64,000 nucleotides of DNA from Escherichia phage vB_EcoM_ESCO32: the sequence record OM386658.1, one strand, 5' to 3'. Position numbers and translations under genes: made by a program. This document shows, in pieces, positions 1 to 64,000 of the stretch (positions are counted from its first letter, which is position 1; each line of letters opens with the position of its first letter). Below the pieces are notes generated by a model. That model searched no databases, was not told where the DNA came from, and saw only the letters and a list, made by a program, of their open reading frames with translations.

Positions 1-44
1 ATGGAGGGGCAGGAACAGAGTATATTACTGTATAGGAGAATGCT

Positions 45-251
45 ATGGATATTACTACACTAAAGTTTATACTTCTCTTCTTACTTATAGTTATAGGATT
101 AATTGTTATACCCTATCTATATGTCTACATGTTATCTCGTAAGTATGGTTATGAGCGTATACCATTTTACTATTTAATACCTGTCTTAGTTATCTATCTA
201 TTTCTCTTTTGTAGATATTGTCCTGAACTAGTCCTGAACATTGGAAGTTAG
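45..251 (+). CDS. small hydrophobic membrane protein (hypothetical)
   Basis: 68 aa ORF with two long hydrophobic stretches (LKFILLFLLIVIGLIVIPYLYV; LIPVLVIYLFLF). No recognisable catalytic motif. Confidence 0.3.
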   Translation: MDITTLKFILLFLLIVIGLIVIPYLYVYMLSRKYGYERIPFYYLIPVLVIYLFLFCRYCPELVLNIGS

Positions 252-370
252 AACCTGTTGAAGTTTACCATCGTGTATGGAAGACAAAATACAGATCTAA
301 CAGTAATTAGTTATTGACTCTATCTACTAAATAATCTAGACTCTATGTAAAGTTTACTAAGGAGATTACT

Positions 371-535
371 ATGCAAAACATTTCTATCACTAAAACAAAA
401 AGATCTGTACCTAAACTTACTCACTCTACCTACCCTGTTATCATCCGAAAAGGAAAAGAATGGATTAAAGATGATCATGGTGGTTATGTAGAAGTGTCAA
501 AGCTGAAAGAAGCAGAAGTTAACTTTGTACGCTAA
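371..535 (+). CDS. hypothetical small basic protein (54 aa)
   Basis: ATG at 371 preceded by aaggagatt RBS; open to TAA at 533-535. Below the ORF-track size cutoff but well positioned. Confidence 0.3.
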   Translation: MQNISITKTKRSVPKLTHSTYPVIIRKGKEWIKDDHGGYVEVSKLKEAEVNFVR

Positions 536-545
536 GGAGTAGATT

Positions 546-827
546 ATGACTGAAGAGTTTAAGCAATGGTTTGATAAAAACTTTCTACCCCATCTGTGGC
601 CTAATGAAGAAGAACGTCAAGAGATGATGATCTACACTTGGCTTGCCTGGCGGGATGGCATCCGTAGCAAAGAAGCACAGGAAGAGGAACCTATTGCTTA
701 CATCTTTAAACATCCGGCAGGTAAGTTGTTTTGGGCTTTAACAGACGAAAGTAATAAAGATCACCATGATGTTATTCCTGTGTATGCCAAGAACAATGTG
801 AAGGATCAATCAGATGACAATGTATAG
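546..827 (+). CDS. hypothetical protein
   Basis: 93 aa ORF with ggagtagatt upstream of the ATG; packed head-to-tail with neighbours. Confidence 0.4.
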   Translation: MTEEFKQWFDKNFLPHLWPNEEERQEMMIYTWLAWRDGIRSKEAQEEEPIAYIFKHPAGKLFWALTDESNKDHHDVIPVYAKNNVKDQSDDNV

Positions 828-1296
828 CATATGGGGTAGAATGGGTGAAGACCATGACTACTATTGCTTGAAAAGTAACGTTGAACAGGCAGATGTTGAT
901 CAAATTATAAAGCACTACCTGAAAACATGGCGTGAGGTGGAGTTTAGAGAGTTCGCTATCCTCCATAGTCAAGAAGGAGAAAAGGAGATAGACATGAGTA
1001 CACTAACTAAAGCAGTACAAACGCATAAGGAATACGAGGAAGCAGTTAAAGACGAAGTGAACCCTACTTCACTGACGTTCGAAAACCTTACTCCTTTATT
1101 TTGGTCATATGATGGTAATGAAATTTTTACACATGATACACCAGAGGCTGTTAAAAATTGGGAAGGCTGTTGTAATTCCTATGAGGTATTATATGTCGTA
1201 GAAGAAGATGATACGTACATTATGTTCCGCATAGATAACGGTTGTGGTGATCAGTGGGATATTGTTCTTTCTAAACATTTGCAATTGGGTGGTTAA
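814..1296 (+). CDS. hypothetical protein
   Basis: 160 aa ORF overlapping the stop of the upstream gene (operon-style packing). Confidence 0.4.
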   Translation: MTMYSIWGRMGEDHDYYCLKSNVEQADVDQIIKHYLKTWREVEFREFAILHSQEGEKEIDMSTLTKAVQTHKEYEEAVKDEVNPTSLTFENLTPLFWSYDGNEIFTHDTPEAVKNWEGCCNSYEVLYVVEEDDTYIMFRIDNGCGDQWDIVLSKHLQLGG

Positions 1297-1297
1297 A

Positions 1298-1660
1298 ATG
1301 CTAAAGTACCTGATGATCACTTGGTTATGTTTACTTTCATTTGCGGGACATGCAACAGAGGGTTTTAAACTTGGTGCTGACGGTACTAAATTCTTTACAT
1401 ATTGGGGTGGGAAAGCCTTATACCAAGAAGAAAAGAATAGCATAGAGTGTACGGTTAGTAAGAAGATTAAATCAGTAGATCAATATGGGGATGCCTATAC
1501 TGGTGTAGGTTTTAACTGTGGAAAAGATTTATTTCTATTTGTTAAGAAGTATTTAGATGTTAACCTTGTATTGCTTATTGTTGTAGATCCTGCTAAGTTT
1601 GAAGAGCGTAAAGCATATCGTGCAGATATGTTCCTAGAATATGATGATAAGGAGAAATAA
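1298..1660 (+). CDS. putative secreted protein with N-terminal signal peptide
   Basis: ATG at 1298 gives MLKYLMITWLCLLSFAGHA..., a signal-peptide-like N-terminus. The track ORF begins further upstream at 1244. Confidence 0.4.
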   Translation: MLKYLMITWLCLLSFAGHATEGFKLGADGTKFFTYWGGKALYQEEKNSIECTVSKKIKSVDQYGDAYTGVGFNCGKDLFLFVKKYLDVNLVLLIVVDPAKFEERKAYRADMFLEYDDKEK

Positions 1661-2011
1661 ATGCTTGATGTAATTATTAATGGTGTTAAATATATTCCTT
1701 ATGTAGAGAAAAGCAATCCTGATGCCTTGGATGTTATGTTTGAGGATTCAGATCTTGGTACTGTCACTGTACGGGAATATTTCCGACAACTACTCTCTAC
1801 GTTATGGAGAGAAGAAGAGTGTTTTAATGGTAAACGTCCATTTGGTAACTCATGCTGGCAATTTGATATGATCCGCGCCTTAATTGAGGCAGGGTATATT
1901 GAAGGTACAGTTGTGTACGATGAAGATGGATATCCAGAAGAGACTGACTACGACAGCAAAGAAGCTAATAAATTTATACAGGGCTTGATTGCACAGATGT
2001 GTTTGGGTTAA
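1661..2011 (+). CDS. hypothetical protein
   Basis: 116 aa ORF starting immediately after the upstream stop. Confidence 0.4.
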   Translation: MLDVIINGVKYIPYVEKSNPDALDVMFEDSDLGTVTVREYFRQLLSTLWREEECFNGKRPFGNSCWQFDMIRALIEAGYIEGTVVYDEDGYPEETDYDSKEANKFIQGLIAQMCLG

Positions 2012-2012
2012 T

Positions 2013-2399
2013 ATGAAAGTATTAAATTTTTACCACTTAGGTAAAGTAATACCTGAAGGTGCAGTTTACATTGGCAGAGCTATGCCTCATATGGGGTTAA
2101 AAGCCTCAAAGTTTGCAAATCCTTTTAAGTTAAAGGATGATGAACCACGAGGGTCAACTATACAAAGATATAAAGAGTGGTTGTGGGAACAAATTCGTTG
2201 TGGTAAAATCACTCTTGAGGATTTGTTAGAATTAGAAGGGAAAGACTTAGTTTGCTTCTGCGCACCTCAACCTTGTCATGGTGATGTGTTGGTAGCAGCG
2301 GTTGCTTGGGCTAGAACAGAGTGGGATAAAAGGCATCCTACTTACACAGATGATTATTGGATTTGGGAGGATATTTATGAAGACTACACAAGAAATTAA
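2013..2399 (+). CDS. DUF4326-like protein
   Basis: VYIGRAMP...KFANPF...YKEWL...GKDLVCFCAPQPCHGDVL matches my memory of the DUF4326 signature (YxGR, NPF, CxC-P-x-CHGDVL). Confidence 0.45.
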   Translation: MKVLNFYHLGKVIPEGAVYIGRAMPHMGLKASKFANPFKLKDDEPRGSTIQRYKEWLWEQIRCGKITLEDLLELEGKDLVCFCAPQPCHGDVLVAAVAWARTEWDKRHPTYTDDYWIWEDIYEDYTRN

Positions 2400-2742
2400 G
2401 GTATTTGATCTGTCAGGCTTAGATATGGAAAAAGCAACCCTGTATCATCACGATAAAGATAATATTACGTACATCTACATCGGAGCAGATAAATATAACA
2501 TTCCTGAAAACTCCCTAGCGGTAATGAAGGAAGGGGATATGCCTTTGCAAGAGAAGATGATTGGTTTTTCCTTTCGTCAAGATGTTAAGATGGATGGTGT
2601 TATTGCTATCTTCCAGGTAGACGAGTTTTATATGGTTACTTTTGTCACACCAAATTTCACCAATATCAATGGGGAAGAGGCAGCAAACGATGTTATTGTT
2701 CTAACGTTGGGTAATGCCTTAAAAGATTTAGAAAACGTTTAA
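2377..2742 (+). CDS. hypothetical protein
   Basis: ATG at 2377 (MKTTQEIKVFDL) preceded by a GA-rich stretch; the track ORF starts upstream at 2302. Confidence 0.4.
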   Translation: MKTTQEIKVFDLSGLDMEKATLYHHDKDNITYIYIGADKYNIPENSLAVMKEGDMPLQEKMIGFSFRQDVKMDGVIAIFQVDEFYMVTFVTPNFTNINGEEAANDVIVLTLGNALKDLENV

Positions 2743-2763
2743 CAAACCAATAAGGAAAATATA

Positions 2764-3279
2764 ATGTTTTTTGATGCTCAATCTCCACTTGTTGACTCTG
2801 TAAGCAGGGCGGTAATATATCCAGACTTTGATGAAAGAGAAATATGGCTTAAGGAACACCACTATGATCCAGAAAATGTCAACTGGTGCAATCTGGATGT
2901 TGGTAAGTATCCGCGAGATAAGGGCATCTTGAAATATTATGCTTGCTATACGGTGGATAACATCTATGAATACTACGTGTTTCGTAGTTTGATTATCCAT
3001 TTAAATAAATTGGGTGCTCTAACAGGGGATTCTCAATTCACTCTAGGCCACTATAAACCATTTAAGAAAGGTGGAGAGCACTTTCCAAGCAATTGGATTA
3101 TACAAACATTAAAAGATAATTCTCGTGCTAGTGATGTTATCCCAGACAAAAAAGAAAAGTGGACATGGCATGAGCAAATGGAGTATATTATACAACATAT
3201 GCCACAACGTGTATTGTATGAGGAAAAGTTGGTCAACCGTTGTGCCGAGTTAATACAGATTGTTAAAGGGTTTTACTAG
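2764..3279 (+). CDS. hypothetical protein
   Basis: 171 aa ORF with aaggaaaatata upstream of the ATG. Confidence 0.4.
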   Translation: MFFDAQSPLVDSVSRAVIYPDFDEREIWLKEHHYDPENVNWCNLDVGKYPRDKGILKYYACYTVDNIYEYYVFRSLIIHLNKLGALTGDSQFTLGHYKPFKKGGEHFPSNWIIQTLKDNSRASDVIPDKKEKWTWHEQMEYIIQHMPQRVLYEEKLVNRCAELIQIVKGFY

Positions 3280-3287
3280 GGGGAAAT

Positions 3288-3764
3288 ATGTCTAAACGTT
3301 TTGGTCGTAATCAAAAAAGAAAGTTAAGTGCTCAACTAGCAGCTTTGCAAAAAGAGGTTAACACTTTACAAAAAAGTGTTTGTGAACTTAAGGAACAAAA
3401 CCAACTTGAAAAAGAGTGTATCCAGCTTACACAGGAAGTTATTGGTGAGTATTTTCCTTCACTAGTTCCTAAGAAGGTGGCTCTTAGGGAAAATCTACCT
3501 TTTACCTTGTCCTTAATGCAAGCAAATGATAGATTCCAAACTGAAACTGATGATTTGATGTTTGCAATGCATCAATTACATGGTTTAGAATATACAGCAC
3601 AAGTGGATAAACTTCGTAACATGTTATATGTGCGGGTAGAAACACCTAAAGGTGAGACAGTAGCTTTTAATTATAATTTCCAACAGCTACCTGATCATAT
3701 TATTGAACAAATTTTAAAACGAGATTTTGTTCCTATGCTTGTTAAACAAATTAAGAGAGGTTGA
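3288..3764 (+). CDS. hypothetical protein with N-terminal coiled-coil-like segment
   Basis: 158 aa; gggggaaat RBS; N-terminal heptad-like sequence (LSAQLAALQKEVNTLQKSVCELKEQNQLEKE). Confidence 0.4.
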   Translation: MSKRFGRNQKRKLSAQLAALQKEVNTLQKSVCELKEQNQLEKECIQLTQEVIGEYFPSLVPKKVALRENLPFTLSLMQANDRFQTETDDLMFAMHQLHGLEYTAQVDKLRNMLYVRVETPKGETVAFNYNFQQLPDHIIEQILKRDFVPMLVKQIKRG

Positions 3765-3765
3765 A

Positions 3766-6540
3766 ATGGCTAAGAAAGAGTTGAGCTTCACTCCGACAGA
3801 AGAGCAAACAGCTATTAAGGAGGCTTTTCCAGACCATCGCTTTTTAACTATCCAAGCTAAATCTGGGTCAGGCAAAACGTCAACACTTTATTTGCTGGCT
3901 AACAGTACAGAAGATCGCATTCTTTACTTAGCTTTCAATAAAAGCATGGCAGAAGAAGCACGACGTAAGATGCCACTAAATGTAGAATGCCGTACATTGC
4001 ATTCTATTTGCTATCAATTCCTGGATCATCGTTTACGTGCAAAACTGTCACGACCAGAAGGACAGTATGTTAACGTTGCAGGTACAGGTAGTGAGATAGC
4101 AAAGAAATTTAAGATTAATAATCTTATTGATAAACGAGGGAAAACACTTTTAACTCGTGCTATGATCGGTTTAATGATCAAGCAAACCGTAGGTAAGTTT
4201 GAATTTTCGGATGATCCTTTTATCAGCCGTAAACATTTTCCTAGTGTACATCTTGCAGATATTAAAAGAAAAGGTATTAACGAACACAAACTAATTACAG
4301 AAGTAGTTAAGTATGCAAAACAATTGTGGCGAGAGCGCATCGATCCTAACACAGACACTTTGATGACGCATGACACCTATGTAAAATTGTTTGAATTATC
4401 TGGTGCTGATCTTGGTTATGATATTATTTTTGGTGATGAATTCCAGGATGTTAACCCTGCATTCTTATCTATTCTGCGAAATGCTAAATCTGCAAAACAA
4501 ATTGTGGTAGTGGGCGATGAATTCCAATGTGTGTCGGAAAACACGGTACTTAATACCGAGAATGGTCAGGTTACAATGAAAGACCTGCAAATCGGTGATA
4601 AGGTAGAGTCTTATTCTAATGGTAAAGTTACATTTAGAAAAGTAACAAATAAGACTTTATCTACACGTACAAAAGGTAGGAATATTATTACTGCCACAGG
4701 TAAAACTTTAGATATGACACATAACCATCGTATTTGGGCTTCATCCTATGTTCTGAAAGATGATCAGATGGTGGTATACCTAATGTGGAGGAAAGATTTA
4801 GGTTTCCGAGTAGGGATCACTAACAAATTCGATGATAAAGAAGGTTTTTCTAAACTGGGGCAACGTACACGTTCTGAAAAAGCACAGAAATTGTGGGTGT
4901 TGGATATTGTTGAAAACCGTGAAGCTGCTATGGAAAAAGAAATGGCATACAGTTTACAATATGGCATTCCTACTTGTGTATTTGAAGCAAGTTCACGCGG
5001 CATTAATCAAGAAAGGATCAATAACATTTTTGAACAATTCGGACAAAACGGTTTTAAACTTTTAGAGGATAAAGATTATCATTTTGCTTATCCACATTGG
5101 CACAGCATCAATTGTGCAGTAGATGAAAGAAAAATGTTAACAGTGACTTTGCGAGCACAAGGTTGTAAAGGAACACAAGTTAGTTTTGAGTGGACAGAAA
5201 GTGAAATGTCAATCTATGCTTCACTCATTGAAGCAGGTGTAAGCGTAAGTGTTGCTAAGTTGGAAGGTCGTTACCGTGTACGTAAATATTTCAATTCTTA
5301 TCGTGAAGCATTGAGTTTTGCACAAAAGATCCTTGAAATAGTGCCGTTTGCATCTTTAAAAGAATGCATGTCCTCTGTGAACACCGCCAAATATACTTTA
5401 ATTCCGGCGGCGGGTTTGTTTAAAGGCATGTCTGTGTTGGTAAAAGATGGTGATACTGTAACGGCAGAAGAAATTGTGGACATTGTAGATAGTGAAGGTA
5501 TCTATTATGATATTGAAGTAGAGGATACTGCTAACTTCTTTGGCAATGAAATTCTTAGCCACAACTGCATTTATCAATTTAGAGGTAGCTCTAATATGAT
5601 GATTGAAACAGCTAAGTATGGGGCAGAGCTTCCATTAACTGCTTGCTTCCGTTTTGGCCCCAAAGTGGCAAACATTGCCAATATGATTTTAAGCGATAAA
5701 GAACCTTTGCGTCATCCTTTGGTTGGTAAAGGCTTTGATACTGTAGTAGGTAGCTACAAATCAGATGTTGTAGACTATACAAAACCTTACACTATCATCT
5801 TTCGCAAGAATTTAACCTTGCTTATGGAGGCAATGGATCGTATTGCAGATGGGGAAGAAATTATTATTAACGTAGACACCAGGGATTTTATCTCTATGGT
5901 AGATAGTGTTAATGCTCTTCGGAGAGGAGATATTGAGAAAGTAAAACATGAAACTGTATTACCTTACGCAGACTGGGATGAATTTGTTGAGTGTGCAGAG
6001 GCTGATCCAGATGCTAAACGCTTGTTAAACATTGTAGTTTCTGGTAAGGCAAACACTATAGCACATACACTTAGAACGCATAGAAATTCTCCTACAGCAA
6101 AAGTCACACTGACTACAGCACATAAGTCTAAAGGTTTGGAGTGGGATCAGGTTATTGTTGCTAATGATTTTCCTTCCAATTATGATAAAAAGACTGGTGA
6201 GTGGGTAGGACTAGAAGAGGCAGAGCGAAACCTACTGTATGTAGCGCATACCCGTTGTGTTAAATGCTTACAATGGAACACAACCGTACAGGAGATTATA
6301 GATATCAACCGTGTTGCAACAGAGAAAGTACCAACAAGCACCACTTTACCGATCAATGGTATTAAACTTGGTGTATTTGGCGCTGGCACATCTCGAAAAG
6401 CTGTAGAAAAATTTGTTGCAGATTCTTTTGATGGTAACTATAATCATGCACAAGCATATGAGAGTTGGCTAGAGGAAGGTGAAGGTGATTTTTTAGGTGA
6501 AATAAATCTTTTACCAGACATAAATAAACTGGTAAACTAA
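3766..6540 (+). CDS. UvrD/Rep-like superfamily I DNA helicase, interrupted by an intein
   Basis: Walker A AKSGSGKTST; motif II GDEFQDV; motif III split as VVVGDEFQ | intein | CIYQFRGSS. Likely start is MAKKEL at 3766 right after the upstream stop. Confidence 0.7.
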   Translation: MAKKELSFTPTEEQTAIKEAFPDHRFLTIQAKSGSGKTSTLYLLANSTEDRILYLAFNKSMAEEARRKMPLNVECRTLHSICYQFLDHRLRAKLSRPEGQYVNVAGTGSEIAKKFKINNLIDKRGKTLLTRAMIGLMIKQTVGKFEFSDDPFISRKHFPSVHLADIKRKGINEHKLITEVVKYAKQLWRERIDPNTDTLMTHDTYVKLFELSGADLGYDIIFGDEFQDVNPAFLSILRNAKSAKQIVVVGDEFQCVSENTVLNTENGQVTMKDLQIGDKVESYSNGKVTFRKVTNKTLSTRTKGRNIITATGKTLDMTHNHRIWASSYVLKDDQMVVYLMWRKDLGFRVGITNKFDDKEGFSKLGQRTRSEKAQKLWVLDIVENREAAMEKEMAYSLQYGIPTCVFEASSRGINQERINNIFEQFGQNGFKLLEDKDYHFAYPHWHSINCAVDERKMLTVTLRAQGCKGTQVSFEWTESEMSIYASLIEAGVSVSVAKLEGRYRVRKYFNSYREALSFAQKILEIVPFASLKECMSSVNTAKYTLIPAAGLFKGMSVLVKDGDTVTAEEIVDIVDSEGIYYDIEVEDTANFFGNEILSHNCIYQFRGSSNMMIETAKYGAELPLTACFRFGPKVANIANMILSDKEPLRHPLVGKGFDTVVGSYKSDVVDYTKPYTIIFRKNLTLLMEAMDRIADGEEIIINVDTRDFISMVDSVNALRRGDIEKVKHETVLPYADWDEFVECAEADPDAKRLLNIVVSGKANTIAHTLRTHRNSPTAKVTLTTAHKSKGLEWDQVIVANDFPSNYDKKTGEWVGLEEAERNLLYVAHTRCVKCLQWNTTVQEIIDINRVATEKVPTSTTLPINGIKLGVFGAGTSRKAVEKFVADSFDGNYNHAQAYESWLEEGEGDFLGEINLLPDINKLVN
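4528..5565 (+). mobile_element. intein (about 346 aa) inside helicase motif III, with a possible degenerate endonuclease core
   Basis: Begins with Cys (CVSENTVLNTENGQVTMKDLQIGDKV, block A-like); block B-like TxxH (MTHNHRIW); ends YYDIEVEDTANFFGNEILSHN followed by +1 Cys. The flanking exteins rejoin into a canonical helicase motif III. Confidence 0.6.
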
Positions 6541-6550
6541 GGGGGTTAAA

Positions 6551-6802
6551 GTGGCAGGGTATCATTTGAAGGAGATTAGCAAAGAGGAATATGGTTCTGT
6601 TGCTAAGATTCAAGAAGAGCTTTATGAACTTCAAGATGCTATTGATCAAGATTGCAAGCTGATGCAACTTATTGAGTTATCAGATATTGTAGGCGCTGTT
6701 GAAGGTGTTCTTGAACAGCATTTTCCTGGTATGACGCTTCAAGATTTGATCACTATGTCAAACATTACTAAACGTGCATTCCGCAATGGAGGTCGATCAT
6801 GA
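6551..6802 (+). CDS. MazG-like nucleotide pyrophosphohydrolase domain protein (putative)
   Basis: 83 aa, GTG start; IQEELYELQDAIDQD...LIELSDIVGAVEGVL resembles the EExxE...E/D-x-x-D helical signature of small MazG-like proteins. Confidence 0.3.
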   Translation: MAGYHLKEISKEEYGSVAKIQEELYELQDAIDQDCKLMQLIELSDIVGAVEGVLEQHFPGMTLQDLITMSNITKRAFRNGGRS

Positions 6803-7371
6803 ATGTTGCAGTAATAGCTCAAGCTATTGATTACTATGGTCGATTTGCACAAATGTTAGAAGTTCCATATCTCGTGGATGCTGATATACTGGCGTATACA
6901 CTACCAGAAAATAAAGAGGATCGCCCATTAGGGCATCCTAACGGTAAATACTATGTAGCTAGTGCAGAACAATCTTTCCTGCAAATGGAGAAGGATGGTT
7001 TTGAATTTGCAGTAGGTAATCCGTATATGGCACTAACACCATGTTACCGCACAGAAGAAAATTTAGATGATACCCATTTTAATATTTTCTTGAAATTGGA
7101 GTTGATTGAGTTCTACCCTGATGCTACAATTGAAGAGTATGCTAACTCTATACGCTGTTTCTTCTCTACTTATTATGGAGTTAAAACATATTTAGTACCC
7201 ACTAATATTGGGGTTGACGTAGAGGATGAATATGGTTTAGAATTAGGTTCATTCGGTATGAGGGAGTCTCCAAGAGGTCATCCTTATATCTATGCAACAG
7301 GTATTGCGGAGCCTAGGGCTTCACTGGCAATAAACCGTGTTGTAAATAACATTCAAAGCATTAGCAAATAA
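6799..7371 (+). CDS. class II aminoacyl-tRNA synthetase-like minimal catalytic core (putative)
   Basis: CYRTEENLDDTHFNIFLKLELIEFY resembles class II motif 2 of the LysRS/EpmA group (FRNEG...HNPEFT..E.Y); ATGIAEPRASLAI resembles motif 3 (GxGxxxR). Only 190 aa, so truncated relative to real synthetases. Confidence 0.25.
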   Translation: MNVAVIAQAIDYYGRFAQMLEVPYLVDADILAYTLPENKEDRPLGHPNGKYYVASAEQSFLQMEKDGFEFAVGNPYMALTPCYRTEENLDDTHFNIFLKLELIEFYPDATIEEYANSIRCFFSTYYGVKTYLVPTNIGVDVEDEYGLELGSFGMRESPRGHPYIYATGIAEPRASLAINRVVNNIQSISK

Positions 7372-7383
7372 AAGGAGAATAGA

Positions 7384-7818
7384 ATGTCTATTGTGACACA
7401 AATGAAAGCAGATCGTATCTTAGCACGTACAACCGATAAGGGTGCTTTTGCTTTGTTAACTAATATTATTGGTGAGTTTGACCTTGCTCGTACTCAAAAG
7501 GCAAATCTAAACAAATCAGAAGACGATATTATGATTAACATTGTTAAGATTGGTATTGCACACGCTAAAGAGGAACTAGACTCACTTAAGAAAGTTAATG
7601 CCTCCATTAGCAAATGTGAGCGAGCTATGCGTGATATCACCACTCTGGAAAAATATTTGCCAGAAATGCTATCTGAAGATGATCTTCGAGCTATTGCTGA
7701 AGAATTTGCCTTGACAGGCAAGAAAATGCCAGATATGATGAAACACCTTAAAGCAGAGTATCCGAATCAATATGATGGAAAACTTGCTTCTACCATTGCA
7801 AAAGAAATTTTAAACTAA
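7384..7818 (+). CDS. GatB/YqeY-domain protein
   Basis: LEKYLPEMLSEDDLRAIAEE and MPDMMKHLKAEYPNQYDGKLASTIAKEIL match the conserved C-terminal blocks of YqeY/GatB-C domain proteins as I recall them (..EYLP.QLSEEEL.. and ..MGKVMG....GKADGK.V...VKE.L). Confidence 0.5.
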   Translation: MSIVTQMKADRILARTTDKGAFALLTNIIGEFDLARTQKANLNKSEDDIMINIVKIGIAHAKEELDSLKKVNASISKCERAMRDITTLEKYLPEMLSEDDLRAIAEEFALTGKKMPDMMKHLKAEYPNQYDGKLASTIAKEILN

Positions 7819-7835
7819 TTTAGAAGGAGAACATA

Positions 7836-8786
7836 ATGATTGCATTTTACGCTAATAAACTGGAAGTTAAAAAAGCAGCAGAAGAGATGGGTATCCTGCA
7901 TATTCTTAACGAAGCAATTCACAAGAGTTTTGGTTACACAACTGAAGCAGAAATCAATGATCTGATTCACAGTGTTAATGATTTGTTCTTCTACCCTAAC
8001 TTTCTACAGCAGTTAGATGGTTGTGGATTTGAATATATGGAGCTTCATCCTGAATATACATTTATGGAAGTAACACCTGAAGGTTTTCTGGAGATTATTC
8101 GTACTGAATATCTTGCTAAAGAGGATAAAGAAAAAGATATGGCTGAAAAAGTACAACTGACTGTGCATAATACGTGTTTCCTGGATACTGAGGCCACGGA
8201 AGAAAATATTAATTATCTGCTTTCCGTTTGTAATCCTCGTTGTCCACAACCACATTGGAAAAATGCAGATCATTATCTAATGTATTCAACTGAAGAAAAC
8301 ATTACTTTCTTCGATGAAAACAGTGGTATTAATGGTGCACATAAGAATTCTCCATATAGGAAAGATCGGTTTGTAGTTGATGTAAAAACATTTACTAAAC
8401 TGTTTGATGAGTATTATTCAAAAAATGAAAGTAAGACTGAATCTTCACCAAAACCACGTTTTCGCCGACCGCGTAAACCTGTGCCTACTCGTTCTGTAAG
8501 TTATGTTCGTATCATTTACACTACACAGCAGGTATATACTCTTAAGAACGTAAGTGCTCTTACTGTACAAGAAGATGCAATTAATATTGTGCGCAATAAT
8601 GTTATTACAGAGGGTATTGAGGAAAAGATTATGTCTGTTATCGATCCTAAACTTGTTATGGCAATCATTATTAATGAACCAAAAGGTGTAACAACATTGT
8701 TCCGAAATATTCACGGTACTTGGGAAACTCAAGTTGACGGTTTGACTTCTGACGGTTGTACACGTATTACCAAAAACCTTGACTAA
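7836..8786 (+). CDS. hypothetical protein
   Basis: 316 aa ORF with aaggagaacata RBS. Confidence 0.4.
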   Translation: MIAFYANKLEVKKAAEEMGILHILNEAIHKSFGYTTEAEINDLIHSVNDLFFYPNFLQQLDGCGFEYMELHPEYTFMEVTPEGFLEIIRTEYLAKEDKEKDMAEKVQLTVHNTCFLDTEATEENINYLLSVCNPRCPQPHWKNADHYLMYSTEENITFFDENSGINGAHKNSPYRKDRFVVDVKTFTKLFDEYYSKNESKTESSPKPRFRRPRKPVPTRSVSYVRIIYTTQQVYTLKNVSALTVQEDAINIVRNNVITEGIEEKIMSVIDPKLVMAIIINEPKGVTTLFRNIHGTWETQVDGLTSDGCTRITKNLD

Positions 8787-8833
8787 GATCAAGGACAATC
8801 TTACGAAAAAGATTTAAAATAAAGATCCACCCT

Positions 8834-8862
8834 AAAGCCAGCTTAATGCTGGCTTTTATTTT
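8834..8862 (+). terminator. intrinsic terminator-like hairpin
   Basis: aaagccagc-ttaat-gctggcttt followed by a T run (tttatttt). Confidence 0.5.
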
Positions 8863-8875
8863 CCACGGAGGATTA

Positions 8876-18190: not shown

Positions 18191-18258
18191 TACTTAACTT
18201 GTGTTATGATGGTGGTACAGAGGTATCACCATTTACTAAAGAATATGGAGGAAAATGA

Positions 18259-19362
18259 ATGTCCAGTCCTTTTATCAGTGCCGTAAAAAGCAAACCGTCT
18301 GAAATGAGTGTATTCACGGCAACAACAGAAAAAAGTAAGTCTTTGTTTGCTCCAAGTGCTATGGATGCAAGCCCTGTATATGCCCCTGCTGTTGCACGAC
18401 CTGTACAAATGCTGCCTCCAATGTCTCGTGAAGAGATTGAACAAGTTGGTGCTGATGCAGGACTTACTCTTCGTAACCTTAATGCTGAAGTGCTTAAACA
18501 CCAACGTTCATCTCAGGGGGATGAAATGAGTGAACGTTTAACTGCACTTATTAAGCAAGCAAAGCAACTTGATCCTAACTCTATTAAACAATCTAAAGGC
18601 TTAGGTAAACTAGTTAAGAAAGTATTAGGTATGAAAGAAGATTTGTTTGGTGAATTTGACACCATCAATAATCGTATTGAAGGTTTGGTAAAGACACTAC
18701 AAACAGATTTGAAAAAAGAAGAAGATTCTTTACGATATCTGCAACGTTTAGAAGAGGCTATTGCAAAATATGCTCTTAGCTTAAACAGGGATATAGAGCT
18801 TCTAACAGCTACTTATGAAAAAGAAGAAGTTCGCCTTAATACACTACCTGAAAATGAAGTAGAAGAACGTCAACGTACTCGTGATACTATGGATCTGCTT
18901 GAAATTCGTATTGCAGACCTGAAAGCCTTGCGTTTACTGTGTGTTCAGATGGGGCCACGTGTACAAAGTATGCAGAAAGTATCTGCAAGTTTGATGCGAT
19001 CAGCCCGTAATATTGTGAATAATGTTATTCCTGCTTACTCTGCAAACTTTTCTATGTATATTGAAAGTCTACGCCAGAAGAAAGCAGCAGATACACAGAA
19101 CAATGTACTGAATGAGTTTAATGCTGCTATTGCAATGGGTAGTGATCTGGCTGCACAAAACCAAATTGAAGCTACACAACTTGCTAATCGTCAAGTATTG
19201 GATATTGAGACATTACGTCGCGATCAAGAAAACTTAGTTAAAATGTTGGAAGAAACTAATCGGATCAACACTGAAGCCCGTGCTGCTCGTATTGATTACA
19301 TTCAGGAAGTGCAATCTCTTGAAGATGGTATGATTCAAACTGTTAAACGTGGTCTACTTTAA
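18259..19362 (+). CDS. TelA/KlaA-like (toxic anion resistance family) protein, putative
   Basis: 367 aa largely alpha-helical protein. The call rests mainly on size, composition and its position between TerC-like and vWA/TerD genes; I cannot confirm the family from motifs alone. Confidence 0.3.
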   Translation: MSSPFISAVKSKPSEMSVFTATTEKSKSLFAPSAMDASPVYAPAVARPVQMLPPMSREEIEQVGADAGLTLRNLNAEVLKHQRSSQGDEMSERLTALIKQAKQLDPNSIKQSKGLGKLVKKVLGMKEDLFGEFDTINNRIEGLVKTLQTDLKKEEDSLRYLQRLEEAIAKYALSLNRDIELLTATYEKEEVRLNTLPENEVEERQRTRDTMDLLEIRIADLKALRLLCVQMGPRVQSMQKVSASLMRSARNIVNNVIPAYSANFSMYIESLRQKKAADTQNNVLNEFNAAIAMGSDLAAQNQIEATQLANRQVLDIETLRRDQENLVKMLEETNRINTEARAARIDYIQEVQSLEDGMIQTVKRGLL

Positions 19363-19375
19363 GGAGAAATATATT

Positions 19376-19582
19376 ATGAATATTAAAATTTACAAACTGT
19401 CTGGTTCTATGATCGCTGTCCAGTACGACAATGAAGATCGTTATGTTCTCCTCCAGGATGCTTGGTTAGATGATCCTAATGTATTTACTGTCCTGCGAGA
19501 ACTACGTTCTGTCTATACCTATTCTTCTAAAGATGGTTTTGATAGTTCAACGATGGAATTGGTAAAAGAGGAGAATGTGTAA
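19376..19582 (+). CDS. hypothetical small protein
   Basis: Start taken at MNIKIY after aaggagaaatatatt RBS. Confidence 0.35.
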   Translation: MNIKIYKLSGSMIAVQYDNEDRYVLLQDAWLDDPNVFTVLRELRSVYTYSSKDGFDSSTMELVKEENV

Positions 19583-19782
19583 TGAATAAAGATATTCACT
19601 TAACTCGTGAAGAATTACAAACCATTATGGAAGATGCTTTCATTGATGGTTGGAAACAAGGTCAAGAGTCAGATTGGTATGATGCCGAAGACTTTTTGTA
19701 TTATCATATGACTGCACCTGTAGACGAGCAAACACACTCTGAAACAACTTTGGCTATAATTGATCTTAAGGCTGGTGTATAA
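19582..19782 (+). CDS. hypothetical small acidic protein
   Basis: 66 aa ORF overlapping the upstream stop (ATGA). Confidence 0.35.
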   Translation: MNKDIHLTREELQTIMEDAFIDGWKQGQESDWYDAEDFLYYHMTAPVDEQTHSETTLAIIDLKAGV

Positions 19783-20345
19783 TGGGATGTTTTAGTTTCT
19801 TGTGCAAAGAATCTGGTAATGCTGCTCTTTCTACCTCTTTCGATGGCTCTCCTTGCTACCTATTTCTTTTGAAAGGTGGTAAAGTTGTTGAAGAGATGTA
19901 TGGCAATTATGATAGCTATGGTAGTGTTTTCTCTAACGAAGAAGATAAACATGGCAATCGTAAAAGATTCAAGTGGTCTATGTCTTGGGAAGAAGTTTGT
20001 AATTTGATGTTCTCTTCCGATCTTGGAGATGGGATTGCTCTGGTATTAGAAGAGCACTTTACAGGCGAGATCCCAACAGAAAGATCTGAAGAAGATCCTA
20101 ACCAGGGTTGGGGTGATGGGGAAGAAGATCCAGATTGCTTCTTCAGCACTGAAAATAATAAATTTAAATGTGTTGACAATCCTTACCACAAAGTGCATAA
20201 TACTTGCATTGAGACAGAAGAAGACTCAAAGCTAGAAATTGAAGATGATTTAGTTGTAACTATCTCTTTAAACGAGTTGCAAAAAATCACTAGAGAGGCT
20301 TTCTATTTAGGTTGGAAAGTAGGTAAAGGAGGAGATAGTGCTTAA
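19782..20345 (+). CDS. hypothetical protein
   Basis: 187 aa ORF, translationally coupled to the upstream gene. Confidence 0.4.
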   Translation: MGCFSFLCKESGNAALSTSFDGSPCYLFLLKGGKVVEEMYGNYDSYGSVFSNEEDKHGNRKRFKWSMSWEEVCNLMFSSDLGDGIALVLEEHFTGEIPTERSEEDPNQGWGDGEEDPDCFFSTENNKFKCVDNPYHKVHNTCIETEEDSKLEIEDDLVVTISLNELQKITREAFYLGWKVGKGGDSA

Positions 20346-20607
20346 ATTTAATATCAAAGACGACAAATCAGATGAACCTAAATGTTTTGGAGAACTTGAC
20401 GTAGGTGATACATTTGTATATTATGTTGCCTATCAAGATTCTGGTTTAGATACATTCAGAAATTTAGTGTTTATTAAGGTTAATACAAACCAAGCAATGT
20501 GTCTGAACGGTTCGCAAAGAGGTCAACTTAGCTGTATTTCGTATGATACAGAAATGGTAGAAGTGGATTTAGAAGTTACTAACATTACACTCAGAAAGGA
20601 GAAATAA
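20338..20607 (+). CDS. hypothetical protein
   Basis: 89 aa, GTG start after aaaggaggagata RBS. Confidence 0.35.
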   Translation: MLKFNIKDDKSDEPKCFGELDVGDTFVYYVAYQDSGLDTFRNLVFIKVNTNQAMCLNGSQRGQLSCISYDTEMVEVDLEVTNITLRKEK

Positions 20608-20608
20608 T

Positions 20609-21403
20609 ATGTCCAATAAAATCAGTCTTAAAAAACGTCAAGAAACTCTTACCGTATCTCTGCGTAAGAAAAAGATTAACGATGTTGTTCTTCGTGTCGG
20701 TAGTGCCTTAGATATTTCGGGTAGTATGTGTGAGCTGTATCGTGATGGCACTGTCAGTGATTTTGTAGGTAAGCTACTGCCGTTTGGTATGAAGTTTGAT
20801 GATAATGCACAGATTGACATGTGGGCTTTCAATAGTTCTTCTTTTGAACTGCCTCCTGCAACGGCTGATGTATATGATGATTATGTCGGCTCTTGTATGT
20901 CTAATGTTTGCATCAATGGTGGTACAGCTTATGCTCCAGTAATGCAAGAGATCTATGATACATACTTCGGTAGTGTACCTATGAAAAATATTACACGCGA
21001 AGTCGTTGAGTATGAAGAAGTTCCGGCTAAGGGTTTCCTTGCTAAACTAACTGGTAAAAAAGAACGTGTAGAAGTTACACGTACTGTTGTAGAACAGGTT
21101 GTAGATACTGATGCACAAGTTGATCGTACTCCTGCAATGATTTTCTTCCAAACTGACGGGGAGAACATGGATACTTCAGCAGTACGTAGTTTGCTGAACA
21201 AACACCGCAACACTCCTGTTTACTGGTTTATGGTTGGTGTAGGTAATGCAAACTTTAAATTCCTGAAAGACTTGGCAAAAGAATACGATAACGTTGATTT
21301 TATCGGTATTGCAGATTTGTCCTTGTCTGACGAAGAACTTTACGATAAACTGCTATCCGAAGAGTTTGGCGAGTGGGTTAAAAAATTTGGAGCAAAAGCG
21401 TAA
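20609..21403 (+). CDS. von Willebrand factor A (vWA) domain protein, TerY-like context
   Basis: MIDAS motif VLRVGSALDISGSM, a GGTAY Thr and a downstream FFQTDGE acidic residue; N-terminus MSNKISLKKRQETLTVSLRKKK echoes the TerD N-terminal repeat. Confidence 0.5.
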   Translation: MSNKISLKKRQETLTVSLRKKKINDVVLRVGSALDISGSMCELYRDGTVSDFVGKLLPFGMKFDDNAQIDMWAFNSSSFELPPATADVYDDYVGSCMSNVCINGGTAYAPVMQEIYDTYFGSVPMKNITREVVEYEEVPAKGFLAKLTGKKERVEVTRTVVEQVVDTDAQVDRTPAMIFFQTDGENMDTSAVRSLLNKHRNTPVYWFMVGVGNANFKFLKDLAKEYDNVDFIGIADLSLSDEELYDKLLSEEFGEWVKKFGAKA

Positions 21404-21410
21404 AAAACGC

Positions 21411-21438
21411 TTGACTTTGTAGAAAAGATTAGTAAAAT
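21411..21438 (+). promoter_or_regulatory. sigma70-like promoter candidate upstream of the TerD-like gene
   Basis: TTGACT (21411-21416), 16 nt spacer, TAAAAT (21433-21438); about 37 nt upstream of the aaaggagataat RBS. Confidence 0.4.
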
Positions 21439-21475
21439 AGACAACGTAAATTAACAACAAAGGAGATAATAAATT

Positions 21476-22072
21476 ATGACTCAGAAAATTTCCCTGAAAA
21501 AAGGTTCTAGCGAAAAAGTTTCTCTGAAAAAGATTGCACCAGCACTGAAACGCATTCGTCTGGAATTCTCTTGGAAATCTAACGAAAAACTGGATCTGGA
21601 TGTTAGTGCTCTGATTTGCCGACACAATGCATCTGGTCTGCCGGAACTGTTGTCTCCTCGCCACCTGGTATGCTACGCACAGAAATTTGATCCTGAACGT
21701 TCTACTTTTGCAGGTGAAGATGTTCGTGACGGTGTAGGACAAATGGAGCAGATTGATGTTACACTGGATAATATCTCTGCTGAAGCACAGGAAATTGCAT
21801 TCGTAATCACTATTGATGACGAAACGGGTAAGAAACGCCTTGGTCACGCTACCGAAGGTTTCCTTAAAATCTTCGATGATGAACGTAACGTTGAACTGCT
21901 GGATTTTGACTTCTTGGCTCCAGAACTTGCAGGTAATACCATTTGCCACGTTGCCTCCCTGGTGCGGGAAGATAGCGAATGGAAACTGAAAGCATATGGT
22001 GTAGGTAAAGCTGGACTTGACATTTATGATGTAGTTAAAGCGTTTGGCGCTGGCGACGATTGGTTCGAGTAA
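21476..22072 (+). CDS. TerD-domain protein (tellurite resistance / stress protein family)
   Basis: MTQKISLKKGSSEKVSLKK N-terminal repeat, LDLDVSALIC, acidic clusters (GEDVRDGVG, ITIDDETG) and the general layout of a 190-200 aa TerD domain. Confidence 0.65.
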   Translation: MTQKISLKKGSSEKVSLKKIAPALKRIRLEFSWKSNEKLDLDVSALICRHNASGLPELLSPRHLVCYAQKFDPERSTFAGEDVRDGVGQMEQIDVTLDNISAEAQEIAFVITIDDETGKKRLGHATEGFLKIFDDERNVELLDFDFLAPELAGNTICHVASLVREDSEWKLKAYGVGKAGLDIYDVVKAFGAGDDWFE

Positions 22073-22081
22073 TAAATCATA

Positions 22082-22104
22082 GCGCCCTTCTGGGCGCATA
22101 TTTT
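22082..22104 (+). terminator. intrinsic terminator
   Basis: gcgccc-ttct-gggcgc followed by atatttt. Confidence 0.55.
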
Positions 22105-22124
22105 AAATAGAAGAGGAGAAAACA

Positions 22125-22727
22125 ATGGGTATTACTTTAGAAGGTCAAAAACTTATTCGCAGCGGTAATTTTCTTGTGGATATTGACAACAATGAAGATT
22201 ATGCTTTAGAAGTTAGTGATGTACTGTTTAATGCTTTGCAGTCTGGTTTCAATTTTGAAGTTTATGAAGTAATCCGTGGAACTAAACTCAGAGAAACCCT
22301 TGGATCAACTAGTGATGTTTATTCTGCGATCTGGCAATATTTCGGGTTAATGGATGGTAAGACATACCTTACTGATAGTTATTCTGAAGATGTTGTTTAT
22401 CTTGATATGGAAGAGTTTCGTCGTCTGTTCAAAAGTGAAGAAAATGAAGAAGAGGGTGAACTTTTTGAAGGAATTACTCTCGAAGGTAATGTTGAAATTG
22501 TGTATAAAGCAGGAAAAACATTCCACTTGCGTGAAAACGGTAAAGCAAAAGTTGATTTTGTAAACAAGACAGTAACAACTGAACATAATTATCTTAAAGA
22601 TGGTCAACCAGCTTTTGAACGTGTAACAATTAAATTTAAAGTATTGTCTGCACTAGTTACGGATCAAGAACGTATTGATTTTGTAGAAGATGGTGTAGTA
22701 ACTCATACAAAGGTTTACAACATCTAA
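22125..22727 (+). CDS. hypothetical protein
   Basis: 200 aa ORF with agaggagaaaaca RBS. Confidence 0.4.
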   Translation: MGITLEGQKLIRSGNFLVDIDNNEDYALEVSDVLFNALQSGFNFEVYEVIRGTKLRETLGSTSDVYSAIWQYFGLMDGKTYLTDSYSEDVVYLDMEEFRRLFKSEENEEEGELFEGITLEGNVEIVYKAGKTFHLRENGKAKVDFVNKTVTTEHNYLKDGQPAFERVTIKFKVLSALVTDQERIDFVEDGVVTHTKVYNI

Positions 22728-22770
22728 CAGGGTGTAAGAGGGGGGATAATCCCCCTCCACTTGCAAAACA

Positions 22771-22799
22771 GCCTCTTCTGTGTTACAATAAAAGTTCGT
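22771..22799 (+). promoter_or_regulatory. sigma70-like promoter candidate
   Basis: TTGCAA (22771-22776), 17 nt spacer, TACAAT (22794-22799); preceded by a G/C-run hairpin at 22748-22768. Confidence 0.35.
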
Positions 22800-22820
22800 T
22801 TAACAAAATAGGAGGCAAGT

Positions 22821-23330
22821 TTGTCAATAAAAACCTTTGTCGCAATTGCGTTACTATCCTTAACTGCTTTTACATTTACACCTGTTGTGGCGCAAGCCGA
22901 AGCTGCAAACGTAAAAACTGCTAAAGTAGTTCACAAGTGTACAAAGCGTGATAGTAAAGAAAATCTATTAGCTTGTGCAATCTATGCAGAAAGTCGTAAT
23001 CAAGGAAAGCGCGGTATGGCTGCTGTTGGTAATGTAGTATTGAATAGGGCTAGAGATTCATATTTCCCTGATACTATAAAAGAAGTTTTGTTTCAAAAAG
23101 GACAATTCTCTTACACAAAGACATTCAACGTTATGGAACGTGATAAGTGGAAGGAAGCTAAGACTATAGCAGAACGTCTACTTTATCTCGATACGCATTT
23201 TCCAGAATTACGAATTGCATTAGATATTACAAAAGGAGCATTATACTTTAAAAAATCTACAATAAGAGCACACTGGGAAAAAGATATGGTTCTAGTGTAC
23301 CGCTACAAAGAACATCAATTCTATCGCTAA
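22821..23330 (+). CDS. secreted cell wall hydrolase (SleB/CwlJ-like Hydrolase_2 domain), putative
   Basis: Signal-peptide-like N-terminus ending AQA; core CAIYAESRNQGKRGMAAVGNVVLNRARDSYFPDTIKEVLFQKGQFSYT resembles the SleB-type fold. TTG start after ataggagg. Confidence 0.45.
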   Translation: MSIKTFVAIALLSLTAFTFTPVVAQAEAANVKTAKVVHKCTKRDSKENLLACAIYAESRNQGKRGMAAVGNVVLNRARDSYFPDTIKEVLFQKGQFSYTKTFNVMERDKWKEAKTIAERLLYLDTHFPELRIALDITKGALYFKKSTIRAHWEKDMVLVYRYKEHQFYR

Positions 23331-23340
23331 GGAGATATAG

Positions 23341-23619
23341 ATGAAAGATGGCGTTATCGTTGCAAGTTATCTTGTTATTGGTCTTACAGAAGAGGATGTA
23401 CATTACATTAGGAAACATTTAGAACAGTTTGCAATGATGTTCATCGAAGACGAAGACAATATGGATGTTTATTCAATTGAAATGATCAATGATAACGTCT
23501 ATCCTTGTATAGCTTTACGAGTCGATGAAGATGTTTGGGAACGTTTTTCACGTAGTCACGATAATGTTGAATGTTCTATGGTTATGTCACAAAGCAACAT
23601 ACTGGGAGTGTTACACTGA
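23341..23619 (+). CDS. hypothetical protein
   Basis: 92 aa ORF with aaggagatatag RBS. Confidence 0.35.
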   Translation: MKDGVIVASYLVIGLTEEDVHYIRKHLEQFAMMFIEDEDNMDVYSIEMINDNVYPCIALRVDEDVWERFSRSHDNVECSMVMSQSNILGVLH

Positions 23620-23849
23620 TGGCTGATGTTATTGAAGTTAACTTTAAAACAAAAAAGAAAGTTGATAAGTATACAATCTTAAAAAATATTTGCGTTGTGT
23701 GCTTCAATTCTGTAATATATGACTCACGTAAGGGCGAAAATGAAAATGAACCTTACATCCAGATTTCTAAAGGTAAAGGGCAGTGTATCTGCAAAAACTG
23801 TGCTGTAGCAATTAAGGAGGTTGTAGATGAAAACCATTGGGATCAATGA
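23619..23849 (+). CDS. hypothetical small Cys-rich (zinc-ribbon-like) protein
   Basis: Start taken at MADVIEV overlapping the upstream stop; contains CVVCF...CICKNC. Confidence 0.35.
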   Translation: MADVIEVNFKTKKKVDKYTILKNICVVCFNSVIYDSRKGENENEPYIQISKGKGQCICKNCAVAIKEVVDENHWDQ

Positions 23850-24021
23850 TACTGGTGAAGTTGTAAAATCTTGGGATGATCTTAGTGGTATCCCTACAGA
23901 TAAACTGATTAAACTGCGTGATGTTTGTCGTGATCATCTTAATGAAACATATAAAGAGTATATGGAAGCACGAGATCACAGTTTAGCTATCCAAATGGAA
24001 CTCGCAAAACGTAATCAATAG
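23827..24021 (+). CDS. hypothetical small protein
   Basis: 64 aa ORF with ggaggttgtag RBS. Confidence 0.35.
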   Translation: MKTIGINDTGEVVKSWDDLSGIPTDKLIKLRDVCRDHLNETYKEYMEARDHSLAIQMELAKRNQ

Positions 24022-24078
24022 GTAAAACCATTTGGACTTTTTAGTCTAAAAATGCTAAAGTAATAATACGGAGGGAGT

Positions 24079-24642
24079 ATGATATTTCACATAACTCCCT
24101 ATCTTTCTGGAGATATTGGAAAAGGTATCAATGACACAATAAGTGTCTTACCAGAAGATAGTTGGATTTGCCTAAGAGACATTGATACAATGTTTCTTCT
24201 TCCAGAACAACCTGCTTGGCTGGAATCAATAGTCCGTTCAAATCCTGATTTTGATGTTCTTGGTGCATCTTGTAATAGATTGGGATCAACATATCAATTA
24301 TTTAATAATGAAAGAAGTGAAGATCCAAATATATTACACCACATTGAGATTGCAAAAAGAGCACATCTAGAATGGGGAAACTCAATAGAGGAAGTACCTA
24401 CAGATGCTATCTTAGCAGGATTCTTTCTTCTCTTTCGTAAGAGCCTGTGGAATGAAATCCCTTTTGAGGAAAGATCAATACAGTTTGATATAATTTTCTC
24501 TAAAGCATTGCACGCTAACAATAAAAGGCTAGGTTTACTACGTGGGTTATATTTATTTCACACATACCGTTTAGGTAATGATGATCCTAGAAAAGCTATT
24601 TCACACCTTTTACATTGTCAAGACATGAATAAAATTATTTAA
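24079..24642 (+). CDS. hypothetical protein, possible glycosyltransferase-like
   Basis: 187 aa with acggagggag RBS; contains DID (LRDIDTMF), a possible DxD motif. Weak. Confidence 0.25.
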   Translation: MIFHITPYLSGDIGKGINDTISVLPEDSWICLRDIDTMFLLPEQPAWLESIVRSNPDFDVLGASCNRLGSTYQLFNNERSEDPNILHHIEIAKRAHLEWGNSIEEVPTDAILAGFFLLFRKSLWNEIPFEERSIQFDIIFSKALHANNKRLGLLRGLYLFHTYRLGNDDPRKAISHLLHCQDMNKII

Positions 24643-24651
24643 GGAGTTATT

Positions 24652-25338
24652 TTGGAAAATACAAAAATTGGTGTTGGTGTTATTACTGTAGGTAAGCGTC
24701 CTCTTAAAGATTATCTTGTGACTGATCCTAATGCTACTTTTGTTGTACAGTATGATCGGGAACGAAAAGGTGTTGCATATGCTCGTAATGAACTGATGAA
24801 AAAGTTTTATGATGAAGGGTATGATTACTGGTTTATTTTTGATGATGATTGCTATCCTGTTGTTCAAGGTTGGGAAACATATTTTGTAAAACAAGCGAAG
24901 GAAAATGGTTGGGATTTCTTTGGTATGCCTGAATACTTTAAAGATAAAGTAAAAGGTATTGAAGGGGAAGTGGTTATTTGGGAACTAGGTATGTGCCAGT
25001 TTGGTATGTATTCCCGTGCAGTTATTGAGAAAGCTGGCTATTTCCGCTCATACACCCACGGTTATGGATATGAAGATGCAGAGTGGATTCATCGCGTTCC
25101 ACTGGCAGGTTTGAACCGAGGTATTCAAGGCGTGCCATGTCCTATTCGAATTATGGCGTTTATCCATCCTGATGATGTATTTGGAGACAATCCTTTACCT
25201 TTTGCGAATCTGTCAAAAGAAGAGAAAGAACAGGGTATTGGTGTAAACTGGGAACAATATAAACAATCCCTGGAGGATCTTCGCAATGGTAAAACTTTTA
25301 TCTCTTATGAGGAGGCTCAAAAATATGGTAAATCCTAA
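24652..25338 (+). CDS. glycosyltransferase (GT-A fold, DxD type), putative
   Basis: N-terminal GVGVITVGKRP and YWFIFDDDCYPV (DxD-like acidic motif after a hydrophobic strand); TTG start after aaggag. Confidence 0.4.
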   Translation: MENTKIGVGVITVGKRPLKDYLVTDPNATFVVQYDRERKGVAYARNELMKKFYDEGYDYWFIFDDDCYPVVQGWETYFVKQAKENGWDFFGMPEYFKDKVKGIEGEVVIWELGMCQFGMYSRAVIEKAGYFRSYTHGYGYEDAEWIHRVPLAGLNRGIQGVPCPIRIMAFIHPDDVFGDNPLPFANLSKEEKEQGIGVNWEQYKQSLEDLRNGKTFISYEEAQKYGKS

Positions 25339-26299
25339 TACTCCTGTACTTAAGTGTGATAATAAGTTAGGCAGTGGTTGTGATTACCATCGTATTGTAA
25401 TGCCATTTGCTGGAAATACGTTTAAACCTAAGAAAGACGTTTTAGTTTTTAATAGAGTGTATTCTCGTGGAGCAGACGAGGTTAAACGCCTGAAGGCACA
25501 AGGTGTTAAGATTATTGTTGATTTAGATGACTTTTATTCACTTAATCCTGAACATTATATGGCTGGCGTATTTACTAATCATTCAAAGACTATTGTAGAG
25601 ATGGTTAAGTTAGCAGATGTTGTTACTGTAACAACAGAATACCTAGCTTACAAAATTCGTCATTTAAATCGTAATGTTGTCGTAATTAGAAACGCACTAC
25701 CTTACGACGAAGGTCAATTTACTTTGACAAAAGACCGTAATTCTGACACGCCTATTATCTGGGCTGGAGGAGCAAGCCACGAGCCTGATTTATCTCTTGT
25801 AGCTAATACATTTGATGATACACTATTGACAATTGCAGGGTATGAAGTGTATCCTTCTGCACCTGTTGGAAATAACAGTCAGTATCTAACTACTGCGGAG
25901 TGGGTTAAAGTAAAACGTAAAATTCCAAATGCACAGTATAAACCAGCTATTAAAAATTTAGGTGAGTATATGTCTGTGTATGACGGTCACAGTATTGCAA
26001 TTGCTCCCCTGGTAGATAATGACTTCAACAACTGTAAAAGCAATTTGAAGATTTTGGAAGCAGGTGCAAAGGGTCTTCCTATTATCTGTTCTCCTGTGCT
26101 GCCGTACTTCAATCCGGTAGATGCAAAGGCTGTTATCTATGCAGACTCTAAAGCATCTTGGCATTATGAAGTTGTCAAGCTAATGAGGAACCCTAGATAC
26201 ACAGAAGATCGTGGTATGATGCTTGCAGAACACGTTCGTCTTAATTATAATCTTGCAGATGCCAATGAACTGCGTCGTCAAGTTATTGAAAGTCTTTAA
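25325..26299 (+). CDS. glycosyltransferase-like protein, paralog A
   Basis: Shares blocks with the next gene (DYHRIVMPF / DFHRIILPY; ISIAPLVDNDFNNCKSNLKILEAGAKGLPIICSP / ISIAPLVNNHFNNAKSNLKILEAGAKGLPLVCSP); the EAGAKGLP block resembles GT-B C-terminal motifs. Confidence 0.4.
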   Translation: MVNPNTPVLKCDNKLGSGCDYHRIVMPFAGNTFKPKKDVLVFNRVYSRGADEVKRLKAQGVKIIVDLDDFYSLNPEHYMAGVFTNHSKTIVEMVKLADVVTVTTEYLAYKIRHLNRNVVVIRNALPYDEGQFTLTKDRNSDTPIIWAGGASHEPDLSLVANTFDDTLLTIAGYEVYPSAPVGNNSQYLTTAEWVKVKRKIPNAQYKPAIKNLGEYMSVYDGHSIAIAPLVDNDFNNCKSNLKILEAGAKGLPIICSPVLPYFNPVDAKAVIYADSKASWHYEVVKLMRNPRYTEDRGMMLAEHVRLNYNLADANELRRQVIESL

Positions 26300-26310
26300 C
26301 AAGGAGTTAT

Positions 26311-27255
26311 ATGCCTAATATTATTCTTGACACACGCGGAAATGAAAAGTATAGTGTATGTGATTTTCATAGAATCATTTTGCCATATAAACGCAAACTG
26401 ACCATTAATCCTAAGCATAATATTTTTGTGTTCAATGGAGTACCAACACGTGGAAAGCCAGGTTTCCTGGCTCTTAAACAACTTGGGTTTAAATTGGTAA
26501 TGGATCTGGATGATTCTTTAATTATTCCTGAAGGGCATATGCTTGAAGGATTATTTGAAAATCAAATCCGAGATGACCTAAAATGGTTCCTTGAAAGAAG
26601 CGATCTTGTAACTACAACAACTCCAGCATTAAAGGTTGAATTAAGCCAATACAATGATAATGTACATATTGTGCCTAACGGACTACCTTTTGATGAAGGA
26701 CAGTTTGTTCTTACGAAAGATCGTTATTCTAAAAGTCCACTGGTTTGGGCGGGAAGTGAAACACATAAACATGATTTAGCAATTCTTCCTGCTTTTGGTA
26801 AAGAGTTAACTTTATGCGGATTTCGTAGAGATCACGAAGAGTTAAGTAGTGCTCAATGGTTGCAAATTAAAGAAGATATTCAACCAGATTGTGTTTATGA
26901 AGGTATTCGTCCTTATGAGTGTTATATGGAAGCATACGATGGTCATCAAATCTCCATAGCTCCATTAGTAAATAATCATTTTAATAATGCCAAAAGTAAT
27001 TTAAAAATTCTTGAAGCTGGTGCTAAAGGTTTGCCACTCGTTTGTTCGCCACGGGAGAACTATTATACTGAAGAATTTAAAGATCTAATCTTCTTTGCTG
27101 ATTCAGTTAAAGAGTGGAAAGATATTGTAGAATACTTAATCGAATCTCCTGACGTTTGTATTGAGAAGGGATTGGCTCTTGCTAAGTATGTAAGAGATAA
27201 CTACAATATTGATGATTTAAATGAAACCCGCAGACTGCTTATCGAGGATTTATAA
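26311..27255 (+). CDS. glycosyltransferase-like protein, paralog B
   Basis: Tandem diverged duplicate of 25325-26299; aaggagttat RBS. Confidence 0.4.
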   Translation: MPNIILDTRGNEKYSVCDFHRIILPYKRKLTINPKHNIFVFNGVPTRGKPGFLALKQLGFKLVMDLDDSLIIPEGHMLEGLFENQIRDDLKWFLERSDLVTTTTPALKVELSQYNDNVHIVPNGLPFDEGQFVLTKDRYSKSPLVWAGSETHKHDLAILPAFGKELTLCGFRRDHEELSSAQWLQIKEDIQPDCVYEGIRPYECYMEAYDGHQISIAPLVNNHFNNAKSNLKILEAGAKGLPLVCSPRENYYTEEFKDLIFFADSVKEWKDIVEYLIESPDVCIEKGLALAKYVRDNYNIDDLNETRRLLIEDL

Positions 27256-27524
27256 TGAACACTTTTGATTTTGAGTATAAACAAGATAATAAAGAACCTA
27301 TTATTGTTGAAGTAGATTACTATTATGAAGAACCTAATCCTTTCTCACGAGAAAGTGATTGGGATTATTATGGTGGCCTTATTGTTGATGGTATTAGGTT
27401 CTATTCTGGTACAAAAGAACTTTTTGATATAGATATTTCCCCATCGGAAATTGTTTACCAATTTAAGAAACATATGGAAGATTTGGAAATGCAATATATT
27501 ATGGAGACAAACGAATCATTTTAG
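27255..27524 (+). CDS. hypothetical small acidic protein
   Basis: 89 aa ORF overlapping the upstream stop. Confidence 0.35.
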   Translation: MNTFDFEYKQDNKEPIIVEVDYYYEEPNPFSRESDWDYYGGLIVDGIRFYSGTKELFDIDISPSEIVYQFKKHMEDLEMQYIMETNESF

Positions 27525-27536
27525 TAGGAGAATCAT

Positions 27537-29309
27537 GTGTCTTATGTTGTAAATAAATATGGGTATAACATTGACCTAAGTCAAGAAGGACATACTGGGT
27601 GTCCTCGTTGTATGAAAGGAGGGCGTGATCGATCACAAAACAATTTGATGGTATATGGCTTAGATGCCGATGAAGACCATCGAGGCGCACATTGTTTTTC
27701 TTGTGGCTTTACTATCCCTGATCAAAAATGGTTAAATGCACACGGTGAAGAAATTGAAGAGGAGGATATCTTGGGTAGTGAGTTTAATCCAGAAGTACAT
27801 GATAAACTAAAAGCCAGCACTGGAACTAATCCAAAAGGTTATCGCGGTATTCGTGAAGATATCTCTAAACCTTTCGGTGTACGCTATATGTACGATGAAG
27901 CTACTGGCGAAGTAATTTCAACACTATACCCTACAACTAAAGATTACAATATTGCTGGGTATAAACAACGTATCGATCCAAAAGATTTTTCGCATCCTAT
28001 TGGTGAAACAGGAAAGGATTGTGATCTTTTTGGTGAGTTTAAATATCGTAACCACAGTGGTACTATTCTAATCGTTGGTGGTGAACACGATATGCTGGCT
28101 GCAACACAGATGCTAAAAGATTATAACAAGGGCGGTAAATATCCTGTTCCTGCTGTAGTGTCTGGTACTTGTGGCGAAACATCTCTGCATAAGCAGCTTC
28201 AACATCGTTATAAATTCTTAGATCAATTTAAAAAGATTGTTCTGTGTATGGATAATGATGAAGCTGGACGTGCAGCAGTTGAGAAATGTGTTAAAATCTT
28301 ACCACGTAATAAAGTTTACGTGATGGAACTAACGGATGTTAAAGATCCTAACCAGGCACTAGTAGAAGGAAAAATTGATCATTTTATTGATCGCTTTTTC
28401 AAAGCTAAATTGTACACACCTGCTGGTGTTTACGCTTCTAACGTACTGTATGAAGCAGCCTTGGAATGCCTGGAAGCTAAAATGATCACCCTTCCTCCAT
28501 TCATGCGTGTTGCTTCTAATATGTTAGGTGGAGGCTTGGTAGAAGAAGAAATTACTGTTATACTTGCAAAAACAAGTATCGGTAAGACACTGTTGGTTAA
28601 CGAGATTACGAAACACATTATTCTTGCACACCCAGAACATACTCTTGGTATTTTATCTTTGGAGGCAACGTATAAGAAGTATTCTCGTAACTTGCTGTCT
28701 TCATTCTTGCATATCCCTCTTCACCGTAAAACAAAAGAAGAGAAGGAAAAGATTTTAAAAGATAATGAAGAAAAGATTCGTGATTTTTACGAACGAGAAG
28801 ATGGAACACCACGTTTCTATGTTTGTGATGATCGTGGGGCTAACGTAGATGTGATTAAAGAGAAGGTTCTGGAAATGATTATTTATTTCGGAGTAACCAT
28901 TCTTGTTATCGACCCTTATTCTGACTTGCTTTCTGGTATGGACGTGTCACAACAAGAGGAACTTGCGACGTGGCTGAAACGCATTATGAAAGAGTACGCA
29001 ATAACCATTGTTGTAATTTCACACGTTAAAAAGTCTTCTAACAATAGTAATGAACATATTGTAGAAGATGATGCAATGGGTAGTAGCTTCCTTGCTAAAG
29101 GTGCTGGTATCACAATTGCGCTGGAGCGTGATAAACAAGCTGAAGATCCTATGGAACGTAACCGCACATATTGCTACATTCTAAAGAACCGTGAGTTCTC
29201 AGAGACTGGTGCAGCAGGTAGTTTCTTCTATGAGATTAAAACAGCTACACTTCACGATTACGATCAATACACAAGTAACCCAGAAAATATTTCTGCTGGT
29301 TCTTATTAA
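27537..29309 (+). CDS. bifunctional DNA primase / DnaB-like helicase (T7 gp4-like)
   Basis: N-terminal zinc ribbon CPRCMKGG...HCFSCGF, a TOPRIM-like middle region, and C-terminal helicase with Walker A ILAKTSIGKT and Walker B-like ILVIDPYSD. GTG start after taggaga. Confidence 0.8.
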   Translation: MSYVVNKYGYNIDLSQEGHTGCPRCMKGGRDRSQNNLMVYGLDADEDHRGAHCFSCGFTIPDQKWLNAHGEEIEEEDILGSEFNPEVHDKLKASTGTNPKGYRGIREDISKPFGVRYMYDEATGEVISTLYPTTKDYNIAGYKQRIDPKDFSHPIGETGKDCDLFGEFKYRNHSGTILIVGGEHDMLAATQMLKDYNKGGKYPVPAVVSGTCGETSLHKQLQHRYKFLDQFKKIVLCMDNDEAGRAAVEKCVKILPRNKVYVMELTDVKDPNQALVEGKIDHFIDRFFKAKLYTPAGVYASNVLYEAALECLEAKMITLPPFMRVASNMLGGGLVEEEITVILAKTSIGKTLLVNEITKHIILAHPEHTLGILSLEATYKKYSRNLLSSFLHIPLHRKTKEEKEKILKDNEEKIRDFYEREDGTPRFYVCDDRGANVDVIKEKVLEMIIYFGVTILVIDPYSDLLSGMDVSQQEELATWLKRIMKEYAITIVVISHVKKSSNNSNEHIVEDDAMGSSFLAKGAGITIALERDKQAEDPMERNRTYCYILKNREFSETGAAGSFFYEIKTATLHDYDQYTSNPENISAGSY

Positions 29310-29319
29310 GGAGAAAAAT

Positions 29320-29715
29320 ATGAAAGACAACGAAAACATCCTCTATGGGGTATGCCCTTCTGCTTTAGCGTATGATTATACGAAAACTATTGCTAAGTTT
29401 AAATTTCAAGACGGATCAGAATTAGAACCATACGGTTATGCTTATGGTGAACATTTGTGGTTTGAGGATGGTTGTCTATACCTTCTCATTCAAACTACCA
29501 GTGGTTTTGTGGGAGAGCTTGTAGATCGTATGTTGAAAAATGTCAGTGATAAAGTTATTCTTGATATCACTAGTAAGGATGAAAACATTAATAACATTGT
29601 TTCCACTTTTAATGGTTTGACAGGCACTGTTAAAATTGAACGTGTAGGCTTGAGAAATACCAATGGTGTCCCTAATTGCCTTATTAAAGTACAACTAAGT
29701 GCTGACAATAAATAA
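29320..29715 (+). CDS. hypothetical protein
   Basis: Start taken at MKDNEN after aaggagaaaaat RBS. Confidence 0.4.
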   Translation: MKDNENILYGVCPSALAYDYTKTIAKFKFQDGSELEPYGYAYGEHLWFEDGCLYLLIQTTSGFVGELVDRMLKNVSDKVILDITSKDENINNIVSTFNGLTGTVKIERVGLRNTNGVPNCLIKVQLSADNK

Positions 29716-29720
29716 CAAGA

Positions 29721-29738
29721 AGGGGCGAAAGCCCCTTT
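29721..29738 (+). terminator. terminator-like hairpin
   Basis: aggggc-gaaa-gcccct followed by a short T run. Confidence 0.4.
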
Positions 29739-29805
29739 ACAAAACAATTAATTTGTGGTACAGTATTAACAAATTAAGACTTTAGAAATATTTTAAGGAG
29801 GGAGA

Positions 29806-32800
29806 ATGGGAGCTTTTACTTTCGACATTGAAAGTAACAACTTGCTTAATGACGAAAGTGTAGATTACTTGGCAAGTCCATATCGTTTAAAAGATAGTTT
29901 TGCAATGCACTGTATTGTGTGCGAAAGTCATGATACTGGAGAGATTATTGCTTTCCATGATGGTGATAAATATCTTTTCGATGGTCGTCCGTATGTTGAG
30001 ACTGACGGAAAGTATGAATACCGACTGGAGGAATATGAGCATTTAGAATATACCCATTTCCCTCTTAAAGATTTTCCTGATTTTGTAAATGGAACAGGTA
30101 AATTTAAAGGTAATTCAAACTATAAAATTACCAAAGTAGTTGGACATAACATCATTAACTTTGACTTACTGGCAATTAAATTATTTTTTAAACTCAACTA
30201 CAGTATTAAGTACAATACTTGGGGTAATAGTAACATTGAAATTTGTGATACTATGATCTTAAGTAAGACACTAAACCCTGATCGCTTCGGTGGTCATAGT
30301 CTGGCAGAGTTATCTAAGAAGGCTGGAGGGGATGTTAAAATTGATTTTAGAAAAAACATTCCTGAAACTGAAAGATTTAAAACATTTGCAGCAGATATGC
30401 TGTATTACTGTATTTACGATAACAAAGCTAACACCGCAGTGTTCCGTTATTTGATGGAAGAGTGGGGTGATTATAATAAGTGGTCTGAACCATTTAACTT
30501 AGAACAACGTGTAGCTGATATTATTACACGTCAAGAGCACCGTGGCTTTGCTTTCAATATGAAACAAGCAGAAGATAATATTCGTGATCTGGATGCTCGA
30601 ATGGAAGCATGTCGTTTAGAGGCAGAACCTGTGCTACCTCCTAAACCTGCTACTAAAGGTTATTTGAAATCATTCATTCCACCTAAACTACAGTTTAAAA
30701 AGAATGGTGAACCTTCAAGTAACATGATAAAGTTTGCAGAGAAACATTCTGGTGAACTTGTACAAAAAGAAGATGGTTGGTGGCTATTTGCATTAGGTAA
30801 AGAGTTTAAACTACCTATTCCAGCAGAAGAACCTATTTGTGATCCTACAGTACCTGCTACTTTAGACGACACTACACATATTAAAAACTGGTTAGTTGGT
30901 TTAGGTTGGAGTCCATCTGAATATAAAGATAAAGATATCACTCTTAAATCTGGCACTAAGATTAAGAAAGATGAAGCACAGATGGAGAAAGCTATTCGTG
31001 ACTATGTTGATCAAACGTTAGCATCTAATTTCTGCCAGGACAGATGTGATCATCTGGAGTGCACACCAGAAACTTTGGAATGGAAACTAAGAGATCGTAT
31101 TGCTAAAGCTAAAGGTCGTGGTGTTAAAGTGCTTACTAACCCTTCCTTTACAAAAGGGCAAGAGAAAGATATTTGTCCTAACTTGGAAGCACTAGGTGAA
31201 AAGTTTCCTTATGCTACGCAGATTGTGCAGTATCTTACGTATAAACACCGTAGGAACTCTATTCTAGGGGGTGGTGCTGATTGGGAAGAAGATGAAGAGG
31301 ATTATGATAAAGGTTATCTGGCAGCAGTAAGGGCTGATGGTCGTATACCAACTCCTGCTGCAACGTGTGATGCAGCTACGTCTCGTATGAAACATAGGTT
31401 AGTAGCAAATATCCCACGTGTAACATCTCTGTACGGATATGAAATGCGTAACTTATTTGGTGTAGAAGTTCCAAAATACTTCCAAATTGGTTATGATTTT
31501 GATTCTCTTGAGGCAAAAATAGAATCACACTACTGTGTACCTATGGATGCACAAGCACTAACCCGTAAAGGTTGGGTTGGTTATCACGATCTACAAGAAG
31601 GGGATGAAATCTTAGGATATAACCCAGAAACAGGACTTAAAGAATGGACTAAAGTAAAAGGTAAGGTCTTCTATAAAAATAGTAAGACGTTTGAGATTAA
31701 AGGAAAATCCCATACTTACCGTGCAACAGCAGATCACCGTTGGTATGTTAATACCCGTAGTAAAGGGAATACTTATGTGCCTAAAGTCAGAACAACTGCC
31801 GAGCTTTGCACAGGAGATAATATTATTTGTAATGCTCCATTTAACATGGAACAAGATCAGGTAAATAGTTTAACTTCTGTTCAACAAGGTAAATGGGATG
31901 TTCCGTGGGTAGAGCGTGTAGTTAATATGTCTCATGCCGAGCGTGTAGCTTTCTTGGAAGGTTTCTTGATTGCAGATGGTTACTGGCATGAACATAAACA
32001 AAAACCTGTTTGGCGTTGGGCGCAGAACCCAGGTGAACTTTTTGAAGCAGCTTTAACTGCCTCGTACCTGGTGCATGGAGGCAATATCTCTGTAGCTTTC
32101 AATACAAAAGAGCAGAAAGTAAAAGTGGCAACATTGGCTAACCGCTCTCACATTCCTGTTCAAAGTTTGACTATTGAAGAGTGGGGTGTAGAGGATGTTT
32201 GGTGTCCACAAACAGAACTTGGTACGTGGGTCATGCGTCAGAAAGACTGCATTACCATCACAGGAAACTGTTGGCGGTACGAGCAGGAACCACACGAATA
32301 TTGTAATGCTCTATTATTGGAAAAACCTAATGATGTTCATACAATGATGGCTCGACGTATTTCTGACACTATTGGTCGTAAGTTTGAACGAAGCCCTGCT
32401 AAATCTGTTAAGTATGGTATTACTTATGGTGCTCAAGCTGCAAAAGTAGCAAAAACTATAGGTAGTGATATGTATACCGGACAGCTTGTATACGATGCTT
32501 TCTGGGAAGCTGCAAAACCTCTTGCGCTTCTTAAAGAACGTCTGCATGACTTTTGGGTTAAAACAGGTAAGAAATACATTCTGGGTATTGATGGTAGGAA
32601 AGTACCTACACGATCTGCACACGCAATACTTAACTCTCTGTTCCAGAGTGGTGGTGTTATTTGTGCAAAAAGAGCAATGGTTATCTACGACGATCTTATC
32701 GAAGAAGAAGGATTAGCTGTTGACTTTTTTGTTGATGACTGGAAAAATAAGTCATTCGTTCAACAAATGATTGCATATCACGATGAAGCACAGCTTGAAG

Positions 32801-33120
32801 TAACTCGTGATCTGGTGCATTTTAAATGGTTCTCTAAAGAATCTTTAGGTTGGACTCAAGTTGATGATCCAGAAGAACAAAAGAAAATTGATAAAGAATG
32901 TTTGGATAAAGTTAATGCCTGGAAAGAAGAGGAAGAGAAACGTACTGGCAAGATTTGGGCTAACGTACATGAATCTCCGAAAGGTGGTTGGTTTACAGCC
33001 TACAGTCGTGCTGGAGAATTAGCATCTATCGCTGTTAATAAAGCTGGTGAGTATTACAATCTTAATGTACCTCTCACTGCTGGTTACGATGTTGGTAACT
33101 CATGGGCCAGTTGTCATTAG
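29806..33120 (+). CDS. family A DNA polymerase (T7 gp5-like) with 3'-5' exonuclease domain, interrupted by an intein
   Basis: Exo I FTFDIESNNL; RFGGHSLAEL; motif A region GYDFDSLEAKIESHY; motif B RSPAKSVKYGITYGAQ; ILGIDGRKVPTRSAHAILNSLFQSGG; C-terminal GYDVGNSWASCH. These parallel T7 gp5 as I recall it. Confidence 0.85.
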   Translation: MGAFTFDIESNNLLNDESVDYLASPYRLKDSFAMHCIVCESHDTGEIIAFHDGDKYLFDGRPYVETDGKYEYRLEEYEHLEYTHFPLKDFPDFVNGTGKFKGNSNYKITKVVGHNIINFDLLAIKLFFKLNYSIKYNTWGNSNIEICDTMILSKTLNPDRFGGHSLAELSKKAGGDVKIDFRKNIPETERFKTFAADMLYYCIYDNKANTAVFRYLMEEWGDYNKWSEPFNLEQRVADIITRQEHRGFAFNMKQAEDNIRDLDARMEACRLEAEPVLPPKPATKGYLKSFIPPKLQFKKNGEPSSNMIKFAEKHSGELVQKEDGWWLFALGKEFKLPIPAEEPICDPTVPATLDDTTHIKNWLVGLGWSPSEYKDKDITLKSGTKIKKDEAQMEKAIRDYVDQTLASNFCQDRCDHLECTPETLEWKLRDRIAKAKGRGVKVLTNPSFTKGQEKDICPNLEALGEKFPYATQIVQYLTYKHRRNSILGGGADWEEDEEDYDKGYLAAVRADGRIPTPAATCDAATSRMKHRLVANIPRVTSLYGYEMRNLFGVEVPKYFQIGYDFDSLEAKIESHYCVPMDAQALTRKGWVGYHDLQEGDEILGYNPETGLKEWTKVKGKVFYKNSKTFEIKGKSHTYRATADHRWYVNTRSKGNTYVPKVRTTAELCTGDNIICNAPFNMEQDQVNSLTSVQQGKWDVPWVERVVNMSHAERVAFLEGFLIADGYWHEHKQKPVWRWAQNPGELFEAALTASYLVHGGNISVAFNTKEQKVKVATLANRSHIPVQSLTIEEWGVEDVWCPQTELGTWVMRQKDCITITGNCWRYEQEPHEYCNALLLEKPNDVHTMMARRISDTIGRKFERSPAKSVKYGITYGAQAAKVAKTIGSDMYTGQLVYDAFWEAAKPLALLKERLHDFWVKTGKKYILGIDGRKVPTRSAHAILNSLFQSGGVICAKRAMVIYDDLIEEEGLAVDFFVDDWKNKSFVQQMIAYHDEAQLEVTRDLVHFKWFSKESLGWTQVDDPEEQKKIDKECLDKVNAWKEEEEKRTGKIWANVHESPKGGWFTAYSRAGELASIAVNKAGEYYNLNVPLTAGYDVGNSWASCH
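31534..32268 (+). mobile_element. intein (about 245 aa) after polymerase motif A, with LAGLIDADG-like motif
   Basis: Starts CVPMDAQALTRKGWVGYHDLQEGDEIL (block A-like); TADHRW (block B TxxH); AFLEGFLIADGYW (LAGLIDADG-like); ends ...CITITGN followed by +1 Cys. The region between motif A and the HTMMA block is about 245 aa longer than the T7 gp5 equivalent. Confidence 0.55.
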
Positions 33121-33149
33121 TCTAACATATTGTTTTATAAGGAGTTTTT

Positions 33150-33737
33150 ATGGTATATGGTCATGGTATTTTTGATGGAGATTTTACTGTAAGATCTCCT
33201 AGAGGAACTATGCACCCTGCTTATATGAAATGGATGTCTATGTTGGGGAGGTGTTACTCCCCTTGTCAACAAGAACGTGATCCTTGTTATAATGGGGTGA
33301 CAGTTTGTGAAGAATGGAAGTTGTTCTCCAATTTCTATTCCTGGTTGCAAACTTGGGATGACTGGGAAAACTTAGAACTTGATAAAGATATTATAGGAGG
33401 GAGAGTTTACTCTCCCAATACCTGTCTTTTAGTAACAGGAGATCTTAATAAGTTCTTAGCTTATAGAGTAAGTAAAAGATCTCATGGGACTATGGTGGGA
33501 TGTAGTTACGAGAAAGATCGTAAAAAGTATAAAGCCAACATAAAAGTAGGCGGTCGCATGAAAACGCTGGGACGTTTTAATACTGAAATTGAAGCGCATC
33601 TTTGTTGGTTGAAGGCTAAGGCAGAACAGCTTACAAAATTCTTTGAAACTGAAGATGAAAGAGTTGTTCCACATCTTAAAGCACTATATAATGAAATGCT
33701 TGAGCATGTAGAACAACACAAAGAGTGGACACGATAG
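33150..33737 (+). CDS. AP2-domain DNA-binding protein, putative free-standing homing endonuclease-associated
   Basis: GCSYEKDRKKYKANIKVGGRMKTLGRFNTEIEAHLCWLKA matches the AP2 pattern (G.SY.K...KY.A.I...GK...LG.F.TEEEA..AY) often found in phage HNH/AP2 homing endonucleases; sits directly downstream of the polymerase. Confidence 0.4.
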   Translation: MVYGHGIFDGDFTVRSPRGTMHPAYMKWMSMLGRCYSPCQQERDPCYNGVTVCEEWKLFSNFYSWLQTWDDWENLELDKDIIGGRVYSPNTCLLVTGDLNKFLAYRVSKRSHGTMVGCSYEKDRKKYKANIKVGGRMKTLGRFNTEIEAHLCWLKAKAEQLTKFFETEDERVVPHLKALYNEMLEHVEQHKEWTR

Positions 33738-33745
33738 GAGAAAAT

Positions 33746-34339
33746 ATGAATATTGAAGATCAAAAAGTACGAGCTTTAGAAGTATTACGTATGTGCCAAC
33801 TGGTAGATCCGTTTGCAATTGTAGCTGGCGGCGCTGTACGTGACTGGCGATTAGAGAAACCTGCGCAAGATATTGACATTTACTTGCGTATGCCTAACCA
33901 CAATACACTCGTATTAGTAGAGAAATTTTTGATGTTGGGTGTTGGTGCACGTAATGTTAAACAACTTACTAAGCAAACAGAACACACTTATGCCGAACTA
34001 CCACATTTGAAATGGGTATTTGAAGCATACTATAAAGATCTTAAGTTTAACTTTATGATCATGGAAGAAGGTGTACGCAGTGAAATCGTATGGAACTTTG
34101 ATGTGGCTATTTGCCTGTGTTACTGGGATGGTCAAAATTATGTATATCATCCAGACTTTGAATTTGCACTGAAAACTAATATTTGTACTATTAATCACCG
34201 ATACACAGGTAAGGAAGCACACGTCCGTAAAATGGCAGAACGTTTCCCTATGTTCCGCTTTGTAAAAGACGTTTTCATTCCCAAAGAACCAGAAGTACGT
34301 ACACTGGATTCATTTAACAACGAAGAATTTAAGATTTAA
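33746..34339 (+). CDS. minimal Pol-beta superfamily nucleotidyltransferase (CCA-adding enzyme head-domain-like)
   Basis: VAGGAVRDWRLEKPAQDIDIYL closely matches the GGAVRD...D-x-D signature of tRNA nucleotidyltransferase and poly(A) polymerase heads; protein is only about 197 aa. Confidence 0.45.
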   Translation: MNIEDQKVRALEVLRMCQLVDPFAIVAGGAVRDWRLEKPAQDIDIYLRMPNHNTLVLVEKFLMLGVGARNVKQLTKQTEHTYAELPHLKWVFEAYYKDLKFNFMIMEEGVRSEIVWNFDVAICLCYWDGQNYVYHPDFEFALKTNICTINHRYTGKEAHVRKMAERFPMFRFVKDVFIPKEPEVRTLDSFNNEEFKI

Positions 34340-34342
34340 GTG

Positions 34343-34372
34343 TTGACAAACATTATAATTATGTGTTATTAT
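34343..34372 (+). promoter_or_regulatory. sigma70-like promoter candidate
   Basis: TTGACA (34343-34348) followed at 17-18 nt by TTATTA/TATTAT, just upstream of the 34383 start. Confidence 0.35.
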
Positions 34373-34382
34373 GAGGACTTGA

Positions 34383-34781
34383 ATGACAGATAATCGTTCT
34401 AAAATCTTAGTCGAGACGTTCTACAGTAGAGAAACTAACCGTCTTGAGCTAACTAAAAAAGATGTTGAACCTCAAGATAATACCTTTTTTATTCAAATAC
34501 TATGTCTCTTTGGTGGATACAACCGTTTAACAGTGCGGGTAGAAAACAAAGAGATATCTGAAACCACTATCACAAAACGTGAGCTTATGTTACTACAGGA
34601 TACAATACGAGATGTTTTGGATAATCCTGGAAAAGCAAAAGTAATTAACCTTGGTGGAGAAAAGATACAAATCCTCCATTTCGAAAGTGGTGAAATAGGA
34701 TTTGGTATTGGTCTTGGTAAATACCTGTTGGAAGAAACTGACGCTACTCTTTTACGAGAGTTTTGTGTTAAAGTAATGTAA
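34383..34781 (+). CDS. hypothetical protein
   Basis: 132 aa ORF. Confidence 0.4.
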   Translation: MTDNRSKILVETFYSRETNRLELTKKDVEPQDNTFFIQILCLFGGYNRLTVRVENKEISETTITKRELMLLQDTIRDVLDNPGKAKVINLGGEKIQILHFESGEIGFGIGLGKYLLEETDATLLREFCVKVM

Positions 34782-34797
34782 TTATAGAGGAGAATTT

Positions 34798-35745
34798 ATG
34801 CCAGTAATTAATTCTGAAATCGACCGTCGTACTAAAAAAGAAGCATTCTGGGCTGAAGGTATCGTTGAATATGTCAAACTGGATAAGTTTGATGAAATGA
34901 AAGTCTCTTATATTAAGGTTGCAGGTCAGCCAGATAAGAAAATTGAATCAACTCACAAAGCATCTCTGCTTATTAAAGAGAAAGGTGCTAGTGCTGATGA
35001 TAAAGGTGTTTGGGTTAGCCTAGGTGAAGTTAAACTGCATCCAGAACATGAAAACCTGCAAGTTAAAGATGGTGACAAGTGGGTTACTATCGAAAAAGGT
35101 GTAGAACTAACTATGGATGTTAAACCTTCTGAATGGAATGGCAAAACATACTACAATTCCTCTAAAGGTAAAATCACTATTCTTTCAACAGAAGGTGTTC
35201 AGCAAGCACAATCTTCTTCAAAAGGTGGAAATAAGCCATCTAATAACGAAGGTAGCAAGCCTAACTACAAAAAACGTGATACCGTAGGGATTGAAACAGG
35301 ACACGCTGTAAACGGCGCTCTGGAGCTTCTACGTGCTGGTGTGAAAGGTGATGCTTTCGACTTGGCTGGTGTGGTACAATCTGCAACTGTTACTCTGAAA
35401 GCAGAAATTGCTAAAGATCGTGGCGTTGATGTGACTGACTATGATCTTGGTGCTTCAGTTGGACACGCAATTCTTAACGCTTGTCGTGATCATACAGGTA
35501 AAACTGTAACGGCAGAAGAGATTATTGAAGCTGCTCGTGAAGTTCTTGCTTTGTCTGATAAAGTAGCTGCTGCTATCCGTGGAATGTCTACCCCAGTACA
35601 AGAAGTTAAGAAAGAAACTAAAAAAGTAGAGAAGAAAGAGCCAGCACCGAAAGAACCAGAACCTGTTGTTCAAGATTTCGATGATGATATCCCATTTGCT
35701 CCTATTGGTTTGCAGTATGGTCGAAACTTCCTGCACTGTTTCTAA
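34798..35745 (+). CDS. single-stranded DNA-binding protein-like (acidic C-terminal tail)
   Basis: Ends with the acidic, aromatic-terminated tail DFDDDIPF, identical in form to the SSB C-terminal protein-interaction tail. Central Gly/Ser/Asn-rich linker. The N-terminal OB fold is not verified. Confidence 0.45.
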   Translation: MPVINSEIDRRTKKEAFWAEGIVEYVKLDKFDEMKVSYIKVAGQPDKKIESTHKASLLIKEKGASADDKGVWVSLGEVKLHPEHENLQVKDGDKWVTIEKGVELTMDVKPSEWNGKTYYNSSKGKITILSTEGVQQAQSSSKGGNKPSNNEGSKPNYKKRDTVGIETGHAVNGALELLRAGVKGDAFDLAGVVQSATVTLKAEIAKDRGVDVTDYDLGASVGHAILNACRDHTGKTVTAEEIIEAAREVLALSDKVAAAIRGMSTPVQEVKKETKKVEKKEPAPKEPEPVVQDFDDDIPFAPIGLQYGRNFLHCF

Positions 35746-35768
35746 TAGTTAAATATTGTGTAAATATA

Positions 35769-35793
35769 AGGAGCCTAACGGCTCCTTTTCTTT
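35769..35793 (+). terminator. intrinsic terminator
   Basis: aggagcc-taac-ggctcct followed by tttcttt. Confidence 0.5.
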
Positions 35794-35805
35794 GAAGGAG
35801 ATATA

Positions 35806-36537
35806 ATGAGCGAATTTGTAAACAACACCGCGTTAAACTACCTGCAAACCCTCGAAAGCAATAGTGTAGATTTGATTCTTACTGACCCACCATATGCTAT
35901 TTCTCGTGACACAAATTTTCAATCTGGAGAGCCTACTGGAAAAGATACAGATAGATTCCGTGTATCTTACAACTTTGGGGATTGGGATGTTGTAGATATT
36001 CCTTACTTTAAAGAAGTATTCAAAGAAGCCTATAGGGTGCTTAGAAAAGGTGGTACTTGCATAGTTTGGTATGATATCTGGAAGATCCAGGAGCTACGTG
36101 AAATCCTTGAACCGCTTGGTTTTCGTATGTTCCGTACTATTGAATGGATTAAAACAAACCCTGTACCCATCAACAGTGGTGTTAACTACCTTAGTAACGC
36201 TAAAGAGATGGCTATTGTTTGTGTTAAAGGTTCTAAGCCAACCTTCAATGCCTCCTACCACAAGGGTGTGTTTGAGTATCCTATCTATCAAGGAGCAGAT
36301 CGTTTTCATCCGACACAAAAACACTTGACTTTGTTTTGTGACCTTATTAATATACATACCAACGAAGGAGATGTAGTCTTAGACTTCTTCTCTGGAAGTG
36401 CAACAACACAAGTTGCGGCACTTTTAACAGGTAGAGAATACTTAGGCTGTGAAGCCGATGTAAATATTTTTAAGCAAGCGGAGGAACGACTAAATGAGTA
36501 CACTGAACAGCAAAATCACCCTGAAAGCACTGATTAA
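35806..36537 (+). CDS. DNA methyltransferase (amino-MTase; N6-adenine or N4-cytosine), orphan
   Basis: Motif IV LILTDPPYAISRD (DPPY) near the N-terminus and motif I-like VVLDFFSGSATT near the C-terminus; no adjacent restriction endonuclease gene recognised. Confidence 0.7.
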   Translation: MSEFVNNTALNYLQTLESNSVDLILTDPPYAISRDTNFQSGEPTGKDTDRFRVSYNFGDWDVVDIPYFKEVFKEAYRVLRKGGTCIVWYDIWKIQELREILEPLGFRMFRTIEWIKTNPVPINSGVNYLSNAKEMAIVCVKGSKPTFNASYHKGVFEYPIYQGADRFHPTQKHLTLFCDLINIHTNEGDVVLDFFSGSATTQVAALLTGREYLGCEADVNIFKQAEERLNEYTEQQNHPESTD

Positions 36538-36925
36538 CAACGGTATGAACCTGGACTCTGGTCTGTCTCCAAAGATTTCTATGGCACGACTAGAACAAGT
36601 TACTGGTCTTCGTCAAGTAAGTAATGGCGGTAAGATTATTCGTGATGACGCTGTACCTTTTAATAAATTTCAGATTGAACGTCATTACGATCCTGTAACT
36701 GCAAGTCTCACTGGTGTAACTTTCTCAGGTTATCGTACTGCCGGATACCAACGTAAGGTTGTAGCTGAACGTATTAAAAATCGCAAACAGAAAATTGCAA
36801 CATTGAAGAAACTAGTAGAGAAAGATGTTTCAGAACTTCTTAACCTGTATGAAACTCTTGAGACAAAAGGTGAAGATCATAAACTCTTCTCTAAAGAAGA
36901 TGTGAGCGTAATTTTCACTGATTAA
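36494..36925 (+). CDS. hypothetical protein
   Basis: 143 aa, last plus-strand gene before the strand switch; start overlaps the end of the MTase gene. Confidence 0.4.
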   Translation: MSTLNSKITLKALINNGMNLDSGLSPKISMARLEQVTGLRQVSNGGKIIRDDAVPFNKFQIERHYDPVTASLTGVTFSGYRTAGYQRKVVAERIKNRKQKIATLKKLVEKDVSELLNLYETLETKGEDHKLFSKEDVSVIFTD

Positions 36926-36936
36926 GATAAAAGAAA

Positions 36937-36960
36937 AGGAGCCTATTGGCTCCTTTTTGT
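36937..36960. terminator. bidirectional intrinsic terminator at the convergent strand switch
   Basis: aggagcc-tatt-ggctcct flanked by A-rich sequence upstream and ttttgttt downstream; sits between the converging gene ends at 36925 (+) and 36961 (-). Confidence 0.5.
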
Positions 36961-38847
36961 TTATGTAACATTGACTGTAAATCTGACAAGAGGTGATAAC
37001 ACGTCATTATCAGCATCATAGTGTGCAACATCAAACACTGCTGTACCTGCTGCAAACCCGTATTGTTCAACCTGATCTGCATAAGTAAATGTGTAAGTGT
37101 TAGTATCAAGAGTTTGTTCTGTAAGAATTGCTGCTGTGAGGACGTTTACATTTCGGAAGTAATGTTTGGTATATCCTGCTGGTTCCCAAGAAATAATTGC
37201 ATCTTGGTTAGCTTGTCTTACAGCGGCTCCTCCTGTTGGAACAGACATATCAACCCAAACAGGTGGTGTTGATGTTAAATCTGTACCGTCTGCTGCTGAT
37301 TTAGCAAGTTTTGTAGCTGCTGTTTGATATACAGAAGAAATATAATGGATACGACCATCAATACCTTCTTCATAAACATAACCACTGTAACGTTCAGCAC
37401 CATCTACCCAAGAACCAATGATAACATCATCACGTGCTGTAGAGATGGTTCTTTGTACATTTCTGTACTTCTGCCAATCCACACCATTAACTTCTACACC
37501 ATATAAATAAGAACGTCCTAGGATCTGCCAAACAATTTTTGCTTGAGAAGCAGGAACTATTGTACGCATCTTATCAAAGATAGCTATCGTAGCATCATGG
37601 TAACGTGTAGTGTTACTGTACCTACCTGCAACAGTCGAAGATGCTGATACAGCATCATTTTCACCTTGTCCCCAAATAATTGCTTTAACCTTACTTGCAT
37701 AAGGTGTGACTTTAGTGATAAAGTTAGTTAAGCATGGCCCATCTGCTGTGTTATCCAGATCATACCAGTAGTTGTCTGGTGTACCTGTTCCAGCTTTATC
37801 GTCAGCATATTTATCTGCTGCTGATGATCCAGAAGCTGTATTTAACGGAAGAACTTCAGCATTTGCTAAACCACGTTGCGTAGCATATGCATTACGGGTT
37901 GTTGTGCTACTCATTACTGCTTTATTTGCACCAGATAATTCTGTAAAGTGTGCATTTACGTTATCTTGTCCAGCAAAGACAATAACTTCTTTAATGAACG
38001 AATCATCTGTAGCTATTGAGTTATTAAAGATAACGGCTGCTGCTTTGGTGCTCTTAACGCTAATTTTAAGGTATGTTGGAGCAAACCCATAAAGAGGAAT
38101 AGAGTCAGAGATATCAAAGTAAGCGTAAGTATTCGTGGTTGTTGTAGTCCACTGAACACTATTATCACTTAAATCTAATACTTCTACAGTATAAGTATCA
38201 CCGTCTAGTGGATCAGTTACATCCCAAGCAACACGAACGTCTCCATAACTGTTTGCCACGGCTGTTACATTAGAAATAACAGGAATAGCATTAACACCTA
38301 AATAAGAACTATCAGAGGCCACAACTGTTCCTTGATACGTTGCAGTACAACCTATACGGCAATTGCCATCTTTAAGAGCAGTTATTAATCCTGTAGGGCT
38401 TACAGTAGCTACTTCTGGATCTGTTGTGGTGTATGTAATTACCATATCTGGAAGGTCTTTAGCACCTTCTGGACTGATTGTAGCAACCAACTGTTGAGTA
38501 GTGCCTACATCCATAGCCGATAGACTTTCAGTGTACACACTTAATTCTGAAGCATAACCACCAGATTGATCAGTTAAGACAGCACCTAAATTATTTTTAG
38601 CTGTCATTATTGCATCAAAACCACCTTCAGCAACAAACTCCATCATACCATTATTATCTATAACCATTTTGGTATTATCTGAAGATGAAAAAGCTATATC
38701 AAATAACGCACCATCTTCGGGTGTAACTGTATATGTCAGTTGTTTTTTACTACCAACTATTGCAATGCCAATAGAGGAAGTGGTTATAGATGTAGCTGTT
38801 ACTACTGAAGCTGATGTTGTTGACATAAATAAAGGAATAGGATACAT
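36961..38847 (-). CDS. tail fibre/decoration protein with two Big_2-like Ig domains and an SGNH/sialate-O-acetylesterase-like (DUF303-like) domain
   Basis: Two Big_2-like segments (IGIAIVGSKKQLTYTVTPEDG...; MDVGTTQQLVATISPEG...TTTDPEVATVSPTGLITALKDGNCRIGCTAT); esterase-like VFAGQDNV and IIWGQGENDA (compare GQSNM and WxQGExD). Confidence 0.45.
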   Translation of the reverse strand: MYPIPLFMSTTSASVVTATSITTSSIGIAIVGSKKQLTYTVTPEDGALFDIAFSSSDNTKMVIDNNGMMEFVAEGGFDAIMTAKNNLGAVLTDQSGGYASELSVYTESLSAMDVGTTQQLVATISPEGAKDLPDMVITYTTTDPEVATVSPTGLITALKDGNCRIGCTATYQGTVVASDSSYLGVNAIPVISNVTAVANSYGDVRVAWDVTDPLDGDTYTVEVLDLSDNSVQWTTTTTNTYAYFDISDSIPLYGFAPTYLKISVKSTKAAAVIFNNSIATDDSFIKEVIVFAGQDNVNAHFTELSGANKAVMSSTTTRNAYATQRGLANAEVLPLNTASGSSAADKYADDKAGTGTPDNYWYDLDNTADGPCLTNFITKVTPYASKVKAIIWGQGENDAVSASSTVAGRYSNTTRYHDATIAIFDKMRTIVPASQAKIVWQILGRSYLYGVEVNGVDWQKYRNVQRTISTARDDVIIGSWVDGAERYSGYVYEEGIDGRIHYISSVYQTAATKLAKSAADGTDLTSTPPVWVDMSVPTGGAAVRQANQDAIISWEPAGYTKHYFRNVNVLTAAILTEQTLDTNTYTFTYADQVEQYGFAAGTAVFDVAHYDADNDVLSPLVRFTVNVT

Positions 38848-38865
38848 TTAATCTCCTTAAACAAT

Positions 38866-38883
38866 AAGCCCCCGAAGGGGCTT
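38866..38883 (-). terminator. terminator-like hairpin between tail fibre genes
   Basis: aagcccc-cgaa-ggggctt hairpin immediately after the stop of the 38887-40848 gene on the minus strand. Confidence 0.35.
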
Positions 38884-38886
38884 TGA

Positions 38887-40848
38887 TTATGTGCGTTTAG
38901 CAACAATAGCATCCACGTAATCACCAACACCACAATATGTTAGTTGTAGTATTGTTACTCCGTTAGGATCTGTATTAATATCACTAGAACCAATTACTTT
39001 ATAAGATGGATCTAAAGTAACAGTACGACCTCCAGTGGCATCTTGGATAAGATAAACTATTGCAGAGAATGGTTTAGGTTTTGTGCTATCTTCGACACCA
39101 GGCCATGCTTTTATAGTAGAGTTACCAGTAAGATTCAACACATTCATGTTATGTGTTCCTGGAGGTGTCCAGTCACCTGTAACAGAGTTGTTGGTATATG
39201 CTGTAACCTCTATAAAATTAGTTGTTACTTTTGTTGGAACTATATCTTGACCATCTACAGAACTGGTGAGTTCTTCCCATGCTCCATCTTTACGAGCATA
39301 GATCTTACCGTCACTAGGTGCATCTGTGATGCTAGGTAGTGTACCTTGAGAAGTCCAGACAGTTGCAGATGTTTTTAAGAACACCTCGCCAGTGGAGATA
39401 TTAAAGGCATAATCACCTTGTTTACCATCACTAGAGATTGGATCTGTTGTTTTAACAATCCAAGTTGCACCGTCTGTACCGTTAGTACCAGCGTCACCTT
39501 TTTCACCCTTATCACCTTTCAAACTACCCATATCTACATATTCAGCAGTTTGAGTTTGTTCGTCATAGGTGTAAATGTAAAGATGGCCTGTATCTTCCGT
39601 CAGATAAGCGTCACCGTAATTGGCTGTAGGAGGAAGTGCACTTGCAGACGCAACGTGTCCTTTTGCAGTGATTGGAGTACCAGCTAAACGACCAACATTT
39701 GTCCACTCTGTGGCTCCTTGCAACCAGACCCAAAGTTCATTATTGATCAGATAACCATCACCATCTTCTCCAGTTTGTGGTAGTTCAGAAGTGCTAGTCA
39801 GAATATCAATAATAGTCAACCCTGCGCCAGTTGGCCCCGTCAAGCCTTGTATACCCTGCTCACCTTGATCACCCTTGTCTCCCTTATCACCTTTTTCTCC
39901 TTTCAGAGAGGCAATATATTCGTCAATAGTACCAACGTTACCAGCATTTAACCAGACTTGATAAGCAGAATCACCAGTGTTACCCTTATCTCCTTTGTCG
40001 CCTTTATCTCCTTTTGGCCCCACTATAGCGCCCATATTGATCCATTCTACACCGTTTGACACGTATAGATATGTACCAATACTCCATGCTTGAGATGTGT
40101 TTCCAGGAGATGCAGAAGGAAGATCTGAAACAGAGTTAGCTGCACCTTGGTAATCAAAACCATTAGCATTATTACCTGGTACACCTTGTGGCCCCTCTGG
40201 GCCAGGCTCCCCTTTATCACCTTTAATTGAAGCAAGATAATCTAGTTCTGTACCTTGGTTCCCTGCTGCAAGCCAAACTTGATAAGCAGATTTACCCTCT
40301 GGCCCCTGTGAGTTTACTTTTCTCCAAGCAGTACCATCCCAAGCATACATATTCTCGCCTACAATCCATGCATCTCCTGCATTGTTTCCAGTTGTAGGTA
40401 ATTGGTTGGTATTAGATAGTGTCCCTAGTAGCTTTAATGGAGCACCTGGATCACCTTTTAAAGAAGCCAACCACTGTGTCTCAGTACCTTGGAAACCATT
40501 GTCTACGGCAATCTGGTAAGCTGATTTACCAGCTTCTGGGATGGATTCTCTAAGATCTTCAATTTCAGCTTCAATAGCATCTAATTCTGATTCTATTTGA
40601 GCAATGTCATCTGCATTACCCACATTTTTCCAAGCTGTATCTGAAATCCCTCCAGTAGATGTAGGAGTAGAGTTAGCAGGTACAACTTTAGGTAGAGAAC
40701 CTTTCCACTGATAGTAGTTACCGTCAGCTTCAAAGAGCAATGCTTCACGAGCATCTCTTAAGGTAAAACCACTTGCAAAACTTCTACGCTTTCTATAGCG
40801 AGACTCTACCATGTCTGCAATGGCACTATTTGGACGTGTTAAAATCAC
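38887..40848 (-). CDS. tail fibre protein with collagen-like Gly-X-Y repeats
   Basis: GDKGDKGDKGNTGDS; GEKGDKGDKGDQGEQGIQGLTGPTG; GDKGEPGPEGPQGVPG; GDKGEKGDAGTNGTDG; interleaved with a repeated SAYQ(V/I)W(L)..G..GT...Y(L)AS(L)KG module. GTG start after aaaaggag. Confidence 0.55.
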   Translation of the reverse strand: MILTRPNSAIADMVESRYRKRRSFASGFTLRDAREALLFEADGNYYQWKGSLPKVVPANSTPTSTGGISDTAWKNVGNADDIAQIESELDAIEAEIEDLRESIPEAGKSAYQIAVDNGFQGTETQWLASLKGDPGAPLKLLGTLSNTNQLPTTGNNAGDAWIVGENMYAWDGTAWRKVNSQGPEGKSAYQVWLAAGNQGTELDYLASIKGDKGEPGPEGPQGVPGNNANGFDYQGAANSVSDLPSASPGNTSQAWSIGTYLYVSNGVEWINMGAIVGPKGDKGDKGDKGNTGDSAYQVWLNAGNVGTIDEYIASLKGEKGDKGDKGDQGEQGIQGLTGPTGAGLTIIDILTSTSELPQTGEDGDGYLINNELWVWLQGATEWTNVGRLAGTPITAKGHVASASALPPTANYGDAYLTEDTGHLYIYTYDEQTQTAEYVDMGSLKGDKGEKGDAGTNGTDGATWIVKTTDPISSDGKQGDYAFNISTGEVFLKTSATVWTSQGTLPSITDAPSDGKIYARKDGAWEELTSSVDGQDIVPTKVTTNFIEVTAYTNNSVTGDWTPPGTHNMNVLNLTGNSTIKAWPGVEDSTKPKPFSAIVYLIQDATGGRTVTLDPSYKVIGSSDINTDPNGVTILQLTYCGVGDYVDAIVAKRT

Positions 40849-40866
40849 TTTACTACTCCTTTTATA

Positions 40867-40884
40867 AAGGGGCTTTCGCCCCTT
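40867..40884 (-). terminator. terminator-like hairpin
   Basis: aaggggc-tttc-gcccctt between the tailspike stop and the next fibre gene start. Confidence 0.35.
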
Positions 40885-40888
40885 TTAA

Positions 40889-43303
40889 TTAAGCATTATT
40901 GACAGTAACAAAAGTAACAGGGTTCAGAGCTTTAATTTTTGTATTCTCTGCTGTAGGTGTTACAATTGGATCTGCAATATCTATTGTGTACAAACTATTT
41001 GTCACATATGTAGCACGTGCTATAGTTGTCACAAGATCGCCGCCATTTACACCTGCACCTGGAATAACAATCTTAGTACCTGCTGCTTTAGCGTAGCCAT
41101 TACTAGCCCAGTTTAAAGCATTAGACTGTAGATAGGTTTGACCTGTAACAGTTGCTTTTATTTTCTCATTATCACTAAAGAAAGCACCACCTGCTGTAAC
41201 AACGTGTTTTTTACCGCTTGCACAATGAATAACTGTTCCAGTAGGGAAGTCACGCCCACCTGGGAATTCATCATAAGCTGTAAAATATTGTTCAGAAATA
41301 GTAGTTAAAACTGGCCCACGATGACCTGTACCATCAACAGCAGTTGGAACACCAAAGTTATTTCCAACCTGATCGCAACGATCAGTGTAGATTTTAGCAA
41401 AAGAAACTGTTATTTCATCTCCGCTAAGTGCTGTACATCCTACCCACTTCATATACGTGAATTGGCTGCGAGTATAGAAACCGCCACCACTTCCTTCTCC
41501 GCTTCCATGTTGACCAATAAAGTCAATGCTACGGCAACGAATGTTATTAAAGGTAGAGCTAGATGGTAGTCCACGCCATTTAAAAACATTACAATTGATG
41601 TTACTAACAATTGTAGAGTTTTCCCAGGCATCTGATCCAGCCGTTGCAATCTCAATTGAAGATTCTGGAATATCCAAATTCTTAATTGTAAAGTTAATTG
41701 GTGGCCCCGCATATCTTCCACTGTTAACACCCCAGTCAATAAAGACCATGCGTGTTGAAACAGACGGATCATTAAGCAGATAACCAGTTAAACCATCAAC
41801 TTCAAAATCTTGGCATCCGTATAATGCAACACCACAAGTAGTTAAACCTGTACCTGTTGAAACTGCTGTGTTAGGATAAACTTCGTTATCACGTATTGTG
41901 AAGTTTTTACCCATTTCAACGTGTAAACATTGACGGCAATTGTAAACCCTATTCCCAACGATACTGAAATTACGTACATATTGTGAATCAGGAACATCAA
42001 CACCATATGGGCCACTACCTGCTACACCAATACCAATACCCCAGTTTGCCCCTTGTCCAGAAGCATCTACGTTAGCAATGTGGTTATTCTCGATAATCAA
42101 ACCTTCAGTGTAGTGTTTTTGAACTACGTTAAGTTCAATAGCATCACCTTTAATATCGTGAATATAGTTGTTAGAGTAACGCCCGTAGGTCATTACTTCT
42201 CCAGTACCTTGTTGCAGGATCGCATATTTACAACCATACATTTCGTTGTAACTGAAGTCCAACGTACCTTCACTTGTCATTGCTTGCATTAAGAATGCTG
42301 CTGTAGATGTTGCGTTGGAGAAGATATTACGATAGAATCGGCAATCACCACCTAACATCTTAACATAACATTTTTCAAAGCGAACGTTTTCCATCCAACA
42401 AGACACAGTAGAAATCATTGTTCCACCGTTACCAGTGAATGTACCACCATACCAACGAATACCAGACATAGCAATTGAGCTTGTGAATCTATAATTCTTA
42501 TCTGCACGTACTTGAATGTTATTCGTGTTAGCGAAAGTAATGGTTTTTAAAATTGCTTGAGTATCATCGGTAACTCCATCACCAATTGCACCAAACTGCT
42601 CAGGCGTTACAAAGTATTGAGCTTGTAAGAGGTTGCCTCCAGATGGAAGACCAACCATTGCTGCACCAGTGGTGGATGACAAAAGGTTTTTCTCTACGTA
42701 AGAAGTAGAGGCTGTTGTTTTACCAATAAAAGCAAACAATTTGTTAGGTAGACCAGTAGACGGATCTAAACCTAGTGGTTCTGCCAGAATAATTTTACTA
42801 TCTTTGATAGTAAATGCTTCACCTTGAATCTGAATTACACCGTTAATGGTGACAATAGCATTATCAAAGATATAAGGAGGACTGATTTCTGTTTCATATC
42901 CTGTAGCACCTTTAAAATACCAAGGATACACATCTGAAGCTAACTGTTCAGTTTTAAGAGCGTACAGAGTCCAGTTACTATCTCCTACAGGTGTTCCCTG
43001 CATAGGTACAGGGTTCGCAGTAGTGGCAGATGGGGCATAATAGTACCCACTCAAGATACCGTTTTCAAAATAACGTAACTGGTTAAATACAGTTTCAGTT
43101 GATCCTGCTGACCAAGCAACAGGACTCTTAAAGAAGAAGTTATCAACAAGTGCTTTACGCAGTGTAGGTATTAAACCTGTTTCGGTTTCTACAGTTGCTG
43201 TAGCATCTCCATTAATAACATCATGCATCTGGTTAGACGAGAATATAACCAGATCAACACCTTGTTCTAGTGTCGTAGCAGGATATGTTGGAAAATTCGC
43301 CAT
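40889..43303 (-). CDS. tailspike protein with pectate-lyase-like right-handed beta-helix (putative polysaccharide depolymerase)
   Basis: QFGAIGDGVTDDTQAI is the classic N-terminal signature of pectate-lyase-superfamily tailspikes; 804 aa; downstream repetitive beta-strand-rich sequence. Confidence 0.55.
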   Translation of the reverse strand: MANFPTYPATTLEQGVDLVIFSSNQMHDVINGDATATVETETGLIPTLRKALVDNFFFKSPVAWSAGSTETVFNQLRYFENGILSGYYYAPSATTANPVPMQGTPVGDSNWTLYALKTEQLASDVYPWYFKGATGYETEISPPYIFDNAIVTINGVIQIQGEAFTIKDSKIILAEPLGLDPSTGLPNKLFAFIGKTTASTSYVEKNLLSSTTGAAMVGLPSGGNLLQAQYFVTPEQFGAIGDGVTDDTQAILKTITFANTNNIQVRADKNYRFTSSIAMSGIRWYGGTFTGNGGTMISTVSCWMENVRFEKCYVKMLGGDCRFYRNIFSNATSTAAFLMQAMTSEGTLDFSYNEMYGCKYAILQQGTGEVMTYGRYSNNYIHDIKGDAIELNVVQKHYTEGLIIENNHIANVDASGQGANWGIGIGVAGSGPYGVDVPDSQYVRNFSIVGNRVYNCRQCLHVEMGKNFTIRDNEVYPNTAVSTGTGLTTCGVALYGCQDFEVDGLTGYLLNDPSVSTRMVFIDWGVNSGRYAGPPINFTIKNLDIPESSIEIATAGSDAWENSTIVSNINCNVFKWRGLPSSSTFNNIRCRSIDFIGQHGSGEGSGGGFYTRSQFTYMKWVGCTALSGDEITVSFAKIYTDRCDQVGNNFGVPTAVDGTGHRGPVLTTISEQYFTAYDEFPGGRDFPTGTVIHCASGKKHVVTAGGAFFSDNEKIKATVTGQTYLQSNALNWASNGYAKAAGTKIVIPGAGVNGGDLVTTIARATYVTNSLYTIDIADPIVTPTAENTKIKALNPVTFVTVNNA

Positions 43304-43644
43304 TAATTTTTGTCCTTACTTTGTGTGCGCTTTGTAATCTCCTCTAGCATTAATTGAACAGGAGCATTTTTTAAATCCATTATTTTTTCAATCTTCTGTT
43401 CTAAGGCAGTATTATTTGCCATTAATGTAGAGTTGATCTGGTTAAGCATTTGAGCAAGTTCTGCTTTGGTAGCATAAGTGGATTCAACAAACACCAACTT
43501 CTTTTCTAGTTCGCGGTATTTGTCTTCCATTTTATCCAAATCACTTGCCATATCATCTATCTTCTGTTTGAAGACCACCCAGATTACGCCAATAAGAGGG
43601 ATAATCGCCTCTTTAGCGATATCCCATACTTCTGTTAGCTCCAT
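43303..43644 (-). CDS. hypothetical membrane-anchored coiled-coil protein
   Basis: 113 aa; N-terminal hydrophobic segment IIPLIGVIWVVF followed by charged heptad-like sequence. Confidence 0.3.
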   Translation of the reverse strand: MELTEVWDIAKEAIIPLIGVIWVVFKQKIDDMASDLDKMEDKYRELEKKLVFVESTYATKAELAQMLNQINSTLMANNTALEQKIEKIMDLKNAPVQLMLEEITKRTQSKDKN

Positions 43645-43653
43645 ACATTGCCC

Positions 43654-44205
43654 CTATTTCTTAGGTCTTGTAGGCCAAGTTATATTAGGTGCATCTTCAA
43701 CGTTAATTTGAATTAATGTTGCACGATAGAGTTTAACTTTTCCTAACCAATCTTTTTGTTCTTCAGATAAACCTTGTAATTCCTCTAAATCTTGAATCGC
43801 AGACACTTGATTCGTAGCCCAAGTTAGCTCCTTTTCTAACTTAAGAGTAGCATCTTCAATAGCAAGATTATTGTGAGGAACAAACTTACCTTCAACATAT
43901 TGCCAAGAGCCAATATTACTTTCATCTTCTATTTTATCTGGTACATTATATGTAACTAAAATAGATTGTCCGGCAGGGAAATAGGTAGTAACATCTTTAG
44001 TAGCACCACGTACAATATTATTATCATCTAAGGTAATAAAATAAGCGTCGGGATATTCTACCATCAAAGTTTTTTGAAGCTGATACCAGTCGTTACCATC
44101 TTTGTCTTGCAAAAAACCACCACCAACAGAAAGATAAAGAATATTTTCTTCTGTTAATTCTGGTTCATACAATTCAAAACCTGTAAAAATAACGTCTTTT
44201 TTCAT
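43654..44205 (-). CDS. hypothetical protein (possible tail fibre assembly/chaperone by position)
   Basis: 183 aa ORF immediately downstream of a fibre-like gene on the minus strand; no motif support. Confidence 0.25.
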   Translation of the reverse strand: MKKDVIFTGFELYEPELTEENILYLSVGGGFLQDKDGNDWYQLQKTLMVEYPDAYFITLDDNNIVRGATKDVTTYFPAGQSILVTYNVPDKIEDESNIGSWQYVEGKFVPHNNLAIEDATLKLEKELTWATNQVSAIQDLEELQGLSEEQKDWLGKVKLYRATLIQINVEDAPNITWPTRPKK

Positions 44206-44214
44206 AGACTCTCC

Positions 44215-45198
44215 TTACGAAACGTTGGTTACTGTTATCCAGCTACCATTAATATAATATTGTAGCGGGGCTGACCAATACCAAGCACCACGAAGTTCTT
44301 TCTTGTCACCAAAACCCCAACCTGTGATCACGTGACCAGCATAGAAACGAGACTCAGACACACCAGCTTGGATACGTGTTCCAAGACGGATAGCAGACAC
44401 AACAGAAGAAACTCTATTGTTAATGCTATTAATTTGGCCTTGCAAGTTACTATTAACGTTGTTAATATTATTTTGCAGTGTGCTTTGCAATGAGTTTAGT
44501 CTGGAGTTAAGATAATCTAATCTTACAAGAGCATTACCATTACCAGTATCTTGACCAGAATTAGAACGAGGGTTGTCTATTAAAACATAACCTGCATCAT
44601 ATAAACGGACTGCACAAGATGTTCCTCCAGTTGATGGGTTCATTCTATAAATATAGAGTTGACCACCTGCACCTGGTTCAGAGGACATATTACCTACTGT
44701 TTGTCCGTTGTAGTTTCTAAAAAATAATGTTGCAGGATCTGTAGCACCTGTACCACAGGTATAAATATCGCCTGCATAGATAGCACCACCATTATCACGC
44801 TTAACAAGGACATTCCCTACAACTTGGTTTGATGTTGCGTCTGTAATGTTAGCTGATAAGTGATTATGGCTGTTATCTACGATTTGAATAGATAATGTTA
44901 CAGCAGCATTACCATTCCATGTAACTTCACCTGTAGCATCACCTGCCATTGTAATTTTAGTACCGACTATAGGAAGATATGTAGTAGGCAATGTTGGGAA
45001 GAATTCATCTTGCATATAGCGAATCCAAGACCCAATATTGTTTAAGATCCAGTTCATTTCTTCACAAGTCATAATCTGACCAAAGTCCATACCAACATTA
45101 CGGATGGTTTCTTTTGGTCTAATCTTGTTTGTGTTTCCCGTTCCTGGGAGGGTTACTGTTTGTGTCGCCCAGTCAGGGTAGTATTGTGGCTTTGCCAT
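44215..45198 (-). CDS. tail fibre-like protein
   Basis: 327 aa, Gly/Asn/Thr/Ser-rich with repeated NS..N...LQ segments; position in the tail block. Confidence 0.35.
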   Translation of the reverse strand: MAKPQYYPDWATQTVTLPGTGNTNKIRPKETIRNVGMDFGQIMTCEEMNWILNNIGSWIRYMQDEFFPTLPTTYLPIVGTKITMAGDATGEVTWNGNAAVTLSIQIVDNSHNHLSANITDATSNQVVGNVLVKRDNGGAIYAGDIYTCGTGATDPATLFFRNYNGQTVGNMSSEPGAGGQLYIYRMNPSTGGTSCAVRLYDAGYVLIDNPRSNSGQDTGNGNALVRLDYLNSRLNSLQSTLQNNINNVNSNLQGQINSINNRVSSVVSAIRLGTRIQAGVSESRFYAGHVITGWGFGDKKELRGAWYWSAPLQYYINGSWITVTNVS

Positions 45199-45211
45199 TA
45201 AGAGTAACTCC

Positions 45212-45841
45212 TTATTCTATTTGAGCTATCAGCATAGTCATTCGCCCTGTATCATCTCCTTCAGCCTCTGTGTAAAGAGAACCTAAACCACCTATACCAT
45301 GAGGTGGAGTTGTGGCATAATAGGAAGTGAAACCAAAGGCTGCACCCGCTTTCGCACCTAAGCGATAACTACTTAGGATCGGGAAAACGTTAAGTAACTG
45401 TGCTACTGCCTGATCGGATTGTAGACACAAATTATAAAAGAATACGTCGAATGTTTTATTTAATCCAACGTATGTATTAATCGTTTCTTTTTCTGTTCCT
45501 GTAAAACGAGCGAACATATCAATGATATCATCTCGCGTACCAGAAGACGCAACACGATAAGCCCTGATTTTTAATATTGTACGATACTCTTCATCTGTAG
45601 CACCATTTCTTTCCATCCCCATCTCTTCACCAATAAGATCTAAATACTTACCAGTTGCAGTAGAGATTAAGCGGTGTTTGGCAAGATAGATCATTGCCTG
45701 ATCTATCTTTTGTTTTTCGCTAGAAATGATATAGAGTAGTTTGACAATGTTCGGAGAAGATTTAAAATCTTCAATCAGTAGGTCTTTAACATCTTCATTG
45801 ATACTATCCCACGTTGTCACATGGTCAACACTCACTGCCAT
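45212..45841 (-). CDS. hypothetical tail/baseplate protein
   Basis: 209 aa ORF in the tail block; start overlaps the upstream gene. Confidence 0.35.
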   Translation of the reverse strand: MAVSVDHVTTWDSINEDVKDLLIEDFKSSPNIVKLLYIISSEKQKIDQAMIYLAKHRLISTATGKYLDLIGEEMGMERNGATDEEYRTILKIRAYRVASSGTRDDIIDMFARFTGTEKETINTYVGLNKTFDVFFYNLCLQSDQAVAQLLNVFPILSSYRLGAKAGAAFGFTSYYATTPPHGIGGLGSLYTEAEGDDTGRMTMLIAQIE

Positions 45842-45843
45842 TT

Positions 45844-47331
45844 TTAGACTCCGTACTCGTAGGAAATATTATCAAGGTCAAAGGATGGTACAACATTGTA
45901 CGCTGGAGTGATATCTCCCTCATTATATTTACTGTCATCCTCAGTATTAAGTTTAACATAAACACGGAGAGAAGTCAAGCGTCCGAACGCAAGTGCAGAA
46001 TAAATTACACCTTTTATCTGATCGTTAGTTACTGTTGACCCTAACTCAAAATAAGCCTGTAGATTTGAAAGAGCAGAAACGATATTATCTCTTTCTGTTG
46101 TACTTAACACACTACCATTGCCAGTTTGATATACTAGTTTAAGTGAATATTCAGCATTGTCACCAGGAGAAAAACGAATTACTTCTTGACCGCCATCTTC
46201 TGTTACGATAGTAATTGCTGTTGTACCATAGGTTAAGGTGTTAATAGGCTTAGTATTATAAATAACCTGTGCAACTTCTTCTGCTGTACCACCATACACA
46301 ATAGTCTGGAATGTCATAGCTGGAGCATGTTCCTGATCATGTAATGTAGGGTTATCATAAATCTTAACCTTTGTCACACCATCTGTCAGTAGCAGAGCTT
46401 TAACAATAGCAGCACGAGTAGCAGCATTAGCTTCATCCATATTATCATTGAAACGAGAACGGAATTCTGCATCTGTTTCAACATCTGTGCCTGGAGAGAA
46501 TGGATAGAAGTTACCTGTATCTAAAAAGCCTGTAAACGTTGAAGAAATACCTGTGATACTTTCTGTACCTACTGGATTATAACCAACGTCTGAACACGTA
46601 ACTGGAATTTCACTCCATTTTGTACCAATTGCAATAGATGCATAAAATTTCACTGGTGTTACTAGACCTATTGGGTTAACATTATCTTCTGGATTATAAC
46701 CCATGTAAACATTACTAGCATCATTCCATACTAAAGCACGATCTGTTGTTGATACGTTAGCTTTAATGAAATTCGTGAGATCTAAAATAAAGTTTGTATT
46801 GCTAGGACTTAGTGTTTTACTGTTAAGACCACCATCAATAGCACTTTGAATGTAGAAAGTAATAGAAGTTTCACCAGAAGCTGTTGCGTTTGCTTTAGAA
46901 ATGGTATACGCTCCAATCTTAGCATTCAACATTGTTGGTGCACTGACATAATATGTCAAATCGTTATCGGCATTAAAATAAACATCTGTGCTTAGCTCAT
47001 AAGTCCAAGCTGCCTTATTGTTAGATTTAACATAAGCATAACCACTACCAGCAGAAGCTGCCTTACGATAAAAACCTCTTTTAGAGAAAATTTCATCAAG
47101 GTAAATACCTTCTGCACCATCTAAGGTTTGGGTATTGTAAACACCTTGCATACCTTCCCAAAGGGTGTAATCTGTATATGCAATAATACGAAACAGTTGA
47201 CCAAAGACAGTATCTTCAGATGTAGCTGTATCTGCACCGAAAGTGTTTTTCAATGCTGTCATATAATTATTTAGAATATCATCAAACGTTGGAATGACAA
47301 AACCAGCATCTGTTAAACCATAATCTGCCAT
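45844..47331 (-). CDS. hypothetical baseplate/tail structural protein
   Basis: 495 aa ORF, tightly packed (ATGA overlap with the upstream 81 aa gene). Confidence 0.35.
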   Translation of the reverse strand: MADYGLTDAGFVIPTFDDILNNYMTALKNTFGADTATSEDTVFGQLFRIIAYTDYTLWEGMQGVYNTQTLDGAEGIYLDEIFSKRGFYRKAASAGSGYAYVKSNNKAAWTYELSTDVYFNADNDLTYYVSAPTMLNAKIGAYTISKANATASGETSITFYIQSAIDGGLNSKTLSPSNTNFILDLTNFIKANVSTTDRALVWNDASNVYMGYNPEDNVNPIGLVTPVKFYASIAIGTKWSEIPVTCSDVGYNPVGTESITGISSTFTGFLDTGNFYPFSPGTDVETDAEFRSRFNDNMDEANAATRAAIVKALLLTDGVTKVKIYDNPTLHDQEHAPAMTFQTIVYGGTAEEVAQVIYNTKPINTLTYGTTAITIVTEDGGQEVIRFSPGDNAEYSLKLVYQTGNGSVLSTTERDNIVSALSNLQAYFELGSTVTNDQIKGVIYSALAFGRLTSLRVYVKLNTEDDSKYNEGDITPAYNVVPSFDLDNISYEYGV

Positions 47332-47576
47332 TAGTTATCCTCCTTATCAGGGGCAGGTGATCTGCCCCAACGTAAATCTATTAAATTCTTCATTAGTCTG
47401 GATGGTGTGATCATAAAAACAAAAGCCCAGCCCATCCATTCAGGAATTTCTTTATCAATTCCCAAATAAATAAACATACTGGACATAACAATCATACCAA
47501 TAGCATTCCAAACTTTAGTAGAACTGACTTTATTATCAGGATATGTACAAAACATACCTATTAAAAATTTTCTCAT
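47331..47576 (-). CDS. small two-helix membrane protein (hypothetical)
   Basis: 81 aa with two hydrophobic segments (AIGMIVMSSMFIYLGI; WMGWAFVFMITP) and a charged C-terminus. Confidence 0.3.
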   Translation of the reverse strand: MRKFLIGMFCTYPDNKVSSTKVWNAIGMIVMSSMFIYLGIDKEIPEWMGWAFVFMITPSRLMKNLIDLRWGRSPAPDKEDN

Positions 47577-47587
47577 ACTAGAGATCC

Positions 47588-49663
47588 TTAAGAAGAAACA
47601 TATACTGTATCTTGTAAAAAGACATTCAGAGGTACGTTACCCATATAAAAAACTTGGGATTTTGAATTAAGAACAGTTAATGAATCTGCCATAATTTGTG
47701 GATAAGCCCATATGTATTGATACAAACCAACAAACTTCTGGTCATTCAATACAATATTACCTATAATCATTTTCCACAAATATGTTCTGTAGTCTGATTC
47801 AGGATCAAAGCCATATAATGGTGCTAGAGTTGCATCTGGAACAAACCCTGCAAGATAATGTATCTTATCATAACTAAAACCTAGTTGCTCATTAGGTATT
47901 TTAATAGCGTCGAAAGATCTTTCCATCTGACCTTCCAACAACCAGTCATAACATTCTGAACAATAAAAGTCAAAGTTTTCTGGGATATAATAATCTTTAG
48001 GGAAGTTAACAAACTCCATCATACCGTTACCTAAAATGGATGGCACAAATGGTAATAATGTAACTTTAGCCCCAGGATATGCTAATCTAGTATCTGTTGC
48101 AAATTTAGCAACACGCAGTCCTAATGTTTTAGATAGGAATGCATAATATTCATCATATGGTGTACCAGTTTTATAATTCTTAACTGTACCAACATCTTGT
48201 GCATATAATCCAGTTTCATTATTAAATGCAACTTTGGTTGTATAATCATAAATACACGGTAGATTGGTAGCTGTGTTATACCACCACCACGGTTCACCAA
48301 CCTGAATAATAACAGGAAGATCATTGGCAGCGGATATAGAAGCTATCTTATTTATTACACCTTGTAAATAATTCATCCCTTCATCAATTGAAGGAGATAA
48401 AACATAACTTGGTGGCTCATAACCTGTAGCAGCCAGATCATCATTCCAAGTATGTTGAACCCATTCTACAGGACACACTGTACTCATAAGTTCAAAACTT
48501 AAGGAGTTCATTACTGTGTAGCCCATAGCTTTTGCATTAGCGTGGAAATTATCAAACCATGCTTCTGTTGCTGGGTTTAAATATTCTGTTCTATTCAAAA
48601 CCCATTTATTAGAACCAGCATCCCAACTAAACTGATAATAGTGTGACATACCATTATAATGGTTAATCATATCCCTATAACCTAATCTGTAGGTGTTAGA
48701 AATAACTCGCTCTGGGGTCAGGTTATACATATCATCATAAGATGTACACATTCTTATGGTGTGTGCTGGAACATTTAAATTACCCATATTCATCATACTG
48801 TAACCAGTATCAGGCTCCAGTATGGTAAACTTAAAGGAAAGATCCACATTGTCTACAGGAATAATATCTTCAATTTCTTGATACCTTGTGGAGATCAAGG
48901 AGAAGAACATATTATCTATCTGTGTAGTGTCAACAACAATATCATTTTCTGGCCCAGATTTTAAATTTGAGAAATCTAGTTTGATTGTTGCTGTCTTACC
49001 ATCTTCTGAAACTTCTTCTGCATAAAAGTTTAGAGATACATAATGAACTGTTTCATCCTTCAGTGTCACTGTTAAGGATGGTATTAATTTTTCTTCTTTT
49101 AATCCAGGAACACCTTGACTAAGTTCCATTTTAAACCAAAGTTTCTCTTTACTTAAGTCAGAATGTTCTTGGTAGCCTAATCCTTTGTGATCATATTTAT
49201 CGTAAGTTGACCAAATAATCCCAGCAAGACCAGCCACTGTCCTATTAACCATTCTTGCTGTGAAAGAATCACCATTAGAGATAATAGAACAACTTTCTGT
49301 TGCTTGAGAATCTATTGTCCAAAACTTAGGATCAAACATTCTAGACTTCACAACAGGCCAAGTTAGCGGGGTTGTATTCGATTGATCAGTCGTAATAACA
49401 CAACGAATTTCTTCGTTGATCATCATGTTATTTTGACTTATGCTAGTAATCTCAAGAGTAAAATAAAGATCTAAAGAGTTTGCCGGACGTTCATATACAT
49501 CAACCACTACAGTAGCAGAATCTGCATCAGAAGGGAACGTTACTGTTCCCTGTTTAGCTACATAATCTCTACCAGCGACCGCCGTTCCATCGACGGTCTT
49601 ATAGCTGAATGAACTGGCATTTACTCTCGTATTTCGAGTTACAGTAAAAATAGCCTGTTTCAT
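47588..49663 (-). CDS. large virion structural protein (hypothetical)
   Basis: 691 aa, aromatic-rich; no catalytic motif identified by eye. Confidence 0.35.
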   Translation of the reverse strand: MKQAIFTVTRNTRVNASSFSYKTVDGTAVAGRDYVAKQGTVTFPSDADSATVVVDVYERPANSLDLYFTLEITSISQNNMMINEEIRCVITTDQSNTTPLTWPVVKSRMFDPKFWTIDSQATESCSIISNGDSFTARMVNRTVAGLAGIIWSTYDKYDHKGLGYQEHSDLSKEKLWFKMELSQGVPGLKEEKLIPSLTVTLKDETVHYVSLNFYAEEVSEDGKTATIKLDFSNLKSGPENDIVVDTTQIDNMFFSLISTRYQEIEDIIPVDNVDLSFKFTILEPDTGYSMMNMGNLNVPAHTIRMCTSYDDMYNLTPERVISNTYRLGYRDMINHYNGMSHYYQFSWDAGSNKWVLNRTEYLNPATEAWFDNFHANAKAMGYTVMNSLSFELMSTVCPVEWVQHTWNDDLAATGYEPPSYVLSPSIDEGMNYLQGVINKIASISAANDLPVIIQVGEPWWWYNTATNLPCIYDYTTKVAFNNETGLYAQDVGTVKNYKTGTPYDEYYAFLSKTLGLRVAKFATDTRLAYPGAKVTLLPFVPSILGNGMMEFVNFPKDYYIPENFDFYCSECYDWLLEGQMERSFDAIKIPNEQLGFSYDKIHYLAGFVPDATLAPLYGFDPESDYRTYLWKMIIGNIVLNDQKFVGLYQYIWAYPQIMADSLTVLNSKSQVFYMGNVPLNVFLQDTVYVSS

Positions 49664-49671
49664 TATTTTCC

Positions 49672-52548
49672 TTATTTGGTTACATCAACACTAATATCAT
49701 TCATAGTTAGAACAGTTAGTGTCGGTATGTTACTATTGTCCAAAATTGGTAAGGCGTTTTGAGGATTTAGTTTACGATATAAAGCATATAAACCAAAACC
49801 ACGTAATAGTTCTCCAGCATGGAAACCAAAGAACATTCCGTTATCTGAATCTGGACGCGGTGCAACACTCCAGCAACCATTCATTGGATGGTTAGGGGAG
49901 AGCACAATATAGTTTTGCTGAATCAGATCAAAACATCTGTCTGCTACAATACCAATGTTTGGAATTTGTGAATCATAACCTGCCAAGCCCATGATTGAAC
50001 AACCCGCCATAAACAGTGCAGACATATGACTAGTAAAGTCATCTATAGGCGCAAGAACTGTACCATCTGGGTTAAAGATAGTTGGTGTTCTTCCATCATT
50101 ATTGTCTTGGAACCATTTAAGGTAGTTGATCCAATTTTTACAAACAGTTACTAGTTTTTCAGGAGGTGTTTCTCCTCTTTGTACAAGTTCGTATACAGCA
50201 TGACAAGCACAGTAGAATGCACGAGCTTCATAGCCATCCCACGCTTTTTCATTCCAGTGTTTCATTGTAAACGTATTAGGTTCACCGTATTTTCTTGCAT
50301 CCCAACGATCCCACACATATGCTTGTGCCATAGGCCCAGGCATCACAGGATCAAACGTGTTATAAAACCACATTTGAGCATCATACAAGAAATCAATACT
50401 GTTGTTTAAACGTGTCCAATCAATATCCCTACCTGCGAAACAGTATAAGGAAGGATACTGGTATCCTGGGTATGGAATACCACGCCATCCATCGTATAAT
50501 GCAGTGTTTGGGTCACTGATATTAGAGAATGGAATTATTCCTGGTGTGTAATTAAGACTATTTAACTTATAGTCAATAATAGTACAATCACCTAACTTAG
50601 CAGTATGAGGACTTGAAGCCTGTACAGTAATACGGAAGTACATTGTATAATCATCACCAGAAGATGACGAATATCTTTCAGGTACATCGTTAATACAATA
50701 GAAATCTATTGTTCCTGTTAAACCATTGACAGGAGCCGTATCCAGAACTAAATTTACCTGATCTACCGCAGTAAGATTTATTGCTGAAGGTTTAGGATCT
50801 GTATCTGGATGATTAGGCTGGTAAGCACTTAACTGAAAATCAGAAGCTGATAAAGTCTTCGTACTCCATGCTCCTTGCGTTTTAGGCAGCATAGCCCACC
50901 ATCTCCAACCTTGAGCATCCGTGATAGTCATGTTAAAGTCATCCTCATATGTTCTATATGTAATAGACTTAACATTAGCTTTTGATGTAGGAGTTAACCA
51001 AAAACCAACAGTGACACCACCATCCGTATCCATTGATGCAGTAACAATCTGGTCATCATTAGTTCCAGCAATACCTGTTACATACTTAAATTGTACCACA
51101 GTATTGTCACCCCAGTCAACAATAATTCGCGGATCTGCGATAATATATGTTCCACCATTTGGAGGGGTACTTCTCATAAAGCTGGATAATGGAATATCCA
51201 TGCTTGTCATATTAGCTGTACCTAATGGTAAGCCACAACGGTAAGTTACTGTGTTATTTTCATCTTTGGTCTTACTTAGCTCCAATTCTGGACGGAAAAG
51301 AATACCATGTCCTGCATCATCTACACCTTGGAACTGAACTCGTAACTTAGATTTCTGATCAACTTTAAACCAAATGGATTGCTGTTCTAATGTTGTTTGA
51401 GCAGCAACATCTTGTCTAATAACAATATAACCTAAAGTATCTCTTGAATATTTAGGTATTGCTGTAGATGGATACGAATAATCGTAAGAGATGCCATCTG
51501 TAAACGGAATAGTTGCATATGTAGACTTACGGAAGAATTTATCAAACATATCAATGTTTGAATAATCTTGACACACTAACAGTGAAGACTGCCAGCATAG
51601 CCAATATTTTCTTTCCCCTGTAATTTGGTACATCAGGTAATTAGCATCACACCACCAAGTTTCGGCATCTGACGCATTATCCTGAAAGCCCATTTCTACC
51701 GGAACGTTAACTGGTCTGTTATGCCACATAGTGTTACGCTCCATTAAATAACCACCGTGTTCAACAGGGTTACAAGTCGCGTAGTTAAATTTATATGTAC
51801 CATTTACAGAAGTATTTTTTAGTTGAACTGTTCCGTATTGAGATGTTGGAAAACCTTCTTCTAAGATATTTCCATCCCAATCAACTTTACGTCCTAGACG
51901 ATCAATGATCCAATCAACATCCCATTGATCTCCCTTCTTAGACCAATCTGTTGTACCATCTGCATTAACAGCATATACTGTAGCGTTTACAGAGTTCCAT
52001 CCTAGATTACCATTAAAAGCAAACCATGCTTTGTCAAGGTATTCTCCCCAATGTGGAGCACCATGAGGAATAACTGTTCTACCATTAGTCCACGTCATTA
52101 AGCTACCCTTAAAACCTCCGTGTGTAGGGTAGCCATCATCTGTAAGAGGATAATGTGCAAGACGTGGTTCTTTACCGTTAATAATCCAGTTAGGGCGATA
52201 CTTTGCTGGCGGATCTGGGATAGGTTGACCACCAAAGAAGTAATCTATATAGGCTTGCCAATATTTTTTAGCAGAGTCTAAATACTTTGTATCGCCGGAA
52301 GCTAGGTATGCATAAGCGCAACCAAGAATAAGCACGGATTGACCTTCTGTTGTAGCATCCCCGTTTGGTTGCCCTTCTTGAGCAGTCCAGTTTATAAAGT
52401 GTCTGTTATTAGCTAGAACGTTTTGTGGGTTTAATACATAGTGTTGCACTGTAGGATCTACAGTTAAACCTGTATTACGATCTAAGAACTGAATATGTCC
52501 ATCGATCAGTTGAAAAACATTGTCAATTCTGTGCTTAATTCTTGACAT
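49672..52548 (-). CDS. large virion structural protein (hypothetical, possible carbohydrate-active domain)
   Basis: 958 aa, Trp/Tyr/Asp-rich sequence reminiscent of glycan-binding or glycosidase folds, but no specific motif confirmed. Confidence 0.35.
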   Translation of the reverse strand: MSRIKHRIDNVFQLIDGHIQFLDRNTGLTVDPTVQHYVLNPQNVLANNRHFINWTAQEGQPNGDATTEGQSVLILGCAYAYLASGDTKYLDSAKKYWQAYIDYFFGGQPIPDPPAKYRPNWIINGKEPRLAHYPLTDDGYPTHGGFKGSLMTWTNGRTVIPHGAPHWGEYLDKAWFAFNGNLGWNSVNATVYAVNADGTTDWSKKGDQWDVDWIIDRLGRKVDWDGNILEEGFPTSQYGTVQLKNTSVNGTYKFNYATCNPVEHGGYLMERNTMWHNRPVNVPVEMGFQDNASDAETWWCDANYLMYQITGERKYWLCWQSSLLVCQDYSNIDMFDKFFRKSTYATIPFTDGISYDYSYPSTAIPKYSRDTLGYIVIRQDVAAQTTLEQQSIWFKVDQKSKLRVQFQGVDDAGHGILFRPELELSKTKDENNTVTYRCGLPLGTANMTSMDIPLSSFMRSTPPNGGTYIIADPRIIVDWGDNTVVQFKYVTGIAGTNDDQIVTASMDTDGGVTVGFWLTPTSKANVKSITYRTYEDDFNMTITDAQGWRWWAMLPKTQGAWSTKTLSASDFQLSAYQPNHPDTDPKPSAINLTAVDQVNLVLDTAPVNGLTGTIDFYCINDVPERYSSSSGDDYTMYFRITVQASSPHTAKLGDCTIIDYKLNSLNYTPGIIPFSNISDPNTALYDGWRGIPYPGYQYPSLYCFAGRDIDWTRLNNSIDFLYDAQMWFYNTFDPVMPGPMAQAYVWDRWDARKYGEPNTFTMKHWNEKAWDGYEARAFYCACHAVYELVQRGETPPEKLVTVCKNWINYLKWFQDNNDGRTPTIFNPDGTVLAPIDDFTSHMSALFMAGCSIMGLAGYDSQIPNIGIVADRCFDLIQQNYIVLSPNHPMNGCWSVAPRPDSDNGMFFGFHAGELLRGFGLYALYRKLNPQNALPILDNSNIPTLTVLTMNDISVDVTK

Positions 52549-53021
52549 TAAATCACTCCTGCCATCACTAAACTACCTATCCAGGTAGCTCCATTATCAT
52601 AACTAACAAATTCAAAAATATCTGTAGCTCCCTGTTTATAACTCAAAACAGGAGCGCGACCAAAACTCCATTTAACAGATTGAGGCCACGTTACTTTATT
52701 TGCTCCACTGCCTTGACGTAGGGATAGCGTAAAGTTTTGAACAATGTTAGTTGTAACTGGAACATTACTAAATGAAATACTGCAAGTTGGACTAGATAAA
52801 GTGGCAGAGAAATACTCTGCCGTGCTAATATCTAAAGCTAGGGTATTTGTGACAGTACCCCTTGCAGAAAGACGATTTCGTGTAACACCAGCACCCGCAA
52901 GAAGAACACGTAATGATGTTTTCTTAGTGATGCCTGATTGATCTGTTACAAAATAATCTGTGTCTGAAACAGATGTTGTTACAGGTAGATCAGACACCTT
53001 GATTGTAGTTAAATCAGCCAT
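52548..53021 (-). CDS. hypothetical tail/baseplate protein
   Basis: 157 aa ORF, ATGA-coupled to the downstream gene. Confidence 0.35.
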   Translation of the reverse strand: MADLTTIKVSDLPVTTSVSDTDYFVTDQSGITKKTSLRVLLAGAGVTRNRLSARGTVTNTLALDISTAEYFSATLSSPTCSISFSNVPVTTNIVQNFTLSLRQGSGANKVTWPQSVKWSFGRAPVLSYKQGATDIFEFVSYDNGATWIGSLVMAGVI

Positions 53022-53649
53022 TATTATTTGTAGCTCCCATTGTTGCTGTTATAGCATAGTTGTAATTGGTTGCAAGACCTTTATTGGCTTCGTTAACAAG
53101 GTATTTTTCAATCAATGCCTCGTTAGACCACTCATTCCACCAAGTAGAATAAGTATCTTTAGGAAGACCAACAATGTTAATAAAGCGATAGAGTCTATTT
53201 GCAGATTCAACAATTTCAAATGCTTCACAAGTGATTGCTGCATTATCGTCACCAGCTTCTGGATAGATATATTCTTCAGACGGCTGTGTACTGAATAGAG
53301 CACTAACAACTTGTTCACCAACTGTAACAGTAACGTTCATTGAGTAATACCTATCATCTCTATCATAAGAGGATGTGTAGGAATTAATATTATCTATATA
53401 AACATTACTTGCGATAGTTGATAAGAAAATGCGATCAACAATCTCTTTCTTCTTGGCAACACCAATAATCTCTTGCAGATATGGAACCCCAAAATTAGAG
53501 TTGAGGAACCATTCTCCACGGAAAGTTCTAAGTGTTATTCCAAGCGTCTGTGCTGCAATTTCACTTTTAGTTGTGGTTAGTGTTAAATCACCATCCACCA
53601 TTACTAAATCGTTAGAACCATCAAGTTTTAAATCAAATGGTATTCCCAT
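53014..53649 (-). CDS. hypothetical tail/baseplate protein
   Basis: 211 aa ORF overlapping its neighbours. Confidence 0.35.
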   Translation of the reverse strand: MGIPFDLKLDGSNDLVMVDGDLTLTTTKSEIAAQTLGITLRTFRGEWFLNSNFGVPYLQEIIGVAKKKEIVDRIFLSTIASNVYIDNINSYTSSYDRDDRYYSMNVTVTVGEQVVSALFSTQPSEEYIYPEAGDDNAAITCEAFEIVESANRLYRFINIVGLPKDTYSTWWNEWSNEALIEKYLVNEANKGLATNYNYAITATMGATNNNG

Positions 53650-53652
53650 CTG

Positions 53653-54390
53653 TTAACCTCCATTTGGTTTGTCGGAAGTAACAGTGCCACCACCAGTTTC
53701 AACACCGCGTACAGGGTGTGTATGTGTGTGTAAACCAATGCCACCACTATCTGTCATACGACCGTCAGGTGTGATTGTTAAACCGTTTAAATTTACAGTA
53801 CCACCTTTATATGTCATAGTCCCACCTTGCAGTGTAAGTTTTCCTCCTCCTGCATCGGTAAGGACAATACTGTTTGGTGTCATATCTATTTTCATACCTT
53901 GTGTGTTGTACACAGATATATTACCGTTAGGATCAAACGAAGCGTAAGTTTGCTTGTTATTTGAGATAACAACTTTTTCAGAATCTACTTCTTCTGAAGA
54001 ATCTGTAGCTGTTGCTATCTTAGGAATAAAACAGGCTGGATACAAACCACAAGGTTGAATTAATGTTCCGCTGCTGGCTGTATCTCCATCTGTCTGGAAA
54101 GCATTCGACGGATCTCTTTCTGAAAAGACAACAACACCAATATCTCCTGCTTTAATTGGAAATGAAATTCTACCTGTACCACCACCATTTACCATAAAAG
54201 GAACATCGTGGAATGTTGGGTAATCTATTTCATCTTCAGTAGATCTGGTATTTTTTACGATAGATTCTAAAGTTACTGTCTTAGATCCATAATCTACACC
54301 AATTACCCTTACAGGTAAAGATGTATGTACTTCCGCAACTTGTTCGTTGATTAATCCACGGATTGCTGTTACAAAATTTAAAGCATCCAT
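53653..54390 (-). CDS. baseplate central spike-like protein (gpV-like), putative
   Basis: OB-fold-like N-terminus (VRVIGVDYGSKTVTLESI...IKAGDIGVVVFSERD), C-terminal Gly-rich beta-helix repeats (GGGKLTLQGGTMTYKGGTVNLNG) and an apical HTHTHP His cluster. Confidence 0.4.
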   Translation of the reverse strand: MDALNFVTAIRGLINEQVAEVHTSLPVRVIGVDYGSKTVTLESIVKNTRSTEDEIDYPTFHDVPFMVNGGGTGRISFPIKAGDIGVVVFSERDPSNAFQTDGDTASSGTLIQPCGLYPACFIPKIATATDSSEEVDSEKVVISNNKQTYASFDPNGNISVYNTQGMKIDMTPNSIVLTDAGGGKLTLQGGTMTYKGGTVNLNGLTITPDGRMTDSGGIGLHTHTHPVRGVETGGGTVTSDKPNGG

Positions 54391-54392
54391 TT

Positions 54393-55403
54393 CTAGCCCT
54401 TCTTAATAATTGCAGATACAGATACAGACTCTACTTCAGTTGTCCAGTCTTTACCTTCCCTATCTCCTGTATGAACAACAGACACCACCTTAAAACCACC
54501 ATCATAGTTATGACTCTTGAGCCAAACAGTTTTTTCTGGTAAGATAGCACCGTTCATTTCACATCTGAACTTAACACCATCTGTAGGCTTTTTAGCTTTC
54601 TTAGAAGATTTAGTTACTTTTTGTGTTGGTTTAATATCATTGTGGAAAGGTTCTGGACTACCAATTAAACCTGTTTCTGCACTAATATATGCGCATCTTG
54701 CACTAGACATTTGTGATCTTGGTGTCACGTAAACAGATCCATCTTGTATCGACACATTGTGATCAATACCTTTACAGATACTTTCTAAGTAATGTGATGT
54801 GTTACCACACATAGCTGTTGCAGATGATAAAGTTTGCTCTGTGTCTACGTGAATATTACCTTCTGTAGTACCTAAATCTTTAACTAGGTCTTTAACAACT
54901 TTACTTACTTTTGTACCTTTCGGATAACTTCGGCTTGTCCTTGCTTCGGAGATGTTAATACCACCATCCAGACAATGCAACACTGTACGTCTGTCTGTAT
55001 TGTTAAAAGTATCACTCACCCATTGCACCGTTCCCTTAAAGATCATAATTAACTCTTGACCTTCATAACCTACTGCCAAAGCAACAGCCAAGTTGTTACG
55101 AATACCTTTGTTAATATAATTAACAGTATCATCACTTAGGTTATAAATAGTTATTTCGGCTTGATTAGGATCTTTATTATTATCTTTTCTTATTGTGAAA
55201 GATATTTGGTGCTCCGTAATAACATACAAATTAGGGGTTGATTTTTTAGCATCCCCTAGTTTAGTATCTAAGTCTACTGTAGATTTGAAAGAGGAATTTT
55301 TTGTCCTTTTTTCTTTAGTATTAGTAGCTGTACCTATTAACAGTTTGTATGCTCTGTTTAGATTGGGTGCAGGAGCTTTTGTATAATCTCTTTTTTCTGC
55401 CAT
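54393..55403 (-). CDS. hypothetical tail/baseplate protein
   Basis: 336 aa ORF. Confidence 0.35.
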   Translation of the reverse strand: MAEKRDYTKAPAPNLNRAYKLLIGTATNTKEKRTKNSSFKSTVDLDTKLGDAKKSTPNLYVITEHQISFTIRKDNNKDPNQAEITIYNLSDDTVNYINKGIRNNLAVALAVGYEGQELIMIFKGTVQWVSDTFNNTDRRTVLHCLDGGINISEARTSRSYPKGTKVSKVVKDLVKDLGTTEGNIHVDTEQTLSSATAMCGNTSHYLESICKGIDHNVSIQDGSVYVTPRSQMSSARCAYISAETGLIGSPEPFHNDIKPTQKVTKSSKKAKKPTDGVKFRCEMNGAILPEKTVWLKSHNYDGGFKVVSVVHTGDREGKDWTTEVESVSVSAIIKKG

Positions 55404-55418
55404 TTAAAACTCCTTTTA

Positions 55419-55838
55419 TCATGCTTGATATGGAAGAGCGTCGATATAAACCAAAGCAAATCTTTTATCTACACCTGTGTCATAGTAATTAGGTCTACCA
55501 TTTATTTTAACAGTATCTACCAAATAAAGTTGACCATCCGGTACAGATTCTATATACTTATATGGTTCTAGAAGATCTAAACCATTGGTTACTTTAAAAG
55601 TTACACTAGGATTATCTCCTGATAAGCCTAATTGCATTTGCCACGACTGATCTCTTGTATTCCACCTCAAACGTATATCATAATCTACTCCATCGAGAGT
55701 TACTGTATATGTTTGATCTGGATACTGTTCTGTAGGTAAGTACCAAGAATAGTAGCCTAAATTTCGATCAATAAATACTGCATTGTAGCCACTATTAGAT
55801 GTGCTTCTACTGATCTTTGAATAAGATGAAATAGCCAA
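55419..55838 (-). CDS. hypothetical tail protein
   Basis: 139 aa ORF. Confidence 0.35.
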   Translation of the reverse strand: MAISSYSKISRSTSNSGYNAVFIDRNLGYYSWYLPTEQYPDQTYTVTLDGVDYDIRLRWNTRDQSWQMQLGLSGDNPSVTFKVTNGLDLLEPYKYIESVPDGQLYLVDTVKINGRPNYYDTGVDKRFALVYIDALPYQA

Positions 55839-55849
55839 AAATTTTCTCC

Positions 55850-64000: not shown

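Follow-up and report, generated by a model that had tools for sequence, protein, structure and literature searches.

In Escherichia phage vB_EcoM_ESCO32, a myophage of phi92 type (Justusliebigvirus), one gene very probably specifies the conserved collagen-like side fibre, with a segmented trimeric shaft whose number of modules is fixed. The window analysed is a stretch of 64,000 nucleotides (sequence record OM386658.1), and we document here the domain identities, repeat statistics and pattern of variation of this gene, together with the secondary structure of each module in a monomer model. A sequence-only reading had described a collagen-like tail fibre in which Gly-X-Y runs alternate with a recurring SAYQ module, and had proposed these repeats as a likely site of length variation.

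Gene identity and genomic setting

The repeat-rich region coincides exactly with one entry of the list of open reading frames. It is preceded by a ribosome-binding site, and the same AGGAG is annotated for gp151 in the phi92 record.

38887..40848, minus strand: whole gene, collagen-like fibre protein (GTG start, 653 aa, stop codon included; from the ORF list)
40856..40860, minus strand: ribosome-binding site AGGAG, 8 nt upstream of the GTG start (read from the sequence)

The gene is already known as the collagen-like tail fibre gp151 of phi92-type E. coli phages, previously annotated. It is 98.1% identical to phi92 gp151 (CBY99580.1) over 1962/1962 nt; the two are equal in length (1962 nt) and do not differ materially in neighbours (the gp150 colanidase lies upstream) or domain order. 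Nucleotide identity to 55 Justusliebigvirus records is 97-99%. In a profile search, residues 1-653 align with positions 1-656 of phrog_15437 ('tail fiber protein', E=0), and by sequence comparison the gene is an orthologue of gp151 within the phrog_15437 group. Deposited names of orthologues include "tail fiber protein", "lateral tail fiber protein with type I collagen domain" and 'TfpM2'.

The gene sits in a baseplate/tailspike block. Its upstream neighbour, the ORF at 40889-43303, matches phrog_6117 ('colanic acid degradation', E 1.9e-268), and the order of colanidase tailspike followed by collagen-like fibre is identical in phi92, EC.P2, DE16 and ukendt. On the other side lies an esterase-type gene, whose fibre protein product has a weak match of SASA/esterase type. 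The orthology with gp151, the full-length phrog_15437 match, the colanidase neighbour and the Tail_spike_N and Pfam Collagen domains described below all bear out the name of collagen-like tail fibre given to the gene from its letters.

This is an ordinary phage fibre of known kind. As a discovery it carries little weight, being a near-identical copy of an annotated fibre gene in a field where triplet-multiple length differences are already documented; a literature search combining Justusliebigvirus and collagen found no paper. One modest gain of the analysis is that the parts of phi92 gp151 can now be listed residue by residue.

Parts of the fibre protein

From the N to the C terminus the repeated parts follow the order S-B-S-c6-B-c6-S-c9-B-B-c6-B-foldon-knob, where c is a Gly-X-Y run with its number of triplets and S and B are two different modules. 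Both Gly-X-Y runs and SAYQ (S) modules are thus present, but they do not strictly alternate, and the supposed pairing of one SAYQ module with each run fails, as there are three module copies and four runs. The earlier reading missed the second repeated unit, the B module of ~45 residues in five copies, and the foldon-like clamp before the C-terminal knob.

40618..40818, minus strand: attachment domain of Tail_spike_N / TSP1-Gp66 type, residues 11-77 (Pfam PF18668)
40543..40608, minus strand: acidic helix, residues 81-102, probably a short trimeric coiled coil joining anchor and shaft (AF2 helix)
40453..40530, minus strand: S module copy 1, residues 107-132, GKSAYQIAVDNGFQGTETQWLASLKG, helix-loop-helix (HMM 1.5e-18; AF2 helices 110-116 and 123-131)
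40438..40455, minus strand: Gly-X-Y stub of 2 triplets, residues 132-137, GDPGAP (sequence)
40306..40437, minus strand: B module copy 1, residues 138-181, four-strand beta unit (HMM 2.8e-19; z 6.4 against copy 2 and 9.3 against copy 3)
40219..40296, minus strand: S module copy 2, residues 185-210 (alignment, HMM; AF2 helices 188-194 and 201-208)
40168..40221, minus strand: Gly-X-Y run 1, residues 210-227, 6 triplets (sequence; length invariant in all orthologues examined)
40024..40167, minus strand: B module copy 2, residues 228-275 (alignment, HMM, AF2)
39967..40020, minus strand: Gly-X-Y run 2, residues 277-294, 6 triplets, GPKGDKGDKGDKGNTGDS (sequence; 5-11 triplets in orthologues)
39898..39975, minus strand: S module copy 3, residues 292-317 (alignment, HMM, AF2)
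39820..39900, minus strand: Gly-X-Y run 3, residues 317-343, 9 triplets (sequence; 8-10 triplets in orthologues)
39682..39819, minus strand: B module copy 3, residues 344-389 (alignment, HMM, AF2)
39520..39672, minus strand: B module copy 4, residues 393-443, with a longer hairpin insert (alignment, HMM, AF2)
39463..39516, minus strand: Gly-X-Y run 4, residues 445-462, 6 triplets (sequence; the most length-variable, 3-13 triplets)
39340..39462, minus strand: B module copy 5, residues 463-503, the most diverged (HMM 5.9e-08; z 4.0 against copy 3 only)
39256..39339, minus strand: foldon-like beta hairpin, residues 504-531, ...APSDGKIYARKDGAWEEL... (Fibritin_C; AF2 hairpin 516-520/523-527)
38890..39255, minus strand: C-terminal knob, residues 532-653, putatively a beta-sandwich and probably the receptor-binding tip

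The anchor is identified with confidence (Tail_spike_N, PF18668: E 3.4e-21, 75.6 bits against a cut-off of 25). A whole-protein sequence search of the PDB returned matches at this domain only, to 9vvr, 9occ, G7C gp63.1 (4qnl) and CBA120 TSP1/3/4, and no solved structure for shaft or knob. The phi92 record labels the N-terminal domain of gp151 a 'potential capsid binding domain'. The same record gives 'central domain predicted as coiled-coil'; the coiled coil we place at residues 81-102 is presumably trimeric.

The recurring SAYQ module is a real repeat in three copies, although its conserved core spans 26 residues (pattern G-x-S-A-Y-...-S-L-K-G) and not the ~35 first suggested. Pairwise local alignments of the copies give z scores of 9.1-16.3 (9-14 for copy 1 against copies 2 and 3), and 0/500 shuffles reached the observed scores. 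Each copy is modelled as a helix-loop-helix in the AF2 monomer. A PDB profile search with 66 S modules yielded nothing meaningful (best HincII, E 0.46). Assignment of the module to DUF2934 (PF11154) was rejected, since neither the whole protein nor an isolated S module matched this family when E values as high as 10 were admitted. The DUF2934 threshold is passed, however, by relatives that carry many S copies (35-37 bits against 22). Because these matches fall exactly on the S modules, the resemblance is real, if weak.

The B module follows the pattern 'LPxxGxxGDAY..LY.W.G..W..VG', and each copy is modelled as a four-strand unit with a pLDDT of about 85, the strands of copy 1 lying at 139-144, 159-163, 166-170 and 175-178. 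A profile of 58 B modules gave weak matches in the PDB, covering part of the module, to 8rk3 (a DUF2793-type fibre domain, E 1.2e-3) and 8y6v gp184 (E 1.9e-3). Pfam, searched at E up to 10, had no match to isolated B modules and found Fibritin_C alone among the isolated S, B and knob segments; NCBIfam gave only sub-threshold matches to collagen adhesins.

At least four Gly-X-Y runs had been noted, and there are exactly four, of 6, 6, 9 and 6 triplets. Runs of at least five triplets have a mean count of 0.018 in 5000 residue shuffles, in which the longest run reaches 7 triplets, against 9 in the protein. Besides the stub listed above, a second stub of two triplets lies at residues 182-187, and run 3 is marked as a repeat_region in the record of phage alia. 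Pfam Collagen (PF01391) scores 32.5 bits against a gathering threshold of 27.2. The runs contain nine KGD/KGE motifs, with D or E at 15/31 X positions and K at 10/31 Y positions, and proline is scarce (9/93 residues). Such charge pairs stabilise triple helices that lack hydroxyproline. Because of the scarcity of proline, we assume that they confer the stability here, and by analogy with known collagen-like fibres the runs would form a triple helix and the protein a trimer. In the AF2 monomer (mean pLDDT 68, pTM 0.25) the runs have pLDDT values below 50, which is to be expected of a triple helix computed from a single chain.

The foldon-like hairpin passes the Fibritin_C (PF07921) cut-off of 21 as an isolated segment (22.1 bits, profile positions 63-92/93) and falls below it in the whole protein (19.3). 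Its motif APxDGxxYxRxxGxW is conserved in the wider family, and APSDGKIYARKDGAWEEL presumably resembles the core of the T4 fibritin foldon. The knob beyond it is probably the receptor-binding tip.

Length variation among relatives

Comparison of the gene with itself gives significant internal repeats at the protein level, whereas the DNA shows only the 9-nt periodicity of the Gly-X-Y runs. Module copies share 54-65% of their nucleotides. No exact direct repeat in the gene is longer than 14 nt, a length that codon-shuffled controls also reach as their maximum. Tandem Repeats Finder (TRF) reports periods of 9 and 18 at 39863-39903 (run 3) and of 9 at 39494-39519 (run 4). These 9- or 18-nt units are present in 2.1-4.6 copies with 71-90% matches and differ by synonymous codons.

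The module number (S=3, B=5) is constant across Justusliebigvirus and Phapecoctavirus-type orthologues; the latter retain an identical module order at about 60% amino acid identity. The sole natural exception is the metagenomic orthologue P0014, which is without the fifth B module. Sizeable length differences among orthologues consist of whole triplets in runs 2, 3 and 4, and outside the Gly-X-Y runs only loop indels of 1-8 residues occur. In 20 orthologue sequences the Gly-X-Y register of runs 2-4 is unbroken in every length state.

Among 54 full-length genes from close isolates, 46 are 1962 nt long and eight are 1971 nt, with no other length. DNA alignments place the difference in a single Gly-Glu-Lys (GEK) unit of run 4, the site of the only within-genus indel in this set, and the window gene carries the commoner, short allele. 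Sampled metagenome cluster members encode proteins of 653 or 656 aa only.

39499..39507, minus strand: one GGTGAAAAA (Gly-Glu-Lys) unit; 8/54 related records have one extra adjoining 9-nt unit (GGTGAGAAA)

Phage AMO3598, with a short allele, differs by only 5 nt from EC.P2, with a long one, but by 19-45 nt from other short alleles. Read from the sequences, this nesting implies that the unit was gained or lost there a second time, although it could reflect a short gene-conversion patch instead of slippage.

The proposal that the repeats are a likely site of length variation is thus upheld for the triplet counts of runs 2-4 and fails for the SAYQ modules, whose number does not change. Variation in Gly-X-Y length is slow or rare, with two alleles one triplet apart among the close isolates. 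A broader reading would make the modules and runs together a hypervariable, contingency-type locus at which frequent slippage or recombination alters fibre length and switches host range. It could draw on the 9-nt indel, which seems to have arisen twice within the genus, on triplet numbers that vary both between and within sister genera, on an in-frame 486-nt deletion in the EP57 record that removes run 3, B copies 3 and 4 and most of run 4, and on phage ukendt, in which the cassette from S copy 3 through run 3 to B copy 3 has been replaced. We nevertheless judge this reading improbable. The long near-perfect tandem arrays and the many lengths among close isolates that mark slippage-type hypervariable loci were not found, the tandem units present being short and imperfect, and module number is fixed even in the distant orthologues. 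Homologous recombination between modules was rejected as a source of variation because the DNA identity between copies is low. The EP57 junction shows no repeat or microhomology, so the deletion is not evidence of repeat-mediated recombination, and the record (130.7 kb) may be misassembled and the deletion an artefact. A change of host range through triplet changes also appears unlikely from the sequences, since the C-terminal knob is untouched and each triplet shifts the length by about 0.9 nm.

What varies is separable from what is constant: the former is the Gly-X-Y triplet count, chiefly in one run, and the latter the number of modules. This distinction is of use in judging repeat-rich receptor-binding genes of phages.

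Proposed assembly of the fibre, and related systems

In the conserved side fibre that we favour, three chains would be anchored through their N-terminal Tail_spike_N domains, presumably to the branched baseplate fibre complex, and a short coiled coil would lead into the segmented shaft. The shaft would consist of short hydroxyproline-free collagen triple helices with many charge pairs of Lys-Gly-Asp/Glu type, of the 26-residue S modules and of the ~45-residue B modules. The S and B modules, presumably, and the tip-proximal foldon-like hairpin would act as trimerisation and registration knots, nucleating and clamping collagen segments of 2-9 triplets that are each too short to be stable alone, and the C-terminal beta-sandwich knob would bear the binding surface. 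The repeated modules may be old, diverged duplications whose number became fixed in the lineage. Length would be tuned solely as whole 9-nt Gly-X-Y units are added or dropped, for the most part in run 4, and this run would also serve as a joint for exchange of distal parts.

The location and the nature of the shaft can each be read otherwise. The best solved-structure match of the protein is the capsid spike gp52 of phage Pa223 (PDB 9ny6; Foldseek E 1.4e-4, probability 1.0), a match also reported independently for phi92 gp151 (PMC13450770). In the phi92 cryo-EM maps, gp151 is unplaced in the baseplate, and its AlphaFold3 model misfits the density of fibre II (PMC13450770). Together with the capsid-binding label in the phi92 record, these points could suggest that the protein is not a tail fibre and belongs instead to the head, neck or whiskers, as a fibre or a decoration. 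However, tailspikes of CBA120, of G7C and of numerous podo- and siphophages carry the same Tail_spike_N anchor, the baseplate/tailspike block encloses the gene, and thin flexible fibres are probably averaged out in most cryo-EM maps. The Pa223 match, moreover, covers the beta shaft and knob and not the N-terminus that attaches to the capsid. We regard a head or neck location as quite improbable. Still less credence is given to the Gly-X-Y runs as flexible linkers, glycine-rich or of polyproline-II type, that join trimeric beads each folding on its own, a reading with which the low proline content, the shortness of the runs and their low pLDDT would agree. Glycine occupies strictly every third position, and all run indels across orthologues are whole triplets, a constraint that a mere linker would escape. 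The low pLDDT is equally expected of a triple helix modelled as a single chain, and the Pfam Collagen score and the abundant charge pairs also favour a triple helix. CD has shown a triple helix, with a Tm of 42 C, for the Col domain of a prophage fibre that resembles the runs in composition (PMC3368898).

The nearest experimental precedent for a collagen-like side fibre is provided by EPclA and EPclB of EHEC prophages, which are trimeric fibres with Col domains flanked by non-collagen trimerisation domains (Ghosh 2012, PMC3368898). For these proteins the triple helix, and its nucleation and refolding by the flanking domains, were shown experimentally, and Col lengths vary among alleles by multiples of three residues (Ghosh 2012, PMC3368898). 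They differ from the window protein in having one or two long Col domains of tens of triplets, together with PfN, PfC, an Ala/Ser-rich PCoil and Pf2 repeats, whereas the window protein interleaves many short runs with S and B modules behind a Tail_spike_N anchor.

Other known fibres share single elements with it. T4 fibritin (wac) is likewise a segmented trimeric fibre, as the window protein is predicted to be, with a terminal beta-hairpin trimerisation clamp of ~27 residues; its shaft is a coiled coil without collagen, S or B segments. The foldon-like hairpin of the window protein is internal and followed by a knob of 120 residues. Pa223 gp52 is trimeric, its looped beta units forming a triple beta-helix that leads to a C-terminal knob. 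It differs in its length of 294 residues, its lack of collagen runs, its asymmetric capsid-attachment N-terminus and its place as a head decoration; the match has 11% sequence identity, and the extended shape of the monomer model keeps its TM-scores low. The branched complexes of G7C (gp63.1/gp66) and CBA120 (TSP1-4) have the N-terminal docking domain in common with the window protein, and the fibre protein of the esterase-type neighbour gene is reminiscent of G7C gp63.1. Distally these complexes carry beta-helix depolymerases or esterases, in contrast to the collagen-like shaft of the window protein.

Hundreds of phage fibres follow the same grammar of S, B and collagen segments, the number per protein ranging from 0 to 19 for S and from 0 to 12 for B. 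We tentatively suggest, as a possibility that we hold to be more doubtful than the fibre assignment itself, that S and B make up a general, undescribed kit of trimer 'registration knots' that large phages combine freely with short collagen segments, and that run 4 is a dedicated joint for length tuning and tip exchange. If this is true, large phages could build fibres of any length from these three kinds of part. The modelled S and B modules would in addition be natural candidates for short trimerisation or registration domains in engineered hydroxyproline-free collagens.

Joints of this kind have a parallel in Streptococcus thermophilus phages, where collagen-like repeats reportedly flank a variable region of the host-specificity proteins. 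Gly-X-Y repeats in the receptor-binding protein of these phages coincide with joints of recombination or deletion. The proteins concerned are siphophage antireceptors of Gram-positive hosts without S or B modules, and the likeness lies in run 4 of the window gene, which is both the site of the indel and the end of distal homology with Citrobacter phage Tr1 and P0016.

Modular architecture of the fibre protein

The collagen-like fibre is encoded by an open reading frame of 653 codons at window positions 38887..40848 (minus strand), exactly where the sequence-only reading had placed it, with a GTG start and an AGGAG ribosome-binding site 8 nt upstream. Both the gene and this type of fibre have been described before. 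A megablast search of 50,697 phage records returned 55 that cover it at 96-99% identity, all from phi92-like Justusliebigvirus, including phi92 gp151 (98.1% identity, equal length). Deposited names are 'tail fiber protein', 'potential tail fiber' and 'lateral tail fiber protein with type I collagen domain', and the phi92 record describes the centre of gp151 as coiled coil and its N terminus as a binding domain. The same record begins the gene at a GTG preceded by AGGAG, unlike the records of AMO3598 and pEC-M2929-1AR.1, which instead use the ATG of codon 13, 36 nt further on.

The protein opens with a Tail_spike_N anchor (E 3.4e-21) and continues as a shaft in which collagen-like Gly-X-Y runs are interspersed with two kinds of folded module, S (the SAYQ module) and B. 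With c6 and c9 denoting runs of six and nine triplets, the order is Tail_spike_N anchor, helix 81-102, S, B, S, c6, B, c6, S, c9, B, B, c6, B, foldon-like hairpin and C-terminal beta-sandwich knob.

Features of the fibre protein (residue numbers; gene on the minus strand)
107-132, 185-210 and 292-317: S modules S1-S3, core of 26 residues
210-227: Gly-X-Y run 1, 6 triplets
277-294: Gly-X-Y run 2, 6 triplets
317-343: Gly-X-Y run 3, 9 triplets
445-462 (window 39463-39516): Gly-X-Y run 4, 6 triplets
504-531: foldon-like hairpin (Fibritin_C, cut-off 21 bits)

Four long Gly-X-Y runs are present, in keeping with the at least four claimed from sequence alone, whereas shuffled versions of the protein contain a mean of 0.018 runs of at least five triplets (5000 shuffles); two 2-triplet stubs accompany them, and the Pfam Collagen score exceeds its threshold. 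The recurring SAYQ module is likewise real (pairwise z 9-16, with 0 of 500 shuffles matching the observed scores), although it occurs in three copies and its core is shorter than the roughly 35 residues proposed. That observation was correct except in the number of copies and the size of the module, yet it was incomplete, having overlooked both the B module, a unit of ∼45 residues present in five copies with the pattern LPxxGxxGDAY..LY.W.G..W..VG, and the foldon-like hairpin, which scores 22.1 bits as an isolated segment and 19.3 bits within the whole protein.

Pattern of length variation

The repeats had been proposed as a site of length variation by slippage or recombination, and this holds for the number of Gly-X-Y triplets but not for the SAYQ modules. 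The S copies are only 54-65% identical in DNA, and no exact direct repeat in the gene exceeds 14 nt, which is also the maximum of codon-shuffled controls. These values identify the modules as ancient duplications, unsuited as substrates for either slippage or homologous recombination. The tandem units that Tandem Repeats Finder detects all lie inside Gly-X-Y runs; they are 9 or 18 nt long, imperfect, and present in only 2-4.6 copies.

Among close isolates the comparison of repeat number yields two alleles. The gene measures 1962 nt in 46 of 54 full-length copies and 1971 nt in the other eight, which derive from six phages (in one further record the gene is cut in two by the end of the record), and members sampled from the 90% protein cluster have 653 or 656 amino acids only. 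The alleles differ by one 9-nt unit (GGTGAGAAA, Gly-Glu-Lys) beside GGTGAAAAA in run 4. The short allele of AMO3598 differs from the long allele of EC.P2 at 5 positions and from other short alleles at 19-45, implying that the run 4 site changed at least twice or lies in a conversion patch.

Between genera (20 orthologue sequences, ∼60% identity), run 1 is invariant at six triplets, while run 2 ranges from 5 to 11, run 3 from 8 to 10 and run 4 from 3 to 13, without exception in whole triplets. Module counts stay at three S and five B, save for one metagenomic orthologue that lacks B5, and the B3/B4 loops and knob carry small indels of 1-8 residues. Variation in triplet count is slow and small, and the change of host range proposed from the sequence is unlikely to follow from it.

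Rarer events affect larger segments. Phage vB_EcoM_EP57 (L016, 1500-3038) has lost 486 nt in frame, from the end of S3 through run 3, B3 and B4 to most of run 4. The deletion junction shows no microhomology and may be an artefact of assembly, as the genome record comprises only 130.7 kb. Phages ukendt (L004, 3500-5524) and phAPEC8 (L006, 1000-3024) share 97-100% DNA identity except at residues ∼295-390 (S3, run 3 and B3), where identity falls to 50-84%, indicating that a diverged cassette was swapped into the shaft of ukendt. Citrobacter phage Tr1 (P0015) and a second homologue (P0016) are 50-90% identical to the window protein up to run 4 and 13-20% beyond it, and appear to have different distal parts joined at this run (∼445-462). 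Across 120 homologues, proteins contain 0-19 S and 0-12 B modules in many orders.

Structural relatives and a proposed trimeric fibre

An AlphaFold2 monomer model built with 31 homologues (mean pLDDT 68) renders each S module as a helix-loop-helix and each B module as a four-strand beta unit (pLDDT ∼85), and includes a hairpin at 516-527 and the C-terminal beta-sandwich knob. The Gly-X-Y runs fall below pLDDT 50, which is the expected outcome for a triple helix represented by one chain. Among solved structures, the best match is to the trimeric capsid spike of Pseudomonas phage Pa223 (9ny6, E 1.4e-4), a triple beta-helix of looped units with a C-terminal knob. The authors of a 2026 phi92 cryo-EM study also reported this likeness, and found that gp151 fitted no fibre density (PMC13450770); which fibre gene makes which fibre in this phage group is described elsewhere as open (PMC8594841).

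Other PDB matches are restricted to the N-terminal docking domain, which is common to the branched spikes of CBA120 and G7C. A PDB profile search found no solved relative of S by sequence and only weak matches to B, and attempts at fold assignment gave none for the knob. A search of viral structure models returned mainly similarly built fibres of phages and giant viruses. In two many-copy relatives, Pfam DUF2934 (PF11154) matches sit exactly on S modules (P0026, residues 127-152; P0029, residues 739-764), and the two may be the same helix-loop-helix motif.

Beyond the domain identities, repeat statistics, variation pattern and secondary structure of each module established here, we infer an assembly in which three chains would dock through Tail_spike_N onto the branched fibre complex of the baseplate. 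Collagen segments of 2-9 triplets would be too short for stability on their own, and S, B and the foldon-like hairpin would serve as their trimerisation and registration knots. Proline is scarce in these segments (9 of 93 residues), but they are rich in Lys-Gly-Asp/Glu pairs (nine), with acidic residues at X and Lys at Y. Such pairs stabilise triple helices that are free of hydroxyproline. At 0.286 nm per residue, 93 triple-helical residues would span ∼27 nm, and one triplet ∼0.9 nm.

The prophage fibre proteins EPclA and EPclB provide an experimental precedent: their Col domains are triple-helical, flanking domains trimerise and renucleate Col, and the number of residues differs between alleles in steps of three (PMC3368898). 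What is mildly new here is limited to the idea that S and B may form a widespread, structurally uncharacterised kit of collagen-registering knots.

Binding probably takes place through the knob as the tip of the fibre. Its residues 557-652 (window 38890-39180, minus strand) share ∼50% identity with fibre tips of E. coli phages of ∼136-139 kb (B9-1, isim, HdK5 and nimi) and ∼40% with a Yersinia phage fHe-Yen9-04 protein that bears an autotransporter annotation. These matches suggest a putative binding domain common to, and exchanged between, phage groups.

Genomic surroundings

The neighbours of the fibre gene are conserved. Upstream lies a colanidase tailspike gene (phrog_6117, E 1.9e-268), and between its stop codon (40889) and the fibre ribosome-binding site is a GGGGC-GAAA-GCCCC hairpin followed by TTTAT (40869-40882, minus strand), which resembles a terminator or a hairpin that stabilises RNA at the junction of the two genes. 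The gene downstream (36961-38847, minus strand) encodes a tail protein of 628 amino acids with Big_2 and a weak SASA/esterase-like match. In EC.P2 the first 628 residues of a 939-aa protein match it at 95% identity, so the window phage lacks the C-terminal ∼311 residues; phi92 carries a pair of shorter genes at this position (gp152 and gp153), and the Phapecoctavirus version has 890 aa.

Four records deposited as Campylobacter jejuni phages (MG065639, MG065645, MG065656 and MG065689) match E. coli phi92-like phages in genome size and, over the fibre gene, at 97.8% identity; their host label looks doubtful. Cumulative GC skew peaks at window ∼36000-37000, coinciding with the change from plus-strand genes (to 36925) to the minus-strand tail-fibre block.
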